From NCBI RefSeq assembly GCF_963921235.1, contig NC_086097.1, forward strand, positions 37,202,001-37,266,000: a DNA stretch of 64,000 nt. The letters run 5' to 3'. The notes beneath the pieces were generated by a model that did not search any database, was not told the DNA's origin, and saw nothing but the letters and a program-made list of their open reading frames with translations. The translations under genes were made by a program, and so were the position numbers. Source of the DNA: Mobula hypostoma. Lineage: Eukaryota. Within the stretch, counting starts at the first letter, position 1; every line of letters starts with the position of its first letter. Positions 1 to 64,000 of the stretch are shown here, piece after piece.

Positions 1-755
1 CTTGTCCACGCGTCCCTCCCCACTGATCGCCCTCCTGACACTTACCCTTGCAAGCGGAACAAGAGCTACACCTACCCCTATACCTCCTCTCTCACTTCAG
101 GGCCCCAAACAGTCCTTTGAGGTGAGGCAACACTCTACCTGTGAGTCTGTTGGGGTCACATACTGTGTCCTGAGCTCCTGATGTGGCCTCCTGCATATCG
201 GTGAGACCTGACGTAGATTGGGAGACTGCTTCACCAAGCACCTATGCTTTATCCACCAGAAAAAGCAGGATCTTCCAGTAGCCACCCATTTTAATTCCAC
301 TTCCCATTCCGATATGTCTGGGTAACCTCCAACCTGATGGCATGAATATTGATTTCTCGAACTTCCGGTAATGGACCCCCATCCCCTTTTCCCTTTCTCA
401 CCTTATCTCCTTACCTACCCATTGCCTCTCTCTGGTGCTCCTCCCCCTTTTCTTTCTTCCATGGCCCTCTGTCCTCTCCCATTAGATTACCCCTTCTCCA
501 GCCCTGTACCTCTTTCACCAATCAACCTCCCAGCTCTTTACTTCACACACCTTTCACCTTGTGTTCCTCCTTCCCCACCCCCCCAAACCTTTCAACTCCA
601 ACTCCTTATCTTTTTCTCTCCAGTCCTGCTGAAGAGTCTCAGCCCGAAACATGGACTATACTCTTTTCCATTAATGTCCATAGATTCTGCCTGATCTACT
701 GAGTTCCTAAAGCATTTTGTGTGTGTTGTTTGGATTTCCAGCATCTGCAGATTTT
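1..755 (+). mobile_element. Penelope-like (Neptune-type) retroelement 3' fragment: decayed GIY-YIG coding region, pyrimidine-rich 3' UTR and degenerate hammerhead (621-658)
   Basis: Homologous to the better-preserved copy at 45243-46168 (shared cagggccccaaacagtcctt..gaggcaacac..acctgtgagtc motifs). Confidence 0.85.
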
Positions 756-769
756 CTTGTTAGTCATTA

Positions 770-1093
770 CACCTCAATCATCAGGCTCTTGTACCAGAGC
801 AGATAACTTCACTCGCCCAATCACTGAACTGTTGCCACAACAGTTGCTCACTCTCAAAGACTCTTCATCTTATGTTCTCCATATTTATTACTTACTTATT
901 TTTCTTTTTTTTTTCTTTCTTTTTGTATTTGTACAGTTTGCTGTCTTTTGCTCACTGGATGTCCACCCCACTGGCCCCGTCTTTCATTGATTCCATTGTG
1001 GTTATTGGATTTTTGAGTATGCTGGCAAGAAAATGAATCTCAGGGTTGTATATGGTGACATATATGTACTTTGATGACAATTTACTTTGAACT
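770..1093 (+). mobile_element. Rex1/Babar-type LINE 3' UTR fragment
   Basis: Resembles the reverse complement of 33870-34200; ends in gacaatttactttgaact. Confidence 0.55.
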
Positions 1094-2316
1094 GACCCAA
1101 TTCCTTCAAGACAATTCTCTTCAAGCCTATTCCCGTTCCATCCAAAATGCTCAAATCATTAATGCCAAAATTATCCATGAAATCCTATGAAGGTGGTGCA
1201 ATAACCATCCACGGAAATACTAACCCTCACTTATGATTACCTATGGAACTCATTATGCCTCCCAAGCTTAACTTTACAAATACTTAACCATCCAGATATA
1301 TGAAACATATCCTATTCCTTTTCATCCCCACTAAATCCCATCCTTTTACTGGCTTGTTCCCATTATTACAATTTTAACTTCAGATCCGCCACAGCTTTTC
1401 TACTTTCTCCAATATCTTATAACAACCTTCTTGCACACAGCCTTATATCTCAGTTTTATATACTAAAGTCCTACTTCCATAGTTCAATAATCTTCAATCA
1501 TCTTACTCTCTTATCTTTTTTCATCTCGTATTCCTCTGTTTTCAGCTGCTTTAAAAGAACTCAAGGCCAATAAAAAAAAGGGGTCAAATTTACTTTTACA
1601 CTTGGGTGCATCTTCTGCATCAATCCAGGTAAGAGTGATAATTTCAAATGCACTATAGAAACCGAGGTATATAAAGACATCGGAGAAAATAAAAATACAG
1701 TACATGGGGAACTCTCATGAATATAATAGGCTGAATTCAAATCCTGAAAACTACATTATTTAGGCAAACTTTACTCCTTGAAAAGTTAATGACATTTAAA
1801 ATACAGGGCTGAAAGTATGCTTTCAGGAGGAAAAGAATAGCATGATGGAAAAAACGTTATTTTGGTTTCCAAAAGGCTCCCAATAAGATTCCCAGCAAAT
1901 AATGAACAAACAAAATAGATCCAATGGAGTGAAAGAGAATTAGTTAAAGAAGTAACAAGTTGCTGTTATAACTGAAACAAAGGGTGATTTAAATAATGCA
2001 TTCCAAATAGGATATGGACAGAAGTGAAATACTGAGAGCTACACCACCAAATTGAAAATCTTAATATTTGTTAAAAATGTGAGGATGCAGACCAGATTAC
2101 GTAAAGTAACATGCCATAGTATATGTGGTAGTGTCTAACCACATGGGAAATAATTGCATATTAATTGGAATTGTAAATGGATCTTGTTTTGTATTATATA
2201 CAGACCCATGATGTTTAATAAAAGGTTGTATTTTTAAGAAAATTAAAATTGATCATTACCTCCTAAAATTTCATGAGGCTAAACCCAGAAACAACTACAA
2301 ACCAAGAGCTTAAATA

Positions 2317-5300
2317 TAGGTTGAATACCACATCCAAAATCCTTGAGGCTGGAAGACTTTCAGATTTTTTGGAATATATAATGAGACAGCTTGGGATCGT
2401 GGTCATTTCTGACTCAGAGCTTATGTGCTACTGATAAACAGTCTATGTCCTGCACTTGCTCAAATGTGCTTAACAGTAAAATAAAATTATTTCATATCAT
2501 TAATATAATGAAAATAAAATGTGTGTAGGGGAACAAAAGCAGCACAGCTGCATCGGGAGAATATCTGAATCAGCTGTTGAACAACAACAAACAACAGCAG
2601 GCTTTCAGTCTCCACCTATGATGCCGTGTTTTGATTAAAAGGTTACAATACACTGTATTTATATTTCAGTTTTCTTAGGCTTTATGTAAGGTATAAAACA
2701 AAAGATTGAATTTATTTACAAATTAATGAAAACGTGACAAAAGTCAGCATTTTATTTATAAATCAATAATGGCGCTGGCCATGTTACACTCAAAAACATA
2801 AGATTTCAGATGGAGATGAAATTCAGATTTTATGCAAAAATGTTTTGTAATTACCAAAAAAAAGTGATTATCTTCACTTACAAAAGCAGAAAGTGCAGCA
2901 CCAAACACAACTACATCAGGTCTAAGAAACCTGAGGGACAGGGTACATCATCGTGGTTGAAGGACCTGGAGGTGGATTCTCTCAGGATGAGGAGGCACTG
3001 TGCTGGATGACTTTTTAAAATGCTTCTTCCATTGTTGTCCACCTCATTAACAAGGGCTTTTGTCATAGCAATCTTTTCTCCACTTTATAAACCGACTTGA
3101 TTTCTTGTTTTGTTATGAACGAACGCTGTTCTACCCCTCAGTAAGTCCATTACATTTTCACCATGGTATCTCTGGGTACGTTTTCTACTGCATTTACAAT
3201 ATCATCTTCACTATTTTCATCACAATCACTTTGATTCAGAAACATCTCAGCTATTTCACCACAGGTCACTGAATGAACAACTGGAGCCTCATTATTGGTC
3301 AAGAACTTCTTTGATATCTAATTCCTCCAGCTCATTGACAGACTCTGAAGGTATCCCTTTTGCGTAATGAAGGAGTTCTGATATCGCCTTTCTCTCACTT
3401 GACACACGTAATCCTTCAAGCTCATTACTTTGTTCATCACCATTGCTGAACATAGTCATAGTCCAGATGTCGTGCCAGGCATGCATAAGTGCGTCTTTAG
3501 TTCGTGCTCCACATGTTGACATAGGCTAAACTCTTTTTGGAAACCTTCCACACTCATGCCTCTGTTCACTGCTGTGAGCATGCTATTCAAGAAATTGCCC
3601 TTATATTTAATCTTCATTGATCTAAGCATACTGTAGTGTTTTCATGCAGTGTGTTGAAACTCTGACTAAACACCAAGTTAAACCGGAGCAAGAGTCGTAG
3701 TAAGGTTAACCATTTACTGTGCACTCTTCCACATTAACGTCGCGTGGTGAAAACTGTTGATATAAAAATACAAACATATACAGCGTCTGTTTCATTCTGG
3801 AGACCACGTGCGCTCTCTTCTTTTAGCGAGTGTCTCCAGCCGCCCCGAGTAGCACCAAACCGCCATCGGGCTTGAGCCAGCCCCACATTTGAAATTGAAA
3901 AGCTGACACGCGCGCCGCCCCAACCGCCGCTTCCTTAACAGAAACCGCATTAATATTTTTACTTCAAATACATTCTTATGAACTTACGGCGTTGCTTCTA
4001 TAATGTTTCTTTGTGGGTAGAAATGGAGCTCTTCACGATCACACCGCACGCATGGCACCCACCTTCACACCTTTTCCGAACCGGAGGTTATACATAAGAC
4101 ACAGTGAAACCGGAGGTGACATCATCACATGCCGCAATATACCGTAGACAATGAATTTACCTTTGTTAGACTGTAACTTAATTATCAACCTCTAACTTTA
4201 ACTAGCAAATAGTTACAAACAAATCATTTAAAGCATAGACCCAACAAAGTCAAATAAATGCCTTAAGGACAACACAGATACCTTGGTCACATGGCTTAAT
4301 TAATACAGTCACATTTGGGGGAAAGTACATGACATAAACACTATCTTTGATGAGAAATTCAGTTGGAGGATGAGTAGAACAGTTGTCAAGGAATAATAAA
4401 ATCTTGCAGTTGTCATCCAGTCCAGCTTCCCTGCAGTGGGCATAAACCACTGAAACAAAATGTTTGTGAAACCAATCAGTAAAGGTGTCCTTGGTGATCC
4501 ATGCCCTTTTGTTAGCATAATGAATGGATTGGTAAGGTATTCACTCCTTTAAAACAGTGAGGACACAAGCTTTTGCCTACCACAGCAAGTCACACTTATG
4601 CATGCCTACAGCATTAACACATCCCAACAGAGTTATTCTGTCCTTGGCATTCTTAATTCCTGTGGGAGCTTTCTCATCAGCTGTAGTCAGTGGCTTCCTG
4701 GGGCAATAACTTCAGAACAATGATGTCTCATCAACACTGCAGACTCGTTCTGGTATCAGTGATGATCTTGGCCAACTCAACAATTATTTTTTCTGCTGCT
4801 TTATCGCCACAAATCTTTACAAATTTATGCCGTGCTTTTTCTTAAATTTCTATAACAAGCCTGCTGAATATTCACAATTACTTTCAATATTCAGTTAGTT
4901 TTGATAGATCTTTGCTTGTTTCATTATCAACATACCGTTAAGCAGCATACGTTCACTCTGATGCTGACGAATCCACTCTTTAAATACATTTTTCACTTTG
5001 TGCACTATTTTCCTATTGTTCATTAACTTCTGTACATTACTTTCAGCATAGAACTTAAAACAGTTTATCATTCTGTTTCTTCAGATCTTATACGGTGGTT
5101 GTCCCAACATTATACTCCTCTGTAAAATGCCTTACACTTACACCACAGTCAAGTTTTTCCAACAACTTGACTTTCTGCTTTAAAGAAAAACATAAGTGTG
5201 TCCTCTTTTTCTTTTCATCATTACCCATAAGGGTAAATGCAGGCCTTTTTGACTTTTTCTACAATATCTCCATAGCACAGAGCAGCGAATAATGCAAAAC

Positions 5301-5547
5301 ACCATGAGAATTGCATGAAGGTCAGGCGATGATGACTACTGAAAACAAACTGGAACCAACAGGACCCCATTCACGGTATATGAGATCACTTCTCAGAACT
5401 GTGTGTTGTGTAGAGACCTGTGCATCAACTGGAAACCTTCCCAGTGCCTTGTAGAATTTCCTATTTGTGATGTCATGTCAGTGCTCAAAAATATTTTGGA
5501 CTGGAGGTTTTCGATTTTGGAATTTCAGATAAGTGGTACGCAACCTG
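2317..5547 (-). mobile_element. Tigger/pogo-family DNA transposon, decayed, full length (Tigger4/Zombi-like ends)
   Basis: TIRs TAGGTTGAATACCA (2317) and CAGGTTGCGTACCA (reverse complement ending 5547), each flanked by TA. Minus-strand CENP-B-type HTH remnants (~5090-5210) and DDE_1 fragment LLFLDNCSTHP...FPPNVTVLIKPCDQGI (ORF 4250..4450). Confidence 0.9.
3632..4276. mobile_element. Solo LTR inserted in the Tigger transposase
   Basis: TGT...ACA termini, 5-bp TSD CATAC/GATAC. Excision restores CAA GGT ATC CTT AGA (QGILR). CpG-rich interior. Confidence 0.8.
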
Positions 5548-5756
5548 TATTACTTTATTCTTATTCTGGAGTACTGTGTATAATCTTAGTCTCAAGGAAA
5601 AAAACCAATATGGTTCCAATCTTCTGACAACAAAGCTGATGCAGCCTTAGTGAAAGAGTGAATAAGAAAGATTAAATAATTCTCAAGAAAAAATATTTTC
5701 TATAGAGAAATAAATATTCTAGTCTATCTGTGGCTAACCAAAGAAGTTAAGAATGG

Positions 5757-6381
5757 CAACACAACAAAATGCTGGTGGAATGCAGCAGGCCAGGCAGCAT
5801 CTATAGGAAGAAGTACAGTCAACGTGTCGGGTCGAGACCCTTCATCAGGACTAACGGAAAAAAGAGATAGTAAGAGATTTGAAAGTGGGGGGCGGGGAGG
5901 GACAGACCCGAAATTTAGGAGAAGACTGGAAGGGGAGGGATGAAGCTAAGAGCTGGGAAGTTGATTGGCAAAATGAAGGGGGAGTATGATAGGACGGAAG
6001 GCCTTGGAAGAAAGAAAGTGGGAGGGGAGCACCAGAGGAAGATGGAGAACAGGCAAGGGGTTGTGAGAGGGAAAGACAGAAGGAAAAAAAATAAAATAAA
6101 ATAAAAATTAGGGATGGGGTAAGAAGGGGAGGAGGGGCATTAACAGAAGTTAGAGAAATCAATGTTTATGCCATCAGGTTGGAGGCTACCCAGACGGAAT
6201 ATAAGGTGTTGTTCCTCCAACCTGAGTGTGGCTTCATCTTAACAGTAGAGGAGGCCATAGATTGACATATCGGAATGGGGATGGGACGTGGAAATAAAAT
6301 GTGTGGCCACTGGGAGATCCTGCTTCCTCTGGCGGACAAAGCGTAGGTGTTCAGCAAAGCAGTCTCCCAATCTGCGTCGGT
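5757..6381 (-). mobile_element. Penelope-like 3' fragment (C-terminal GIY-YIG, 3' UTR, hammerhead with GAAA>GACA at 5816-5853)
   Basis: Closely similar to the reverse complement of ~45530-46168. Confidence 0.9.
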
Positions 6382-6566
6382 ATTGAATGGGAAGCCATTT
6401 AATGTTTAAATATTAGTGGTAGACTAGAAGATTGAAAAAAAAAGGCAGTTCAAAAAGTAAGAAGAAACAGAACATGAGAATAAGGCACCAAGAAATTTAA
6501 TTAAAAGACAGCATGTATATTTACGATTCCTTCACTCAGATAAGAATCTGAAACAAACCAACTGAC

Positions 6567-6670
6567 CAGTTTTAACTTGTTTCTGTAAATAATGTCCTTA
6601 TTATCCTTCTGATACTGCTCCATTTTTCTTTTGGTGTTTTCCACATCCATATTGTTGGTCAGATTACTCA
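6567..6670 (-). CDS. MNAT1: MNAT1 coding exon 4 ([35 protein letters not shown])
   Basis: Acceptor ttttttgcag|TG, donor CTG|gtcagt, 104 nt. Lies inside ORF 6501..6722 and matches MAT1. Confidence 0.95.
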
Positions 6671-7611
6671 CTGCAAAAAAATTGTAGTTTCTGAACAATT
6701 GCAAAAATCCCATATCTACCACTTACACAGAAGTTGCTAAATTAAATTTCCAGTTAATGTTTTTCAAAATTAATTATTGAATTAACCAGAATAGGTTGCA
6801 ATCACCTCTTTAAATGACCCTTTTCTACTCCACTTCTAAGGAGTGTAAGATACCCATGTCTTGTGATAGCCAATGTACGCCAGCTATCATCCAGACATGA
6901 CACTAATAGAAGGCTTTGGTCCAAAAGCAAAGTAGTACAAGACCAGACCCTGTTCCATGGACCTAGCATGCATACAATAAGGGGAAAAAAACTCCCCCCA
7001 CCCCCCCCCGACATCCCCATTCCCTCAGTCTCCATAACCCTGCCACCCTTCCCCTTGTGTCAGCTTCATAAAACTCCTTCCCTCTTAGCTACCTCCACCT
7101 CATTCACCCCTCATATGAATCAGGTGTATTTTAATGGAGAGGGGTAGTTCTATGCTACTTTCAAGATTTATTTGATTACCTGAATTTAATTTCCTCAGCT
7201 GCCATAGAGGCATTTAAGCTTGCAACAATAGGTCAATTGCCGAAACAAATGAGTGACTTTTATCTACTCTAAGATTTTAAATACTCTGCATGCTTCACAT
7301 GGCATCTCAGGACCTCACAGTGCTGTTTGCATCTAAGCACATCAGAGAGGTAAGCCAACACCTGCTTTCCTGCACAATAACTTTCAATGATTTGTGTGCA
7401 CAAACATCTTTTTTCCAAAAAGCAACACCTTTCAACCTCACAAAATTTCAATAAAAATACTTTGAATTTTCCTTGAATAATTTTCCTCATAACTGCCCAT
7501 ACCATGTTACATACTGTGTCTATGCCTATTTACTTTCACTATTTCTGTACATCCCCACCACAATTCACATTGAATCTAATTAAACTGCTGTGAGGTTAAT
7601 AGACAAAACAA

Positions 7612-9725
7612 TGTAACACACATGAGATGCTGGAGGAACTCAGCAAATTACAGTGCCTTGAGAAGTATTCAGCCCTCAACCTTTTGTTCACATAAATGAG
7701 TATCACAACCAGGGATTGTGATCAACTAAGAACTTTTATTTGTGAATAACATGCTCCATTTTTCACAGTAGAACCCCCGCTCCCAAAAAAAGGGAAAATT
7801 GTAAAGCATGAAATTCAAAAACTGAAATGTCAGCATTTCAAAAGTATTCATCCCCCTTTGCTCAGTATTTAGTTGAACCACCTCTCACAGCTTTTACAGC
7901 CTTTTTGGATCTGTCTCTATCAGCTTTGCAAGTGTGATGGAGCAAGATTTGCCCATTCCTCCTTCAAAAATTGCTCAAGCTGTGCCAGGTTAGTTGGAGA
8001 GTGGTGGTGAACAGAAATCTTGAGGTCTTGCCAGAGATATTGATAGGGTTAAGGTCAGAACTCTGAGTGGGCCACTCAAGGACATCAATTTTCTTCATAT
8101 GAACCCACTCCATGGTTGCTCTGGCAGTGTGCTTTGAGTTGTTGTCCTGTTGCAAGGTAACTTCCTTCCCAGTTTAAGCTTTCTGGAGAGGCAAGCAGGT
8201 TTTTATCCAGGACCTCTCTGTATTTAGCAGCATTCACCTTCCCACCAATCCTGACCAGATTTCCAATCCCTGCTGCCAAAATCCAACCCCACAGCATGGT
8301 GCTACCTCCACTATACTTTACAGTAGTGATAGTGTTAACCTGGCTGATACGTAGCATTAGATTTACGCTACACAAACTGCATACTATTGAGGCCAAAAAG
8401 TTTCACTTCATCTCATTCGACCACAAGACCTTCTTTCACTTCTTTACAGTATCTTCTAAGTGATGTTTGCAAAGTCTTTACAGGCAAAGATATGGGTTTT
8501 TTTTTTAGCCTTGGGCTTCTTCCTTGCCACTCTTCCATAAATACCCTTTTTGTGCAAGGCCTTAAGAGATTGTAGAGCCATGAACTTCACCTCCAGTTGC
8601 AACCACTGATTTCTGCAGCTCACTCAGAATGACTACTAGAGACAGTAATCTCTCTCACAGTGCCATTCTCCTCTGGCGACTAAGTTTAGAGGGGTGACCT
8701 CTGCAGTGTGGCTGTTGATTCATATTTTTTCTTTCTCTCAATAGACTGCACTGAGCTCCAAGCTATGTGCCCTTCAGATGGTCTTGTATCTTTCCCCAGA
8801 TCTGTGCTTCTCTATTATCATTTCCCTGACTTATCTTGAATGCTTTTTCATATTCAGTTTGGTCTGTTGAAAAATCTACGATATTGTCATACTTCAAGAG
8901 AGAGAGGGTACTTGCAGTATTCTTATGAATTAATTGAAAACAGATAATTCTCCAAATTTCTAAATAAATAAATTGGGTGAGTTGGTTAGGTAATATATTG
9001 CCACTGCGGAAAGTTATTATCATAATTACAAAGTAGATGAATACTTTTTCTGCCTCATAATTTTGGTTTTTAATTTTTAGTAAATTGACAGGTTTGGGGA
9101 TTTTTCTTTTGATTTGACATGAGCCACAATGTTTTGTAAATTAGATCAATACATTTCAAATTTTGAAAAAGAGACAGTAAAATGTGAAAATAGTTGTGGG
9201 GGATGAATATTTTTTCAAGGCACTATATGTAACATCTACGGAGAGGAATAATGACATTTCAGGCCAAGACCCTTCATCAGGACTGTAAAGCAAGGGGGCA
9301 GAAGCCAGAAAAATAAGGTAAAGGGAGGAGAAAGAGTTCAAGTTGGCAGATGATAGGTGAGACCAGTTGAGGGGAAGGTGTGTGAGAGAGGGGGAATGAA
9401 GTAAAAAGCTGGGAGGGAATAGATAGAAGAGATAAAAGGCTGAAGGAGGAGGATTTTTTTTTTGCATAGTAGGGGAATTAAGTATTATGAGGAAAAGGCA
9501 GGTAGGTAGGTGGAGGTGAATCCATGGCCAGGTCAGCCATAATCTTGTTGAAGGGCGGAGCAGCCTCGATAGGCCAAATGGCCTACTCCTGCGCCTATTT
9601 CTTAAGTTATTACATTCTTAATCTAATCAGAAAAGACAATGGACTATAGAAGAAAGGGAAGGAGGAGAACCAGAGGGAGAGGACGGGCAGGTAAGAAGAA
9701 GAAGAGGGTAACCAGAAAGAATGGA
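7612..9725 (-). mobile_element. Penelope-like 3' UTR fragment split by the Tc1 insertion (7651-9225) and by a short CR1 tail (~9465-9615)
   Basis: gctggaggaactcagca left of the Tc1 continues as catctacggagagg...gacccttcatcaggactg right of it. Confidence 0.75.
7651..9225 (-). mobile_element. Tc1-family (IR/DR type) DNA transposon, decayed
   Basis: TA-CAGTGCCTTG...CAAGGCACT(A)-TA ends. Inner repeats aaagtattcatc (~7841) and gatgaatacttt (~9036). Transposase fragments [32 protein letters not shown] (ORFs 8085..8396, 7964..8155). Confidence 0.92.
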
Positions 9726-10547
9726 AAAATCTATCAAAATGTTGAACATCCATGAGACAAGACAAAACACTATTTTACCAAGAAAAATGTTAAATGTTTC
9801 AGTACATAAAACAGCTTCAAGAATAACAAATAATAATGTGGTGTAACGATGAAGACAAAAAGGACATTTAGTTCTTTTATAAACTGCTTGATCATCTATT
9901 AGAAAATAATGCATTTTTATTCTAAATGCTACTCATTTAATTGGATACTGACATAGTATAAATATGACTACTTCAGGGCAAACAACCCATTTTCCAGGTT
10001 ACAGTTAGAAAACTGGTGAACAAAATTTACAACATCTGTACCACAGTCTTTTACAAGAAACTGTTCTTGCTTTCTTTATTTCATAATTGGAAACTATTAA
10101 CAGTGAAGTATTTTTCAGTTTCATCCACTGCCAACACATAAAATATATTCTCATTGAATAAGAATCAAACAGGGTGGAAACAAGCCCTATGGCCCATCAA
10201 ATCCAGGTCAACCAGTAATTTGCATCAATCCTACACTATTCTTTTACATTTACACTATCCATAATCACACATTGCCATCAACCCCAGATTCTACTTATAT
10301 TGAAAAAAGTATCCAATACTGGAAAGTCAAGTTTCTTTCAAATAATGCAAACATGTTCCTACAGTCATATTTTGATTAAAATGTTTATGGGAGAAAGTAC
10401 AAAGGAGAAGGTGGTTTGAATGTATTTATCTATGTGAATGACTCTTTTTACTGGGCAAATCAGGATGAGCAATAAATGTTGACACTGGCAGGTTAACCAC
10501 ATTTTGTAGATAATTTAAAAAGTGGGAGTCTATTCATTTAAACTTAC

Positions 10548-10621
10548 CAATGTCTTCAATCTCTTCAAGAAAGTCATTGTATTCCTTAAGAGTCTGGAAG
10601 TCTTCTTCTCTTTTGTTGTAT
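10548..10621 (-). CDS. MNAT1: MNAT1 coding exon 3 (YNKREEDFQTLKEYNDFLEEIEDI)
   Basis: 74 nt, acceptor gatatgaag|A, donor G|gtaag. Phase-compatible with exons 2 and 4. Peptide matches the MAT1 centre region. Confidence 0.95.
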
Positions 10622-11194
10622 CTTCATATCAAAATGGAGAAAAAGAGAGAATGAGCAAACTTAAAATTAAATATCATAAATCTAAATAATAAGGAACAAT
10701 TACACAATATTCAAATAAAAAATTGAACTTTTAAAAAATTTCAGCAAACTGTCCATTCTGAAAATTTTTGATGTATAGACATCCAGTTCCAGGAGCCATG
10801 GTGGGTCTTAAGATTTGCCCTGCACTTTTCTTTGGTGAATGAATGCCTTTAATAAATAATTACCCTTAATAATTCCTATTTTCACTGAATTTGGTGCACT
10901 CATATATCAAGCCTTGAAACCCATAGTTACATAAGACATTTGGCATATTTGACAGGTTGACTTTCTATAGAACAAAATAGGCTCTAATGGACAAAAGACT
11001 TGAGCTAATATTGACTCACAAATAAAAATCTTAGCTACAGAAAGGGAGAAACAATCAATTCAGATTTACAGATTAGTTGGTTTAACAACAGTGATAACAA
11101 ACATACCAACATCTCTGCTAAAAGATGAGGTAGTCAGCACTTACTTCCCGGTTGATTAGCATTCAAAATGATGATCTTGTGTAGATACTGAAGT

Positions 11195-11830
11195 GATAAA
11201 TGAATACTTTGCACCTATCGTTAACAAGGAAAATCAAAAATCACAGCAAAAGGGAAGTACTGAGAAAATGGTGGGCAGTGTAAAAAGTCGTTATCGTTAA
11301 AATTGTTAATGGTGTATATTTCATTGATAAGGAACTTCACAAAGGACATCTGAAACCTCCATGTAGTCTAGAAGCTACCAAACATTTTGGAAGGAAAAAG
11401 TTAAATTTCAAGAAGCATTGGTAAAGGGAGGAAGTGGGGATATGTTACTGAGATTGATGATCAGTCATGATCATTTTGTGCGAGAAATCAGCTATTTTCT
11501 ATTTCAATTTCTATATTTACACCTATAAACTAGATTCATGCTGAGTAGTCTGTTGGTGTCCTTTGAGGTTGTGATTAGTAAAATAGATTAAAGGGAAACA
11601 GTGGCTGCAGTATATTTAGATTTTCTGAATGCTTTCAATCAGGTTCCATACCAGAGACTGGTCAATAAAGTCACAGCACGTATAGGAGGTAATCTGGCAT
11701 GAACTGGTTATTCCACAGAAAGGAAACATGGGAATAGAGAAACCTTGGTATGATTTTAAATACAAAAGTGAATATAAAGTGGGATTAAAGCACAGTGAGT
11801 GGGTGAAAACATGTTAGATTGAAAGTAATT
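11195..11830 (+). mobile_element. Old, highly decayed CR1 ORF2 remnants
   Basis: Recognisable motifs such as aatgaatactttgca and gtatatttagattttctgaatgctttcaatcaggttcc (VYLDF..AF..VP). Confidence 0.6.
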
Positions 11831-12400
11831 AAGGAACTCGTTCAAATTACAAATGTTGCAAAAAATTGTTCCATTTGTGGATGTGTCCATAACAAATAAT
11901 AGATCAATTAAATATTGAGGAATTTCTTTATTTGGAGTATTGAAATATTACTAATTACTGCTTATTGAAATTGTTGGGAGTTGGCACAAAAATATTCAAG
12001 AAATATTTTCATATATGCAAATATACAAGATATATTTGGTATATACGGTAGAAGCAACATATTGGCACTGTACAGAGGCTCAGGTAAAGTTCCAACACTG
12101 CCATTGTCTAGTTAGATCAAGTTTCCTGATATATAAAAAAAACAAAAAACTAAAACGGTGGAAATCTGAAATATAAAAAGAAAATGTTAGAAACTCACAG
12201 TAGGTCAGGCAGCATATGTAAGGAAAAAAAACAAAGTTAATGTCTCAGTCACTGACTGAAAAGTCAGAATAATTCAGAACTGATTATTTTCATTTTCTAT
12301 TTTTAGCATTAAATAGCTTGTTACTATACTTTATATTCCATCAACTCATGCTAACCATCTTCACGAATACTACCGAAAAGCAGAAGTAATGTTCCCTTAC

Positions 12401-12553
12401 ATTTTTAATACTTTCTTTCGAATCTCTACCTCCTTATCAACAGTTGGATCTTCAAAGAGTTGCACTCTGAAATTGTTCTTTCGTAGCGTTGTACCACATT
12501 CCTGGCAGTTTCCAGAACCTCTGATAAATAACAGTTCCACACAGCTCTCGCAT
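12401..12553 (-). CDS. MNAT1: MNAT1 coding exon 2 ([51 protein letters not shown])
   Basis: Acceptor tttttaacag|A, donor AT|gtaag, 153 nt. Phase joins exon 1 (CT+A = Leu) and completes the RING finger. Confidence 0.97.
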
Positions 12554-13527
12554 CTGTTAAAAAGGTAGACTTATTTCAGATTAATTTCTTTCATAAATTG
12601 TGAATAATTATTTCATTCTCAACACCAAAATGTGAATAATATCTCAGTATTTGTCAAATTAATTTGCAAGTTCAAAAATACAGCATTCCCACAGGTACAA
12701 ATACCCTCCTCATGTATTGGAATATTTAATGACTGAGTCATGGTATTGAGAAAGGTATTTCAGCAATGGTAGTAAAAAGAGCATAACACAGTCACTTCAA
12801 CAATGATGAAAATTTTAGTATTCCTTACAATCCTGTAATCACAAAGAGGATAGAAAACTATTTTTTCAAAAATATTACAGAATAGATTTTTTTTTAAATT
12901 TTCTACAATAAGATATCACATTTCCCAATATCGGTATATATCTGGTCATTCTTTGTCATGCAAGGCATTTGAAACATAGCATTAAAACATTTAAATTATT
13001 TTGAATCTATGGAATTAACACCTGCTTAAGTATGTTTATTTCAAATGAGGAAGAATTATTTGTGACCATATGATATAGTGCGCCAGAATGCCTCATCTAT
13101 TGCCAGCAGTCCCAAATGGAACTCTTGATGATCAGCTGTTGAAACTAATGTCCCCCAGTGCATTGAGAAACATGGAATTTTGAGATTTATTAACAGATTT
13201 GAAGGATTAATTCATTAGTTTACCCAGTCTTCATGGGATTCCCTAGCATTACACTAGGGAAATTGTCTCTCAGATCCTGTGCCAAATGTGACATGGTACA
13301 GGATCCCAGAACATGACAATGTCAATAAAATTTTGTTAGAAAAATTGTAGGAGGCAGTAGGAAACAATAATTTACTTTAAATTATTTTGGTTCACTTTAA
13401 TATTCTTAATTAACATATTTGTATTTAATTTTTTATGATATTATCAGTTTTATCTTTGAACTCTTTCCTTCCATCCATTACAGATACTTAAAAATGAACA
13501 ACAGCTTTTACAACAGGCAAAGGTTTG

Positions 13528-13776
13528 AGACATGTTTTGTAACTTTAAAACTTTAAACTGATTCAAAAGACAACACAGGAGTCTGAAATGTGTGCATAAC
13601 TTCGTGTTTACTTTAAGCAAGGTGCGAATGTTTCATGTGGCAGTGTGATGATGCGTGCAATTCATGTATTTATGCATATAACCTGTAATTAATTATTTAA
13701 ACAAACAAGGTTTAATCAAACAATATATATATTCACAAGATTGCTCAAGTATTACTTAGATATTAAATGCACAACA
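13528..13776. mobile_element. Short solo-LTR-like repeat (family also at 34745-34975)
   Basis: 5-bp TSD GTTTG (13523-13527, 13777-13781). Ends ACAACA and shares gttttgtaact...aaacaaaca...atattaa..acaac with 34745-34975. Confidence 0.6.
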
Positions 13777-14110
13777 GTTTGCCTCCAAGTTTTGTAGGTT
13801 ATCACAGCAATGCTGAGCTGAAGACTCTCTTGACAGAAGCAAATTTGGTAGTTCCTTTACCATCAGCGAAGTTGCTATTTTTTTTGCATCACAAGCAATA
13901 ATGCCATAGCAAGGAACACAACATAATATATATGTGGCTCATGAAAACAGTTGGTGGAAAAAGGGAAGTCTTATGTTTACATATGCAATGTATAACTCAT
14001 GGTATGTAACTAGACTTTCATGTTCTATCATTCAACTATATGATGTACACAGCTGAACGAAACATCATCCCTCTGGAGCTATGGGGCAAAACACAGTACA
14101 CATAGTCACA

Positions 14111-17100
14111 CCATAGAACCATAGAAACTACAGCACAGAAACAGGCCCTTTGGCCCTTCTTGACTGTGCCGAACCATTTTCTGCCTAGTCCCACTGACCT
14201 GCACACGGACCATATCCCTCCATACACCTCCCATCCATGTATCTGTCCAATTTATTCTTAAATGTTAAAAAAGAACCCACATTTACCACCTCGTCTGGCA
14301 GCTCATTCCATACTCCCACCACTCTCTGTGTGAAGAAGCCCCCCGCTAATGTTCCCTTTAAACTTTTCCCCCCTCACCCTTAATCCATGTCCTCTGGTTT
14401 TTTTCTCCCCTTGCCTCAGTGGAAAAAGCCTGCTTGCATTCACTCTATCTATACCCATCATAATTTTATATACCTCTATCAAATCTCCCCTCATTCTTCT
14501 ACGCTCCAGGGAATAATGTCCTAACCTATTCAACCCTTCTCTGTAACTGAGTTTCTCAAGTCCCGGCAACATCCTTGTAAACCTTCTCTGCACTCTTTCA
14601 ACCTTATTTATATCCTTCCTGTAATTTGGTGACCAAAACTGAACACAATACTCCAGATTCGGCCTCACCAATGCCTTATACAACCTCATCATAACATTCC
14701 AGCTCTTATACTCAATACTTCAATTAATAAAGGCCAGTGTACCAAAAGCTCTCTTTACGACCCTATCTACCTGTGACGACACTTTTAGGGAATTTTGTAT
14801 CTGTATTCCCAGATCCCTCCGTTCCACTGCACTCCTCAGTGCCTTACCATTAACCCTGTATGTTCTACGTTGGTTTGTCCTTCCAACGTGCAATACCTCA
14901 CACTTGTCAGTATTAAACTCCATCTGCCATTTTTCAGCCCATTTTTCCAGATGGTCCAAGTCCCTCTGCAGGCTCTGAAAACCTTCACTGTCTACTACAC
15001 CTCCAATCTTTGTATCATCAGCAAACTTGCTGATCCAATTTACCACATTATCATCCAGATCATTGATATAGATGACAAATAACAATGGACCCAGCACTGA
15101 TCCCTGTGGCACACCACTAGTCACAGGTCTCCACTCAGAGAAGCAATTCTCTACCACCACTCTCTGGCTTCTTCCATCGAGCCAATGTCTAATCCAATTT
15201 ACCACCTCTCCATGTATACCTAGCGACTGAATTTTCCTAACTAACCTCCCATGCGGGACCTTGTCAAAGGCCTTACTGAAGTCCATGTAGACAATATCCA
15301 CTGCCTTCCCTTCATCCACTTTCCTGGTAACCTCCTCAAAAAACTCCAACAGATTGGTCAAACATGACCTACCACGCACAAAGCCATGTTGACTATCCCT
15401 AATAAGCCCCTGTCTATCCAAATGCTTGTAGATTCTGTCTCTTAGTACTCCCTCCAATAACTTACCTACTACTGACATTAAACTCACCGGCCTATAATTT
15501 CCCGGATTACTTTTCCATCCTTTTTTAAACAACGGAACAACATGAGCCACTCTCCAATCCTCCAGCACTTCACCCGTAGACAGCGACATTTTAAATATTT
15601 CTGCCCGGGGCCCCCACAATTTCAACACTAGTCTCCTTCAAGGTCTGAGGGAACACTCTGGCAGGTCCCGGGGATTTATCCACTTTAATTTTCCTCAAGA
15701 CAGCAAGCACCTCCTCCTTTTCAATCTGTACAGTTTCCATGGTCTCACTACTTGATTCCCTCAATTCCATAGATTTCATGCCAGCTTCCTTAGTAAATAC
15801 AGACGCAAAAAACCTATTTAAGATCTCCCCCATTTCCTTTGGTTCCGCACAAAGCCGACCATTCTGATCTTCAAGAGGACCAATTTTATCCCTTACAATC
15901 CTTTTGCTCTTAATATACTTGTAAAAGCTCTTTGGATTATCCTTCACTTTGACTGCCGAGGCAACCCCACGTCTTCTTTTAGCCCTCCTGATTTCTTTCT
16001 TAAGTATTTTCTTGCACTTCTTATACTCCTCAAGCACCTGATTTACCCCGTTTCCTATACATTTCATACAACTCCCTCTTCTTCTTTATCAGAGTTGCAA
16101 TATCCCTTGAGAACCAAGGTTCCTTATTCCTATTCAATTTGCCTTTAATCCTAACAGGAACATACAAACTCTGCACTCTCAAAATTTCCCCTTTGAAGGC
16201 TTCCCACCTACCAATCACATCTTTGCCAGAGAACAACCTGTCCCAATCCACGCTTTTTAGATCCTTTCTCATTTCTTCAAATTTGGCCTTCTTCCAGTTC
16301 AGAACCTCAACCCGAGGACCAGATCTATCCTTGTCCATGATCAAATTGAAACTAATGGTGTTATGATCACTGGAACCAAAGTGCTCCCCTGCACAGACTT
16401 CTGTCACTTGCCCTAATTCGTTTCCTAACAGGGGATCCAATATTGCATCCCCTCTAGTTGGTCCCTCTCTATATTGATTTAGAAAACTTTCCTGAACACA
16501 TTTTACAAACTCTAAACCATCTAGACCCCTAACAGTATGGGAGTCCCAATCAATGTATGGAAAATTAAAATCCCCTACCACCACAACTTTATGTTTCCTG
16601 TAGTTCCCTGCTATCTCTCTGCAGATTTGCTCTTCCAAGTCTCGTTGACTATTGAGTGGTCTGTAATACAATCCCACTAATGTGGCCATACCTTTCCTGT
16701 TTCTCAGCTCCACCCATAAGGACTCAGTAGACAAGCCCTCTAATCTGTCCTGCCTGAGCACTGCTGTAATATTTTCCCTAACAAGCAATGCTACTCCCCC
16801 ACCTTTCATTCCTCTGCCTCGATCACATCTGAAACATCGGAACCCTGGAATATTAAGCTGCCAGTCCTGCCCCTCCTGTAGCCAAGTTTCACTAATTGCT
16901 ACAACATCATAATTCCACGTGTCAATCCACGCCCTCAACTCATCTGCCCTCCCCGCAATACTCCTAGCATTGAAATACATACACCTCAGAAGATTTTTAC
17001 CACCACTCACAACCTTTCTATCAGCAGATTTGCTTAAACTTTCAACATCATTTATTTTCACCCCAGCCACACTGTCAGCTCTGGCACTCTGGTTCCCATC

Positions 17101-18395
17101 CCCCTGCAAATCTAGTTTAAAGCCTCCTCAATAGCACTAACAAACCTCCCTGAAAGGATATTGGTCCCCCTGTGGTTCAAGTGTAACCCATCTCTCTTGT
17201 ACAGGTCCCACCTGCCCCAGAAGAGGTCCCAATGATCCTGAAATCTGAAACCCTGCCCCCTACACCAGTTCCTCAGCCACTTGTTCCTCCTCCAGAGCAT
17301 CCTATTCCTACCCTCACTGGCACCTAGCACAGGTAGCAATCCTGAGATTACCACCCTCGAGGTCCTGCTTTTCAACTTCCTACCAAGCTCTCTATACTCA
17401 CTGTCCAGGACCTCTTCACTCTTCCTTGCTATGTCATTGGTACCGATGTGCACCACGACATCTGGCTGATCACCCTCCCACTTCAGAATGTCATGCAATC
17501 AATCATTGACATCCTTGACCCTGGCACCTGGGAGGCAACAAACCATCCTGGATTCTCTGTCACGACCACAGAACCTTCTATCTGCACCTCTAACTATCGA
17601 GTCCCCTATCACTACCACTCTCCTCTTTCTCCCCCCTCCCTTCTGCACTGCAGAGCCAGACTCAGTGCCAGAGATCCGGCTACTGCAGCTAGTCCCAGGT
17701 AAGTCATCCCCCGCAACAGTATCCAATGCGGTATACTTGTTGTTGAGGTGAATGGCCACAGGGGAACCCTGCTCTGCCTGCCCTTTCCTCTTCCCTCGCC
17801 TGACAGTGACCCAATTTCCTGTCCTCTGCTCCTTTGGCGTAACTACCTCCCTGTAGCTACGATCTATAATCTCCTCATTCTCCCGAATGATCCGCAGGTC
17901 ATCCAGCTCCTGCTCCAGTTCCCTAACACGGTTTGTCAGGAGCTGCAGCTGGATGCACTTCTTGCAGGTGTCGTTGTCAGGGACACCGGAGGGCTCCCTG
18001 ACTTCCCACATCCTGCAAGAGGAGCATTCCAACATCCTGCCTGGCATTCTCACTGCACTAAACAATCTGAACAAAAAACTTACCGGAACCTACCCTGGCC
18101 TCTGCCTACTCTCGCTGAAGCCTGTTGAGCCAAAGCCGTCCCACTCTGACGATGGCCGCTACAACGATGGCCGCTGTATATGGTGGTCTGCTTTTTAAAC
18201 CTTGGCGCGCTACGTCACGCGCCTGCGCAGTGCAGACCCTTCTCCCCGAGCAGTGTTTAAAAAAAAACGACTTTTTTCTACCCGATTTCTTCACTCCTTC
18301 TCAGCTACTTGCTTCGACTGAAACAAGAACCATTGAAAATTTCTCTTTTTAAACCTTGGCGCGCTACGTCACTCCTTCTCAGCTGCTTGCTTCGA
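14111..18395 (-). mobile_element. Near full-length CR1 LINE: 5' UTR, ORF1 (Zn finger, coiled coil, SGNH esterase), ORF2 (APE endonuclease + RT), (TTCTATGG)n tail
   Basis: ORFs 17499..18074 and 17112..17498 (CSSC..CKKC, VVVIGDSIVRG, HIGTND, DGLHLN); 16030..17109 (NARS, SETWL, GDFN, SDH); 15591..16067; 14720..15628 ([16 protein letters not shown]); 14303..14692. Few disabling mutations. Confidence 0.97.
17112..18046 (-). pseudogene. CR1 ORF1 interrupted by one in-frame TGA at 17499-17501
   Basis: The two ORF-track segments abut in the same frame. GAT TGA TTG is consistent with CGA>TGA CpG decay. Confidence 0.85.
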
Positions 18396-19080
18396 GTGCA
18401 CACACAGCACATATAGTTATAATCCAGCACATACAGTCCGAGTGGCATGGCCTGAAGGCTGACAGAAAGTATAAGGAACATGCTTATGTAAGACAGACTG
18501 GCACTCTTATAGTAAAACAAACAGTAGTATAAATCTGTGAAACAGCAGCAATAAAAGATGGAAAATAACCAGTCCAGGATGAGAATGTGTCCATGAATTG
18601 ACGGGGTAGGGGGGGGCGTGGTGGCAGGCCATTCAGACAGTGTACATACGTGTGTGGTGGGTGGCAGTAGGGTGCTAAAAATTCTGACAGCCTAGGGAAG
18701 AAGCTGTTACCCAGCTTGACAGTTCTGGTTCTTACACTGCCATACCTTCTGCCTAATGGCATGTGGTCAAAGAGATTGTGGGCAGGATGGAAGGGGTCTT
18801 TGACAATGCTGAAGTCATTGAATATGCAATGCTTCTGATACATGCCCTGAATGGGGGGAGGGGGGAGCGAGACTCCAGTAATGTCCTCACTATCTGTTGC
18901 AGGGTCTAGCCATCTAATGCAATGCAATTCCTATACCAGATGATGATGCAGGTGGTCAAGACACTTTTGATGATGCTCCAATAAAACATGATGAGAATGG
19001 GTTGGGGGGGGGGGGTCTTGCTTGCCCGAGTCTCCTCAGGAAGTATAGGTGCTGCTGTGCTCTCTTTGCTAAAGACGTGG
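18396..19080 (-). mobile_element. Rex1/Babar-type LINE 3' fragment; its extreme 3' end appears at ~14010-14105, so the CR1 inserted into its 3' UTR
   Basis: ORF 18484..18927: IVKDPFHPAHNLFD.MPLGRRY..VRTRT..LGNSFFP. Confidence 0.8.
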
Positions 19081-19999
19081 TATTAAATAACTCAATAGCT
19101 AAAATTCTATGACAAAGTAAAAGACTTGGAAACCCCTCATCATCCTAAACCTACTTAAGTGAAAATCCACTGACAAGTGTACAGGAGCAAATAACTGGGC
19201 TGTAATTCTAATCAATTTCGGATTCATCAGCATGCCCACCTAAATGTTAATAACCATTATACACTCACAATGAGATAAGTTGTATCATATAAAAAACAAT
19301 GCAAACCTCAAAAAGAGCTATTTTTGTTTGATTAGATTGCAAATACAATTTTCCCAATTTAGAAGCCATAAGAAAATAGTAGTGGGTAGACTTCTGGAGA
19401 GTAAACTAGAAAAACACCATCTTCCTGGACTCAGCTTTATCATGAAGAATAAGCCGAAGAGTAACTCACCCTGTGGAATTAGTGAATGCCAAATTACCTT
19501 TCCGTTCGGCTCATTGTGATACAGAACCAATTTGTTGTCTTTGTTAATGCCCTGGAAGCTTCGGATAAAGGCAAAGAGAACTTTTACATTAATTTTGAAA
19601 AATATCCTGGACACCATTACAAAGTGGAACGACCTGATCTTTCTGAATAACTTCAATTTCAGTTTCAGGAAATGCAAATTCCACTGGCAAAGGAGAAGGA
19701 AAGGCGAACTCCAATGAAGTCCTTCTGTTACAGTATGGCCTCATCGTAATGAACAACCCATTTCAAAGTTCAAAGTAAATTTATTAACAAAGTACATACA
19801 TGTCACCATTACTGACTCTGAGATTCGTTTTCTTGCAGGCATACACCGCAAGTTCAAGGAACACACTGTTCTGAGCAGCTGACAATCGGAGATCTGAAGC
19901 AGGTTCACCAATTGAGTGGAAAAGGTATCGACTCAAGGCAGCTTGGTGTTCTGAGCAGATGCCAATCAGCATTCCGGATTGATTCGCAAGAACAAATTA

Positions 20000-21095
20000 A
20001 AATAAGGCAGGGGTAAGTGGAACAACTATTGTGGGAATGGACAGAGTTAGAGTAGGGATTTTGAGGCTTTAGCTCTTCAAGGCTTCAGCGTGGAGAGGCT
20101 TCAGTCAGAGGAAGTGAAAAGCCATAGGTAGATTTTTTTTCCCCCATGGTTTTCCCTTCTTTATATTTACTCACTTAGAACAGTACAGAGGGCAGGCAGG
20201 ATAGCTAAATGCTCCTCTTGCAAGACATGGGAAGGCAGGGAGACCTCCAGTGTCCCTGACGACTATACCTACACAAAATGCATCCAGCTGCAGCTTCTAA
20301 CACTCAGGGGGCTGGCAGGGAGGGTGATAGATAGAACATATAGAGAGGTATTTACACCCGAGGTGTAGGACACAGGAGTCTGGCTGACAGTCGGGAAGGG
20401 GAAAGGTATTAAACAGCCAGTTCAGAATACTCTAGTGGCCATCCCCCCTCAACAACAGGTATACCACTTTGGATGATGTTGTGAGTGATAACCTAGCAGA
20501 GAAAAGTCACAGTGGTCAGGTCTCTGGCTCTGTGACTCAGAGAAAAGAAGGGAGAAGAGGCGAGCTGTGGCGATAGGGGATTCATTGGTTGGGGAACAGA
20601 AAGAAGGTTCTGTGGACAAGATTCCTGGACGGTATGCTGCCTCCCAAGTGCAGGGTCCAGGACAACTCGGATCAAGTCCTCAGCATTCTTCAGTGGAAGA
20701 GTGAACAGCCAGAGGTCATGGTCCATGTAGGTACCAATGACATAGGTAGGAATACTGACAAGGTTCTGCAAAGTGAGTTCAGGGATTTAGGTGCTAAGTT
20801 AAAGGGCAGGATCTCCTGGATTGTGATCTCAGGATTGCTACTCAAACTATGTGCTAGTGAGGCCAGAAATAAGAAGATCACACATAGGTAAGGAGCTGGT
20901 GTAGGAGGGAGGATGTCAGATTTTTCAATCATTGGGCTCTCTTCCAGGGAAGGTGGGACTGGACCAGTACAGAAGAGACAGTTTTCACCTGAAATGGAAG
21001 GGGACTAATATCCTAGCAGGAAGGTTTGCTGGTGCTGCACCGAGGTGGGGTGGGGAGTGGTTTAAACTAGAATTGCAGGAGGATGGGAACCAGAG
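20000..21095 (+). mobile_element. Decayed CR1 5' portion (5' UTR, ORF1, ORF1/ORF2 junction)
   Basis: ORFs 20589..20891 (QPEVMVHVGTNDIG) and 20932..21117 (HLKWKGTNILAGRF...FKLELQEDGNQ). Confidence 0.85.
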
Positions 21096-22362
21096 ATGCT
21101 ATGACTCTAATCAATGAAAGACTGCACCCAACAGGTCAAAAAATCAATGTGCAAATGACAACAAACTGCAGCTGTAGCCAATAAACAGCATTCTGATGTA
21201 TGCGCCTTTGCTGTTCAGATATCCTAGCGTTGAGTGAAGAGCCAGTGAAATGGCAACTACTGTGGACCTGTTGTGATAACAGGAAAATTGGAGCAATAGT
21301 CATCGAGGCAGGTTACCACATTCTCCTCAGGCACCGGTATAACTGAAGGCAAGTTGAAGCAGGTGAGTAGCGCAGACTCCTGAAGTGAGAAGTTAAAGAC
21401 ATCAGTGAACACTCCAGCCAGTTGATCAGCACAGTTCTGTCTTACTTGGCCAGGTACTCTACCTGAGCCGAATGCTTCCCATGGGTTCACTTTCCTGAAG
21501 AACGCTCTCGTATTAGTCTCAAAGACTGAAATCACAGGGTCATCAGGGCTGTAAAAGTTTGTGAAGGTTCCTCCATGTTTGATGATGGAAGTGAGCTTAG
21601 AAGGCATTGAGCTCATCTGGAATAGTTGAACCATCTTTGCAAGAGGTAATAGCATTCAAGTCCTGCCACAGTTGTTGAGCATCCCCCAGTCTATAATTGG
21701 TCTGTAATTGCCACTTCGCACATGAGATGGCTTTCCAGAAATCATACCTGGACTGCTTGTACCTTACTTTGTTACTAGACTAGAACAGCATCTATCTGGC
21801 CATCAGCAGATTGCAGATCTCATGGTTCATCCAGGATTTCTGGTTGGGGAAGACTCTGAATTATTTTGTAGGGACAAACTCAGCTACGACTGTTCTCATG
21901 AAGTCCATGACAATATAGTGCCTTCATTCAACTCCTCTGATTAATCCTTGAACACGCCCACTCTACTGACTCGAAGGAATCTCAAAAGCACTGCTCTGCC
22001 TTCAGCAACCACCTCTTCATTGTCCTCATCACTGGAGCCTTGCTCTTTAGTCTCTGCCTGTGTGCAGGTAGGAGAAAGACAGCCAAGTAATCAGATTTCC
22101 CAAAATACTGTCTAGGCACATAAATGTAGGCATTTATAATCATGGTATAGCAGTGGTCTGATGCGTTGGGATCCCTGGTGCTGCAGGTTATATACTGATG
22201 ATAATTGGGCAGAGATTTCTTCAAATGGGGTGACCAGTTTCTAGTTTGGTGATGGCATCATTCAAAATCTTAACGTCAGCTTTTGATGGTATGTGAACTA
22301 TGGTCATGATCACAGAGGAGAAATCTCTTAGTAAGTAGAAGGATTGGCACTTAATTGTTAGA
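21095..22362 (-). mobile_element. Rex1/Babar-type LINE ORF fragments
   Basis: ORFs 21257..21655 (CADQLAGVFTDVFN.SL) and 21982..22224 (HCYT..FGKSDY). Confidence 0.8.
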
Positions 22363-22775
22363 TGTTCCAGGACAGGGAACAACAAGTCCAGCTGAAGAAA
22401 GAAGAACCTGATAGGAGAATGGAATCTGGGAGAAAAGGAAGGAGGAGGAGGACCAGACGAAGGTGGTGGCCAGGTGAGAAGAAGAGAATTGAGAGCCAGA
22501 CTGAGAAATGGAAAGAGAGAAAGAGAGGGGAGAAATTACTAGAGGTTAGAGAAATTAATGTTCATGCCATCAGATTGGAGGCTACCCAAACAGCATATGA
22601 GGCATTGCCCCTCCAATCTGACAGTGGCCTCATTATGGTAATAAAAGTGGCTATGACTGACACATTAGAATGGGAATTGGGAACTAGAATTAACTACCTA
22701 CTGGGAGAAGCCTGCCTGTTGGACGGAGCAAAGGTGCTCGACAAAGCAGTCTCCCTATCTAGGTCCGGTCACTGA
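22363..22775 (-). mobile_element. Decayed Penelope-like fragment
   Basis: atgttcatgccatcagattggaggctaccc motif shared with the other copies. Confidence 0.7.
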
Positions 22776-25109
22776 ACAGGGACATGAGCATAAAATTAAT
22801 ATTTCAATACTAGATAAACTAGAAAAGTAAAAAGTTAGTGGTACTAATAATAACCTTGAAAACATGTAGTAAAGATCAACCCAATGAATTTTTTTTTGAG
22901 ACATGGTTTCACATCGATCTCATTCATGCTCATTGCTGACCACAGGCTTAAAATGGAACAAACAATACAGCTCAGGAATAGGCCCACCATTAATACTGCA
23001 TCCCAAATTTCTCTCCCTGTTCATGTGGCCTCTTGAATGTGGCATTCAATTCCCTATCGCCTCCCTGGCAGAGTGCTGCAGGCACCTACCACTCTCTGCT
23101 TAAAATAAAACTTACTTCACACATCTCCTTTAAACTTTTCCCCTCTCGGCTTAAACCTCAACCCTTTAGTATTTGACATTTCCACCCTGGCGTACTCTAT
23201 CCCACTCATAATTTTATATAGTATTTGATCACCCCTTGACCTTCAATGCTCCAGTGAAAACGATCCAAGATTGTCAAAGTAATGCCAAGAACAGCATTTA
23301 CAATTTCCAGCAAACAAATCGATTCATTGAACCTCTGAAACTTTATTTTGGCTACAAGTTGGTATGGAAACAAAACTGCATACATATCTAAGTGACAAGC
23401 CAGACACAAATCTTCTTCCAATTTCCTACTTCTGGTTTGCCAATATGCTTGCTGCAGTAACAAGATTACAAACATCAGAAATTTTTGGAGAAATTTCTAA
23501 ACAATAGCTAACGTTGCCAGTTTCACCACTGCAGGAAACTCTGCATTGATTTTGCTATCTTCTACATTTGCACAATTTTGTCAAATTAACTTGTGGAATA
23601 TTATAATATGAATAATTCACACAATGTTTGTGGGAGATGGAGTAGAAAATACAATAACATCAAATTTAAAATCCCATTAAGTGGTTTCATCAAATTGTGG
23701 CAGACTTTAGCTCATATTCCAATCTCAAATGTTTCGCAAATCAACTCTGATCTAGATATTAATTTTAAGACCAAAGAACAAATTAGTTACAATGATAAAC
23801 AGAAACTGTACATATGGATTCCTACTGGGAAAGTTAAAATACTACCACATTTTGCTAAAAATGGATTATGATACCATAAGGCAAAAACAAAATTAAAAAT
23901 CATATAGTGCCTGTTCAACTTTCATCTTAGCTTCAGAACACATGCTTGATTTTGTAATGGGCTTGACATGTCCCACTGTACTCCATGAAACTATCCAGAT
24001 CTTGTAAATTGAATTAGTATTCTGGAATCCACAAGAAGTCGTCGTCTCAGGAATGTCTAGTAATCTAATACACTGTATACTAATATGTGAAGTTGCAATT
24101 CAATCACAGGGCAAATGTCTTCATCTCTAAAATACAATATTTAATGTATATTTCATTAAAGTTTCTGCTTTGCAATTCATATACAAGTGTGGTACTTTAA
24201 ACAAAGTTACATATACATCTATTCACTATCCATGAATGTCTTCAGTGGAAATGTACTCAAAGTCATATATTAGATTGTTTGGAGGGATTGAATTTCAACT
24301 CTTTTGACATAATAAATTGCAAGAGAATTGAAATAAGATTTTTATATGAAATTTCAAGGCTAGAATTTTAAAAAATAAGTGTGTCAACCTTAGCTGAACA
24401 AGTCCACAGTTCAATTTTTAAACAAAGTATTAAATAAGCCTTGACTTTGAAAGAATAAATGTAAAATTTAGACTAGTCCTTTCCCAACATAATTCATAAA
24501 ATAGTTAGGAAAGTTATCGCTTTGTCTGGTCACAGTACTAGCACTGGATATCAGGGAAAAAGCAAATTATGTAAGGCGGCATAAAACAGAATTTTATATA
24601 ATCAAAGCACACCAGCAGCATAGGCTTTGAATTTGTGTCACCACATCAATTCAAGTAAACCATCACTGAATAAGTAACTAAAATACCAAGCAACACTAAC
24701 CAGCACATGGATGAACAAATGACACACAAGGCAGACACACAAATTGCTGGAAGACCTCAGCAGGTCAGGCTGCATCTATGCAGGGAAATAAGCAATCAAT
24801 GTATCAGGTTGAGACCCTTCATCTGAACTGGAAACTCTAAAACCAATTTGAATCTTGGAAAGATTTTTACCTGGAGGATGATGATTTCAAATTCTGAGAA
24901 GAATAAGAACATGTTAGCAATAAGGACTAAATAAGACAGTACACAGATTTCCTCCATCCATTTTTTTTAAACTCTCAAACCAAAATTACTAAAAAAAAAA
25001 TAAAATTCACATGAATATCTTTAAATATTACTTTCACAATAAATAGACTTTAAATGGGCTTGCTCATATTCAAATTCTGGGCAAACTCAAAAGTAAAAAT
25101 CCTGAGCTT

Positions 25110-27900
25110 GCAAAGATCGGAGACCTCAAGAATGGTCACCTCACGACCCAACCAGAAGCCCTGGCTGAACGCAGAGATGCAGTCCCTACTAAAAGTCCAG
25201 GATGCTGCCTTCAAGTCCAGTGACAGAACAGCGCTTAGAGCAGCCGGGCCGGAAGAAATCTCATCTTAGGTATCAAGAGGGGAGAGACTGCCTATGCACA
25301 AAAAAAAATTCAAGAACACCAGTCTATCAACGCTCCATGGCGTTATGTAGCTGGACATCAAGGGCATTACTGACTACACAAGGAAAAACAACGTTGTCTT
25401 TACCAGAGACACCTTCCTCCCTGACGCTCTATACAACTTGAAGCACGCTTCAATGAATGCAACACAACACCGGCCACAAAAGCTATCTCCCTCCCAGGTG
25501 AGCAGCCACAGTCTGTAACAGCAGCAGTTGTGTGAAGGACTTTGCAGAGAATCAACCTCCATAAGGCAGCCAGGCCAGACAACATCGCAGATCAAGCACT
25601 CAAGGAGGGCTCACACCAGCTCACTAATGTCTTCACAGACATCTTCAGTACTTCACTTATCTGGGCCACTGTCCCACATGTTTCAAATCAGCCACTATCA
25701 TCCCTGTACCAAAGAACTCTACATCTTCAGAACTAAATTTCTACTGAACAGTGGCACTGATGCCAATCATCATGAAGTGCTTTGAACGGCAGATAATGGC
25801 ACACATCAAAAACTCCATTCCTGCCTTAGTGGCCACTCACCAATATGATTACCAACAGAACCACTTTCCAACAGATACCATAGCATCTGTCATTCACCTG
25901 GCCCTGCCACACCTAAAAATCAAGTCAGAATGCTGTTTCTGGATTTCAGTTCAACATTTACACTACTGTCCCACAGACTCTGATGAACAAACTCCTTGTC
26001 ATCGGACGAAATACACCACTGTGTAACAGGGTGTTGGACTTCCTAATCAACAGACCTCAGACGGCCAGAATACACAACTGTTCCTCCCTCCCCATCATCC
26101 TCAACACAGGTGCCCACGGCTGTACACTCTAGTCATACATGACTGCATGGTCAAATGTCAAGTTCAACATCAACAATAGTGGTGAGGCTCATCACCAACA
26201 ACGATGAGATGATCTACAGAGAAGAGGTGGAAGTGCTCGAGGCCTGGTGCCAGGCAAATAACTCCTTCCTTAATGTCAACAAGACAAAGGAGAGGGCTAT
26301 CGACTTCAGGAGAACTCACACCACTCACACCCCCCTTTACATCAGTGGCACAGCAGTGTAAGCTGCAAGAGTTGCCAACTCCAAGCAATGCACATCACAC
26401 ACAACTTCTCATGGACTCAAGACATATCCTACACCATCAAGAAAGCTCACCAATACTCTGCTTTCTGAGGAGGCTGAAGAAAGATGGCCTTTGCACATCC
26501 ATACACATATCATTCTACAGATGCGCAGTAGAGAGCATCCTTACAAGGTGTTGTTGGCTAGAAAGAATGACAATCTACAAATCAGTGAATTCAAATGAAT
26601 CAAGGACAGTGGAAACAGACGGGTTAATTGTCTTTGCTCTTGCCGCATGTTTGGGGATGGAAGCTGCCATTTTGTGAAGACACTCTATTCTCCATTTTGT
26701 GAGTTTGACATGCTGGGCTTGATCAATGTCTTAAAGAAGACACAATGATTCTTCAGGTAATCTGGACTGGAGATCATTTCCAAATAAGAAGTTATTTGTG
26801 AGATGTTCTTTGGTTGGCTATAACATGCAAGTTTGTGAATGTTGGGGTTGATGCCTGCCTGAAGTGATTCGAGCTCATTGCTGATTGAGAACAAACAGCC
26901 ATAAATTATCGACTGTCACTTGATGGGAAGAGGGTAATAAATGGATGCTGGCTTGGAACAGAGCCAATAACAAGGTGTTAAAGGACAGACACATGACCTG
27001 TGGCCAATGACACTGGAATGTAATATTTGAATTGATAAGGAATGGATATAAAAGTTGATGCTTCGTGTGTGCTGGTAGCGGTAACTTTGAAGAATAACCA
27101 TCGCAGATACAAGTGTAAGTAACCCTGTGTGAAACACGTGGCGAGTGAATCGGGACAACGAAGAACGCCTGGCCAGCGTAAACTCCCTTGCCCGGGAAGT
27201 TTGCTACCTTTGCTATTCTTTGACTATTCAGGAGTCAGGGATACCTAGCCAGTGTGCACACAAGGTATTTAGTGTATGAATTCACATACTTAATTAGTTT
27301 CAACAATAAAGGTACATATCAGTAAATACAGATCTCTCTGTGCATCACTAATCATCGCTATAAGTAGTAAGTATTTTTTTTCCAACAGAGTATCACTGCT
27401 ACAGAAACGGCAAAATGGTGGACAGGAAGGCTCTACATTGGATGGTCAAAACTGCCCAATGCATCACTGGCACCAGCCTACCCGCCATTAAGGACATATA
27501 CAGAAAGGTGCCAAAAAAGGGCTAGTAACATCATGAAGGATCCCACACATCCTGCTTATGTACTGTTTGTCCCACTCCCAACAGAGAGGAGGCTACATAG
27601 GATACATGCCAGGACTACCAGACTCAAAAACACTTACTCCCCCACCCCCCCAAAGTAATAACACTGATCAACACCTCCACCCACTAACTCCACCACTACT
27701 TTATTACTTCCTTTCAGTCACCTTATGTATAGTCTAGCATCACTCTATAGACATACAATCGATGCATATAAGCTATTTATTGTGGGGTTGTGATTATTAT
27801 ATGTTCTTTATATTTTGTGTTTTTTGTGCTGCATTTGATCCAGAGTAACAATTATTTCATTCTCCTTATACCTGTGTACAGGAAATGACATTAAACAGTC
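25110..27900 (+). mobile_element. Rex1/Babar-type LINE, decayed ORF plus 3' UTR, interrupted by a solo LTR
   Basis: QKPWLNAE, IMKCFER, LNVNKTKE.AIDFRR, FLRRLKK..FYRCAVESILT, IMKDPTHP motifs across ORFs 25054-26677 and ~27530. Confidence 0.85.
26552..27387 (+). mobile_element. Solo LTR (Gypsy-like, 836 bp)
   Basis: Perfect TGTTGG...CCAACA termini, 4-bp TSD GTGT/GAGT, TATAAAA ~27047 and AATAAA 27305-27310. Removal restores the host LINE frame (..ILTRC|ITA..). Confidence 0.8.
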
Positions 27901-28939
27901 TAGAATTTCTGCCCAGTCTTCATCTTAATTTGCATTGCAACAGAATTAAACAAATCAGAATAATCCTCAACAGTGCATATAAACCATTACAAATTATCTA
28001 CAAACTCTCCTATTTGCCAACATTCAAAGAATAGGATTAACCACACTTGTATTACATCCCACCATCTACATAAATATTTTGAGTCATATGAAACCACAGT
28101 GCTAGGATCTCTGGCTTGATCAAACCAGTTCCTAAACAGCTAATTACCATCCAAAACAAACTGAATGTTTTTGCAATGGGACACAGGACATGTTAATTTA
28201 TCAAGCTGAAAATAACAGTACTTCTTGGAAGTATTAAAGCACAAGAAAGTCAGTTTAACAGATGAATGCTCTATTTGGGCTCAAACTGTTTGGTGTTAAA
28301 ATAAAGCTCTTTATTAAAATGACTGTCCCTAATTAAGTCCACACCGCCATAGCTGAAATAAAATGTCCTAAATTTTGTATAAGCTTCAAACTCAAAATGA
28401 TGTAGGCGTTTGTTGGGATTGAACCTTTTTATTTTTGAATCAATTTAGGAAGTCCTCCAAAAGCCTACCTACAAAATCACCTTTTTGATATAACCAATAA
28501 AACTCTTTACTGCCAGAAAATGTCAAACATGCAGAATCACAATTTAATACATTTTGATTTAACAGTTCTTGCAAAATACACTGTAGATGAATTATTAGTA
28601 GAATGGTTTGGTTGGTAGCATAACAGGAGTGTAAAAGGTTGAAGAGTGAACACAGTCTCACCAATAGGGTGAAATACAAAAAGCATTTGAAGTTACCTGA
28701 AAGAAAAAAATTTTGTTGAATTAGTAATTAAGGTAAAGCCATTGTTTCAGTTAAATGCACATCATAAAGATCAGCACCTTTCTTTAGCTCATTACCCATA
28801 AATTGAACCACAATTAAAAAGCAAAAAAATCAAGTCCTGGGTATAACCATCAGGAATGTAAAAGGTACTTTACTCATTTTTGTGATGTGGGCATTGTTAG
28901 CAAAGTCAGCATTTTGTTATGCCCTTATAGTGATGCTGG

Positions 28940-29230
28940 GACGGCACAGAGCTGATACTTCACAGCTCTAGTAATCTTGATTCGACTTTATCCTCTGGGA
29001 CTCTCTGTGTGGAGTTTGCACATTCTCCAAGCAAGTGTGTGGCTTTCCTCTGGCTGTTCAATTTTTCACCTGCATCCTGATATGGGATAGTACATTAACT
29101 GGCCAATGTAAATTGTCCCTAATGTGTAGGCGAGAGAGATGAAGAAGGATAATGAAGCAAATGTACAAAGGTGTTTATTGGCACAGGCTATGTGGGTCTA
29201 AGACCCATTTCCAAGCTGTATGACTGTGTC
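28940..29230 (+). mobile_element. V-SINE (HE1-like) remnant
   Basis: Conserved V-domain-like ctgtgtggagtttgcacattctcc...ggctttcctc. Confidence 0.6.
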
Positions 29231-29547
29231 TTTTTGAACCAATGCACTCCTTCCAGTGGGTGTAAACAAGTTATTTGCATCATGAGTACACAAAAGCCCT
29301 ACGTAAAGAAACATAAAGAGTACCTCACCATCTGCTTACCTTCCTATCCCATTAGACATCTCCTGAATCAATCACCACTGAACCTACAAAACTGCAGTCA
29401 AGGCAATTCATTCTTGATCCATCAAGACCACTGAAAATCATCCTCTATTGCAGATTTGCCAAACTGACATTTTTAGGTAGTGCTTCAGGCATGCCCTCAT
29501 TGAACCAGTTTGATCCACTGGCTTGATTGTAATGAAAGGGTGAGGAT

Positions 29548-32500
29548 ATAAGACCATAAGACAAAGGAGCAGGTCAAAGAACACTGAGGCTGTCTACAAG
29601 AAAGGCCAGAGCCATCTCTATTTCCTGAGGAGACTGAGGTCCTTTAACATCAGCCGGACGATGCTGAGGATATTCTACGAGTCTGTGGTGGCCACTGCTA
29701 TCATGTTTGCTGTTGTGTGCTGGGGCAGCAGGCTGAGGGTGGCAGACACCAACAGAATCAACAAAGTCATTTGTAAGGCCAGTGATGTTGTGGGGATGGA
29801 ACTAGACTCTCTCACGGTGGTGTCTGAAAAGAGGATGCTGTCTAAGTTGCATGCCATCTTGGTCAATGTCTCCCATCCACTACATAATGTACTGGTTGGG
29901 CACAGGAGTACATTCAGCCAGAGACTCATCCCACCGAGATGCAGCACTGAGCGTCATAGAAAGTCATTCCTGCCTGTGGCTGTCAAACTTTACAACTCCT
30001 CCCTTAGAGGGTCAGACATCCTGAGCCAATAGGCTGGTCCTGGACTTATTTCATAATTTACTGGCATAATTTACATATTACTATTTAACTATTTATGGTT
30101 CTATTACTATTTATTATTTATGGAGCAACTGTAACGAAAACCAGTTTCCCCCAGGATTAATAAACTATGACTAAGTCGGCCATTCGGCCCATTGAGTCTG
30201 CTCCGCCATTTCATCATGAGCTGATCCATTCTCCCATTTAGTCCCACTCCCCCACCTTCTCACCATAACCTTTGATGCCCTGGCTACTCAGATACATATC
30301 GATCTCTGCCTTAAATACACTCAATGACTTGGCCTCCACTGCCTCCTGTGGCAACAAATTCCATAGATTCACCACCCTCTGGCTAAAAAAATTCCTTCGC
30401 ATTTCTGTTCTGAAAGGGCGCCCTTCAATCCTTAAGTCATGCCCTCTCGTACTAGACTCCCCCATCATGGGAAACAACTTTGCCACATCCACTCTGTCCA
30501 TGCCTTTCAACATTCGAAATGTTTCTATGAGGTCTCCCCTCATTCTTCTAAACTCCAAGGAATACAGTCCAAGAGCGGACAAACGTTCCTCATATGTTAA
30601 CCCTCTCATTCCTGGAATCATTCTAGTGAATTTTCTCTGTACCCTCTCCAACGTCAGCACATCCTTTCTTAAATAAGGAGACCAAAACTGCCCACAGTAC
30701 TCCAAGTGAGGTCTCACCAGCGCCTTACAGAGCCTCAACATCACATCCCTGCTCCTATACTCTATTCCTCTAGAAATGAATGCCAACATTGCATTCTCCT
30801 TCTTCACCACCGACTCAACCTGGAGGTTAACCTTAGGCTATCTTGTACGAGGACTCCCAAGTCCCGTTGCATCTCAGAACTTTGAATTCTTTCCCCATTT
30901 AAATAATAATCTGCCCGTTTATTTCTTCTGCCAAAGTGCATAACCATACACTTTCCAACATTGTATTTCATTTGACACTTCTTTGCCCATTCTTCCAATC
31001 TATCCAAGTCTCTCTGCAGACTCTCCGTTTCCTCAGCACCTATCTTCGTATCATCAGTAAACATAGCCACAAAGCCACTTATTCCATAATCCAAATCATT
31101 GATGTACAATGTAAAAAGAAGCGGCCCCAACACAGACCCCTGTGGAACACCACTGGTAACCGGCAGCCAACCAGATTAGGATCCCTTTATTCCCACTCTC
31201 TATTTCCTGCCAATCAGCCAACGCTCTATTCATGTATGTAACTTTCCCATAATTCCATGGGCTCTTATATTGTTAAGTAGCCTCATGTGTGGCACCTTGT
31301 CAAAGTCCTTCTGAAAATCCAAATATACAACATCCACTGCATCTCCCTTGTCTAGCCTACTTGTAATTTCCTCAAAAAATTGTAATAGGTTTGTCAGGCA
31401 GGATTTTCCTTTAAGGAATCCATGCTGAGTTCTGCCCATCTTATCATATGCCTCCAGGTACTCTGTCACCTCATCCTTGACAATCGACTCCAACAACTTC
31501 CCAACCACCGATGTCAAGCTAACAGATCTATAATTTCCTTTTTGCTTCCTTGCCCCCTTCTTAAATAGCGGAGTGACATTTGCAATCTTCCAGTCCTCCG
31601 GAACCATGCCAGAATCCATCGACTTTTGAAAGATCATCGCTAATGCCGCCGCAATCTCCACAGCTACTTCCTTCAGAACACGCAGGTGCATTCCATCTGG
31701 TCCGGGTGATTTATCTACCTTTAGCCTATTCAGCTTCCTGAGGACTTTCTCGGTCGTTATTGTGACTGCACACACTTCTCTTCCCTGCCACCCTTGAGTG
31801 TCTGGCATACTGCTGTCTTCCTCAGTGAAGACTGATGCAAAATACTTGTTCAGTTCCTCTGCCATCTCCTCATCTCCCATTACAATTTCTCCAGCATCAT
31901 TTTCTATCGGTCCTATATCTACTCTCACCTGTCTTTTACTCTTTATATACTTGAAAAAGCTTTCAGTATTCTCTTCGATATTATTTGCTAGCTTCCTTTC
32001 ATAGTTAATCTTTTCTCTCTTAATGACCTTCTTGGTTTCCTTTTGTAAGGTTTTAAAAACTTCCCAGTCCTCTCTCTTCCCACTAATTTTTGCTTCCTTG
32101 TATGCCCTCTCTTTTGCTTTAACTTTGGCTTTGACTTCTCTTGTCAACCACGGTTGCATCCTTTTTCCACTCGAAAATTTCTTCTTTTTTGAAATATACC
32201 TGTCTTGTACATTCCTCATTTCTCGCATAAACTCCAGCCACTGCTGCTCTGCTGTCTTTCCCGCCAGTGTCTCTTTCCAGTCAACTTTGGCCAGTTCCTC
32301 TCTCATGCCACTGTAATTTCCTTTACTCCACTGAAATACCGACACATCAGATTTCGGCTTCTCTTTTTCAAATTTCACAGTAAAATCAATCATGTTATGA
32401 TCACTGCCTCCTCATGGTTCCTTCACCTCAATCTCTCTAATCACCTCTGGTTCATTACACAATACCCAATCCAGTACAGCCGATCCTCTAGTGGGCTCAA

Positions 32501-32946
32501 CAACAAGCTGTTCTAAAAAGCCATCTCGCAGACATTCTACAAATTCTCTCTCTTGAGATCCAGTGCCGACCTGATTTTCCCAATCCACTCGCATGTTAAA
32601 ATCCCCCACAATTGTCATAACACTGCCCTTCTGACAAGCCTTTTCTATTTCCTGTTGTAATTTGTAGTCCACATCACTGCAGCTGTTTGGAGGCCTATAA
32701 ATAACTGCCATCAGGGTCCTTTTACCCCTGCGATTTCTTAGCTGAACACAAAGATTCTGCACCTTCTGATCCTATATCACCTCTTTCTAATATTTAATAT
32801 CATTTCTTACCAATAAAGCCACGCCTCCCCCTCTGCCTACCTTCCTATCCTTCCAATACACCGTGTATCCTTGGACGTTCAGCTCCCAGAGACATGCATC
32901 CTTTAGCCACGTCTCAGTGATGGCCACAATATCATACCTGCCAATC
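29548..32946 (-). mobile_element. 5'-truncated CR1 LINE (APE + RT), with its 3' tail split by a Rex1/Babar insertion
   Basis: ORFs 32412..32762, 31230..32393, 30804..31133, 30238..30810. Tail ataagaccataagacaaaggagcag (29548-29572) continues at aagtcggccattcggccc (30173). Confidence 0.93.
29573..30172 (+). mobile_element. Well-preserved Rex1/Babar-type 3' fragment nested in the CR1 3' UTR
   Basis: ORF 29661..30032 (MLRIFYESVVA.AIMFAVVCWGS...HPLH...SFLPVAVKLYN). Ends aataaactatgact. Confidence 0.85.
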
Positions 32947-33869
32947 ATATGCCAGCCAAAAGGTTAAAGATGGAGTCAGGGAACAATTCTGCTGTTGATC
33001 AGGGTCTACAATGCCAACAGCAGCAATGTTCTTCCATACTAGGTACTAAGCATTTAGTGGAGTTGCTAAAACCATTTTTGGTGAAGGTGGTGATGAACTA
33101 TCTACTTGAATTGCTGTAGTCATTCTATTGAAGGCATTCCCACAATAAAGTCTGGAGTATTCAAAAATTTAGGGCCCAGCAACAAGGAAGAAATATGTTG
33201 TATTTTCATATAAAAATGACTCATCTAAAAAGGGAACTTGCAGAGGGCTGGGTTCCAATAAACTTGCAAATCATGTTACAGTATTTTAAAGGTCAACATT
33301 TGAGTTCATGTGTTTGTGAAATGCTGTTAAAGTAGATGAGACAAGTAATTGCAAACTATTTGGTAGATTTTACCCATTGAAGCCAAAGTGTAATGGCTAT
33401 GGAGAGCAAGAATGTTCAGGGTGCCAATTAATCTACTGCTTCACTCTGAGGGTGACGAACTTCACCAAAGTTGTTGGTGATGTACTTATATAATCCATCA
33501 TACAGCTTACTTCTGGCCTTACAGATGGTGGAAAGGCTTTAGGGTTTCAAAATATCATAATCATTCAAAAAAATTAGAAAATAAATTTTACTGATTTTAC
33601 ACTGAACTAAACATTATATTTTGATGTTATTCTACCAAAGGGAGGGAGGGAACATTCAGTGATATGTGTGATTCCAGTAAGAGGTTTCTAAATTTTATTA
33701 CAATTTGTACTTCAGTAATCATCATCAGTGATCACTCGAGTCGAGTATGATTCTTCTGATGGTTGATCCGGTCACTTGTGATTCTTGAGATGACTGTATA
33801 TTCAACAAAATACACCTCAAATCAATCCAGAAAGAAAAAGAAAAAAAGAATTGAACTGTGTGTAGCTCA

Positions 33870-35180
33870 AAGTAAAATTATCAAACTACATACGGTATAT
33901 GTCACCATGTACAATCCTGATTCATTCTTTTGCAGGTATTTACAGTAAATACAGAATCACAATAGAATCCATGAAAGACCACACTCAATAGGATGTAAAA
34001 CCAATGTGCAAAAGACAACAGCTGAGCAAATACAAAAAGAGTGGGAGGAAAGAAAAAATAGATAGATGTAGATAAGCAAGCAATAAATATCTAGAACATG
34101 AGATCAAGAGACCTTGAAAGTGATTCCATAAGTTGTGGGAACAGTTCAGTGATGGGGTGAGTGAAGTTGAGTGAAATTACCCTCTCTAGATCAAGAGCCT
34201 GATGGTTGAGGGTTAATGACTGTTCCTGAACCTGGTGCTGTGGGTTCCAAAGCTCCTGTACCTCCTTCTTGATGGCAGCAGTGAAAAGAGAACATGGCCT
34301 TGATGGTGTTAGTCCTTGATGATGGATGCTGCTTTCCTGCATCAGTGCTCAATGATGGAGAGGGCTTTACCCATAATGGACTGAGCTGCATCTACTAATT
34401 TTTGTAGGCGTTTCCATTCAAGGACATTGGTGTTCCCATACCAGGCCATGATCCAAAAGCCAATATACTCTCCACCGCACATCTATAAAAGTATGTCGAA
34501 GTTTTAGCTGACACGCCAAATCTTCACAAACATCGAAGAAGGTAGAGGCCTGCCATACCTTCTTCAGAATGGCACTTACGTGCTGGATCTAGGACAGGTC
34601 CTCTGAAATGATATCACTGAGGAATCTAAAGTTCCACCTCTGATCCCCCAATAATAACTGACTCATGGATCTTTGGTTTCCTCCTCCTGGAGTCAATAAT
34701 CAGCTCTTTGGTTTTTCTGACATCTAGTGAGAAATTGTTATTGTTGTTACGTTTTGTAACTCCAAAAAACAAACAAAAGAAAAAAAAACAGGAGCTGGCA
34801 TATAGTTTGCCTACTTTGCTGCTTTTAAGTGAGGAGTTCACATATGACATGGTGGCGTAATAACATATGCCATTCACGTACCTCTTACATATACCCTATT
34901 ATGAATTATGTAAACAAACATTGTTTGATTAAGCATTCTATTCATAATATTACTGAAATATTAATATACTACAACTGGTGCCGCACTATTCAGCCATAAT
35001 TTCAGTCTCGCTCCTATATGCTGATTTGTCAGCAACTTTGATTCAGCCAACAACCGTGGTGTCATCAGCAAACTTAAATATAGCATTGGAGCTGTGCTTA
35101 GCCTCAAAGTCATAAGCATAAATTGAGTAGAGCAGAGGTCTAAGCACACAGTCTTGTGGTGCACCTGTGCTGATGGTGAT
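33870..35180 (-). mobile_element. Rex1/Babar-type LINE 3' part with a short LTR-like insert at ~34745-34975
   Basis: TGAPQDCVLRPLLYS...KFADDTTVVG (35043..35291) and LDVRKTKELIID (34626..34877). Confidence 0.82.
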
Positions 35181-36339
35181 GATTGCAAAGAAGTAACAAA
35201 CAGCAATACAACATGACAAACTGTGGAAGAAATTTTCAGAATTGGCTAGGCCAGCAATGAACTGAAAGACATAGGAACTAGTGGGATTCAAATATGAAAC
35301 TGTTAAGACAAAAAGAGGCAGCTTGACTTCACTTGTCTGTACTGCATTAAACCTCTACAGAAAACATATCCTGTTCCTTCCTTCAGATTTCTATTCAACC
35401 AAAATGGTGTCATTGCTTCACTACTAACTACAATCCACAATCTAAAATAGTTTCTTCTGCTTTCTGTACTAAGTCACTTATTATTCACAATAGCCAGATC
35501 AATCAATCAGATGGTTAAGATTCATGGGATTAATTGCTATCAGAGGGCTGAATACCCATTGGCTGCCCACTCACCAAAACCATTTGCCATATTACTAAGA
35601 GCTAGTACCTCCCAAACTTAGCATCAGAAGACAGCCCACCATTCAACAATCCAGCCTTGCCATTTTTTTCTGCACCAGTAGACCTTTGAGTATTAAGTCT
35701 CTGGCCTTGACAAGAAACAGAATCTCTGACGAGAAAGGTTAACTATGTAAATATTATGCACTCATATAATTGTTTGCCCAAAACATCAAAAACGGAGCTG
35801 AGGTTATTTTGGGAAAACAGATAAGAAAAAGACTAAAGCTTGCCTCATTTCAAATCCCCACTTCCCACCAATGAGACAACTCCCTAACCTGAAAGGGACA
35901 CTGCCAGAAAAGTCATCCAATATTTTCCAAAGTAATCACATGTGAAACAAAGGAGGTATCAATGTGGCATCAATGCCAGTCACATTACCACACCTGTGTG
36001 CTAACACATGTGCTCCTTGTCTTCCTTCAGCTTCCTTTTTACAATGTTCTCCTTACAACTGTAGATTTACTGTTTTACTTAAATTCATCATTAAAATCTT
36101 TTACTGAATAACTAGATGAAGATGAAAAGTCATGGCTGATTTGAGTAATAAATAACAAACCTTAAATATCACTATGCAACTGTTAAACAAGTCAGTGTAA
36201 AATGATGAAAGATGAATACAAAAAGTTTCAATTAATAGATAATTAATGGCACATTAAAGACTTTGTATTCATCTTTACAAGAGATGAAAATAGGAAGAAA
36301 CAAGAATTTGATAAGACTGAGTAATTAATTAGCAAATAA

Positions 36340-37390
36340 AATGCACTAAAATCTATTGAGACTAAAAATCAAGTTATTCCCTGCATTAAAAAGCCTACAA
36401 TTTTGGAAATGAAAAGAAAGATGAATGCAGAAATAGTTGATGCTTGGTAGGGTCCAATATTCCCTTGGTTCTTGCTAGTGAAATTCTAGAGCAGAAGCAC
36501 CTGTTAGGTTTAATCAAACCAGGGTATTTAAAAATATCATACTCAATTAAGCAGAGTCAATGTTAATTTGTGAAAGGGCAATAGTTTTTTCTTCAAATTT
36601 AATAAAATTTTCTGAAGATATAGCAAGATCAGATGCCATACAAATAAATTTTCAGTAGGCATTGCATGTCAAACCAAAGGCCCTTGGGGTAGGATTAATA
36701 CAAGCACAGATAAAGGATAGATTAAAGGCCAAAAGACAAAAGAAATGGATCATCCACAATCTGGTAGTCTTTCTCCAACAGAATGCTGTTAGAATCAGTG
36801 CTGGACTTCCACTAATTACAATCGACATGGGGACAAAGGAGAATCTACACAATATGGCACCTCTATAAAACTGGAAGGAAAAGTAAATTATGAATAACAA
36901 CAAACTAAGAGAAAAACTTGAACCCAAAATTGATAGAGAGTTGAATTGAGTGGGCAAAAAAGTGGTAACTGAAAGGTAATGCAAGAAAATGATGAGGTAA
37001 TTATTTTGGTAGGATGGATAGAAAAAAATATTAAATGACAAATAAGTGTTAAAAATCCGTTCCAAGGGCTCAAGGTGTCCTTGTATACAAAACATGAGGT
37101 GATTAACCAGCGGATTCAGCAATAATTAGGAAAGTAAATACTGTAGTGATGAATTTTATTGCCAGAGGATTTGACTTCAGATTAAGGTAATCCTGCCGCA
37201 AATTGTACAACTTTTCCAAATCAAGGGTACACTTACCTTTGTGACAATGCAATGAAGACTTGCTAGATTGATTAATGGGTTTGCAAAATGGACAGCTGTT
37301 ATTCTGCAAGTACATATAGTACATATTGAACAAGATGATCTTACATTCACTGATGCTTACAAGAACCAGAGGTGATCTCAGTGAGAGCAA
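36340..37390 (+). mobile_element. Very old CR1 RT remnants
   Basis: Degenerate QHGFVKG-like (agtcaatgttaatttgtgaaagggc) and RGDL-like (agaggtgatctc) motifs. Confidence 0.5.
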
Positions 37391-37733
37391 ACAAAAGTGT
37401 TTCTGAGATTGAATCCTCTGGATGCAGAATCAGTAAATTGGTTTATTATGGGCACAGGTACTAAAGTACAAGGGAAATATTGGCTTGCATAGCATCCATG
37501 CAGATCAATTCACTATAAAAGTGAATTAAGATAATACAAGGTAAACAATAATAATGTAGAATAAAGTATTACAGTACAGAGAAAGTATGTGCAGGTAGAT
37601 GTTAAGGAACAAAATCACAGCAAGGTAATTGTGAGGTCAAGACTCCAGCTTATTGTACAAGGGAACCATTAAATAGCTTTATAAAAGCAGGACAGAATCT
37701 GTCATTGAGTCTGCTTTTAGGCGACCATCACAG

Positions 37734-40440
37734 CAACACACAGAGAATGCTGGAGGAACTCAGCAGTTCATGCAGCTTCAAAGGAAGAGTGAACAGTCGA
37801 CCTTTCAGGGCGGGACCCTTCTTCTGGACTGAGATGGAATGGGAAAGATGCCAGAATAAAAAGGTGGGGGGGGGAGGAAGAGATGCCAGAATAAAAAAGG
37901 TGGGGAAGGAGAAAGAGGCTAGCTGGTAGGAGCAGCCAGGTGGGTGGAAAAGGTCAAGGGCTGCAGCAGAAAGAATCTGAAAGCAGAGCATTGTGAACAA
38001 TGGGAGAAAGGTAAGGAGGAGGGGACCCAGTGAAATAGGCAGGTTAGGCAGGTGAGAACAAGTGAATGATCGGAGTGGGGAATAGGGGGGCAGGTGAGGG
38101 AAATTTATTCACCAGAAGGAGAAATCGATATTCATGCTATCAAGTTAGAGGCTACACAGACAGAATATAAGGTGTTACATAGAAAGATAGAAAATAGGTG
38201 CAGGAGTAGGCCATTCAGCCCTTCGTGCCTGCACCGCCATTCAGTATGATCGTGGCTGATCATCTAACTCAGAACCCTGTACCAGCCTTCCCTCCGTACC
38301 CCCTGATCCCTTTAGCCACAAGGGCCATATCTAACTCCCTCTTAAATATAGCCAATGAACTGGCCTCAACTGTTTCCTGTGGCAGAGAATTCCACAGATT
38401 CACCACTCTCTGTGTGAAGAAGTTTTTCCTAATCTCGGTCCTAAAAGGCTTCCCCTTTATCCTCGAGCTGTGACCCCTCGTTCTGGACTTCCCCAACATC
38501 GGGAACAATCTTCCTGCATCTAGCCTGTCCAATCCCTTTAGGATTTTATACGTTTCAATAAGATCCCCCCTCAATCTTCTAAATTCCAAAAAATATAAGC
38601 CTAGTCAATCCAGTCTTTCTTCATATGAAAGTCCTGCCATCCCAGGAATCAATCTGGTGAACCTTCTTTGTACTCCCTCTATGGCAAGGATGTCTTTCCT
38701 CAGATTAGGGGACCAAAACTGTACACAATACTCCAGGTGTGGTCTCACCAAGGCCTTGTACAACTGCAGTAGTACCTCCCTGCTCCTGTACTCGAATCCT
38801 CTTGCTATGAATGTCAGCATACCATTCGCCTTTTTCACCGCCTGCTGTACCTGCATGCCCACTTTCAATGACTGGTGTATAATGACACCCAGGTCTCGCT
38901 GCACCTCCCCTTTTCCTAATCGGCCACCATTCAAATAATAATCTGTTTTCCTGTTTTTGCCACCAAAGTGGATAACCTCACATTTATCCACATTAAATTG
39001 CATCTGCCATGAATTTGCCCACTCACCTAACCTATCCAAGTCACCCTGCATCCTCCTCACAGCTAATACTGCCGCCCAGCTTCCTGTCATCCGCAAACTT
39101 GGAGATGCTGCATTTAATTCCCTCATCTAAATCATTAATATATATTGTAAACAACCGGGGTCCCAGCACTGAGCCTTGCGGTACCCCACTAGTCACTGCC
39201 TGCCATTCTGAAAAGGTCCCGTATATTCCCACTCTTTGCTTCCTGTCTGCTAACCAATTCTCTATCCACATCAATACCTTACCCCCAATACCGTGTGCTT
39301 TAAGTTTGCACACTAATCTCCTGTGTGGGACCTTGTCAAAAGCCTTTTGAAAATCCAAATATACCACATCCACTGGTTCTCCCCATCCATTCTACTAGTT
39401 ACATCCTCAAAAAACTCTATGAGATTCGTCAGACATGATTTTCCTTTCACAAATCCATGCTGACTTTGTCCAATGATTTCACCGCTTTCCAAATGTGCTG
39501 TTATCATATCTTTGATAACTGACTCTAGCATTTTCCCCACCACTGATGTTAGGCTAACCGGTCTATAATTCCCTGGTTTCTCTCTCCCTCCTTTTTTAAA
39601 AAGTGGGTTACATTAGCCACCCTCCAATCCTCAGGACCTAGTCCAGAATCTAAAGAGTTTTGAAAAATTATCACTAATGCATCCACTATTTCTTGGGCTA
39701 CTTCCTTAAGCACTCTGGGATGCAGACCATCTGGCCCTGGGGATTTATCTGCCTTTAATCCCTTCAATTTACCTAACACCACTTCCCCTACTAACATGTA
39801 TTTCCCTCAGTTCCTCCATCTCACTGGACCCTCTGTCCCCTACTATTTCCAGAAGATTATTTATGTCCTCCTAGTGAAGACAGAACCAAAGTAGTTATTC
39901 AATTGGTCTGCCATGTTCTTGCTCCCCATAATCAAGTCACCTGTTTCTATCTGTAGGGGACCTACATTTGTCTTAACCAATCTTTTTCTTTTCACATATC
40001 TAACCAATCTTTTTCTTTTCACATGTTGCTCCTCATCCCTGAGGGTGGCGTCATCTTGGCACAAGAGGACGCAATGGATCAACACATCAGAATGAGAGTG
40101 GAAATCAGAATTAAAATGTCTGGCCACTAGAAAGTCCTGCTTGTGGCGGATGATGCGGAAGTGCTTGATGAAGTGAGCAATTTATGACGGATCTCACCAA
40201 TGTAGAGGAGGTCACATCAGATTCCTCCTTCTCCAGCCCTTTACCTTTCCCACCCACCTGACTTCACCTATTACCTTCTACCTCGTCGTCCTTCCCCTCT
40301 CCACACTTTTTTATTCTGGTATCTTCCCCCTTCTTTTCAACTCCTAAAGGAGAGTCTCGGCCCAAAATGTCGACTGTCTATTAATTTCCATAGATGTTAT
40401 CTGACCTGCTGAGTTCCTCCAGCATTTTGTGTGTGTTATT
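37734..40440. mobile_element. Penelope-like element in head-to-head inverted form (minus arm 37734-40220 interrupted by CR1; plus arm ~40217-40440)
   Basis: aatataaggtgtt (~38164-38176) resumes as gttgctcctc (~40025). At ~40217 the sequence switches to the reverse complement of ~37740-37980. Confidence 0.8.
38177..40024 (-). mobile_element. 5'-truncated CR1 LINE (RT) nested in the Penelope-like element
   Basis: ORFs 38269-39797 ([29 protein letters not shown]). 3' tail catagaaagatagaaaatag. Confidence 0.93.
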
Positions 40441-40469
40441 TTGTATCTTCTGCACAATAGGAGGTGAGG

Positions 40470-41720
40470 CAAGAAGAGAGAACGTTTGTAGTGAGAAGAA
40501 CTCTGAGTATACTGTCTGCTTTACCAAGGCAGCGAGAAATGTAGACAGAGTACATGGAGGGGATGCTGATTTCCGTTATCTGCTGAGCTGCATCCACAAC
40601 TCTCTATAGTTTGTTGTGCTCATGAGCAGAGCCGTTGCCATATCACGCCATGATGCACCTGGATAGAAAGATTTTTTTAATGGTATATCAATAAATATCA
40701 AAGGTTAATTTATTATCAAAGTATATAACTCTGAAATTCTTCTTCAGAGAGAATCAAAGGGACTCCTGAGAAAGAGGAGTTGCTGGTGAGATTTTTTGGC
40801 CATGTGCTTTGACTAAGAGTGGCTATTGGTAATGTTCACTCCTAAGAACTTGAAGCTCTCAACTTCAGCACCATTGATGTAGACAATGACAATTCCCCTT
40901 CCTGAAGTCAATGACCAGTTCTTTTGTCTTGAGAAAACGATTATTGCCATGACACCATATCCCTAGGCTCTCTATCTCCTTTCTGTCTTCCAGCTCATCA
41001 TGGTGATATCATTTGCAAACTTATATATGGAGTCAGAGCAGAATCTGGCCAGTCACAAGTGTAGAGGGACTAGAGTAGGGGACTGAGGATGCAGCCTTGT
41101 GTATTGATAGATTGAGAATTCTTACTGACTGTAGCCTGTTAGTCAGGAAGTGAAGGATCTAGGAAGATGTTGAGTCCCAGGTTTAGGATTTTAAAAATGA
41201 GTTTGCCTGGAAGTATAGCATTGAAGACAGAGCTATAATCAATAAACAATTATACAACATAGATGTCCTTAGTGTTCTAGTACTCAAAGGAAGAGTGTAC
41301 TGCCAGTGTATCAACACCATTTTTCCTTGAGCAGTTAGTAATGCCCATGATGCCCAGCCAGATACACTTGGGGATTGTTATCGGATAAGTGTTCCTGAAA
41401 TTTTTGCGTGTAGCCAGACTTTGCCCTTCTGATGCCTAAGATTAAGTTTCTCCTGGCTACTCTGAGAGCTGTCGTCTCCAGACTTGAAGGCAGCGTCCCG
41501 AGCTTTTAGTAGGGAACAAACCTCTATGTTTAACCAAGGCTTCTGCTTGGGGCGCGAGATGACAGTCCTTGAGCTACTGACGTCATCCACGCACTTACAG
41601 ATGTAGTCAGTGACAGATGAAGCCAGTGACAGATGAGGTACATTGCTTGAGCTCTACATCTTCTCTGTTTGTAGTGGCCTCTTTGAACATCTGTCAGTTA
41701 GTCCGTTCAAAGCACTTTAA
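40470..41720 (-). mobile_element. Rex1/Babar-type LINE fragments
   Basis: ORF 41378..41590 (RPKQKPWLN.EV.SLLKARDAAFKSGD), homologous to 25110-25260. Confidence 0.75.
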
Positions 41721-42214
41721 CGCATGTTACTTTGATTTTCTTAGCTACAGGGATGATTGTGGTCATCTAGAAGCAAATGGGAACCTCACATTAAAGCAGG
41801 GAGAGGTTAAAAGAGTCTTACACAAAAGGGTTTTCTCAGGATGAGAGATATACCATGAGAAGATATTTGTGAAGTAAGTCTTGAGAATTCTTGTTATTGA
41901 ATATATTCAAGACTTGGATCAAAACACTCTGGATGGAAGGGAATTTTGCTACATAGGGAAGAAAAGTGAAGCTTAAACTGTGGATGAGATATGTGGCCTT
42001 TTATACTGGAAAAACTAAAAGATTCAAGATTCGAGATTGTTTATTGTCATTTCCAGTACACAAGTGTAAAGGAGAACAAAATAATTGTTCCTCTAGATCC
42101 AATGCAGCGCAAAAAAAAAACACAAAATAGGGAATGCAATAATAATAAATCACAATAAATGTAAATACGTAAAATAGCTTATGTACATAGATTAACTGTA
42201 TGTCCATAAACAAA

Positions 42215-42860
42215 ACCATCCATAAGGCAATGCTTCACTTGCACTCCTACCAATCTAGAGTTCTGCAATTGCTATTCACAGAAACCAAAGGGGGATTACC
42301 TGATTGTTTCATGGAGTGCCTGTACTCAACCTGCAGGAATGAACCTCAGTTCCCAGTTGTCTAACAGTTTAATTCACCATCCTAATCAACTTTTCTGTCC
42401 ATGGCTTCCTGCAGCGTTGCAACAAAGCTCAACCAAAGGTTGAGGGAAGAATACCTTATGCTTGTTCTGGCCACTAGGAATCAACATCCATTTCTCCAAC
42501 TTTAAACAACTTGCTCTTTTTTTCCCCCTCTGTTTAAGAATAGGACAATTTTGCCCACCATATTGGTTTTTTTTTAGCCTGCTGAGTGCGTCCTAACAGA
42601 TCAGACCATACAAATTCAGCAACACGTTAAAAAGCAGCTTAACCTGATTTTAACTACTCCTTAATGGACTCAGTATTTCAGCCTTCCAGACAAACTCCCT
42701 TTGTTCCATCAATCACCTTCCCCCACCTTCTCGTACCTAGACCAATTTAGTTTTATCTTTTCAGTCCTGATAAAGGATCCTGGACATAACACAATAAATG
42801 TTTCTCTTTCTACAAGTGTTGTCTCACTTACTGAGTTTTTCTAATATTTTCTACTTTTTA
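42215..42860 (+). mobile_element. Very old Penelope-like GIY-YIG/3' UTR remnant
   Basis: aggcaatgcttcacttgc, atcaacatccatttctccaactt and degenerate cagtcctgataaagg motifs. Confidence 0.55.
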
Positions 42861-43569
42861 TCATCTGAAACAGTTACGTTGGGGAAATAGATATAAGATT
42901 ATCATTAGCAAAGAAAAATTCAATAGCACAAATTTCAGACAATAATGAAGGCAGATTAAAAGCAATGGGGTGGAGTAGAAACAGTCTCCAGATAGTTTGC
43001 TCATTATTTTGCACTGAAATATCCAAATTCAACAGGAATAACAATTATCCTAATGTGAAGCGAGAGAAACAAAATGGAAAAAAAAACACAAAATGTATAG
43101 TATTATTCCCAATGCTGATTTAGCTGCTTGTATAAAATCTCAGTGAGTTAGGAAGCAAATCAAATTTAGGTTAAGTAAACCACTGAAGTTCTCATTACAA
43201 TAAGAAAGTACACTTTCTTGTTCATGTGGATCCAAATACTTAGGCAAGACAACATGGGAAAATCATCCATATTATAAATAACACTGAGTTACAGTCTATA
43301 CTTGATCATTGTTTCCATCCTTTAAAACTAATTTTTTAAAAAAGGACAATATGGCAAAGCTCTAAAGGTTTTTTGGAATAAAAAGGAACTGGGCTTATAT
43401 TGTGTACAAGCCCTTGCAACTGTCAAGCAATGCTGAAAGGCTTGCTAGTGAAACATCTGGTATCATAAATAAAGGCAAGTAGTATAAAAGCATTTAAATT
43501 TTATTGAATCTGTATTAAATGTTTCTACTGTTTTCAATCTGTTCATTTATCTTTATATAAAAGAAGGAA

Positions 43570-43995
43570 AGGTGTAGAGTTGTAAAATTAGTCAGATCCA
43601 TCTTGAGCAATGGCCTCTAGTATCCAGGACATCTTCAAAGAGCGATGCCTCAAAGAGGCAGCATCCATCATTAAGGACTCCCATCACCCAGGTCATGCCT
43701 TGTTCTCATTACTACCATCAGGAAGGAGGTACAGAAGCCTGAAGGCACAAACTCAACGATTCAGGAACAGCTTCTTCCCCTCTGCCATTTGAATTCTGAA
43801 TGAACATTGAACCCTTAAATATTATCTCACTACTTTTTTTTATTTCTATTTTTGCACCACTTATTTAACTATTTGATATATTATACAGATATTTACTGTA
43901 ATTCACATTTTTTCTGTATTATGTATTGCATTGTACAGCTGCCACAAGGTCATCAAATTTCACAACATATGTTGGTGATATTAAATCTGATTCTG
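43570..43995 (+). mobile_element. Rex1/Babar-type 3' fragment
   Basis: ORF 43610..43792 (IIKDSHHPGHALFSLLPSGRRYRSL...FRNSFFPSAI). Tail aaatctgattctga. Confidence 0.85.
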
Positions 43996-43997
43996 AA

Positions 43998-44960
43998 TAC
44001 AAGAAATTCTGCAGATGCTGTTAATCCTAAGCAATACACACAAAATGCTGGAGAAACTAAGCAGGTCAGGTAGCACCTATGGAAGTGGACATAGTCACCT
44101 TTTCAGGCCAAGACCCTTCATCAGGACTGGAAAGGGCGGGGGAAGATGTCAGATAAAAAGGTGGGGAGGGGGAAGGGAAAGAGGACAGTTAGAAGGTGAT
44201 AGGTGAAGCCAGGTAGGTAGGAAAGGGAAAGTGGAAGGGACTCAGGGGGAGATGATAGGTAGGGTAGAAGAGGTAACGGGCCAGAGTGGGGTATAGGAGG
44301 AGGAGGAAGGGGGAAGGAATTTTTTTTTACCGGAAGGGGAAATTGATATTCAGGCTGGAGGCTTTCCAGATGGAATACAAGTTGTTGCTCCTCCTCCCTT
44401 AATGTGACACAAAATGAGGCCATAGACCTACATGTTGGAATGGAAATGGGAATCTGAATTAAAATGTTTGGCCACGGGATGTTCCGCTTTTGGGGAATGG
44501 GGCACAGGTGCTCAACAAAGCGGTCCCCAATTTATGATGTCTTTCACCAATGTAGAGGAGGCCTCATTGGGAGTGCCAAACGCAACAGACGACCCCAGCA
44601 GATTCACAGATAAAGTTTTGCCTCACCTGGAAGGACTGTTTGGGGGCCTGAATGGAGGTGAGGGAGGTGCTGAATGGGCAAATGTACTCTTTAGCCATTT
44701 GCAGGGAAAAGTGCCAGGAGGGAGGTTAGTTGGAAAAGAGGAATAAGGAGGAATGGACAAGGGAATCACAGAGGGAGTGATCCCTCCAGAATGCCGGGGG
44801 CGGTGGTGGAGTTAAAAGACATGTTTGGTAGCAGGATCCATTTGGATAGTGAAAGTTGCAGAGAGTGATGTGTTGGATGCAAAGGCTCATGGGTTGGTAG
44901 GTAAGGACAAGAGGAACTCTATCACTGTTAAGGCAGCAAGAAAATGGGGTGAGCACAGAG
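43998..44960 (-). mobile_element. Penelope-like 3' fragment (older copy)
   Basis: ORFs 44726..44956 (RVPLVLTYQP) and 44121..44423 (EEQQLVFHLESLQP). Hammerhead remnant at 44092-44129. Confidence 0.85.
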
Positions 44961-45242
44961 TGTGAGATGCAGCTCAGTCAGGCAACTAAAAGGGCAGGGA
45001 ATTTTGACAAGATAGTGTTGGCATAACAATGGATTCCTCATCAGAAAACTGAAAAAGCCCCAGCTGAGCAAATCATGCTATTGACAACCAACTTCTGAAG
45101 CAATGTCCATCCAAATGTCTCTTAAGTATAACAGTACATTGGTGTGCTGTTTGATAGTGGCATTTTAAAAGATGAGAAAATAAATCATTTGACGCAATGT
45201 AAACAAGTTTGTTGGTATGCCCTGCAAATGTCTAATAGTTAT

Positions 45243-46168
45243 ATCCCACTAAGCACATCTTTCCCTCCCCCCCCCGCATTCCGCAGGGATCGCTCCCTAC
45301 ACAACTCCCTTGTCCATTCGTCCCCCCCATCCCTCCCCACTGATCTCCCTCCTGGCACTTATCCGTGTAAGCGGAACAAGTGCTACACATGCCCTTACAC
45401 TTCCTCCCTTACCACCATTCAGGGCCCCAAACAGTCCTTCCAGGTGAGGCAACACTTCACCTGTGAGTCGACTGGGGTGATATACTGCGTCCGGTGCTCC
45501 CGATGTGGCCTTTTATATATTGGCGAGACCCGACGCAGACTGGGAGACCGCTTTGCTGAACATCTACGCTCTGTCCGCCAGAGAAAGCAGGATCTCCCAG
45601 TGGCCACACATTTTAATTCCACATCCCATTCCCATTCTGACATGTCTATCCACGGCCTCCTCTACTGTAAAGATGAAGCCACACTCATGTTGGAGGAACA
45701 ACACCTTATATTCCGTCTGGGTAGCCTCCAACCTTATGGCATGAACATCCACTTCTCTAACTTCCGCTAAGGCCCCACCTCCCCCTCGTACCCCATCTGT
45801 TACTCATTTTTATGCACACATTCTTTCTCTCACTCTCCTTTTTCTCCCTCTGTCCCTCTGAATATACCTCTTGCCCATCCTCTGGGTCTCCCCCCCTCCT
45901 TGTCTTTCTTCCCGGACCTCCTGTATCCATGATCCTCTCGTATCCCCTTTTGCCTCTCACCTGTCCAGCTCTTGGCTCTATCCCTCCCCTTCCTGTCTTC
46001 TCCTATCATTTTGGATCTCCCCCTCCCCCTCCAACTTTCAAATCCCTTACTCACTCTTCCTTCAGTTAGTCCTGACGAAGGGTCTCGGCCTGAAACGTCG
46101 ACTGCAGCTCTTCCTACAGATGCTGCTTGGCCTGCTGCGTTCACCACCAACTTTGATGTGTGTTGCTT
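45243..46168 (+). mobile_element. Young 5'-truncated Penelope-like (Neptune-type) element: Zn-finger linker, intact GIY-YIG endonuclease frame, 3' UTR, hammerhead
   Basis: ORF 45144..45770: CKRNKCYTC linker, VIYCVRCSRCGLLYIGETRRRLGDRFAEH, EEQHLIFRLGSLQPYGMN. Confidence 0.92.
46067..46104 (+). ncRNA. Minimal type I hammerhead ribozyme with intact core
   Basis: UAGUC-CUGACGA-A-GGGUCUCGGCCU-GAAA-CG-UC|GACUG: stem I UAGUC/GACUG, core CUGANGA and GAAA, stem II hairpin, palindromic ACGU in place of stem III, GUC cleavage triplet (cut predicted 46099/46100). Confidence 0.8.
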
Positions 46169-47438
46169 TAATAGTTATGTCCTGATCACTGTTGACTACC
46201 AAGAGATTCAGCAGATTCTTTGAAATCTTACTTTAAGATGGTTATTTCTTAGTATTTACAGTAAGAAAATCCTACCACCCATAAGTGTATCAAGCTTTAA
46301 TCAACTGATATCACTTAACAACACTACTGATAAATTGTTCCATCATGTTTTCCAATGAGCTAAGAGGAAGTAATTGGCAATATTAGATTTTTCTTTACTC
46401 CTCCTGACTAAAGTTGTGGAATGTATTCTACTGAATGGATTCCAATATCATAACTGCTTTGGAAAAATACACAATTCTTTAACATTGTTAGTCATCAGAG
46501 CACATTTACTCTCCCCAATAGTCTCAGCCACTTCATATCATATGACTGGTGAAAAAAAATCAAAGAATGGTAAAGACGGTGCTGGGGTCCTGAGAACTTC
46601 TGGCCAGAGATATTTTCCAGCTCTGCATCTCTTCTTTTCCTATCATTGGGGTTTGCTGCCCCTTCCCCTTAGCTTGTCCACTAACATTCTGAACTCAGGT
46701 ATGAGGTCATCAAAGGAGGAATTTACTACTCATTATAGAAAAACAGGTTAATAGATTAGCTGATAGTAAATCCAAAATACATTATTCATGGAAAATAAAG
46801 AAACTGTGAAAGACAAATGATAGAATAAGGTTTGCCATGACAGGTTCAGCAGACAGATGATATTATGCTAAGATTTATGTTAACATATACTTTAAGATAA
46901 ATTTCTGAATAAGAGAAACAGGAAAATATTTAGATTACTGACCCATAAAATTACAACTTATCCAAAGTTCAAGTTTACAACTATGATCATTCACTTGTTA
47001 ACCAACACTGTGACAATTCTTTTTCAAAAAAAAATCCTGCACTGACTACAGCATAAAAAAAGGAAACTTTTTGTTTAGTTTGGTTTACATAAGAGAATTC
47101 GCAAAGTGTCATTCACTACTTTTGCAAATATATATCAATGTGCCCTGTTGATGAATATCCTGCATTAACTGAGCCACATACGCGAACCTAACATTTCAGG
47201 TTGAAGTTGCTCCATCACAATAACTTGGTGCTTTTATTTAAAACCCAGTACAGACACATGTAGCTGGCCTCTACAAAAACAACCATAATCTACCTTAATA
47301 AATTAAACTCAAAACAACTCCGTTGAACCCAACACGCAATTTACCTACAGGTCGGATCACCCAAACCTACTCAAAAAGCATAGGAAGATTCCGTTTATAA
47401 AATGCCCTTTGCATGGTGTGGTTAAAATATTTCACTCA

Positions 47439-47720
<282 letters not shown>

Positions 47721-50700
47721 GGTGTTAAATTACACTACAGTTTATAATTTCCTGTTGGAAAAAAAATGCTATTTCTCCAATTCAATTTAAATCTGCGTGT
47801 CATTGTCCCATCGATGTTTATTTAGCTTTGCGTTCGGTACCACCTGAACAAATACAAACATCTTATTGAATGCATCTATGTAGGTACACAAAAATATTAC
47901 CCAGAACTGCAAGGCTTATTCAATGCTTAATTAAACCAATTCAAATCTATTTTCTAACATTGGCACATTTAGTGCAGCTGGCCGTTTTGACATCAAAGGT
48001 CGGGCTGTTCATCAAAGGTTGATTCAAGCTATATTTCATGTTCACTAGGATATTTTCCTCAACTTCCCGACAGTTTTATGTAGCATAATTTTCTCAAGTT
48101 AAACAGCTTTTTTATTTCTATCCATGGCCGTTTTATGATGAATTGAAATATATATATTTCCATATTATACACCAGCTGTTTCCATATGGACTTAATGTCC
48201 GTACATATAATTATAGATCAATGCACCTTCTCTTTCTTATCAGCATTTTACTAGGAAACTGGCTGTCAACATTAAAATGGAAATGCACATTAATTAACTT
48301 CAGTATTCGTTATCAATGAAGCAACTGAAAAAAAATTAAAATCTATTTTCCCAAAGAAAATTGTTTGCCTTTCTTGAAAAATAAATATTCTAATCTTAGA
48401 ATAAGACAGTTGTTCCATTCACTATAAGTATTGGTGCCAGTTCTTTGAAAGAACTAACTGATTAATTCTATTCCCACTCTTTCCGCAGTCATCTATATTT
48501 TTCCCCAAATATGAATACAATTCACTTTTGAAAGCCACTATTGAATTTGTCCACTTTCATCTGAATTTCAAATAAATTTGCAGATTATAAGGACTTGCTA
48601 TGTAAAACAAATTCACTGCTGCCCTTTGCCAAAAATATTGAATTTGCACTCTAGTTACAGACTCACTAGTCAACTGAAGTACTTTTATGTTTAACAAAAT
48701 ATTTTATAGCCACTATTTATACTCCAATGCTTAAAATAGGTTAAATTCTCCATTTAATGTATTTCAAGCTAAGGGAAGCAACCCCAGCTTCCCAGCTTCT
48801 TTTAAGGTTATCCAAAATTTCACTGCCTGTATTCCAACTCGCAAGTCCCATTGCCATTGCTTCATCAATGGGGACTGGCTTTGGAAATGTCTGAGTTTAG
48901 AAATGCTCATCCTTGTTTTCAACTCTTTCCATGATCTTGTTTTCCCTTTTTCTGTAATCTTCACTGGTACTACAACTTTCCATAACCTCTGCATTCCTCT
49001 GATGGCTTCATCATTCTATTCGTGCCTTGTTTTCCTCATCTTATTTTTAGTATTTGTCCTCCAAATTCTCCAGTATGTGATGTCACTCCTTTTAAAATAC
49101 ACATCAGTTAAGCTACTGGTCACCTGTTGATCAAGCTATTCTAATTCTAATCACCTGTTCTAATTTTGATAACTTTCCTTTGAAGTATATTTTGACATTT
49201 TTCTTGGTTAATATTACAAGTGAATCAAGTGTTCTAGACTGAACATGTTATTGAAGCTTTTTACCCCTATTGTCATTCTGTTAATTTACCTCTGTGACAT
49301 CTATAAGCTGCACAATTGGACTTTAATATATTAAAATTTAGTTTACAAAATATAAATAAATTTACCAGTTTAAAAAGCTTCTGCTATCCATTAATGCATC
49401 CATTAACATTATATTATTGTATTAACATATATGAAGATCTTAATTTGAATTCTCAATTTGAACTTCATCCCTTTAGTTAATTAGCTCAAAGCACATCGTA
49501 CAATGAACATCGCAGTTATCTGATGCTCAGTGCATTTTGTTTGCAAAATGATGGTCTCTTCTCTTTCACCTTATAACACATCTGTTTGGTTGTTTCAAAA
49601 AAACTAGTTGAAGAAAGAATTTCTGGCATTATATTTTGGCAAAATGTTTATGTTTACTTTTAATGGTAAAGTTGAGAGTGTATGAATAAGACAAAAAATA
49701 CATTACTTTGGTATGGTGCAGGGATTTGTTGGATCTGAGTAATAATATTTTTAAGTTTCATATAACATAAAATGTCACAGTGGATAGATTAACAAAGAGA
49801 CAGAAAGAGAAATAGATCGAAACATCCTGCCAGGAACAAAATACCAAAACAATCTACAGTCATATTTTAAACTTTTAATGCTCAATTTTTTCACAGGATT
49901 ACTTTAAAAAGTAATGTAGAATGCAAATACAAAAAATCAGGTTGAGGTGGCTTTGAGGTTATCTCAGGATCTACAAAGACAATGTTTTTTTTTCCAGAAA
50001 TTGATAAAGGTCACATAGTTATTGCATGCAAGGCAATCAATCCTATTGGCTTGAACAAAGCGAGTACTGTATTTGTTTGAGAGGCGAAACTGTGGGACAG
50101 CCAGGTACTAAAAGGCATTCATTGGAAAGGATTCATTTCTGTGAAGCAGGAAATATTGTATATATTATTTCTCTATCATTACAAAAGGCAATTAAATAAA
50201 GGCAATCATAATCCTGACGAAGGGATTCAACCCAAAATGTGCACAGATACTCTTTGAGTTCCTCCTGCAGATTGTTGATTGCTCCACATTTCCAGTACTT
50301 GCAATCTCTTAAAATGGTCATTTCCTGAGGACTATCACTGTTCATCTCAGATGATTTGTTCATACAAAGGATGTACATATTTGAAAGACATGATAATTTT
50401 GATCCCAGTCATCGCAGCACCCTAGGCTAACACAGCTCTGTGAATAACTTCAGGATATTATAGGTAAATGAAGTGAAACCTTCCGTCCATTTAGAGAACC
50501 TAATGAGTCTAAGGAGGCATCTATGATGAAATAAAATGTTAATGAGGGCACTTTAAAAAAGAAGCAATGGCAACACTCATTGTGAGAGATTCTATAATGC
50601 TGCATTATATTAAAGACCTTACTTAAACTGTGCATTGCTTGGATACAGTCTGCAATAGGATTGTAACTTTGCTTCTCCGTGTCATCACATCCTTTGAAAA

Positions 50701-50764
50701 TATCTTTTGAAAGAAACAGCTGAGACTATTACAGGGTCTCCCAACCATGCCCCGGGGACATCTA

Positions 50765-51155
50765 TCAGGAGTGCTGTACACTCAGGGGCATTAGTTTTAT
50801 TAAGGATCCCACCCATCCATCCAGCATCCTGTTTGATTTTCGACCATGAGGCAGGAGATTATGATGCATAAAAACAAGAACGGTCGGAATGAGAACAGAT
50901 TCTTCGCCCAGGCCATTAAGCTTCTGAATTCCCGGCAACATCATATTCAAAGTGTCACTGGTTAATCCGTTCCGTACCTTACAATGTTTAATATTAATGC
51001 ACTTTAGTTTGTTATTTATGTGTGATTCATTTGTAGTTTTTACACTTACCTTCATGAGTTATTGTGCGTTATGTGCTTTACACCCTGGTTCGAAGGTTTT
51101 TTACATGGTTATATACATGTATGTAGTTAAATTACAATAAATTTCACTTGACTTG
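50765..51155 (+). mobile_element. Rex1/Babar-type 3' fragment
   Basis: IIKDPTHP...GRRL...NRFFAQAIKLLN-like reading. Tail aataaatttcacttgacttg. Confidence 0.7.
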
Positions 51156-51670
51156 TATTAACATCTCATTTATCAAGCAAGCCCATGTGAGTGAAAAGGC
51201 CTTCCATGTCTAGAATTGTGCTATCTGCCTATTGTGTGTATGTGTGTGTGTGCATTCTTGTACATGTGTTTATGTAAAAAAAGAAATAAAAATCTCCTTT
51301 CACTTCCATGATTGTGAATTATGCTGATTATGCACACGCACATTGCTTTCATTCATATTTGCATTTTAAACAACCGAGTATTTATTTTCTTGAGTAGTGA
51401 AGTCGAATGATGCCCTGTTTAAATAAAAGCTAGTTATTCATTTTGATCCATAAAGAAGCTGAAAATAAGACCACAATTTACTCTTTAGGTGGTTTTCTGA
51501 ATGGCTCATGTACAGAACAATTGAACTACCATCTTTATAATCTGGCCCTATTTCAAATTTAATTGTCAGGAAGATGGTATTCCTGACTGATCTACATCCA
51601 TTTACAGAACGAGTACACCTGGTAATGTGGGGTGACATTCAGCTCAGTTTGTTTCAATTCATACAAAGGG

Positions 51671-53514
51671 AAGTCAGGTGAAAATAAATCCGAAGGGTTT
51701 CTACAGTTATATTGACAGCAAAAGGATAGTGAGGGATAAACTTGGTCCCTAAGAGAATCAGAGTGGACGGCTATGTGCGGAGCCAAAAGAGATGGGGGAG
51801 ATTTTGAACAATTTCTTTTCTTCGGTATTCACTAAGGAGAAGGATATTGAATTGTGTAAGGTAAAGGAAACAAGAAGGGTAGTTATGGAAAGTATGACGA
51901 TTAAAGAAGAGGAAGTACTGGCGCTTTTAAGGAATATAAAAGTGGGTAAGTCTCCAGGTCCGGACAAGATATTCACTAGGACCTTGAGGGAAGTTAGTGT
52001 GGAAATAGCAGGGGCTCTGACAGTAATATTTCAAATGTCATTAGAAACGGGAATGGTGCTGGAGGATTGGCATACTACTCATGTGTTTCCATTGTCTAAA
52101 AAGGGTTCTAAGAGCAAACCTAGCAATTATCGGCCTGTGAGTTTGACGTCAGTGGTGGGTAAATTGATGGAAAGTATTCTTAGAGATGGTATATATAATT
52201 ATCTGGATAGACAGGGTCTGATTAGGAACAATCAACATGGATTTGTGCGTGGAAGGTCATGTTTGACAAATCTTACTGAATTTTTTGATGAGGTTACTAG
52301 GAAAGTTGATAAGGGTAAACCGGTGGCTGTTGTCTATATGGACTTCAGGAAGGCCTTTGACAAGGTTCCACACAGAAGGTTAGTTAGGAAGGTTCAATCA
52401 TTAGGCATTAATATCGAAGTAGTAAAATGGATTCAGCAGTGGCTGGATGGGAGACGCCAGAGAGTAGTGGTGGATAACAGTGTGTCAGATTGGAGAACGG
52501 TGTGTAGCGGTGTGCCTCAGGGATCTGTACTGGGTCCAATGTTGTTTGTAATATATATTAATGATCTGGATGATGGGGTGGTAAATTGGATTAGTAAGTA
52601 TGCAGATGATACTAAGATAGGTGGCGTTGTGGATAATGAAGTAGGTTTTCAAAGCTTACAGAGAGATTTAGGCCAGTTAGAAGAGTGGGCTGAAAGATGG
52701 CAGATGGAGTTTAATGCTGAAAAATGGGAGGTGCTACATTTTGGTAGGACTAATCAAAATAGGACATACATGGTAAATGGTAGGGCATTGAAGAATGTAG
52801 TAGAACAGAAGGATCTAGGAATAATGGTGCATGGTTCCCTGAAGGTGGAATTTCATGTGGATAGGGTGGTGAAGAAAGCTTTTGGTATGCTGGCCTTTAT
52901 TAATCAGAGCATTGAGTATAGGAGTTGGGATGTAATGTTGAAATTGTATTGGTGGGGCCAAATTTGGAGTATTGTGTACAGTTCTGGTCACCAAATTATA
53001 GGAAAGATGTCAGTAAAATTGAGGGAGTACAGAGGAGATTTACTAAAATGTTGCCTGGAATTCATCTCCTAAGTTACAGAGAAAGGTTGAACAAGTTAGG
53101 TCTTTAATCTTTGGAGCATAGAAGGTTGAGGGGGGACTTGATAGAGGTGTTTAAAATTATGAGGGGGATTGATGGAGTTGACGTGGATAGGCTTTTTTCC
53201 ATTGAGAGTGGGGGAGATTCAAACAAGAGGACATGAGTTGAGAGTTAAAGGGCAAAATTTTAGGGGTAACATGAGGGGGAGCATCTTTACTAAGAGAGTG
53301 GTAGCTGTGTGGAACGAGCTTCCAGCAGAAGTGGTTGAGGCAGGTTCAATGCTGTTGTTTAAAGTTAAATTGGATAGATATATGGATAGGAAAGGAATGG
53401 AGGGTTATGGGCTGAGTGCAGGTCGGTGGGACTAGGTGAGAGTAAGAGTTCGGCACGGACTAGAAGGGCCGAGATGGCCTGTTTCCATGCTGTAATTGTT
53501 ATATGGTTATATGG
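51671..53514 (+). mobile_element. Young 5'-truncated CR1 LINE (RT domain)
   Basis: ORF 51792..53072 (426 aa, YADD). (TTATATGG)2 tail. 5-bp TSD AAGGG at 51666-51670 and 53515-53519. Confidence 0.96.
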
Positions 53515-53849
53515 AAGGGTTTAGACTTCAACAGTTTCCTTCAGTTCCGGCAGTCGAGCAGCTAGCAGAGCTGATAGCAGCATGCATAGATGGCAGGAAG
53601 GTACTTAAAATGAACAAAGCATTGGAGTCAAAAATAAGTTGAAGGAGTGGGTTCAATCCCTGCAGAAGCAACTATTTGACGCATAATGAAATTCAAAGCA
53701 TTAATCATGGGGAGTAGTTGATGGTAGTGTGAGTCTCATTTAAGTGGACGCATACTTAAGTTGTTCCAAAATTGTCTATATTGAAAGCAAAACATTAATT
53801 CAATCTTAATTTGTGAATCAGCATTTATAAATGCAGACTGAGAATTTTA

Positions 53850-54050
53850 TTTTTGTTTAGAGATACAGCACGGTAACCAGCCCAACAATCCCATGCCAAC
53901 CAATTACACCCCTGTGACCAATAACCCCTATGAACCCTTACGTCTTTGGAATGAGGGAGGAAACAGGAGCACCTGGAGGAAACCATGTGGCCACAGGGAG
54001 AACGTACAAACTCCTTACAGATAGTGGTGGGAATTGAACCCACAGCCACA
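53850..54050 (-). mobile_element. V-SINE (HE1-like)
   Basis: Reverse complement reads gggttcaattccc (B-box-like), then ggagtttgtacgttctcc...ggtttcctccaggtgctcctgtttcctccc. Confidence 0.7.
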
Positions 54051-54419
54051 ATATATCAAAAGGCAAATGGCTAAACTAGGATAAAAGTGCAATGAATTCG
54101 ACCTATTCACATTGCATCATTTGACCTGGAGAAGCAGTGATTCCTGGAGACTGAGTGAGACTATGAGTTCTCATCATGTCCAATTAATGCATAAAGGGAT
54201 GTTGTCCTTGTTGTTAGAAAACAGAGTGATGGTAGAAGATTGTTCCTCAGACTGGAGGTCTGTGACTAGTGGTGTAACTCAGGGGTTGGTACTGGGCCCA
54301 GTCATGTTACCTGGAGACTCTCTTACCTCTTTCTTAACTTTCTGTCTTATTCTTTATTATCTTCTATACCCTCCATCCCTTTTACTTTTTGCATACTTTT
54401 CCACCGTGTTGAACACATT

Positions 54420-55395
54420 CCCCTACTATTTAGTTTTAAACTCTATCCACAGCCCTAATGCAATTCATCAGGACCCTGGTCCCAACATGGTTTAGATGGA
54501 GCCTTTCCCATCTGAATCACTTTTCCCAATACTGATGCCACATCCCAGGAATTCAAACCCATTTCTCCCACACCAATCTCTGAGTCATGCATTTAACTCT
54601 CTGACTTTATTAATCCTGTGCCAAATTGCACACGGCTTTGGTAACAAATCAAATATTATTATCTCTTTGGTTCTGTGTTTTAATTTAGTCCCTAGCCGCT
54701 CAAATTTTCCTCAGCAGAACCTCTTTTTTTGTTCTTCCTATACTGTTGGTACTCACATGGACCACAACAGTAGGATCTTCCCCTTCCCATTTCAAGTTCC
54801 ACTTCAGGTCAAATGTGATGTCCGGAAACCAGGTATCATTCATGCAGCACAGCCTTAAGGACTCTTGACTTTTGCGAGAGAATTGTGTCTATTCCCCTGA
54901 CTATGCTAGCCCCAATTACAACTACATTTCTCTTCTCTCCTCTCCCACCCCCGAATGGTTTCCTGTACCATAGTGTCTTCCTAAAACCCCCACTCCCACT
55001 AACACAGGGAGCAAGAATCTCAGACAAGCTTAAGGGCTGAAGCTCCTCCAGCACTATCTCTTGGATCTTGACTATTAGGCAGGTAACAGTCAGTCACGCC
55101 CACCTGTCCCTAACTACAGACCAAATTTGAAATAGCTAATCCAGTACCTTCAAACATGGTCTGTAGTCAGGGACAAGAGGACGTGAACGCCTCCTGATAA
55201 ATAGTGACCAGCTAACTCTCCCACGCCCTGTTGCAATGCAGTGTTTGAAGCTGATTTCAAGTCGTCAGCTTCCAGCCTGTGCTCCTCGAGTGGTTGGCAC
55301 TTGCTACAGATGTGCTCACCAGAAACCACAATGGGGCCCGCCAGCTTCCACGTCATGCAACTACAGCACCTCACCTGATCCTGCATGCCCTCGAA
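54420..55395 (-). mobile_element. Decayed CR1 ORF1, head-to-head with the CR1 at 55400
   Basis: ORFs 55150..55404 (CCSCMTW...ICSKC) and 54836..55054 (VVVIGASIVRG). Confidence 0.75.
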
Positions 55396-55399
55396 TGGC

Positions 55400-58300
55400 A
55401 TCAAGATCGAGCAAAGTGTCCATTGTGTTCTTCCATCCCAGCCTCACCGTGAAAAAGGTTCCAATGTACCTGTTTGGATACTGCTGAGGAAGGGAATAAT
55501 CCACCAGGGCACAGTGGCAGCAGCCAGGCTGGTCACACTGTGGCCGGTTCTGGCACTCAGCAGGGAAAGGTAAAGACAGGCAGTAGAGTAGTGATAGGAG
55601 ATTCGATAGTTAGGGGGAACAGACAGGAGGTTTTGTGGCCGCAAAAGAGACTCCAGGATGGTGTATAGCCTCACAGGTGCGAGGGTCCAATATGTATTAG
55701 AGCGGCTGCAGGATATTCTCCAGGGGAAGGGTGAACTGCCGGAGGTCGTAGTGCATATTGGCAGCAATAACACAGGCAAAAAAGGAGAAGAGATCCTACG
55801 CATCAAGTATACAGAGTTAGGAAAGTGACTGAAGAGAAGGCTCTCCAAGGTAATAATCTCCAGATTACTCTCTGTGCCATGGGCTAGGGCAGATAGGAAT
55901 GGCACAACAATATGGATGAATGAGTGGCTGAGGAGGTGGTCCAGCGAGCAAGGTTTCAAGGTTTTGGGCCATTGGAACCTTTTCTGGGGAAGGGGTGACC
56001 TGTACTAGAGGGACGGGTTGCACTTGAACTGGGGGGGAACCAGTATCCTGGCCAGGAGGTTTGCTACTGCTACTTGGGAGGGTTTAAACCAGTTTTGCAG
56101 GGGTCTGGGATCTGGTGCACCAGGTCAGTAAGTGAAGGATCAGATAGGAAGGTAGAAGTCAGGAAAGTATTGAAAGACAAAATTGAAAATACAGGCATGG
56201 TGTGTCAGACAGTTTGAAGTGTGTATTTTAATGCTAGGAATATTATGGGTAAATGTGATGAACTTAGAGCATAGATCTATGAACTTAGAGCATAGATCTA
56301 TGAACTATGATGTTGTGGCCATTTCAGAGACATGGTTGAGAGAGCAGCAGGAATGAGTGATTAAATACCAGGTTTTTGAAGTTTTAGAAAAGATAGTAAG
56401 AGAGGTAAAGGGAGGCAGGGAATTGCATGACTAATCAGGGACAATATCACAACTGTACCCAGGGGAAGCATAATTGTGAGGTCAGACACTGAGTCCATTT
56501 TGGATAGAACTCAAGAATAGGAAGGGTGCAATCATACTGATGGGATTGTACTACAAACCTGCTAATAGCCACTGGGACATTGACGAACAGATATGTGATC
56601 AGATTAAGGAAATGTCTAAAAATAATAGGGTTGTTATCATGGGGGATTTCAACTTCCCTAATATAAGCTGAGACTTTCTTGGTGCAAGAGGTTTAGAGGG
56701 GGCAGAGTTTGTTAAGTGTATCCAGGAGGTTTCTTAAATGAATATGTAGATGTCTAATGACAGGAGGGCTGTACTGGACCTGGTGCTGGGTAATGAGCTT
56801 GGCCAGGTGACCAACCTTTCAGTGGGTGAGCAGTTAGGGAACTGTGAGCACAATTCCTTAATTTTCAGGATAGCTATAGATAAGGATAGGCATGGTCCTT
56901 GTAGGAGAGTCCTAAAATTGGAACAGGGCAAATTATGAGGACATCAGGCAGGAGCAAAGAAGAGTTAATTGGGAACATCTTTTTTTCTGGCAAGTCCACA
57001 TCAGACATGTGGAGTGTGTTTAAACATCAACTGCGCAGAGTACAGGAAAGGCATGTCCCTGTTAGAAGGAAGGACAGGGATGGAAAGGTAAGAAAACCTT
57101 GGATGTCCAGAGAAGTGATTAAGTTAGTCAAGAAGAAAAAGGAAAAGTATGTAAAGCTTCAGAAGTTAAGATCAAACGAAGCACATGAGGAGTACAAAGA
57201 AGCCAGAAAAGAACTAAGGAAGGGAATTAGGAAAGTCAGGAGGGGCCATAGAAAGCCCTTGGCAAGTAGGATTAAGGTGAATCCCAAAGCATTCCAGGCA
57301 TACATCAAAAGCAAGAGGATAACTAGGGAGAGGGTGGGATTATTCTAGGATACGGAGAATGTGAGTGAGGTTACTTAATGAGTACTTTGCTTCCATATTT
57401 ACCAAAGAAAAAGATATGGAGGACCAGGAGATTAGTGCTGAGTATGTTTAGAAGTCAAGGAGGAGGAAGTATTGGGTCTCCGAATGAGTATTAAGATGGA
57501 TAAGTCTGATGGGATTTACCCCAGGTTATTGAGGGAGGCAGGGAGGAAACAAACAAGATTGCTGGGGCCTTGACCAGTATCTTCGTCTCCTCTCCAGCAC
57601 AAGTGAGGTCCCAGTGGACTGGTGAGTGGCTAATCTTGTACCTTTATTTAAGAAAGGAGCAAGGAAATTGCCGGAAAAAAATTCTTAGTGATAGGATATA
57701 TAAGCATTTGGAATTCCAGAGCCTAATTAGGGAGAGCCAGCATAGCTTTGTGCAGGACAAATCATGTCTTACCAACTTGATTGAGTTTTTTTGACAAGGT
57801 AGAGCAGTGGATATTGTCTATATGGTTTTTGGGTAAGTGGTTGACAAATTCCCTCATGAGAGGCTAATCCAGAAGATGAGGATACATGGGCTTCCCAAAC
57901 TGATGGTTTGAATTCAGAACTGGTTTGCACATAGAAGACAAAGGGTAGTGGTCGAAGGGATTTATTCAAGCTAGAGGGTTGGAATTAGGGTGTTTCACAG
58001 GGATCTATGCTGGGATCTCTGCAGTTTGTGATGTATATAAATGACCTGAATGAAAATGTAGAGGGTGGGTTAGTAGGTTTGCGGATGATACCAAGATTGG
58101 TGGAGTTGTGGATGGTGTAGAAGACTGGCAAAGAATACAGCACGATATAGATCAGTTGCAGATATGGGCTGAGAAATGGCAGATGGAGCTTAACCCAGAT
58201 AAATGTGAGGTGTTGCACTCATTGGGCAAATGCAAGGAGACAGTACACTGTTCAGGCAAGGTCCTTAACAGTGATGCTGAGCAGAGCAATCTTGGAATCC

Positions 58301-58960
58301 AACTTCATAGCTCCTCGAAAGTGGCTACACAGGTCGATAAGGTGGTTAAGAAGGCTTAAAGAATGCTTGTTTTTATCAGTGATATTGAGTTCAAAAGTCA
58401 ATAGGTTATGTTACAACTTGATAAAACTCTGGTTAGGCCAGAGTATTGCATACAGTTCTGGTCACCCCACTATAGAAAGGATGTTGAGGCTTTGGAGAGG
58501 GTGCAGAAGGGGTTTACCAGAATGCTGTTGGTTTAGGGGGCATGAGAGGCTGGACAAACTTTGGTTGCTTTCTTTGGAGCAGCAGAGGGTGAGGGCAGAT
58601 CTGACAGAGGTTTATAAGTTTATGAGAGGCATGGAGAGACTGGGAGTATATTTTTCCCAGGGTAGAAAAGTCTAATACCAGAGGGCAAGCTTTGAAGGTG
58701 AAAAAGGGTAGGTTCGAAGGGGATGTGAGTAGTAAGTTGTTTACTCAAGAACGGTGGATGTCTGGAATGCACTGACTGGTATGGTGATACAGGCCTTTGA
58801 TAGACATTTTGATAGGCACATGAATATGAGGAAGATGGAGGGATATGGACATTGTGAAGGCAGCAGACATTAATTTTTGGGTTTTTTTAATTACATTTTA
58901 GCTAGTTCGGCACAACATTGTGGGCTGAATGGCCTGTAACTGTGCTGTGCTGTTCTATAT
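55400..58960 (+). mobile_element. Decayed near full-length CR1 (ORF1 esterase, APE, RT, 3' UTR)
   Basis: RVVIGDSIVRG (55474..55668), LDLVLGNELGQV (56750..56938), KPWMSRE (56935..57348), QHSFVQDKSCLTNLIEFF, and CR1 3' end ggcctgtaactgtgctgtgctgttctat. Confidence 0.9.
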
Positions 58961-59388
58961 ATATATTCTGGATGTAAAGCCTCAGCAATTTTCTTCAACC
59001 AATTCATTCCATCAATATTGGTACCCAGTCGAAGCTTATAAAACATGCCACACAAGTTCTCAATCATTTTGAGTAAGGAGTAGATATTAGGTCGCTTTAC
59101 ACTATTGATGTGCCCTGATATCATTTCTTTGCTGATCACTAAGAAACAACACAGTCAGACTGCATTTCATTAGCAGCTTGTGCAGAGTGCAATTGTCTCA
59201 AAAAAAGGAAGAATTTGGAGACTATGAACTTAATATTTCAAAAAGACACAGTAGCATGACATTCAGAGACTGGCACAATACATCAAGATGCAACATTAAT
59301 ATACTGCCATTACCTCTGACTATGATGACAGTAGCATTAAAAAGCCACCTTAGTGATTTCGAGAATATTGCCAATACTTCTGCTAAAC

Positions 59389-61215
59389 TCAAAGCAACAC
59401 TCACAACATGCTGGAGGAACTCAGCAGGTCGGGCAGCATCAGCGGAAACGATCAGTCAACGTTTCAGGCCGGAACCCTTCGTCGGGACTGTAGAGGGAAG
59501 GGGCGGAGGCCCTATAAAGAAGGTGGGGGGAGGGTGGGAAGGAGAAGACTGGTAGGTTCCAGGTGAAAAACCAGTAAGGGGAAAGATAAAGGGGTGGGGG
59601 AGGGGAAGCAGGGAGGGGATAGGCAGGAAAGGTGAAGTAGGGGAAAACACAATGGGTAGTAGAAGGAGGCGGAACCATGAGGGAGGTGATAGGCAGCTGG
59701 GGGAGGGGGCAGCGTGAAATAGGGATAGGGGAAGGGAGGGGGAGGGAATTACCGGAAGTTGGAGAATCCTATGTTCATACCAAGGGGCTGGAGACTACCG
59801 AGACGGTATATGAGGTGTTGCTCCTCCAACCTGAGTTTAGCCTCATCATGGCAGTAGAGGAGGCCATGTATGAACATATCCGAATGGGAATGGGAAGCAG
59901 TGTTGAAGTGGGTGGCTACCGGGAGTTCCTGTCTGTTGTGGCGGACGGAGCGGAGGTGCTCGAAGAAGCGGTCCCCCAATCTGCATTGGGGTTCACCGAT
60001 GTAGAGGAGGCCACACCAGGAGCACCGGATGCAATGGATGACCCCAACAGACTCACAAGTGAAGTGTTGCCTCACCTGGAAGGACTGTTTGGGGCCCTGA
60101 ATGGTGGCAAGATAGGAGGTGTAGGGACAGGTGTAGCACTTACTCTTACAGGGATAAGTGCCAGGTGGGAGATCCGTGGGGAGGGACGTGTGGATCAGGG
60201 AGTCGTGGAGGGACCGATCCCTGCGGAAAGCAGAGAGGGGTGGAGAGGGAAAGATGTGCTTAGTGGTGGGGTCCTGTTGAAGGTGGCGGAAGTTGCGGAG
60301 GATAATGTGCTGGATCCAGAGGCTGGTGGGGTAGTAGGTGAGGATAAGGGGATCTCTGTCCCTGTTGTGGTGGCGGGACTACCTGATCCACACGTCCCTC
60401 CCCACGGATCTCCCACCCGGCACTTATCCCTGTAAGCGTAAGTGCTACACCTGTCCCTACACCTCCTCTCTTGCCACCATTCAGGGCCCCAAACAGTCCT
60501 TCCAGGTGAGGCAACACTTCACTTCTGAGTCTGTTGGGGTCATCTATTGCATCCGGTGCTCCCAATGCGGCCTCCTCTACATCGGTGAAACCTGACGCAG
60601 ATTGGGGGACCGCTTCGTCAAGCACCTCTGCTCCGTCCACCACAACAGACAGGATCTCCCGGTAGCCACCCACTTCAACTCTGCTTCCCACTCCCATTCA
60701 GACATGTCCATACATGGCCTCCTCTACTGCCATGATGAGGCTAAACTCAGGTTGGAGGTGCAACACCTCATATACCGTCTAGGTAGTCTCCAGCCCCTTG
60801 GTATGAACATAGAATTCTCCAACTTCCGGTAATTCCCTCCCCCTCCCTTCCCCTATTCCTTTTTCACTCTGCCCTTCCCCCAGCTGCCTATCACCTCCCT
60901 CATGGTTCCGCCTCCTTCTACTACCCATTGTGTTTTCCCCTATTCCTTCTTCACCTTTCCTGCCTATCACCTCCCTGCTTCCCCTCCCCCACCCGTTTAT
61001 CTTTCCCCTTACTGGTTTTTCACCTGGAACCTACCAGCCTTCTCCTTCCCACCCTCCCCCCACCTTCTTTATAGGGACTCTGCCCCTTCCCCCTACAGTC
61101 CTAATGAAGGGTTCCGGCCCAAAACGTCCAATTCCATGGATGCTGCCCGACCTGCTGAGTTCCTCCAGCGTGTTGTGAGTGTGGCTTTGACCCCAGCATC
61201 TGAAGAGTATTTTAT
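59389..61215. mobile_element. Penelope-like element in head-to-head inverted configuration (two ~810 bp arms, ~170 bp spacer)
   Basis: 59389-~60204 is the reverse complement of ~60377-61190. GIY-YIG fragments on minus (59749..60075) and plus (60338..60595, 60602..60832). Confidence 0.93.
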
Positions 61216-61835
61216 GTTTGCTAAAGTCAAAGTACACTTCTTTAAAAAGAAAGCCATTTCTCAATGCACTCATACCTGGAAAATGAAAACCGAGTAAACT
61301 AAATATATTGGTGCTTTCACATTTGCTATCTCTACATGTCTTACTGTACATACCCGCATATTTAATTGGCCAGCTGCCCATCTATGTTTCAGTTGGTTGG
61401 CTGGCTTTTCATGTCTTCTTTAAGCTAACTGGAAAAATTTGCCATAACCTGCCCTGCCTGCTTTGCTTTCAATAGTTTGAAAAGCCACACTAAGACACTC
61501 ACTAGCTGCTTGTAGCCACGTGCTTCACAAGCAGTAAGTAAACTACAAAGTTCCACAAATGGCAATGAAGTGAATAACTAGTTAACCGATGTGATACTAT
61601 TGAATGAACAATATATCCTGGTAAAAATACTGAGAAAACTCCTAGCTCTTCCTAAACAATTACCTAAGCATCTTTTATAAATACATCAATACGTCATCTG
61701 GAAGATGTCACTATCAATTGTCCAGCATCCCTTCAGTATCACAATGAAATGTCAGTGTAATATAATGAAAACCAACACAGAAAACAACAACGTATCCCTT
61801 ATTACACTGAGCAACAATTGTCTCAATAAAGATAA

Positions 61836-62240
61836 CTTACTTACTGTACATTACTCCACTGGCATTTAGGGGAACAATGAAGTTCCTCCCTCCCCGGTTG
61901 TGTTCAGGGCTTCCTTCGTCATGTCAGTAGCTTTCCCTTGGCCTTAATTACTGTCAAACATGCAGGTCCTGGGTGGAGGCTCAGGAATACCGTCACACTC
62001 AGATGGAGAAGGAGTCTTCATTTCTGTTTCCGTAACAATTTTGTTTGACCAGACAGGGTTGCTAACCCTGAGCTGAACCCCTGAACCTGGAGGATCAGTG
62101 GACCACACACAGACTGACCTTTACCCTTTGACCTGTTTGGCATGGATGACCCTACACAGAGCCAAAGCATAAAGCCCTGACTCCAGCCAACATAGCTCTC
62201 CATGTCATTGACAAGGTTGTGGTTCACTTGCAGGAATAAC
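61836..62240 (-). repeat. Non-LTR/SINE-like repeat with (TAAG)n tail, family unassigned (RTE-related guess)
   Basis: acttacttactg tail at the left end and element-like composition. No diagnostic ORF. Confidence 0.35.
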
Positions 62241-62254
62241 GATACCTGAGACTC

Positions 62255-64000
62255 TATAAGTCCATAAGACCCAGGAGCAGAATTAGGCCATTCAGCCCAT
62301 CAAGTCTGCTCTGCCATTCTATCATGGCTGATCCCAGATCCCACTCAATCCCATACACCTGCCTTCTCGCCATATCCTTTGATGCCCTGACCAATCAGGA
62401 AACTATCAAATTCTGCCTGAAATAGGTGCATGGGCTTGGCCTCCACCACAGTCTGTGGCACAGCATTCCACAGACCCACTACTCTTTGGCCTAAAAAATT
62501 CCTCCTTACATCTGTTCAAAAAGGTCACCCTTCAATTTTGAGGCTGTGCCCTCTAGTTCTGGATACACCCTCCATAGGAAACATCCTCTCCTTATCTAGT
62601 CCTTTCAACATTTAGTAGGTTTCAATGAAACACCCCTGCATTCTTCTAATTCCATTGAGTGCAGACCCAAAGTTGCCAAATGCTCCTCATCTATCAACCC
62701 CTTCATTCCCAGAATCATCCTCGTGAACCCCCCTCTGGACCCTCTCCAATGAAAACACATACTTTCTGAGATAAGGGGCCCAGAATTGTTGACAATACTC
62801 TAAGTGCGGCCTGATTAATGTCTTATAAAGGCTCAGCATTATCTCCTTGCTTTTATGTTCTATTCCCCTTGAAATAAATGCCAACATTGCGTTTGCCATC
62901 TTTACCACAGACTCAGTCTGTAAATTAACCTTCTGGGAGTCTTGCATAAGGACTCCTAAGTCCCTCTGCACCTCTGATCTTTGAACCTTCTCTTCATTTA
63001 GATAATAGTCTACACTATTGCTCCTTTTACAAAAATGCATTACCATACATTTCCCAACACTGTATTCCATCTGCCACTTTTACGCCCATTCTTCCAATTC
63101 ATCTAAGTCCTACTGCAATTGCATTGCTTCCTCAGCACTACCAACCATTTCTTCTGTGGGACATATCTATCCTGCACCTTGTGAACTATTCGCAGAAACT
63201 TCAGTCATCTCTGCTCTGCCGTCACCCCCGCCAGTATCCTCTTACAATCCACCTGGGCAAGCTCCTCTCTCATGCCTCTGTAATTCCCTTTATTCTATTG
63301 AGATACTGATTCACCTAAAGTGCTTCTCCCTCTCAAACTGCAATATGAATTCAATCATATGATCACTGCTTCCTAAGGCTTCTTTACGTTAAGCTCCCTA
63401 ATAAGTTCTGAGTTATTACACAACACCCAAGCTAAGATAGTCCTTCCCCAAGCAGGCTCAAGTACAAGCTGCTCTAAAAATTCATCTCGTAGGCATTCAA
63501 CAAATTCCCTCTCTTTCAATCTGTCGCCAACCTGATTTTCCCAATTCCCTTGTTTTCCCATTACAATTGTGTCATTACCCTTATTACATGCCTTTTCCAG
63601 CTCCCTTTGCAATCTCAACCCCACATGTTGGCTACTATTTGGAGGTCTATATATGATACCCATAATGTTTTTTTTACCCTTGCAGTTTCTTAACTCCATC
63701 CACAAAGATTCAACAATCTCTGACCCTATGTCACCTCTTTCTAAAGATGTAATTCCATCTCTTACCAACACAGCCACGCCACCACCTATGCCTTCCTGCC
63801 TGTTCTTTCGATACAAAGTGTATCCTTTGATGTTAAGCTCCCAACTATGGCCTTCTTTCAGCCATGGCTCAGTGATGCCCACAACGTCATACCAACCAAT
63901 CTCTAATTGCACCAAGAGTTTGCCCACCTTATTCCAAATACTATGCGTGTTTAAACACAGCACCTTCATTCCTGCATTCTTCGCCCTTTTGAATTTTGCC
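62255..64000 (-). mobile_element. CR1 LINE with large internal deletion (APE joined almost directly to RT C-terminus), running off the window
   Basis: ORF 63373..63969 (APE) and 62687..63070 (RPHLEYC..FWAP). Tail ataagtccataagac. Confidence 0.9.

Follow-up and report, generated by a model that had tools for sequence, protein, structure and literature searches.

A conserved U_UUA_AAC heptamer at the ORF1/ORF2 junction of vertebrate CR1 retrotransposons suggests −1 programmed frameshifting

Results

Anatomy of the ORF1/ORF2 junction

The window, which is the whole 64,000-nucleotide stretch of Mobula hypostoma DNA analysed here, carries a decayed CR1 copy on its minus strand (copy A, of family A) and two further copies on its plus strand. 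The features are as follows.

17112..18047, minus strand: ORF1 of copy A, with a zinc-knuckle-like CxxC N terminus followed by a GDSL/SGNH esterase (Pfam Lipase_GDSL_2)
17499-17501, minus strand: in-frame stop breaking ORF1 of copy A
17115..17121, minus strand: candidate slippery heptamer T_TTA_AAC, in ORF1 phase the last base of an Ala codon plus the Leu and Asn codons
17112..17114, minus strand: ORF1 stop TAG, immediately 3′ of the heptamer
17092..17104, minus strand: conserved G-rich block GGGGGATGGGAAC, beginning 10 nt past the heptamer
16030..17127, minus strand: start of ORF2 in the −1 frame, with a 47-codon linker from the heptamer and then the APE endonuclease
14303..16085, minus strand: remainder of ORF2 of copy A (linker, reverse transcriptase, and C-terminal part), which decay of the copy has divided by frameshifts into the ORFs 15591..16085, 14720..15637, and 14303..14719
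21061..21070, plus strand: heptamer and TAG of the second CR1 copy (family B), which retains its 5′ part and is 3′ truncated
56083..56092, plus strand: heptamer of the third CR1 copy (family C), whose stop is CAG in that copy only

Read on the minus strand, the junction of copy A is ATT GAG GAG GCT TTA AAC TAG ATT TGC AGG GGG ATG GGA ACC, which confirms the initial annotation in placing T_TTA_AAC at 17121-17115, in phase with ORF1 and followed at once by the stop. The last open stretch of this ORF1 covers 17112..17498 and ends in IEEALN. From the heptamer on, the APE/RT frame is −1 relative to ORF1, as had also been proposed; this frame is open over 17127..16030 into the APE domain and is translated as GGFKLDLQGDGNQ...LRCMYFNARS.... 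ORF1 without a break, 303-311 aa in length, was found in copies L005, L017, and L029. Pfam searches matched Lipase_GDSL_2 in the ORF1 of L017 (E=1.6e-13) and of the window copy (E=1.6e-11), and Exo_endo_phos (E=2.8e-17) and RVT_1 (E=1.2e-37) in ORF2, the Exo_endo_phos match beginning at frame residue 54 in copy L003. By its domain content the element is assigned to the CR1 clade of LINEs, with a zinc knuckle and SGNH esterase in ORF1 and APE and RT in ORF2, and its junction agrees with rows labelled LINE/CR1 in the available part of PMC13343379. The family-B copy is 67% identical to copy A over ORF1, and the family-C copy, at 56 kb, is 72% identical to it.

Features private to the window copy within family A

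The heptamer was unchanged in all 30 family-A copies. It had been claimed that the ORF2 frame has no AUG before a Met in the first APE strand (LRCMYFNARS) and that the 56.2-kb copy lacks this Met. The latter was right, the 56.2-kb copy having Val there; of the former, the absence of an AUG before or at the APE start held in families A and D, but the Met itself is Ile in the rest of family A. Of the 30 near-identical family-A copies, 20 have their first ORF2-frame ATG at codon 104 past the heptamer, a position 56 residues inside the Exo_endo_phos match; that ATG is codon 67 in two copies, codon 47 in the window copy, and codon 17 in one, and six copies have no ORF2-frame ATG ahead of a stop. 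A TGA closing the −1 frame two codons upstream of the heptamer occurred in 2 of the 29 family-A copies listed, the remaining ones having GGG or GGA at this position, so that their −1 frame opens 5 codons upstream. Both this TGA and the LRCMYFNARS Met are peculiar to the decayed window copy.

Invariance of the heptamer in seven CR1 families

Representative copies of seven CR1 families of the genome (A-G), with ORF1 protein identity down to about 40%, all have T_TTA_AAC in phase, a stop directly behind it, and ORF2 in the −1 frame. The stop is TAG in families A-D (four) and TAA in E-G (three). The codon preceding Leu reads GCT, GGT, AGT, ACT, GCT, GGT, and GAT across the seven, so that the residue is A, G, S, T, or D while the third base is T throughout; Leu is TTA and Asn is AAC in every family. 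The conservation at synonymous sites that the initial annotation had called for was thus observed, all seven positions being invariant, three synonymous or free sites included. In family-A ORFs, 13 of the 78 Leu codons are TTA and 14 of the 36 Asn codons are AAC, and the joint chance of the heptamer's synonymous identities is ~4e-12 if the seven families are independent and ~7e-6 if three lineages are. Third positions are much less conserved over the 11 codons upstream (majority counts of 3-6 of 7). Synonymous variation that breaks the heptamer, named beforehand as evidence against frameshifting, was not found in the seven families, and the heptamer recurs at junctions of 12 other vertebrate species. 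The −1 frame opens just 2-5 codons ahead of the heptamer in families A, D, E, and F.

Copies beyond the representatives were also compared. Among old family-B copies, 16 of 30 have the exact heptamer and stop, the variants being dispersed single changes, and the G-rich tract ahead of the heptamer varies from 8 to 29 nt, which makes the phase unreadable there. In 20 other family-C copies, AGT TTA AAC TAG was the most frequent state. All 127 scored ORF1 matches of family D were stop-free at 98-100% identity, and in neither retrieved copy of this family do the 88-89 codons reaching into the start of APE contain a Met. A repeat protein search of the same genome (query P0057) returned family D again and one weaker row with stops. 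Families A and D are the two youngest and most abundant, and in both no ORF2-frame AUG precedes or coincides with the endonuclease start. Met codons are present in the linkers of families F and G, and family G has C-UAA-UG with the AUG in the ORF2 frame. An ORF2 AUG upstream of APE, whose conservation had likewise been named beforehand as evidence against frameshifting, is present in some families but is not conserved, being absent from A and D. The linkers of D and G differ by two indels of 54 and 27 nt, both frame preserving; because their differences over 71 codons show no third-position excess (8, 8, and 10 differences), they fail to show protein-level constraint on the linker.

Three proteins from other rays (P0001, P0009, and P0021) end in GGLN, and in a by-eye comparison their Gly-rich tails look like that of family B. 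Overlaying contigs of four other coded organisms on 16800-17400 gave 170 differences; of the 40 best supported of these, none falls inside 17078-17121, and the flanks differ at 17074, 17077, 17122, and 17128. The four overlaid contig sets, whose status as RNA is a guess, listed no recurrent joint and no heptamer indel.

Recurrence at the junctions of other vertebrates

ORF1 homologues with a complete C terminus numbered 87 and came from rays, sharks, a chimaera, coelacanth, frogs, turtles, lizards, and a snake; in 75 of them the last two residues are LN. Only 2 of 79 proteins have, just ahead of LN, a residue without a possible NNU codon (E, K, Q, M, or W), compared with 43/79 and 35/79 at the two positions preceding it. 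In the stingray proteins P0122 and P0123, the linker contains Met codons. Two annotated proteins need care in reading: P0121 begins at a TTG codon that a prokaryote-style gene call read as Met, and P0030 is an annotated fusion model, which is not proof of a natural product.

At the nucleotide level, we used the CR1-group consensus sequences of PMC13343379 (Suppl. Table 2), of which the first 400 letters each were available. TTTAAAC plus a stop occurs 23 times in these stretches, and 18 of the occurrences, as read by eye, are ORF1/ORF2 junctions from 12 species: alligator, crocodile, bearded dragon, bullfrog, coelacanth, bowfin, halosaur (a Crack element), elephant shark, catshark, dogfish, sawfish, and stingray. 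Each of the three stop codons is represented in these junction rows, TGA by a lizard consensus, and most rows have G runs behind the stop; in several rows uncertain bases make the phase unreadable. When rows were selected through the esterase block, blind to the motif, the cassette was found in five of five CR1 rows. The catshark and dogfish rows have C-UAA-UG with an ORF2-frame AUG. The alternative heptamers GGGAAAC and AAAAAAC followed by a stop occurred within these 400-letter stretches in unrelated contexts only.

Other collections returned no CR1 junction. Metagenome contigs searched with the ORF1 alignment yielded 11 loci that were distant, at 23-39% identity, and lacked a CR1 junction; the same ORF1 search found only six bacterial SGNH hydrolases in a genome-contig collection and no match in a viral-contig collection. 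The ORF2 N-terminal region had six matches in the protein collection, none informative about the junction.

The G-rich block is conserved as sequence and not as fold

The adjacent stop and the G-rich segment, put forward at the outset as possible stimulators, are both conserved and may act as such. Six families (A, C, D, E, F, and G) share the G-rich block GGGGGNTGGG ~10 nt downstream of the heptamer, and the copy that represents family B departs from it by one change. UGGGA, 17 nt downstream of the stop, is present within the block in six of the seven families, and family E has UGGGU. Upstream of the stop, UGGGA is not conserved across the seven representatives and was seen only in other family-C copies.

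Folding of the downstream segment, which the initial annotation had suggested, predicted no stable structure: for the 90 nt downstream in seven natural copies, the Z-scores were 0.31, −1.28, 0.06, 0.38, −0.58, 1.83, and −0.38, and this stretch is nearly unfolded in family E (−2.9 kcal/mol). No conserved hairpin was predicted downstream of the heptamer, and the G block lies outside any significant fold in a model that leaves out pseudoknots. An Rfam search of the junction gave no match, and on the strand of the element, in the window copy, no long-range pairing partner for the G block was found. A two-layer G-quadruplex was predicted in D, F, and G only and was discarded as a general explanation. 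Two look-alike matches were rejected as ORF1/ORF2 junctions, one lying in RT coding sequence and the other being G rich and without a heptamer. In the available rows of PMC13343379, the codon phase of the G block varies among vertebrates, as judged by eye, and GGTTTAAACTA(G/A) also stands in the 5′UTR of two dogfish consensus rows. The G block is thus conserved as sequence, not as fold; its role could be that of a protein roadblock, of G-quartets, or of pairing with rRNA.

Discussion

Comparison of the junctions supports the frameshift interpretation of the initial annotation, and we consider a −1 programmed frameshift, aided by the adjacent stop and giving an ORF1-ORF2 fusion at a low rate, the best reading of the junction and probably the correct one. 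Most ribosomes would end at the ORF1 stop and release an ORF1p with the C terminus ...LN, and a minority would slip −1 on U_UUA_AAC. Slippage could occur with tRNA-Leu in the P site and tRNA-Asn in the A site or, as a "shifty stop," one step later, when both tRNAs have moved on to the E and P sites and the slowly decoded stop waits in the A site. After either slip, CUA would be read next, followed by the short linker, the endonuclease, and the reverse transcriptase, and an ORF1-ORF2 fusion would result at a low rate, in gag-pol fashion. U_UUA_AAC is among the heptamers most prone to shift on mammalian ribosomes (PMC5009743, excerpt). Of the hallmarks of canonical −1 frameshifting, the phase of the heptamer, a −1 ORF open across it, and conservation at synonymous sites were all found. 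A stable stem-loop or pseudoknot 5-9 nt downstream was not, a linear G block standing there instead; the classical 3′ stimulator is thus lacking, because no stable downstream structure was predicted in seven copies. Also speaking against this reading are the Met codons in the linkers of families F and G and of stingray P0122 and P0123, and the linker comparison of D with G, which gave no sign of protein-level constraint.

A wider generalization is tentative, and we regard it as possible yet somewhat doubtful: every esterase-bearing CR1 LINE of jawed vertebrates may make its APE/RT as a transframe fusion through a structure-independent, shifty-stop −1 frameshift on U_UUA_AAC, with any stop and with a linear G element acting via a bound protein, G-quartets, or rRNA pairing, the signal predating the split of cartilaginous and bony vertebrates. 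We found no published description of a CR1 frameshift junction, and an older one may exist.

The strongest alternative, which we consider unlikely, is termination-dependent reinitiation, in which the 40S subunit would be held by the G block, through rRNA pairing or a bound factor, after the ORF1 stop and would restart a few codons on in the −1 frame, at an AUG where available and otherwise at a near-cognate codon (UUG or AUU), yielding a separate ORF2p as in SART1. Coupling in SART1 relies on UAAUG together with an element further downstream, and restarts at codons other than AUG are known (PMC10275272, excerpt). Such a mechanism needs a stop of fixed position and free identity, as is observed here, and it would make use of the C-UAA-UG of family G and of the catshark and dogfish rows and of the UUG, AUU, or AUG that lies 2-4 codons past the heptamer in six of seven families. 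However, near-cognates make up 9 of 64 codons, so that chance alone should place one within a few codons; no stop-start overlap occurs in families A-F, a restart AUG near the stop being found in G alone of the seven. The UGGGA in the G block of six families equals the core of TURBS motif 1, which pairs with helix 26 of 18S rRNA (PMC5972666, excerpt), but that motif precedes the stop-restart site and lies close to the mRNA exit, according to the same excerpt, whereas UGGGA here is downstream and is not conserved upstream, family E has UGGGU, and no downstream structure was predicted. Reinitiation does not account for the fixation of all seven bases ahead of the stop, synonymous and free positions included.

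It is still less probable that the heptamer is kept for a reason other than ORF2 translation, for example a required ORF1p C terminus combined with an RNA or DNA signal (a TATA-like TTTAAA, or a packaging or dimerisation site with the G runs), ORF2 being reached by AUG-independent internal entry as proposed for human L1. Unconventional, AUG-independent initiation is indeed favoured for L1 (PMC5009743, excerpt); the G block is conserved as sequence rather than fold, and both its differing codon phase among the published rows and the presence of GGTTTAAACTA(G/A) in the two dogfish 5′UTRs would be expected of, or agree with, an RNA signal. Nevertheless, a protein-level need for -LN fixes neither the Leu and Asn codons nor the third base ahead of them, a transcript beginning ~30 nt past a TATA-like box would still have no AUG before APE in A and D, and the phase of the heptamer to ORF1 and the constant −1 position of ORF2 would be coincidences. 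That a slippery-looking string merely happens to end ORF1 of the window copy is extremely improbable: the 13-mer with ≤2 mismatches has 3 matches in the window against 2.3 expected, and what excludes chance is not this bare frequency but the conservation in seven of seven families, 75 of 87 protein C termini, and 18 junctions of other species.

The proposed mechanism can be set beside known systems. Heptamers of the X_XXY_YYZ type direct −1 frameshifting in retroviruses, LTR retrotransposons, and coronaviruses, U_UUA_AAC being the coronavirus/IBV site. The CR1 junction resembles the gag-pol type in its heptamer, its phase, and the downstream enzyme ORF in the −1 frame, and the expected outcome would be alike, with much structural or accessory protein and little polymerase fusion. 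Unlike that type, it has no predicted hairpin or pseudoknot, its 0-frame stop invariably abuts the heptamer, the element downstream of it is linear and G rich, and its host is a non-LTR LINE. Luteovirus and dianthovirus shift sites likewise have a nearby 0-frame stop. In pea enation mosaic virus RNA2, such a stop is needed whatever its identity (PMC5009743, excerpt). There the stop is 0-3 nt from the shift site, and CR1 similarly uses TAG, TAA, and TGA at one position; pea enation mosaic virus RNA2 and its kin, however, have a structured element with long-distance pairing, whereas no partner for the CR1 G block was found in the window copy. No protein is known to bind this block. In PRRSV nsp2TF frameshifting, a protein binds a linear C-rich motif located 11 nt 3′ of the shift site (PMC5009743, excerpt), and CR1 has a similarly unstructured, sequence-conserved motif ~10-11 nt downstream, which is G rich instead of C rich and might act as a protein roadblock.

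With the UAAUG coupling of SART1, a silkworm LINE, and the TURBS of caliciviruses and influenza B virus, CR1 has in common two ORFs on one retroelement RNA, the second of them in the −1 frame, an essential stop, a UGGGA-containing motif, and, in family G and some shark lineages, UAAUG. Most CR1 families, in contrast, have no AUG at the stop, the CR1 UGGGA is downstream and not upstream, and a conserved heptamer plays no part in that mechanism. Frameshifting has also been proposed for the out-of-frame ORFs of Dictyostelium TRE5-A and of R1Bm. The gag of HeT-A, a non-LTR element, is said to require a frameshift (PMC5009743, excerpt). These are LINE-class elements with out-of-frame ORFs like CR1, but in the excerpts available none was found with a canonical heptamer conserved over a vertebrate-wide clade.

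How ORF2 is translated from a bicistronic LINE RNA is a long-standing question. LINE ORF2 is generally thought to be made separately. The process is described as unclear for non-LTR elements generally (PMC3708506), and for L1 it is called unknown and AUG independent (PMC5009743, excerpt). The fixed CR1 heptamer offers a concrete hypothesis that can be tested with reporters. If the frameshift reading is true, CR1 would follow a retrovirus-like gag-pol logic, its ORF2p would bear the ORF1 esterase at the N terminus, and annotation pipelines should treat ORF1 and ORF2 as joined through slippage and no longer report ORF2 as start-less or truncated; the conserved stop plus G-run element would then be a new kind of stimulator in eukaryotic recoding. 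Should the clade-wide shifty-stop reading also hold, CR1 would be the first case of LINEs with a canonical programmed frameshift shared by a whole clade, and would offer a natural case of a G-run-dependent stimulator.

The ORF1/ORF2 junction in the window

The following CR1 features were located in the window, which is dense in CR1 copies from several families.

Features of the CR1 copies
~14.3-18.05 kb, minus strand: copy A, a decayed CR1-type LINE
17499-17501, minus strand: premature ORF1 stop of copy A
17127 to 16030, minus strand: open -1 frame
17121-17115, minus strand: heptamer T_TTA_AAC, in ORF1 phase
17114-17112, minus strand: ORF1 stop TAG, touching the heptamer
21061-21070, plus strand: copy B junction, 67% identical to copy A
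56083-56092, plus strand: copy C junction, 72% identical to copy A, stop mutated to CAG
30430-31396 (-), 38654-39632 (-), 51687-53514 (+) and 57684-58527 (+): further pieces of CR1 reverse transcriptase, with 64-75% identity to copy A

ORF1 of copy A carries a CxxC knuckle region followed by a GDSL/SGNH esterase (Pfam Lipase_GDSL_2), and its 3′ end reads ...ATT GAG GAG GCT TTA AAC TAG. Since the frame closes as GCT TTA AAC TAG, the heptamer lies in ORF1 phase. The -1 frame runs through a 47-codon linker into the APE endonuclease and then the reverse transcriptase (Pfam RVT_1, E=1.2e-37), the latter spread over frames broken by later frameshifts. Thus, the in-phase T_TTA_AAC with adjacent stop and the -1 position of ORF2, both claimed in the initial annotation, were borne out by the sequence of copy A.

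The junction in seven CR1 families

Relatives of the copies were searched in the genome (3.48 Gb, 200 contigs). Seven families (A-G) were compared, comprising relatives of copies A, B, and C and families found with two ORF1 homologue proteins, P0061 (nearest family E) and P0007 (family D), which are 40% and 64% identical to family A ORF1, respectively. When representative natural copies were aligned on the heptamer, all seven of its bases were identical in 7/7 families, the stop adjoined it in every family (TAG in A-D, TAA in E-G), and ORF2 always lay in the -1 frame. The codon preceding the heptamer's Leu was GCT, GGT, AGT, ACT, GCT, GGT, and GAT, thus specifying five different residues with an invariant third-base T. 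Using family A's own codon usage as baseline (TTA, 13/78 Leu; AAC, 14/36 Asn), the probability that all of these synonymous choices coincide was ~4e-12 for seven independent families and ~7e-6 when only three lineages were counted as independent. The synonymous sites of the heptamer, whose conservation the initial annotation proposed to examine, were thus invariant in all seven families. Exact heptamer plus stop was retained in 16/30 copies of family B, 10/21 of C, 6/8 of E, and 7/8 of F, and the old families showed scattered private changes, as expected of dead copies. Separately, family B ORF1 has at its 3′ end (window 20193-21095, plus strand; loci L031-L060) a G-rich tract of GGGGT-like units, 8 to 29 nt long depending on the copy, which encodes a Gly/Trp-rich tail as in the homologues P0001 and P0021.

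ORF2 start codons

Family A had at least 2769 first-look candidates in the genome, and all 40 that were scored were 99-100% identical over 401 nt. TTTAAACTAG was present at the same offset in 30/30 fetched copies. The -1-frame TGA two codons upstream of the heptamer in the window was found in 2 of the 29 copies with the junction printed, and in the remainder the -1 frame is open from five codons upstream of the heptamer onward. The Met in LRCMYFNARS, taken by the initial annotation as the first ORF2 Met, is present in the window copy but private to it, being Ile in the other copies read. The first ORF2-frame ATG was codon 104 after the heptamer in 20/30 copies; otherwise none occurred before a stop (6/30), or it was codon 67 (2/30), 47, or 17 (one each). 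Exo_endo_phos (Pfam) begins at residue 54 of the ORF2 frame, which matches position 2 of the 225-position profile. Initiation at an AUG at residue 110 would therefore cost the nuclease roughly its first quarter, and with it the YFNARS and SETW segments, where L1-type endonucleases have their essential Asn and Glu.

Family D is very young and looks like a CR1 family that is active now or was so until very recently: in this genome (G000), 127/127 scored ORF1 matches were 98-100% identical and stop-free, and most share the same 341-codon open frame. In both copies fetched, the 88 to 89 codons that lead from the heptamer to just inside the APE domain contain no ORF2-frame Met. Linker Met codons are present in families F and G, and family G reads C-UAA-UG right after the heptamer, placing an AUG in the ORF2 frame (loci L103:80-110 and L104). 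The same C-TAA-TG overlap occurs in catshark and dogfish rows of PMC13343379 Supplementary Table 2. As this is a stop-start arrangement of the SART1 type, some lineages may use both mechanisms or have changed from one to the other.

The junction in other vertebrates

In 87 of the 120 listed ORF1 homologues, the last esterase block fell inside the C-terminal 40 residues; 75 of the 87, from rays, sharks, a chimaera, coelacanth, frogs, turtles, lizards, and a snake, ended in -LN. The residue preceding LN was highly variable, and was one that NNU cannot encode (E, K, Q, M, W) in 2/79; at the two positions just before it, such residues amounted to 43/79 and 35/79. For four homologues (P0014, P0028, P0071, and P0072), the annotations read Pseudomonas aeruginosa SGNH hydrolase, ribosomal protein S24 isoform, and TMEM204 isoforms; contaminating sequence and gene models that have absorbed a CR1 ORF1 are the likely causes.

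In the first 400 letters of each CR1-group consensus (PMC13343379 Supplementary Table 2), TTTAAAC plus stop occurred 23 times (TAG 12, TAA 8, TGA 3); we read 18 of these, spread over 12 species as far apart as alligator and elephant shark, as ORF1/ORF2 junctions, and 5 lay in unrelated contexts or 5′UTRs. G runs followed within a few bases of the stop in most of the 18. The cassette of heptamer, stop, and G runs was also found in 5/5 CR1 rows picked by esterase block alone, without demanding the motif. Read by eye, the phase in five rows (alligator, lizard, dogfish, catshark, and stingray) gave ...LN plus stop; in several others it is obscured by uncertain bases. In the teleost L2 row LamInc_L2-14, the esterase ORF1 ends without the heptamer, so the cassette may be specific to CR1 (perhaps with Crack) rather than common to all esterase-bearing LINEs. 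When contigs of four other organisms were aligned on window 16800-17400, 17078-17121 was free of differences among the best-supported 40 of 170, the nearest being at 17074, 17077, 17122, and 17128.

Two side observations were made. GGTTTAAACTA(G/A) also occurs in the 5′UTR, upstream of the ORF1 ATG, of dogfish SquAca_CR1-3 and SquAca_CR1-18 (PMC13343379). In a distant metagenome LINE (L082:3-1742), one TGA closes the esterase ORF1 and an APE-bearing ORF2 follows immediately in the same frame, a candidate for stop-codon readthrough or for a host reading TGA as sense.

The downstream region

GGGGGNTGGG starts 9-10 nt past the heptamer in six families, with one change within it in the family-B copy used. 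Folding of the downstream segment, a check proposed in the initial annotation, predicted no stable structure: the 90 nt after the heptamer folded no better than shuffles in seven natural copies (z -1.28 to +1.83), and the family E stretch was predicted to be essentially unstructured. An Rfam search gave no match, the G block (the conserved G-rich stretch after the stop) had no complementary sequence anywhere else along the element's own strand in the window copy, and a two-layer G-quadruplex was predicted in only D, F, and G of the seven families. Because the codon phase of the G block relative to the ORF2 frame varies among vertebrate rows (by eye) and its Gly codons are nearly always GGG within this genome, its sequence suggests an RNA-level signal rather than a Gly-x-Gly peptide.

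Differences between the D and G linkers were not concentrated at third positions (8, 8, and 10 across 71 codons for the three positions), and two indels of 54 and 27 nt both preserve the reading frame. The former is an insertion in family D (loci L110 and L111) holding a second G block copy (GGGATGGGAACC) ~60 nt after the heptamer; the latter is an insertion in family G.

Discussion

ORF1 is probably joined to ORF2 by -1 programmed ribosomal frameshifting at U_UUA_AAC. This is the simplest account, because the heptamer is in phase and kept base for base, ORF2 is always -1, and the youngest families lack a usable AUG. According to a 2016 recoding review (PMC5009743), U_UUA_AAC is among the heptamers most prone to shift on mammalian ribosomes, and pea enation mosaic virus RNA2 requires a nearby stop of irrelevant identity. 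The CR1 stop is likewise fixed in position and free in identity, and we therefore propose that it helps slippage. The tRNAs on UUA and AAC would slip while the A site awaits release factor. ORF1p ends ...LN, and with CUA as the post-slip codon, the ORF2-frame part of family A would begin LDLQGDGNQ. LINEs need very little ORF2p, which a low frameshift rate would fit. For the linear G block, PRRSV may offer a precedent of structure-free stimulation, in which a protein binds a linear motif 11 nt downstream of the shift site (PMC5009743). Natural G-quadruplex stimulators were anticipated in that review, with none known.

Termination-reinitiation at the ORF1 stop is the main alternative, though a less probable one. 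The invariant stop position, UGGGA within the G block, UAAUG in family G, and the SART1 precedent all accord with it, but it leaves the conserved heptamer without explanation, and the rRNA-pairing motif lies downstream of the stop here, whereas the geometry described in PMC5972666 has it upstream. Less probable still are other explanations, such as a heptamer function unrelated to translation, under which the phase and constant -1 relation become coincidences. Chance occurrence of the heptamer is very improbable.

Full-text searches turned up no account of a CR1 frameshift site, and an older mention may exist. In the portions available, the 2016 review names HeT-A as sole non-LTR element and calls L1 ORF2 initiation unknown (PMC5009743), and the mechanism is described as unclear by Odon et al. 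(2013; PMC3708506). The words "frameshift", "overlap", "stop codon", and "translation" are absent from the 2026 CR1-group survey (PMC13343379). The accessories of the putative frameshift signal are unusual: the stop abuts the heptamer, and the G block is linear. The kind of signal is already known; what is new is its host family, which is very large.

What the first reader, a model, noticed from the sequence alone, without database searches (positions are those of the whole stretch)
46067..46104. Intact minimal hammerhead ribozyme at the 3' end of a Neptune-type Penelope element
Seen: TAGTC CTGACGA A GGGTCTCGGCCT GAAA CG TC GACTG. This has every hammerhead core nucleotide, a 5-bp stem I, a short stem II hairpin, a GUC cleavage triplet and only a palindromic ACGU where stem III should be. 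Across copies stem II varies while keeping its pairing (GGGU-CUCG-ACCC at 5816, GGG-UUCCGG-CCY at 59453 and 61096), and CAGTC/GACTG is usually retained. Established: Penelope-like elements carry minimal type I hammerheads in their pLTRs, thought to cleave as dimers through the palindromic stem III. Inference: this abundant family is a self-cleaving RNA system, with related motifs at about 621, 5816, 9253, 24795, 37794, 40341, 42762, 44092, 46067, 50211, 59453 and 61096 (about 12 in 64 kb). I cannot tell whether it has been described in this lineage.
Basis: partly seen in the sequence, partly recalled or inferred. Interest (0 to 1): 0.82.

Follow-up and report, generated by a model that had tools for sequence, protein, structure and literature searches.

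The report
Minimal hammerhead in a Penelope-like retroelement
The motif is a real, core-intact minimal hammerhead ribozyme motif inside a truncated, dead copy of a hugely abundant Penelope-like retrotransposon, which is a known kind of element seen here at unusually large scale.

Summary
The sequence at 46067-46104 (+) is exactly as described: a complete hammerhead core, a 5-bp stem I, a 4-bp stem II after one extra A, a GUC cut site (46099|46100) and only a palindromic ACGU for stem III. It lies in a 922-nt, 5'-truncated retro-copy (45247-46168) flanked by a 14-bp target-site duplication. The element is a Penelope-like element (PLE) whose endonuclease carries the Neptune/Nematis-type CX4CX2C motif. 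Fuller copies elsewhere in the genome show direct repeats (pLTRs) and 3.5-kb tandem arrays, with the hammerhead about 295 nt after the stop codon and 60 nt before the next ATG. The genome holds 47,422 fully intact motifs (control 0). In the window only this copy has an intact core. Within the family the core is no better kept than stem II, as expected for neutral, CpG-driven decay. Covariation appears only between diverged lineages. A lineage with a broken core (A6C) still amplified, and the dominant lineage has U at 11.1. Cleavage was not tested here. Published PLE hammerheads cleave weakly, as dimers or with protein help. Verdict: new member of a known kind (Cervera and de la Pena 2014), modest interest.

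The parts
45233..45246 (.). Left target-site duplication, TAATAGTTATATCC
   Evidence: 13 of 14 bases identical to 46169-46182, directly flanking the element.
45247..46168 (+). 5'-truncated copy (922 nt) of the Penelope-like element, ending at the short 3' end
   Evidence: window 45246-46172 aligns to positions 2660-3586 of a 3,616-nt unit from L030 at 95.7% identity over 932 nt. The boundaries were refined using the target-site duplication.
45366..45392 (+). CX4CX2C motif (C-KRNK-C-YT-C) upstream of the GIY-YIG domain
   Evidence: translation. (Craig 2021 passages): CX2-5CxxC is present in Neptune and Nematis and absent in Penelope/Poseidon.
45474..45710 (+). [quoted passage not shown]
   Evidence: Pfam PF01541, E=9.8e-5, 23.0 bits against a cut-off of 22.6, residues 115-193 of the ORF 45132-45770.
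45768..45770 (+). Stop codon of the element's ORF
45771..46066 (+). Spacer between the stop codon and the hammerhead (296 nt), part of the pLTR
   Evidence: 295 nt in the L030 unit.
46067..46071 (+). Stem I, 5' strand (UAGUC)
   Evidence: pair probabilities 0.79-0.99.
46072..46078 (+). Core C3-A9 (CUGACGA)
46079..46079 (+). Extra unpaired A between A9 and 10.1
   Evidence: the bulged-A register has P 0.87-0.97 against 0.02 for the A-U register. One search lists this as a trait of PLE minimal hammerheads.
46080..46091 (+). Stem II hairpin GGGU-CUCG-GCCU (G.U at 10.1-11.1, U.G at 10.4-11.4)
46092..46099 (+). G12-A13-A14, then the palindrome A15.1-C-G-U16.1, then C17. Predicted cut after 46099.
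   Evidence: Palindromic 15.2-16.2 is described.
46100..46104 (+). Stem I, 3' strand (GACUG)
46105..46168 (+). Segment from stem I to the short 3' end. In fuller copies it is the 60-nt leader plus the first three codons of the next ORF (here GTG in place of ATG at 46160).
46169..46182 (.). Right target-site duplication, TAATAGTTATGTCC
618..661 (+). Decayed hammerhead of an older copy, A6C lineage (CUGCUGA)
   Evidence: 36.9 bits.
5813..5856 (-). Decayed hammerhead (GACA in place of GAAA) of an older copy spanning 5756-6380
   Evidence: 42.2 bits.
9253..9280 (-). Hammerhead remnant with the core present but the 3' strand of stem I lost
   Evidence: 25.4 bits.
37791..37834 (-). Decayed hammerhead (CAGAAGA)
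   Evidence: 25.2 bits.
40335..40379 (+). Degenerate hammerhead remnant
   Evidence: 16.8 bits, E=0.011.
44089..44132 (-). Decayed hammerhead (GAAAAGGU) of an older copy spanning 44002-44926
   Evidence: 33.3 bits.
59450..59493 (-). Decayed hammerhead (CCGACGA), minus arm of an older inverted pair
   Evidence: 30.4 bits.
61104..61128 (+). Decayed hammerhead (CUAAUGA, AAAA), plus arm of the same inverted pair
   Evidence: 17.3 bits, E=0.0076.

Best explanation
The motif is the minimal type-I hammerhead (min-HHR) carried in the pseudo-LTR of an endonuclease-bearing Penelope-like element with Neptune-type endonuclease features. Shown here: the window copy is a 922-nt, 5'-truncated, TSD-flanked retro-copy. 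It holds the end of the ORF, the spacer, the hammerhead and 69 nt beyond the cut site. In fuller copies the units lie head to tail. The hammerhead sits about 295 nt after one unit's stop codon and 60 nt before the next unit's ATG. Insertions end either 69 nt or about 105 nt past the cut. Inferred: in transcripts spanning more than one unit, two hammerheads pair through the ACGU palindrome, with stems I and III forming between the molecules. They may also be helped by the element's own protein. Cleavage after C17 would give an RNA whose 5' end lies 60 nt before the ORF. Cleavage is probably slow and not obligatory, because reverse transcription starts 3' of the cut and uncut multi-unit templates clearly get inserted. 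The copy at 46067 is a fossil. Its core is intact only because the insertion is fairly young (4.3% diverged), and it has no same-strand partner nearby.
For: The motif and its coordinates are confirmed, with a chance expectation of 0.01 per window. Genome counts all have a control of 0: 60,877, 83,185 stems-anchored, 64,298 core-anchored and 47,422 fully intact. PLE identity: GIY-YIG passes Pfam's cut-off. The long ORFs carry RVT_1 plus GIY-YIG, a DKG motif, cysteines between GIY and YIG, and CX4CX2C (definitions). L030 has 748-nt direct repeats at 99% identity, each with an intact hammerhead. L029 and L031 are tandem arrays with a 3.5-kb unit and three intact hammerheads each. L021 has an inverted 5'-truncated partner. 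Copies fall into two 3'-end classes, matching the published PLE tail. The window copy has a 14-bp TSD. The traits listed for metazoan PLE min-HHRs are present: an extra nucleotide after A9, palindromic 15.2-16.2, and a helix I of 4-5 bp. Covariation between lineages in this genome: 79.6% of cells paired against 29.7-53.4% in slid controls, 6 of 12 pairs changed on both sides, and 17 double-change cells against 8.0+-2.0 in shuffles (0 of 500). One of those lineages (X) has its own GIY-YIG endonuclease upstream (tblastn E=1.4e-8, 5e-5 and 0.003 in 3 of 6 loci). Published work shows dimer-dependent and protein-assisted cleavage of PLE hammerheads.
Against: No cleavage evidence was obtained for this family. 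No Rfam hammerhead model matches, even at E<=10 on 111 bases. The window copy and 83 of the first 100 listed intact copies (my count) have U at 11.1, giving G.U instead of the usual G10.1-C11.1. A sub-lineage with A6C in the core makes up 1,660 of 4,641 older CCAGTC-type copies, so a canonical core was not needed for amplification. Tandem arrays keep intact hammerheads between units, so the inserted templates were uncut. Nearest-neighbour energies disfavour the active fold: double hammerhead -12.9 kcal/mol, two inactive monomers -23.4, extended duplex -31.7. The monomer's lowest-energy fold pairs core G5-G8 with C15.2-C17. Among genomic copies the core is no better kept than stem II (57% against 74% intact). 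Of 100 listed tail-anchored copies, none clearly starts exactly at G1.1. Short-range tandem pairs are rare: 0 within 200 nt among 100 rows. For a related element, hammerhead mutants did not affect insertion in vitro, and no RNA-seq reads ended at the cut site.
Confidence: 0.82

Rival explanations
1. The motif descends from a ribozyme, but in this family it is kept for a non-catalytic role, such as a protein-binding or folding element of the pLTR RNA or a DNA-level regulatory element. Catalysis would be vestigial.
For: The A6C lineage amplified (1,660 of 4,641). The dominant lineage has U11.1. Uncut tandem arrays exist. The active fold is disfavoured in the energy model. Hammerhead mutants do not affect insertion in vitro, and no cleaved ends were seen in RNA-seq for a related element.
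Against: The positions kept across diverged lineages (main family, X, Y, Z) are exactly the catalytic ones, while both stems change sequence and keep pairing. The Anolis PLE hammerhead does cleave when protein is present, with a C3/G8 rescue.
Confidence: 0.13
2. The copy at 46067 is itself an active, possibly exapted ribozyme that cuts a host transcript at this locus.
For: The core, both stems and the palindrome are intact.
Against: It is one of 47,422 identical motifs, in a TSD-flanked truncated insertion. Its neighbours on the same strand are decayed. Published monomers show no detectable cleavage. The monomer prefers an inactive hairpin. There is no sign of local conservation beyond its age.
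Confidence: 0.03
3. The hammerhead resemblance is a chance feature of a repeat's untranslated region.
For: No Rfam hammerhead model scores it. Short descriptors are permissive. A looser pattern gave 129 control hits against 478 real ones.
Against: Chance expectation is 0.01 per window, and the reversed controls are 0 for all family patterns. The position matches that reported for all PLEs. The same architecture occurs with different stems in other lineages.
Confidence: 0.01

Closest known systems
Minimal hammerheads of metazoan Penelope-like elements (Cervera and de la Pena 2014, PMC4209133; main text parts 1-2 read)
   Same: Type-I topology, a complete core, an extra nucleotide between A9 and 10.1, a short helix I, no real helix III but palindromic 15.2-16.2, location in the pLTR, mostly solo or inverted copies, and genome-wide spread. 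The paper names Neptune, Poseidon and Xena elements of fishes.
   Different: Helix II here is short (4 bp with two wobbles), whereas the paper describes 6-8 bp in some invertebrate PLEs. The dominant lineage has U at 11.1. The copy number is 47,422 fully intact motifs, against about 4,000 (coelacanth) and 9,000 (Xenopus), which the paper called remarkable.
Poseidon element PAc of Anolis carolinensis (Frangieh et al. 2024, PMC11167929; passages read)
   Same: A pLTR-ORF-pLTR layout, a hammerhead close to the ORF start, two internal RT start sites that give a 'tail', and uncut RNA serving as template.
   Different: In PAc the ORF starts inside stem II and the cut lies 26 nt downstream of the ATG. 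Here the cut lies 60 nt upstream of the ATG. PAc is Poseidon-type, without CX2-5CxxC. Its cleavage was shown by experiment and needs protein; nothing was shown here.
Neptune clade of EN+ PLEs (Arkhipova 2006 as cited in Craig et al. 2021, PMC8557442; passages read)
   Same: [quoted passage not shown]
   Different: Placement by RT phylogeny was not done. The motif alone does not separate Neptune from Nematis.
Animal non-LTR retrozymes (Cervera and de la Pena 2020, listing only; 2026 bioRxiv preprint 10.64898/2026.07.22.740005, passages read)
   Same: Hammerhead-bearing repeats related to PLEs. Neptune and Poseidon are reported across vertebrate classes.
   Different: Retrozymes are short non-coding tandem repeats (51-972 bp consensus in the preprint). 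Here the tandem unit is the 3.5-kb coding element, and no short tandem pairs were seen (0 within 200 nt among 100 rows).
Rfam hammerhead families (type I, type III, HH9, HH10, type II; family names recalled)
   Same: The same catalytic core.
   Different: No match at gathering score or at E<=10. The curated models expect a helix III.

Membership tests
Metazoan PLE minimal hammerhead (min-HHR) | Complete catalytic core: C3 U4 G5 A6 N7 G8 A9, G12 A13 A14, A15.1/U16.1, H17 | tested here: met
   CUGACGA ... GAAA-CG-UC; a single match, with 0.01 expected.
Metazoan PLE minimal hammerhead (min-HHR) | [quoted passage not shown] | tested here: met
   The A at 46079. The bulged register is favoured, P 0.87-0.97 against 0.02. 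The feature is listed.
Metazoan PLE minimal hammerhead (min-HHR) | G10.1-C11.1 closing pair (described as 'highly conserved', not as universal) | tested here: inconclusive
   The window copy has G.U (U at 46091). By my count, 17 of the first 100 listed intact copies have C and 83 have U. Older lineages and families X, Y and Z have G-C.
Metazoan PLE minimal hammerhead (min-HHR) | No stable helix III, with palindromic 15.2-16.2 | tested here: met
   ACGU at 46095-46098.
Metazoan PLE minimal hammerhead (min-HHR) | Short helix I (4-5 bp), type-I topology | tested here: met
   UAGUC/GACUG, including one U.G pair.
Metazoan PLE minimal hammerhead (min-HHR) | Located in the flanking repeats (pLTRs) of a PLE | tested here: met
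   an intact motif in both 748-nt repeats of L030 and between the units of L029 and L031. maps the window copy onto that unit.
Metazoan PLE minimal hammerhead (min-HHR) | Consensus families with compensatory changes in the stems | tested here: met
   Met between lineages only; 6 of 12 pairs change on both sides, and 0 of 500 shuffles reach the observed score. Within the main family only transitions and wobble changes are seen. The PLE link of Y and Z is untested.
Metazoan PLE minimal hammerhead (min-HHR) | Self-cleavage after position 17, as dimers or with protein | not testable with these tools
   The runs available were contigs of unconfirmed type. The energy model does not favour the active fold.
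EN+ Penelope-like element | [quoted passage not shown] | tested here: met
   RVT_1 E=7.5e-5 (23 bits, below the cut-off of 29.6) and GIY-YIG E=1e-3 in the 974-aa frame. GIY-YIG scores 23.0 bits against a cut-off of 22.6 in the window copy. A DKG motif (ADKGG) is seen.
EN+ Penelope-like element | Cysteines of the CCHH motif directly between GIY and YIG | tested here: met
   VIY-C-VR-C-SR-C-G-LLYIGET.
EN+ Penelope-like element | Partial tandems forming pLTRs, an inverted 5'-truncated partner, and a 30-40 bp tail at one end | tested here: met
   By my count, 15 head-to-head pairs among 100 rows.
Neptune clade of PLEs | An additional CX2-5CxxC motif upstream of GIY-YIG (shared with Nematis, absent in Penelope/Poseidon) | tested here: met
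   C-KRNK-C-YT-C at 45366-45392, also in the long ORFs.
Neptune clade of PLEs | The RT groups with Neptune references in a phylogeny | not tested
The 2026 preprint reports only Neptune and Poseidon in vertebrates.
Rfam hammerhead families | Score at or above the family's gathering threshold | tested here: not met
   no hammerhead family at gathering score or at E<=10.
Animal non-LTR retrozyme | Short non-coding tandem repeats, each carrying a hammerhead | tested here: not met
   0 same-strand pairs within 200 nt among 100 rows. The tandem unit is the 3.5-kb coding element.

The most novel reading that the evidence does not exclude
The hammerhead, placed 60 nt upstream of the ORF's ATG, may both trim multi-unit transcripts to a defined 5' end and, by cleaving, switch on cap-independent translation of the RT-EN protein. 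This would parallel what is reported for HDV-like ribozymes of non-LTR retrotransposons and, in 2026, for hammerheads in RNA-virus UTRs (PMC13725137, passages read). This genome would then offer a natural mutational series for testing how much catalysis a PLE needs: a canonical C11.1 lineage, the dominant U11.1 lineage and an amplified A6C lineage. It would also be the largest reservoir of intact hammerhead motifs I found reported for any genome.
Probability: 0.18. Interest if true: 0.6.

Novelty: new member of a known kind. Interest (0 to 1): 0.3.

Why it matters
Minimal hammerheads in PLE repeats have been known since 2014, so the motif itself adds little. Three things are worth recording. 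First, the scale: 47,422 perfectly intact motifs and at least 83,185 near-consensus ones from one family, in a genome that also holds many copies with long open frames and tandem arrays. That makes it a good system for asking what these ribozymes do. Second, the natural variants: a dominant U11.1 lineage and an amplified A6C lineage suggest that full catalytic fitness is not needed for spread, in line with the one in vitro study. Third, the geometry: the cut lies 60 nt before the ATG, and RT starts 3' of the cut. This constrains models, because cleavage at the downstream repeat would remove the RT start site, so cleavage can only help at the upstream repeat. For annotation, Rfam models miss these motifs entirely.

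Tried and rejected
- Rfam at gathering score, at E<=10 on the whole window, and at E<=10 on 111 bases: no hammerhead family. The weak hits are chance or low-complexity.
- Expression and cleavage from public runs: no RNA holder listed.
- Four runs laid on the element: all are contigs of unconfirmed type. They show presence under four organism labels and both 3'-end classes, but no table of starts or ends, so they say nothing about expression or cleavage.
- Genomic fossils of cleavage, meaning copies that begin exactly at G1.1. By my count, 95 of 100 rows continue into the hammerhead. Five break within 5 nt upstream of the cut, four of them at inverted-repeat junctions with microhomology (GTCGAC is itself a palindrome). 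There is no clear excess. The sample is small.
- Within-family covariation: only transitions, loop changes and wobble-compatible changes. The AGAGU...GCUC double changes are about as many as chance double transitions would give in a family this large.
- RNAalifold on 11 representatives: 0 pairs, because of the gap register. Replaced by an explicit pair count.
- Dimer energetics: my first dimer notation was invalid and was redone. The double hammerhead is not the favoured fold. Tertiary contacts are not modelled.
- PLE link of families Y and Z: only 93-240 nt are shared between copies, so the link was not established.
- Literature: Lunse, Weinberg and Breaker (PMC5785218) is not held and is known only through a review. 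A search for Penelope-like + Neptune + GIY-YIG + 'zinc finger' found nothing. No paper in the library prints the motif strings. Supplementary figures and tables of the 2014 paper were not opened and may list more taxa.
- Earlier scan notes: none for this genome or sequence.
- The organism's lineage was not determined, so whether this lineage has been described cannot be answered.

Full report
**Observation.** The window reads TAGTC CTGACGA A GGGTCTCGGCCT GAAA CGTC GACTG at 46067-46104 on the + strand. That gives every invariant hammerhead position and a 5-bp stem I (UAGUC/GACUG, with one U.G pair). One unpaired A follows A9. Stem II is a 4-bp hairpin, GGGU-CUCG-GCCU. The cut site is GUC (46099|46100). 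Only the self-complementary ACGU stands where helix III would be. A partial descriptor matches once in the window against 0.01 expected. No Rfam family reaches its gathering score, and no hammerhead family appears at E<=10, whether on the whole window or on 111 bases around the motif.

**What the motif sits in.** The ORF 45132-45770 ends in a GIY-YIG domain (Pfam E=9.8e-5, 23.0 bits against a cut-off of 22.6). [quoted passage not shown] Passages of Craig et al. 2021 give the first as the mark of PLE endonucleases. They give the second as present in Neptune and Nematis but absent in Penelope/Poseidon.
- Searching the window's own 3.48-Gb genome with this ORF gave 202,218 first-look candidates. 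All 150 scored matches had E<=4.2e-112.
- The N-terminal part of a long copy gave 6,111 candidates, which indicates strong 5' truncation.
- Long frames of 904-1043 aa carry RVT_1 (E=7.5e-5, below Pfam's cut-off), GIY-YIG and a DKG motif.
- Locus L030 has 748-nt direct repeats (99% identical) around a 1043-aa frame, each repeat with an intact hammerhead.
- L029 and L031 are tandem arrays with a unit of about 3.5 kb and three intact hammerheads each.
- L021 has an inverted 5'-truncated partner.
- The hammerhead lies about 295 nt after the stop codon, and the cut lies 60 nt before the next ATG.
- Copies end either about 69 nt past the cut or about 35 nt further on. The extra piece is the first codons of the ORF. 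This matches the PLE 'tail' and the two internal RT start sites described.

**The window copy.** It aligns to unit positions 2660-3586 at 95.7% identity over 932 nt. It is flanked by TAATAGTTATATCC and TAATAGTTATGTCC, which share 13 of 14 bases. It is therefore a 922-nt, 5'-truncated retro-copy (45247-46168) with the short 3' end. The other copies in the window are 70-86% identical to the unit, and so older.

**Abundance and decay.** All reversed-pattern controls below were 0.
- 60,877 hits for the 28-nt core-plus-stem-II pattern.
- 83,185 with the stems fixed and the core left free.
- 64,298 with the core fixed and stem II left free.
- 47,422 with everything intact.

So the core is intact in 57% of stems-anchored copies, and stem II is consensus-like in 74% of core-anchored copies. 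The core is not better kept. In the first 100 rows, by my count, 60 are intact. Four have GUU. Ten have only CpG decay of the palindrome. Twenty-six have core changes, mostly CpG transitions.

**The other sites in the window.** It recovers two weakly (E=0.17 and 1.4) and not 42762. Direct reading shows a defect in every site except 46067.

**Natural variants.** By my count, 83 of the first 100 fully intact copies have U at 11.1 and 17 have C. The most prolific lineage therefore closes stem II with G.U rather than the usual G-C. An older subfamily has diagnostic flank differences and includes a sub-lineage with C at core position 6. That sub-lineage makes up 1,660 of 4,641 CCAGTC-type copies. 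In the first 100 rows, by my count, G and T at that position account for 3 and 2. A lineage with a non-canonical core thus amplified to thousands of copies. From recall, A6 changes strongly reduce hammerhead activity.

**Covariation.** There is none within the family. A broader pattern gave 478 hits against 129 control hits. It revealed three other recurring minimal hammerheads (X, Y, Z). They share the core, the extra nucleotide, G10.1-C11.1 and ACGU, but have different 6-7-bp stem II helices. X and Y also have a different stem I.
- Family X has its own GIY-YIG-like ORF about 200 nt upstream. It matches the main family's endonuclease in 3 of 6 loci examined (E=1.4e-8, 5e-5 and 0.003).
- Y and Z could not be linked to a PLE.
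- On 11 representatives, the hammerhead pairing gives 79.6% paired cells against 29.7-53.4% for slid partners.
- On the same set, 6 of 12 pairs change on both sides, and 17 cells have a double change against 8.0+-2.0 in shuffles, 0 of 500.
- The sequences come from only four or five lineages, so related rows are counted several times.

**Mechanism.** Shown: the anatomy above. Inferred from the literature: PLE minimal hammerheads do not cleave as monomers. They cleave weakly as dimers through the palindromic helix III, or with help from the element's protein. Cleavage was not needed for insertion in vitro.

Here, reverse transcription starts 3' of the cut, so cutting the downstream repeat would detach the start site. 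Cutting the upstream repeat would give an RNA that starts 60 nt before the ATG. Tandem arrays with intact hammerheads show that uncut templates were inserted.

The energy model puts the double hammerhead at -12.9 kcal/mol. Two inactive monomers score -23.4 and an extended duplex -31.7. The monomer's lowest-energy fold pairs G5-G8 with C15.2-C17. I therefore read the motif as a weak, assisted and non-obligatory processing element of the family. I read the copy at 46067 as a fossil.

**Comparison and novelty.** Cervera and de la Pena 2014 describe the same motif class in the repeats of all PLEs they examined, including fish Neptune elements. They call about 4,000 (coelacanth) and 9,000 (Xenopus) motifs remarkable. 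A 2026 preprint reports Neptune and Poseidon across vertebrate classes. This is a new member of a known kind. What is new is the scale, the U11.1 and A6C lineages, and the position of the cut 60 nt before the ATG. That position fits recent reports that self-cleavage can start cap-independent translation, but this was not tested for PLEs.

**Limits.** No cleavage or expression evidence could be obtained. Counts from the genome tool are lower bounds. Several proportions are my own hand counts of the first 100 listed rows, all from the start of one contig. The RT phylogeny, the lineage of the organism and the supplementary files of the 2014 paper were not examined.

Noticed in passing
G000 C1, e.g. 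109212/109324, 2546804/2546841, 3655540/3655629; locus L003: Many young copies form tight head-to-head (minus then plus) foldbacks. Each arm is only about 17 nt plus the hammerhead plus the 3' segment. By my count there are 15 such pairs among 100 listed rows, 19-127 nt apart, and often only one arm carries the long tail.
   Followed up: partly
L030 2234-2336; window 46100-46168: The PLE 'tail' of this family is the first codons of the ORF (MLLEFPASAEFLLF). Insertions end either three codons into the ORF or about 35 nt further on. Both end classes also show up as loose ends in public contigs.
   Followed up: partly
window 618-661 (+); loci L023-L028: An older subfamily with CUGCYGA (A6C) in the core amplified to thousands of copies: 1,660 of 4,641 CCAGTC-type copies.
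   Followed up: yes
window 46091; genome-wide: The dominant young lineage has U at 11.1 (a CpG transition of C11.1-G12 fixed in the source copies). This replaces the usual G10.1-C11.1 pair with G.U.
   Followed up: partly
L032-L057 (e.g. L038 1625-1658, L035 4528-4561, L036 4516-4549): Three further minimal-hammerhead families (X, Y, Z) have long, different stem II helices. X belongs to a second, diverged PLE lineage with its own GIY-YIG endonuclease. Y and Z were not placed.
   Followed up: partly
window 59409-60378 (-) and 60395-61128 (+): An older inverted pair of PLE copies joined head to head at about 60378/60395.
   Followed up: partly
window 46074-46077 with 46096-46099: With C at N7, core bases GACG are complementary to CGUC at the cut site. 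The monomer's predicted lowest-energy fold is an inactive extended hairpin (-11.7 against -7.7 kcal/mol for the hammerhead-compatible fold).
   Followed up: partly
G000, rows; L029, L031: About 30 of the 150 scored N-terminal matches lie in 1043-aa open frames, and tandem arrays are 99% identical between units. The family looks recently active.
   Followed up: no
window 51225-51301: A (TG)n-type microsatellite gives spurious weak Rfam hits (mir-297, EBv-sisRNA-1).
   Followed up: no
L039, about 600-1,300 nt upstream of its family-X hammerhead: ORFs with LINE-like reverse-transcriptase motifs lie upstream of one family-X copy. This is probably an unrelated neighbouring insertion.
   Followed up: no
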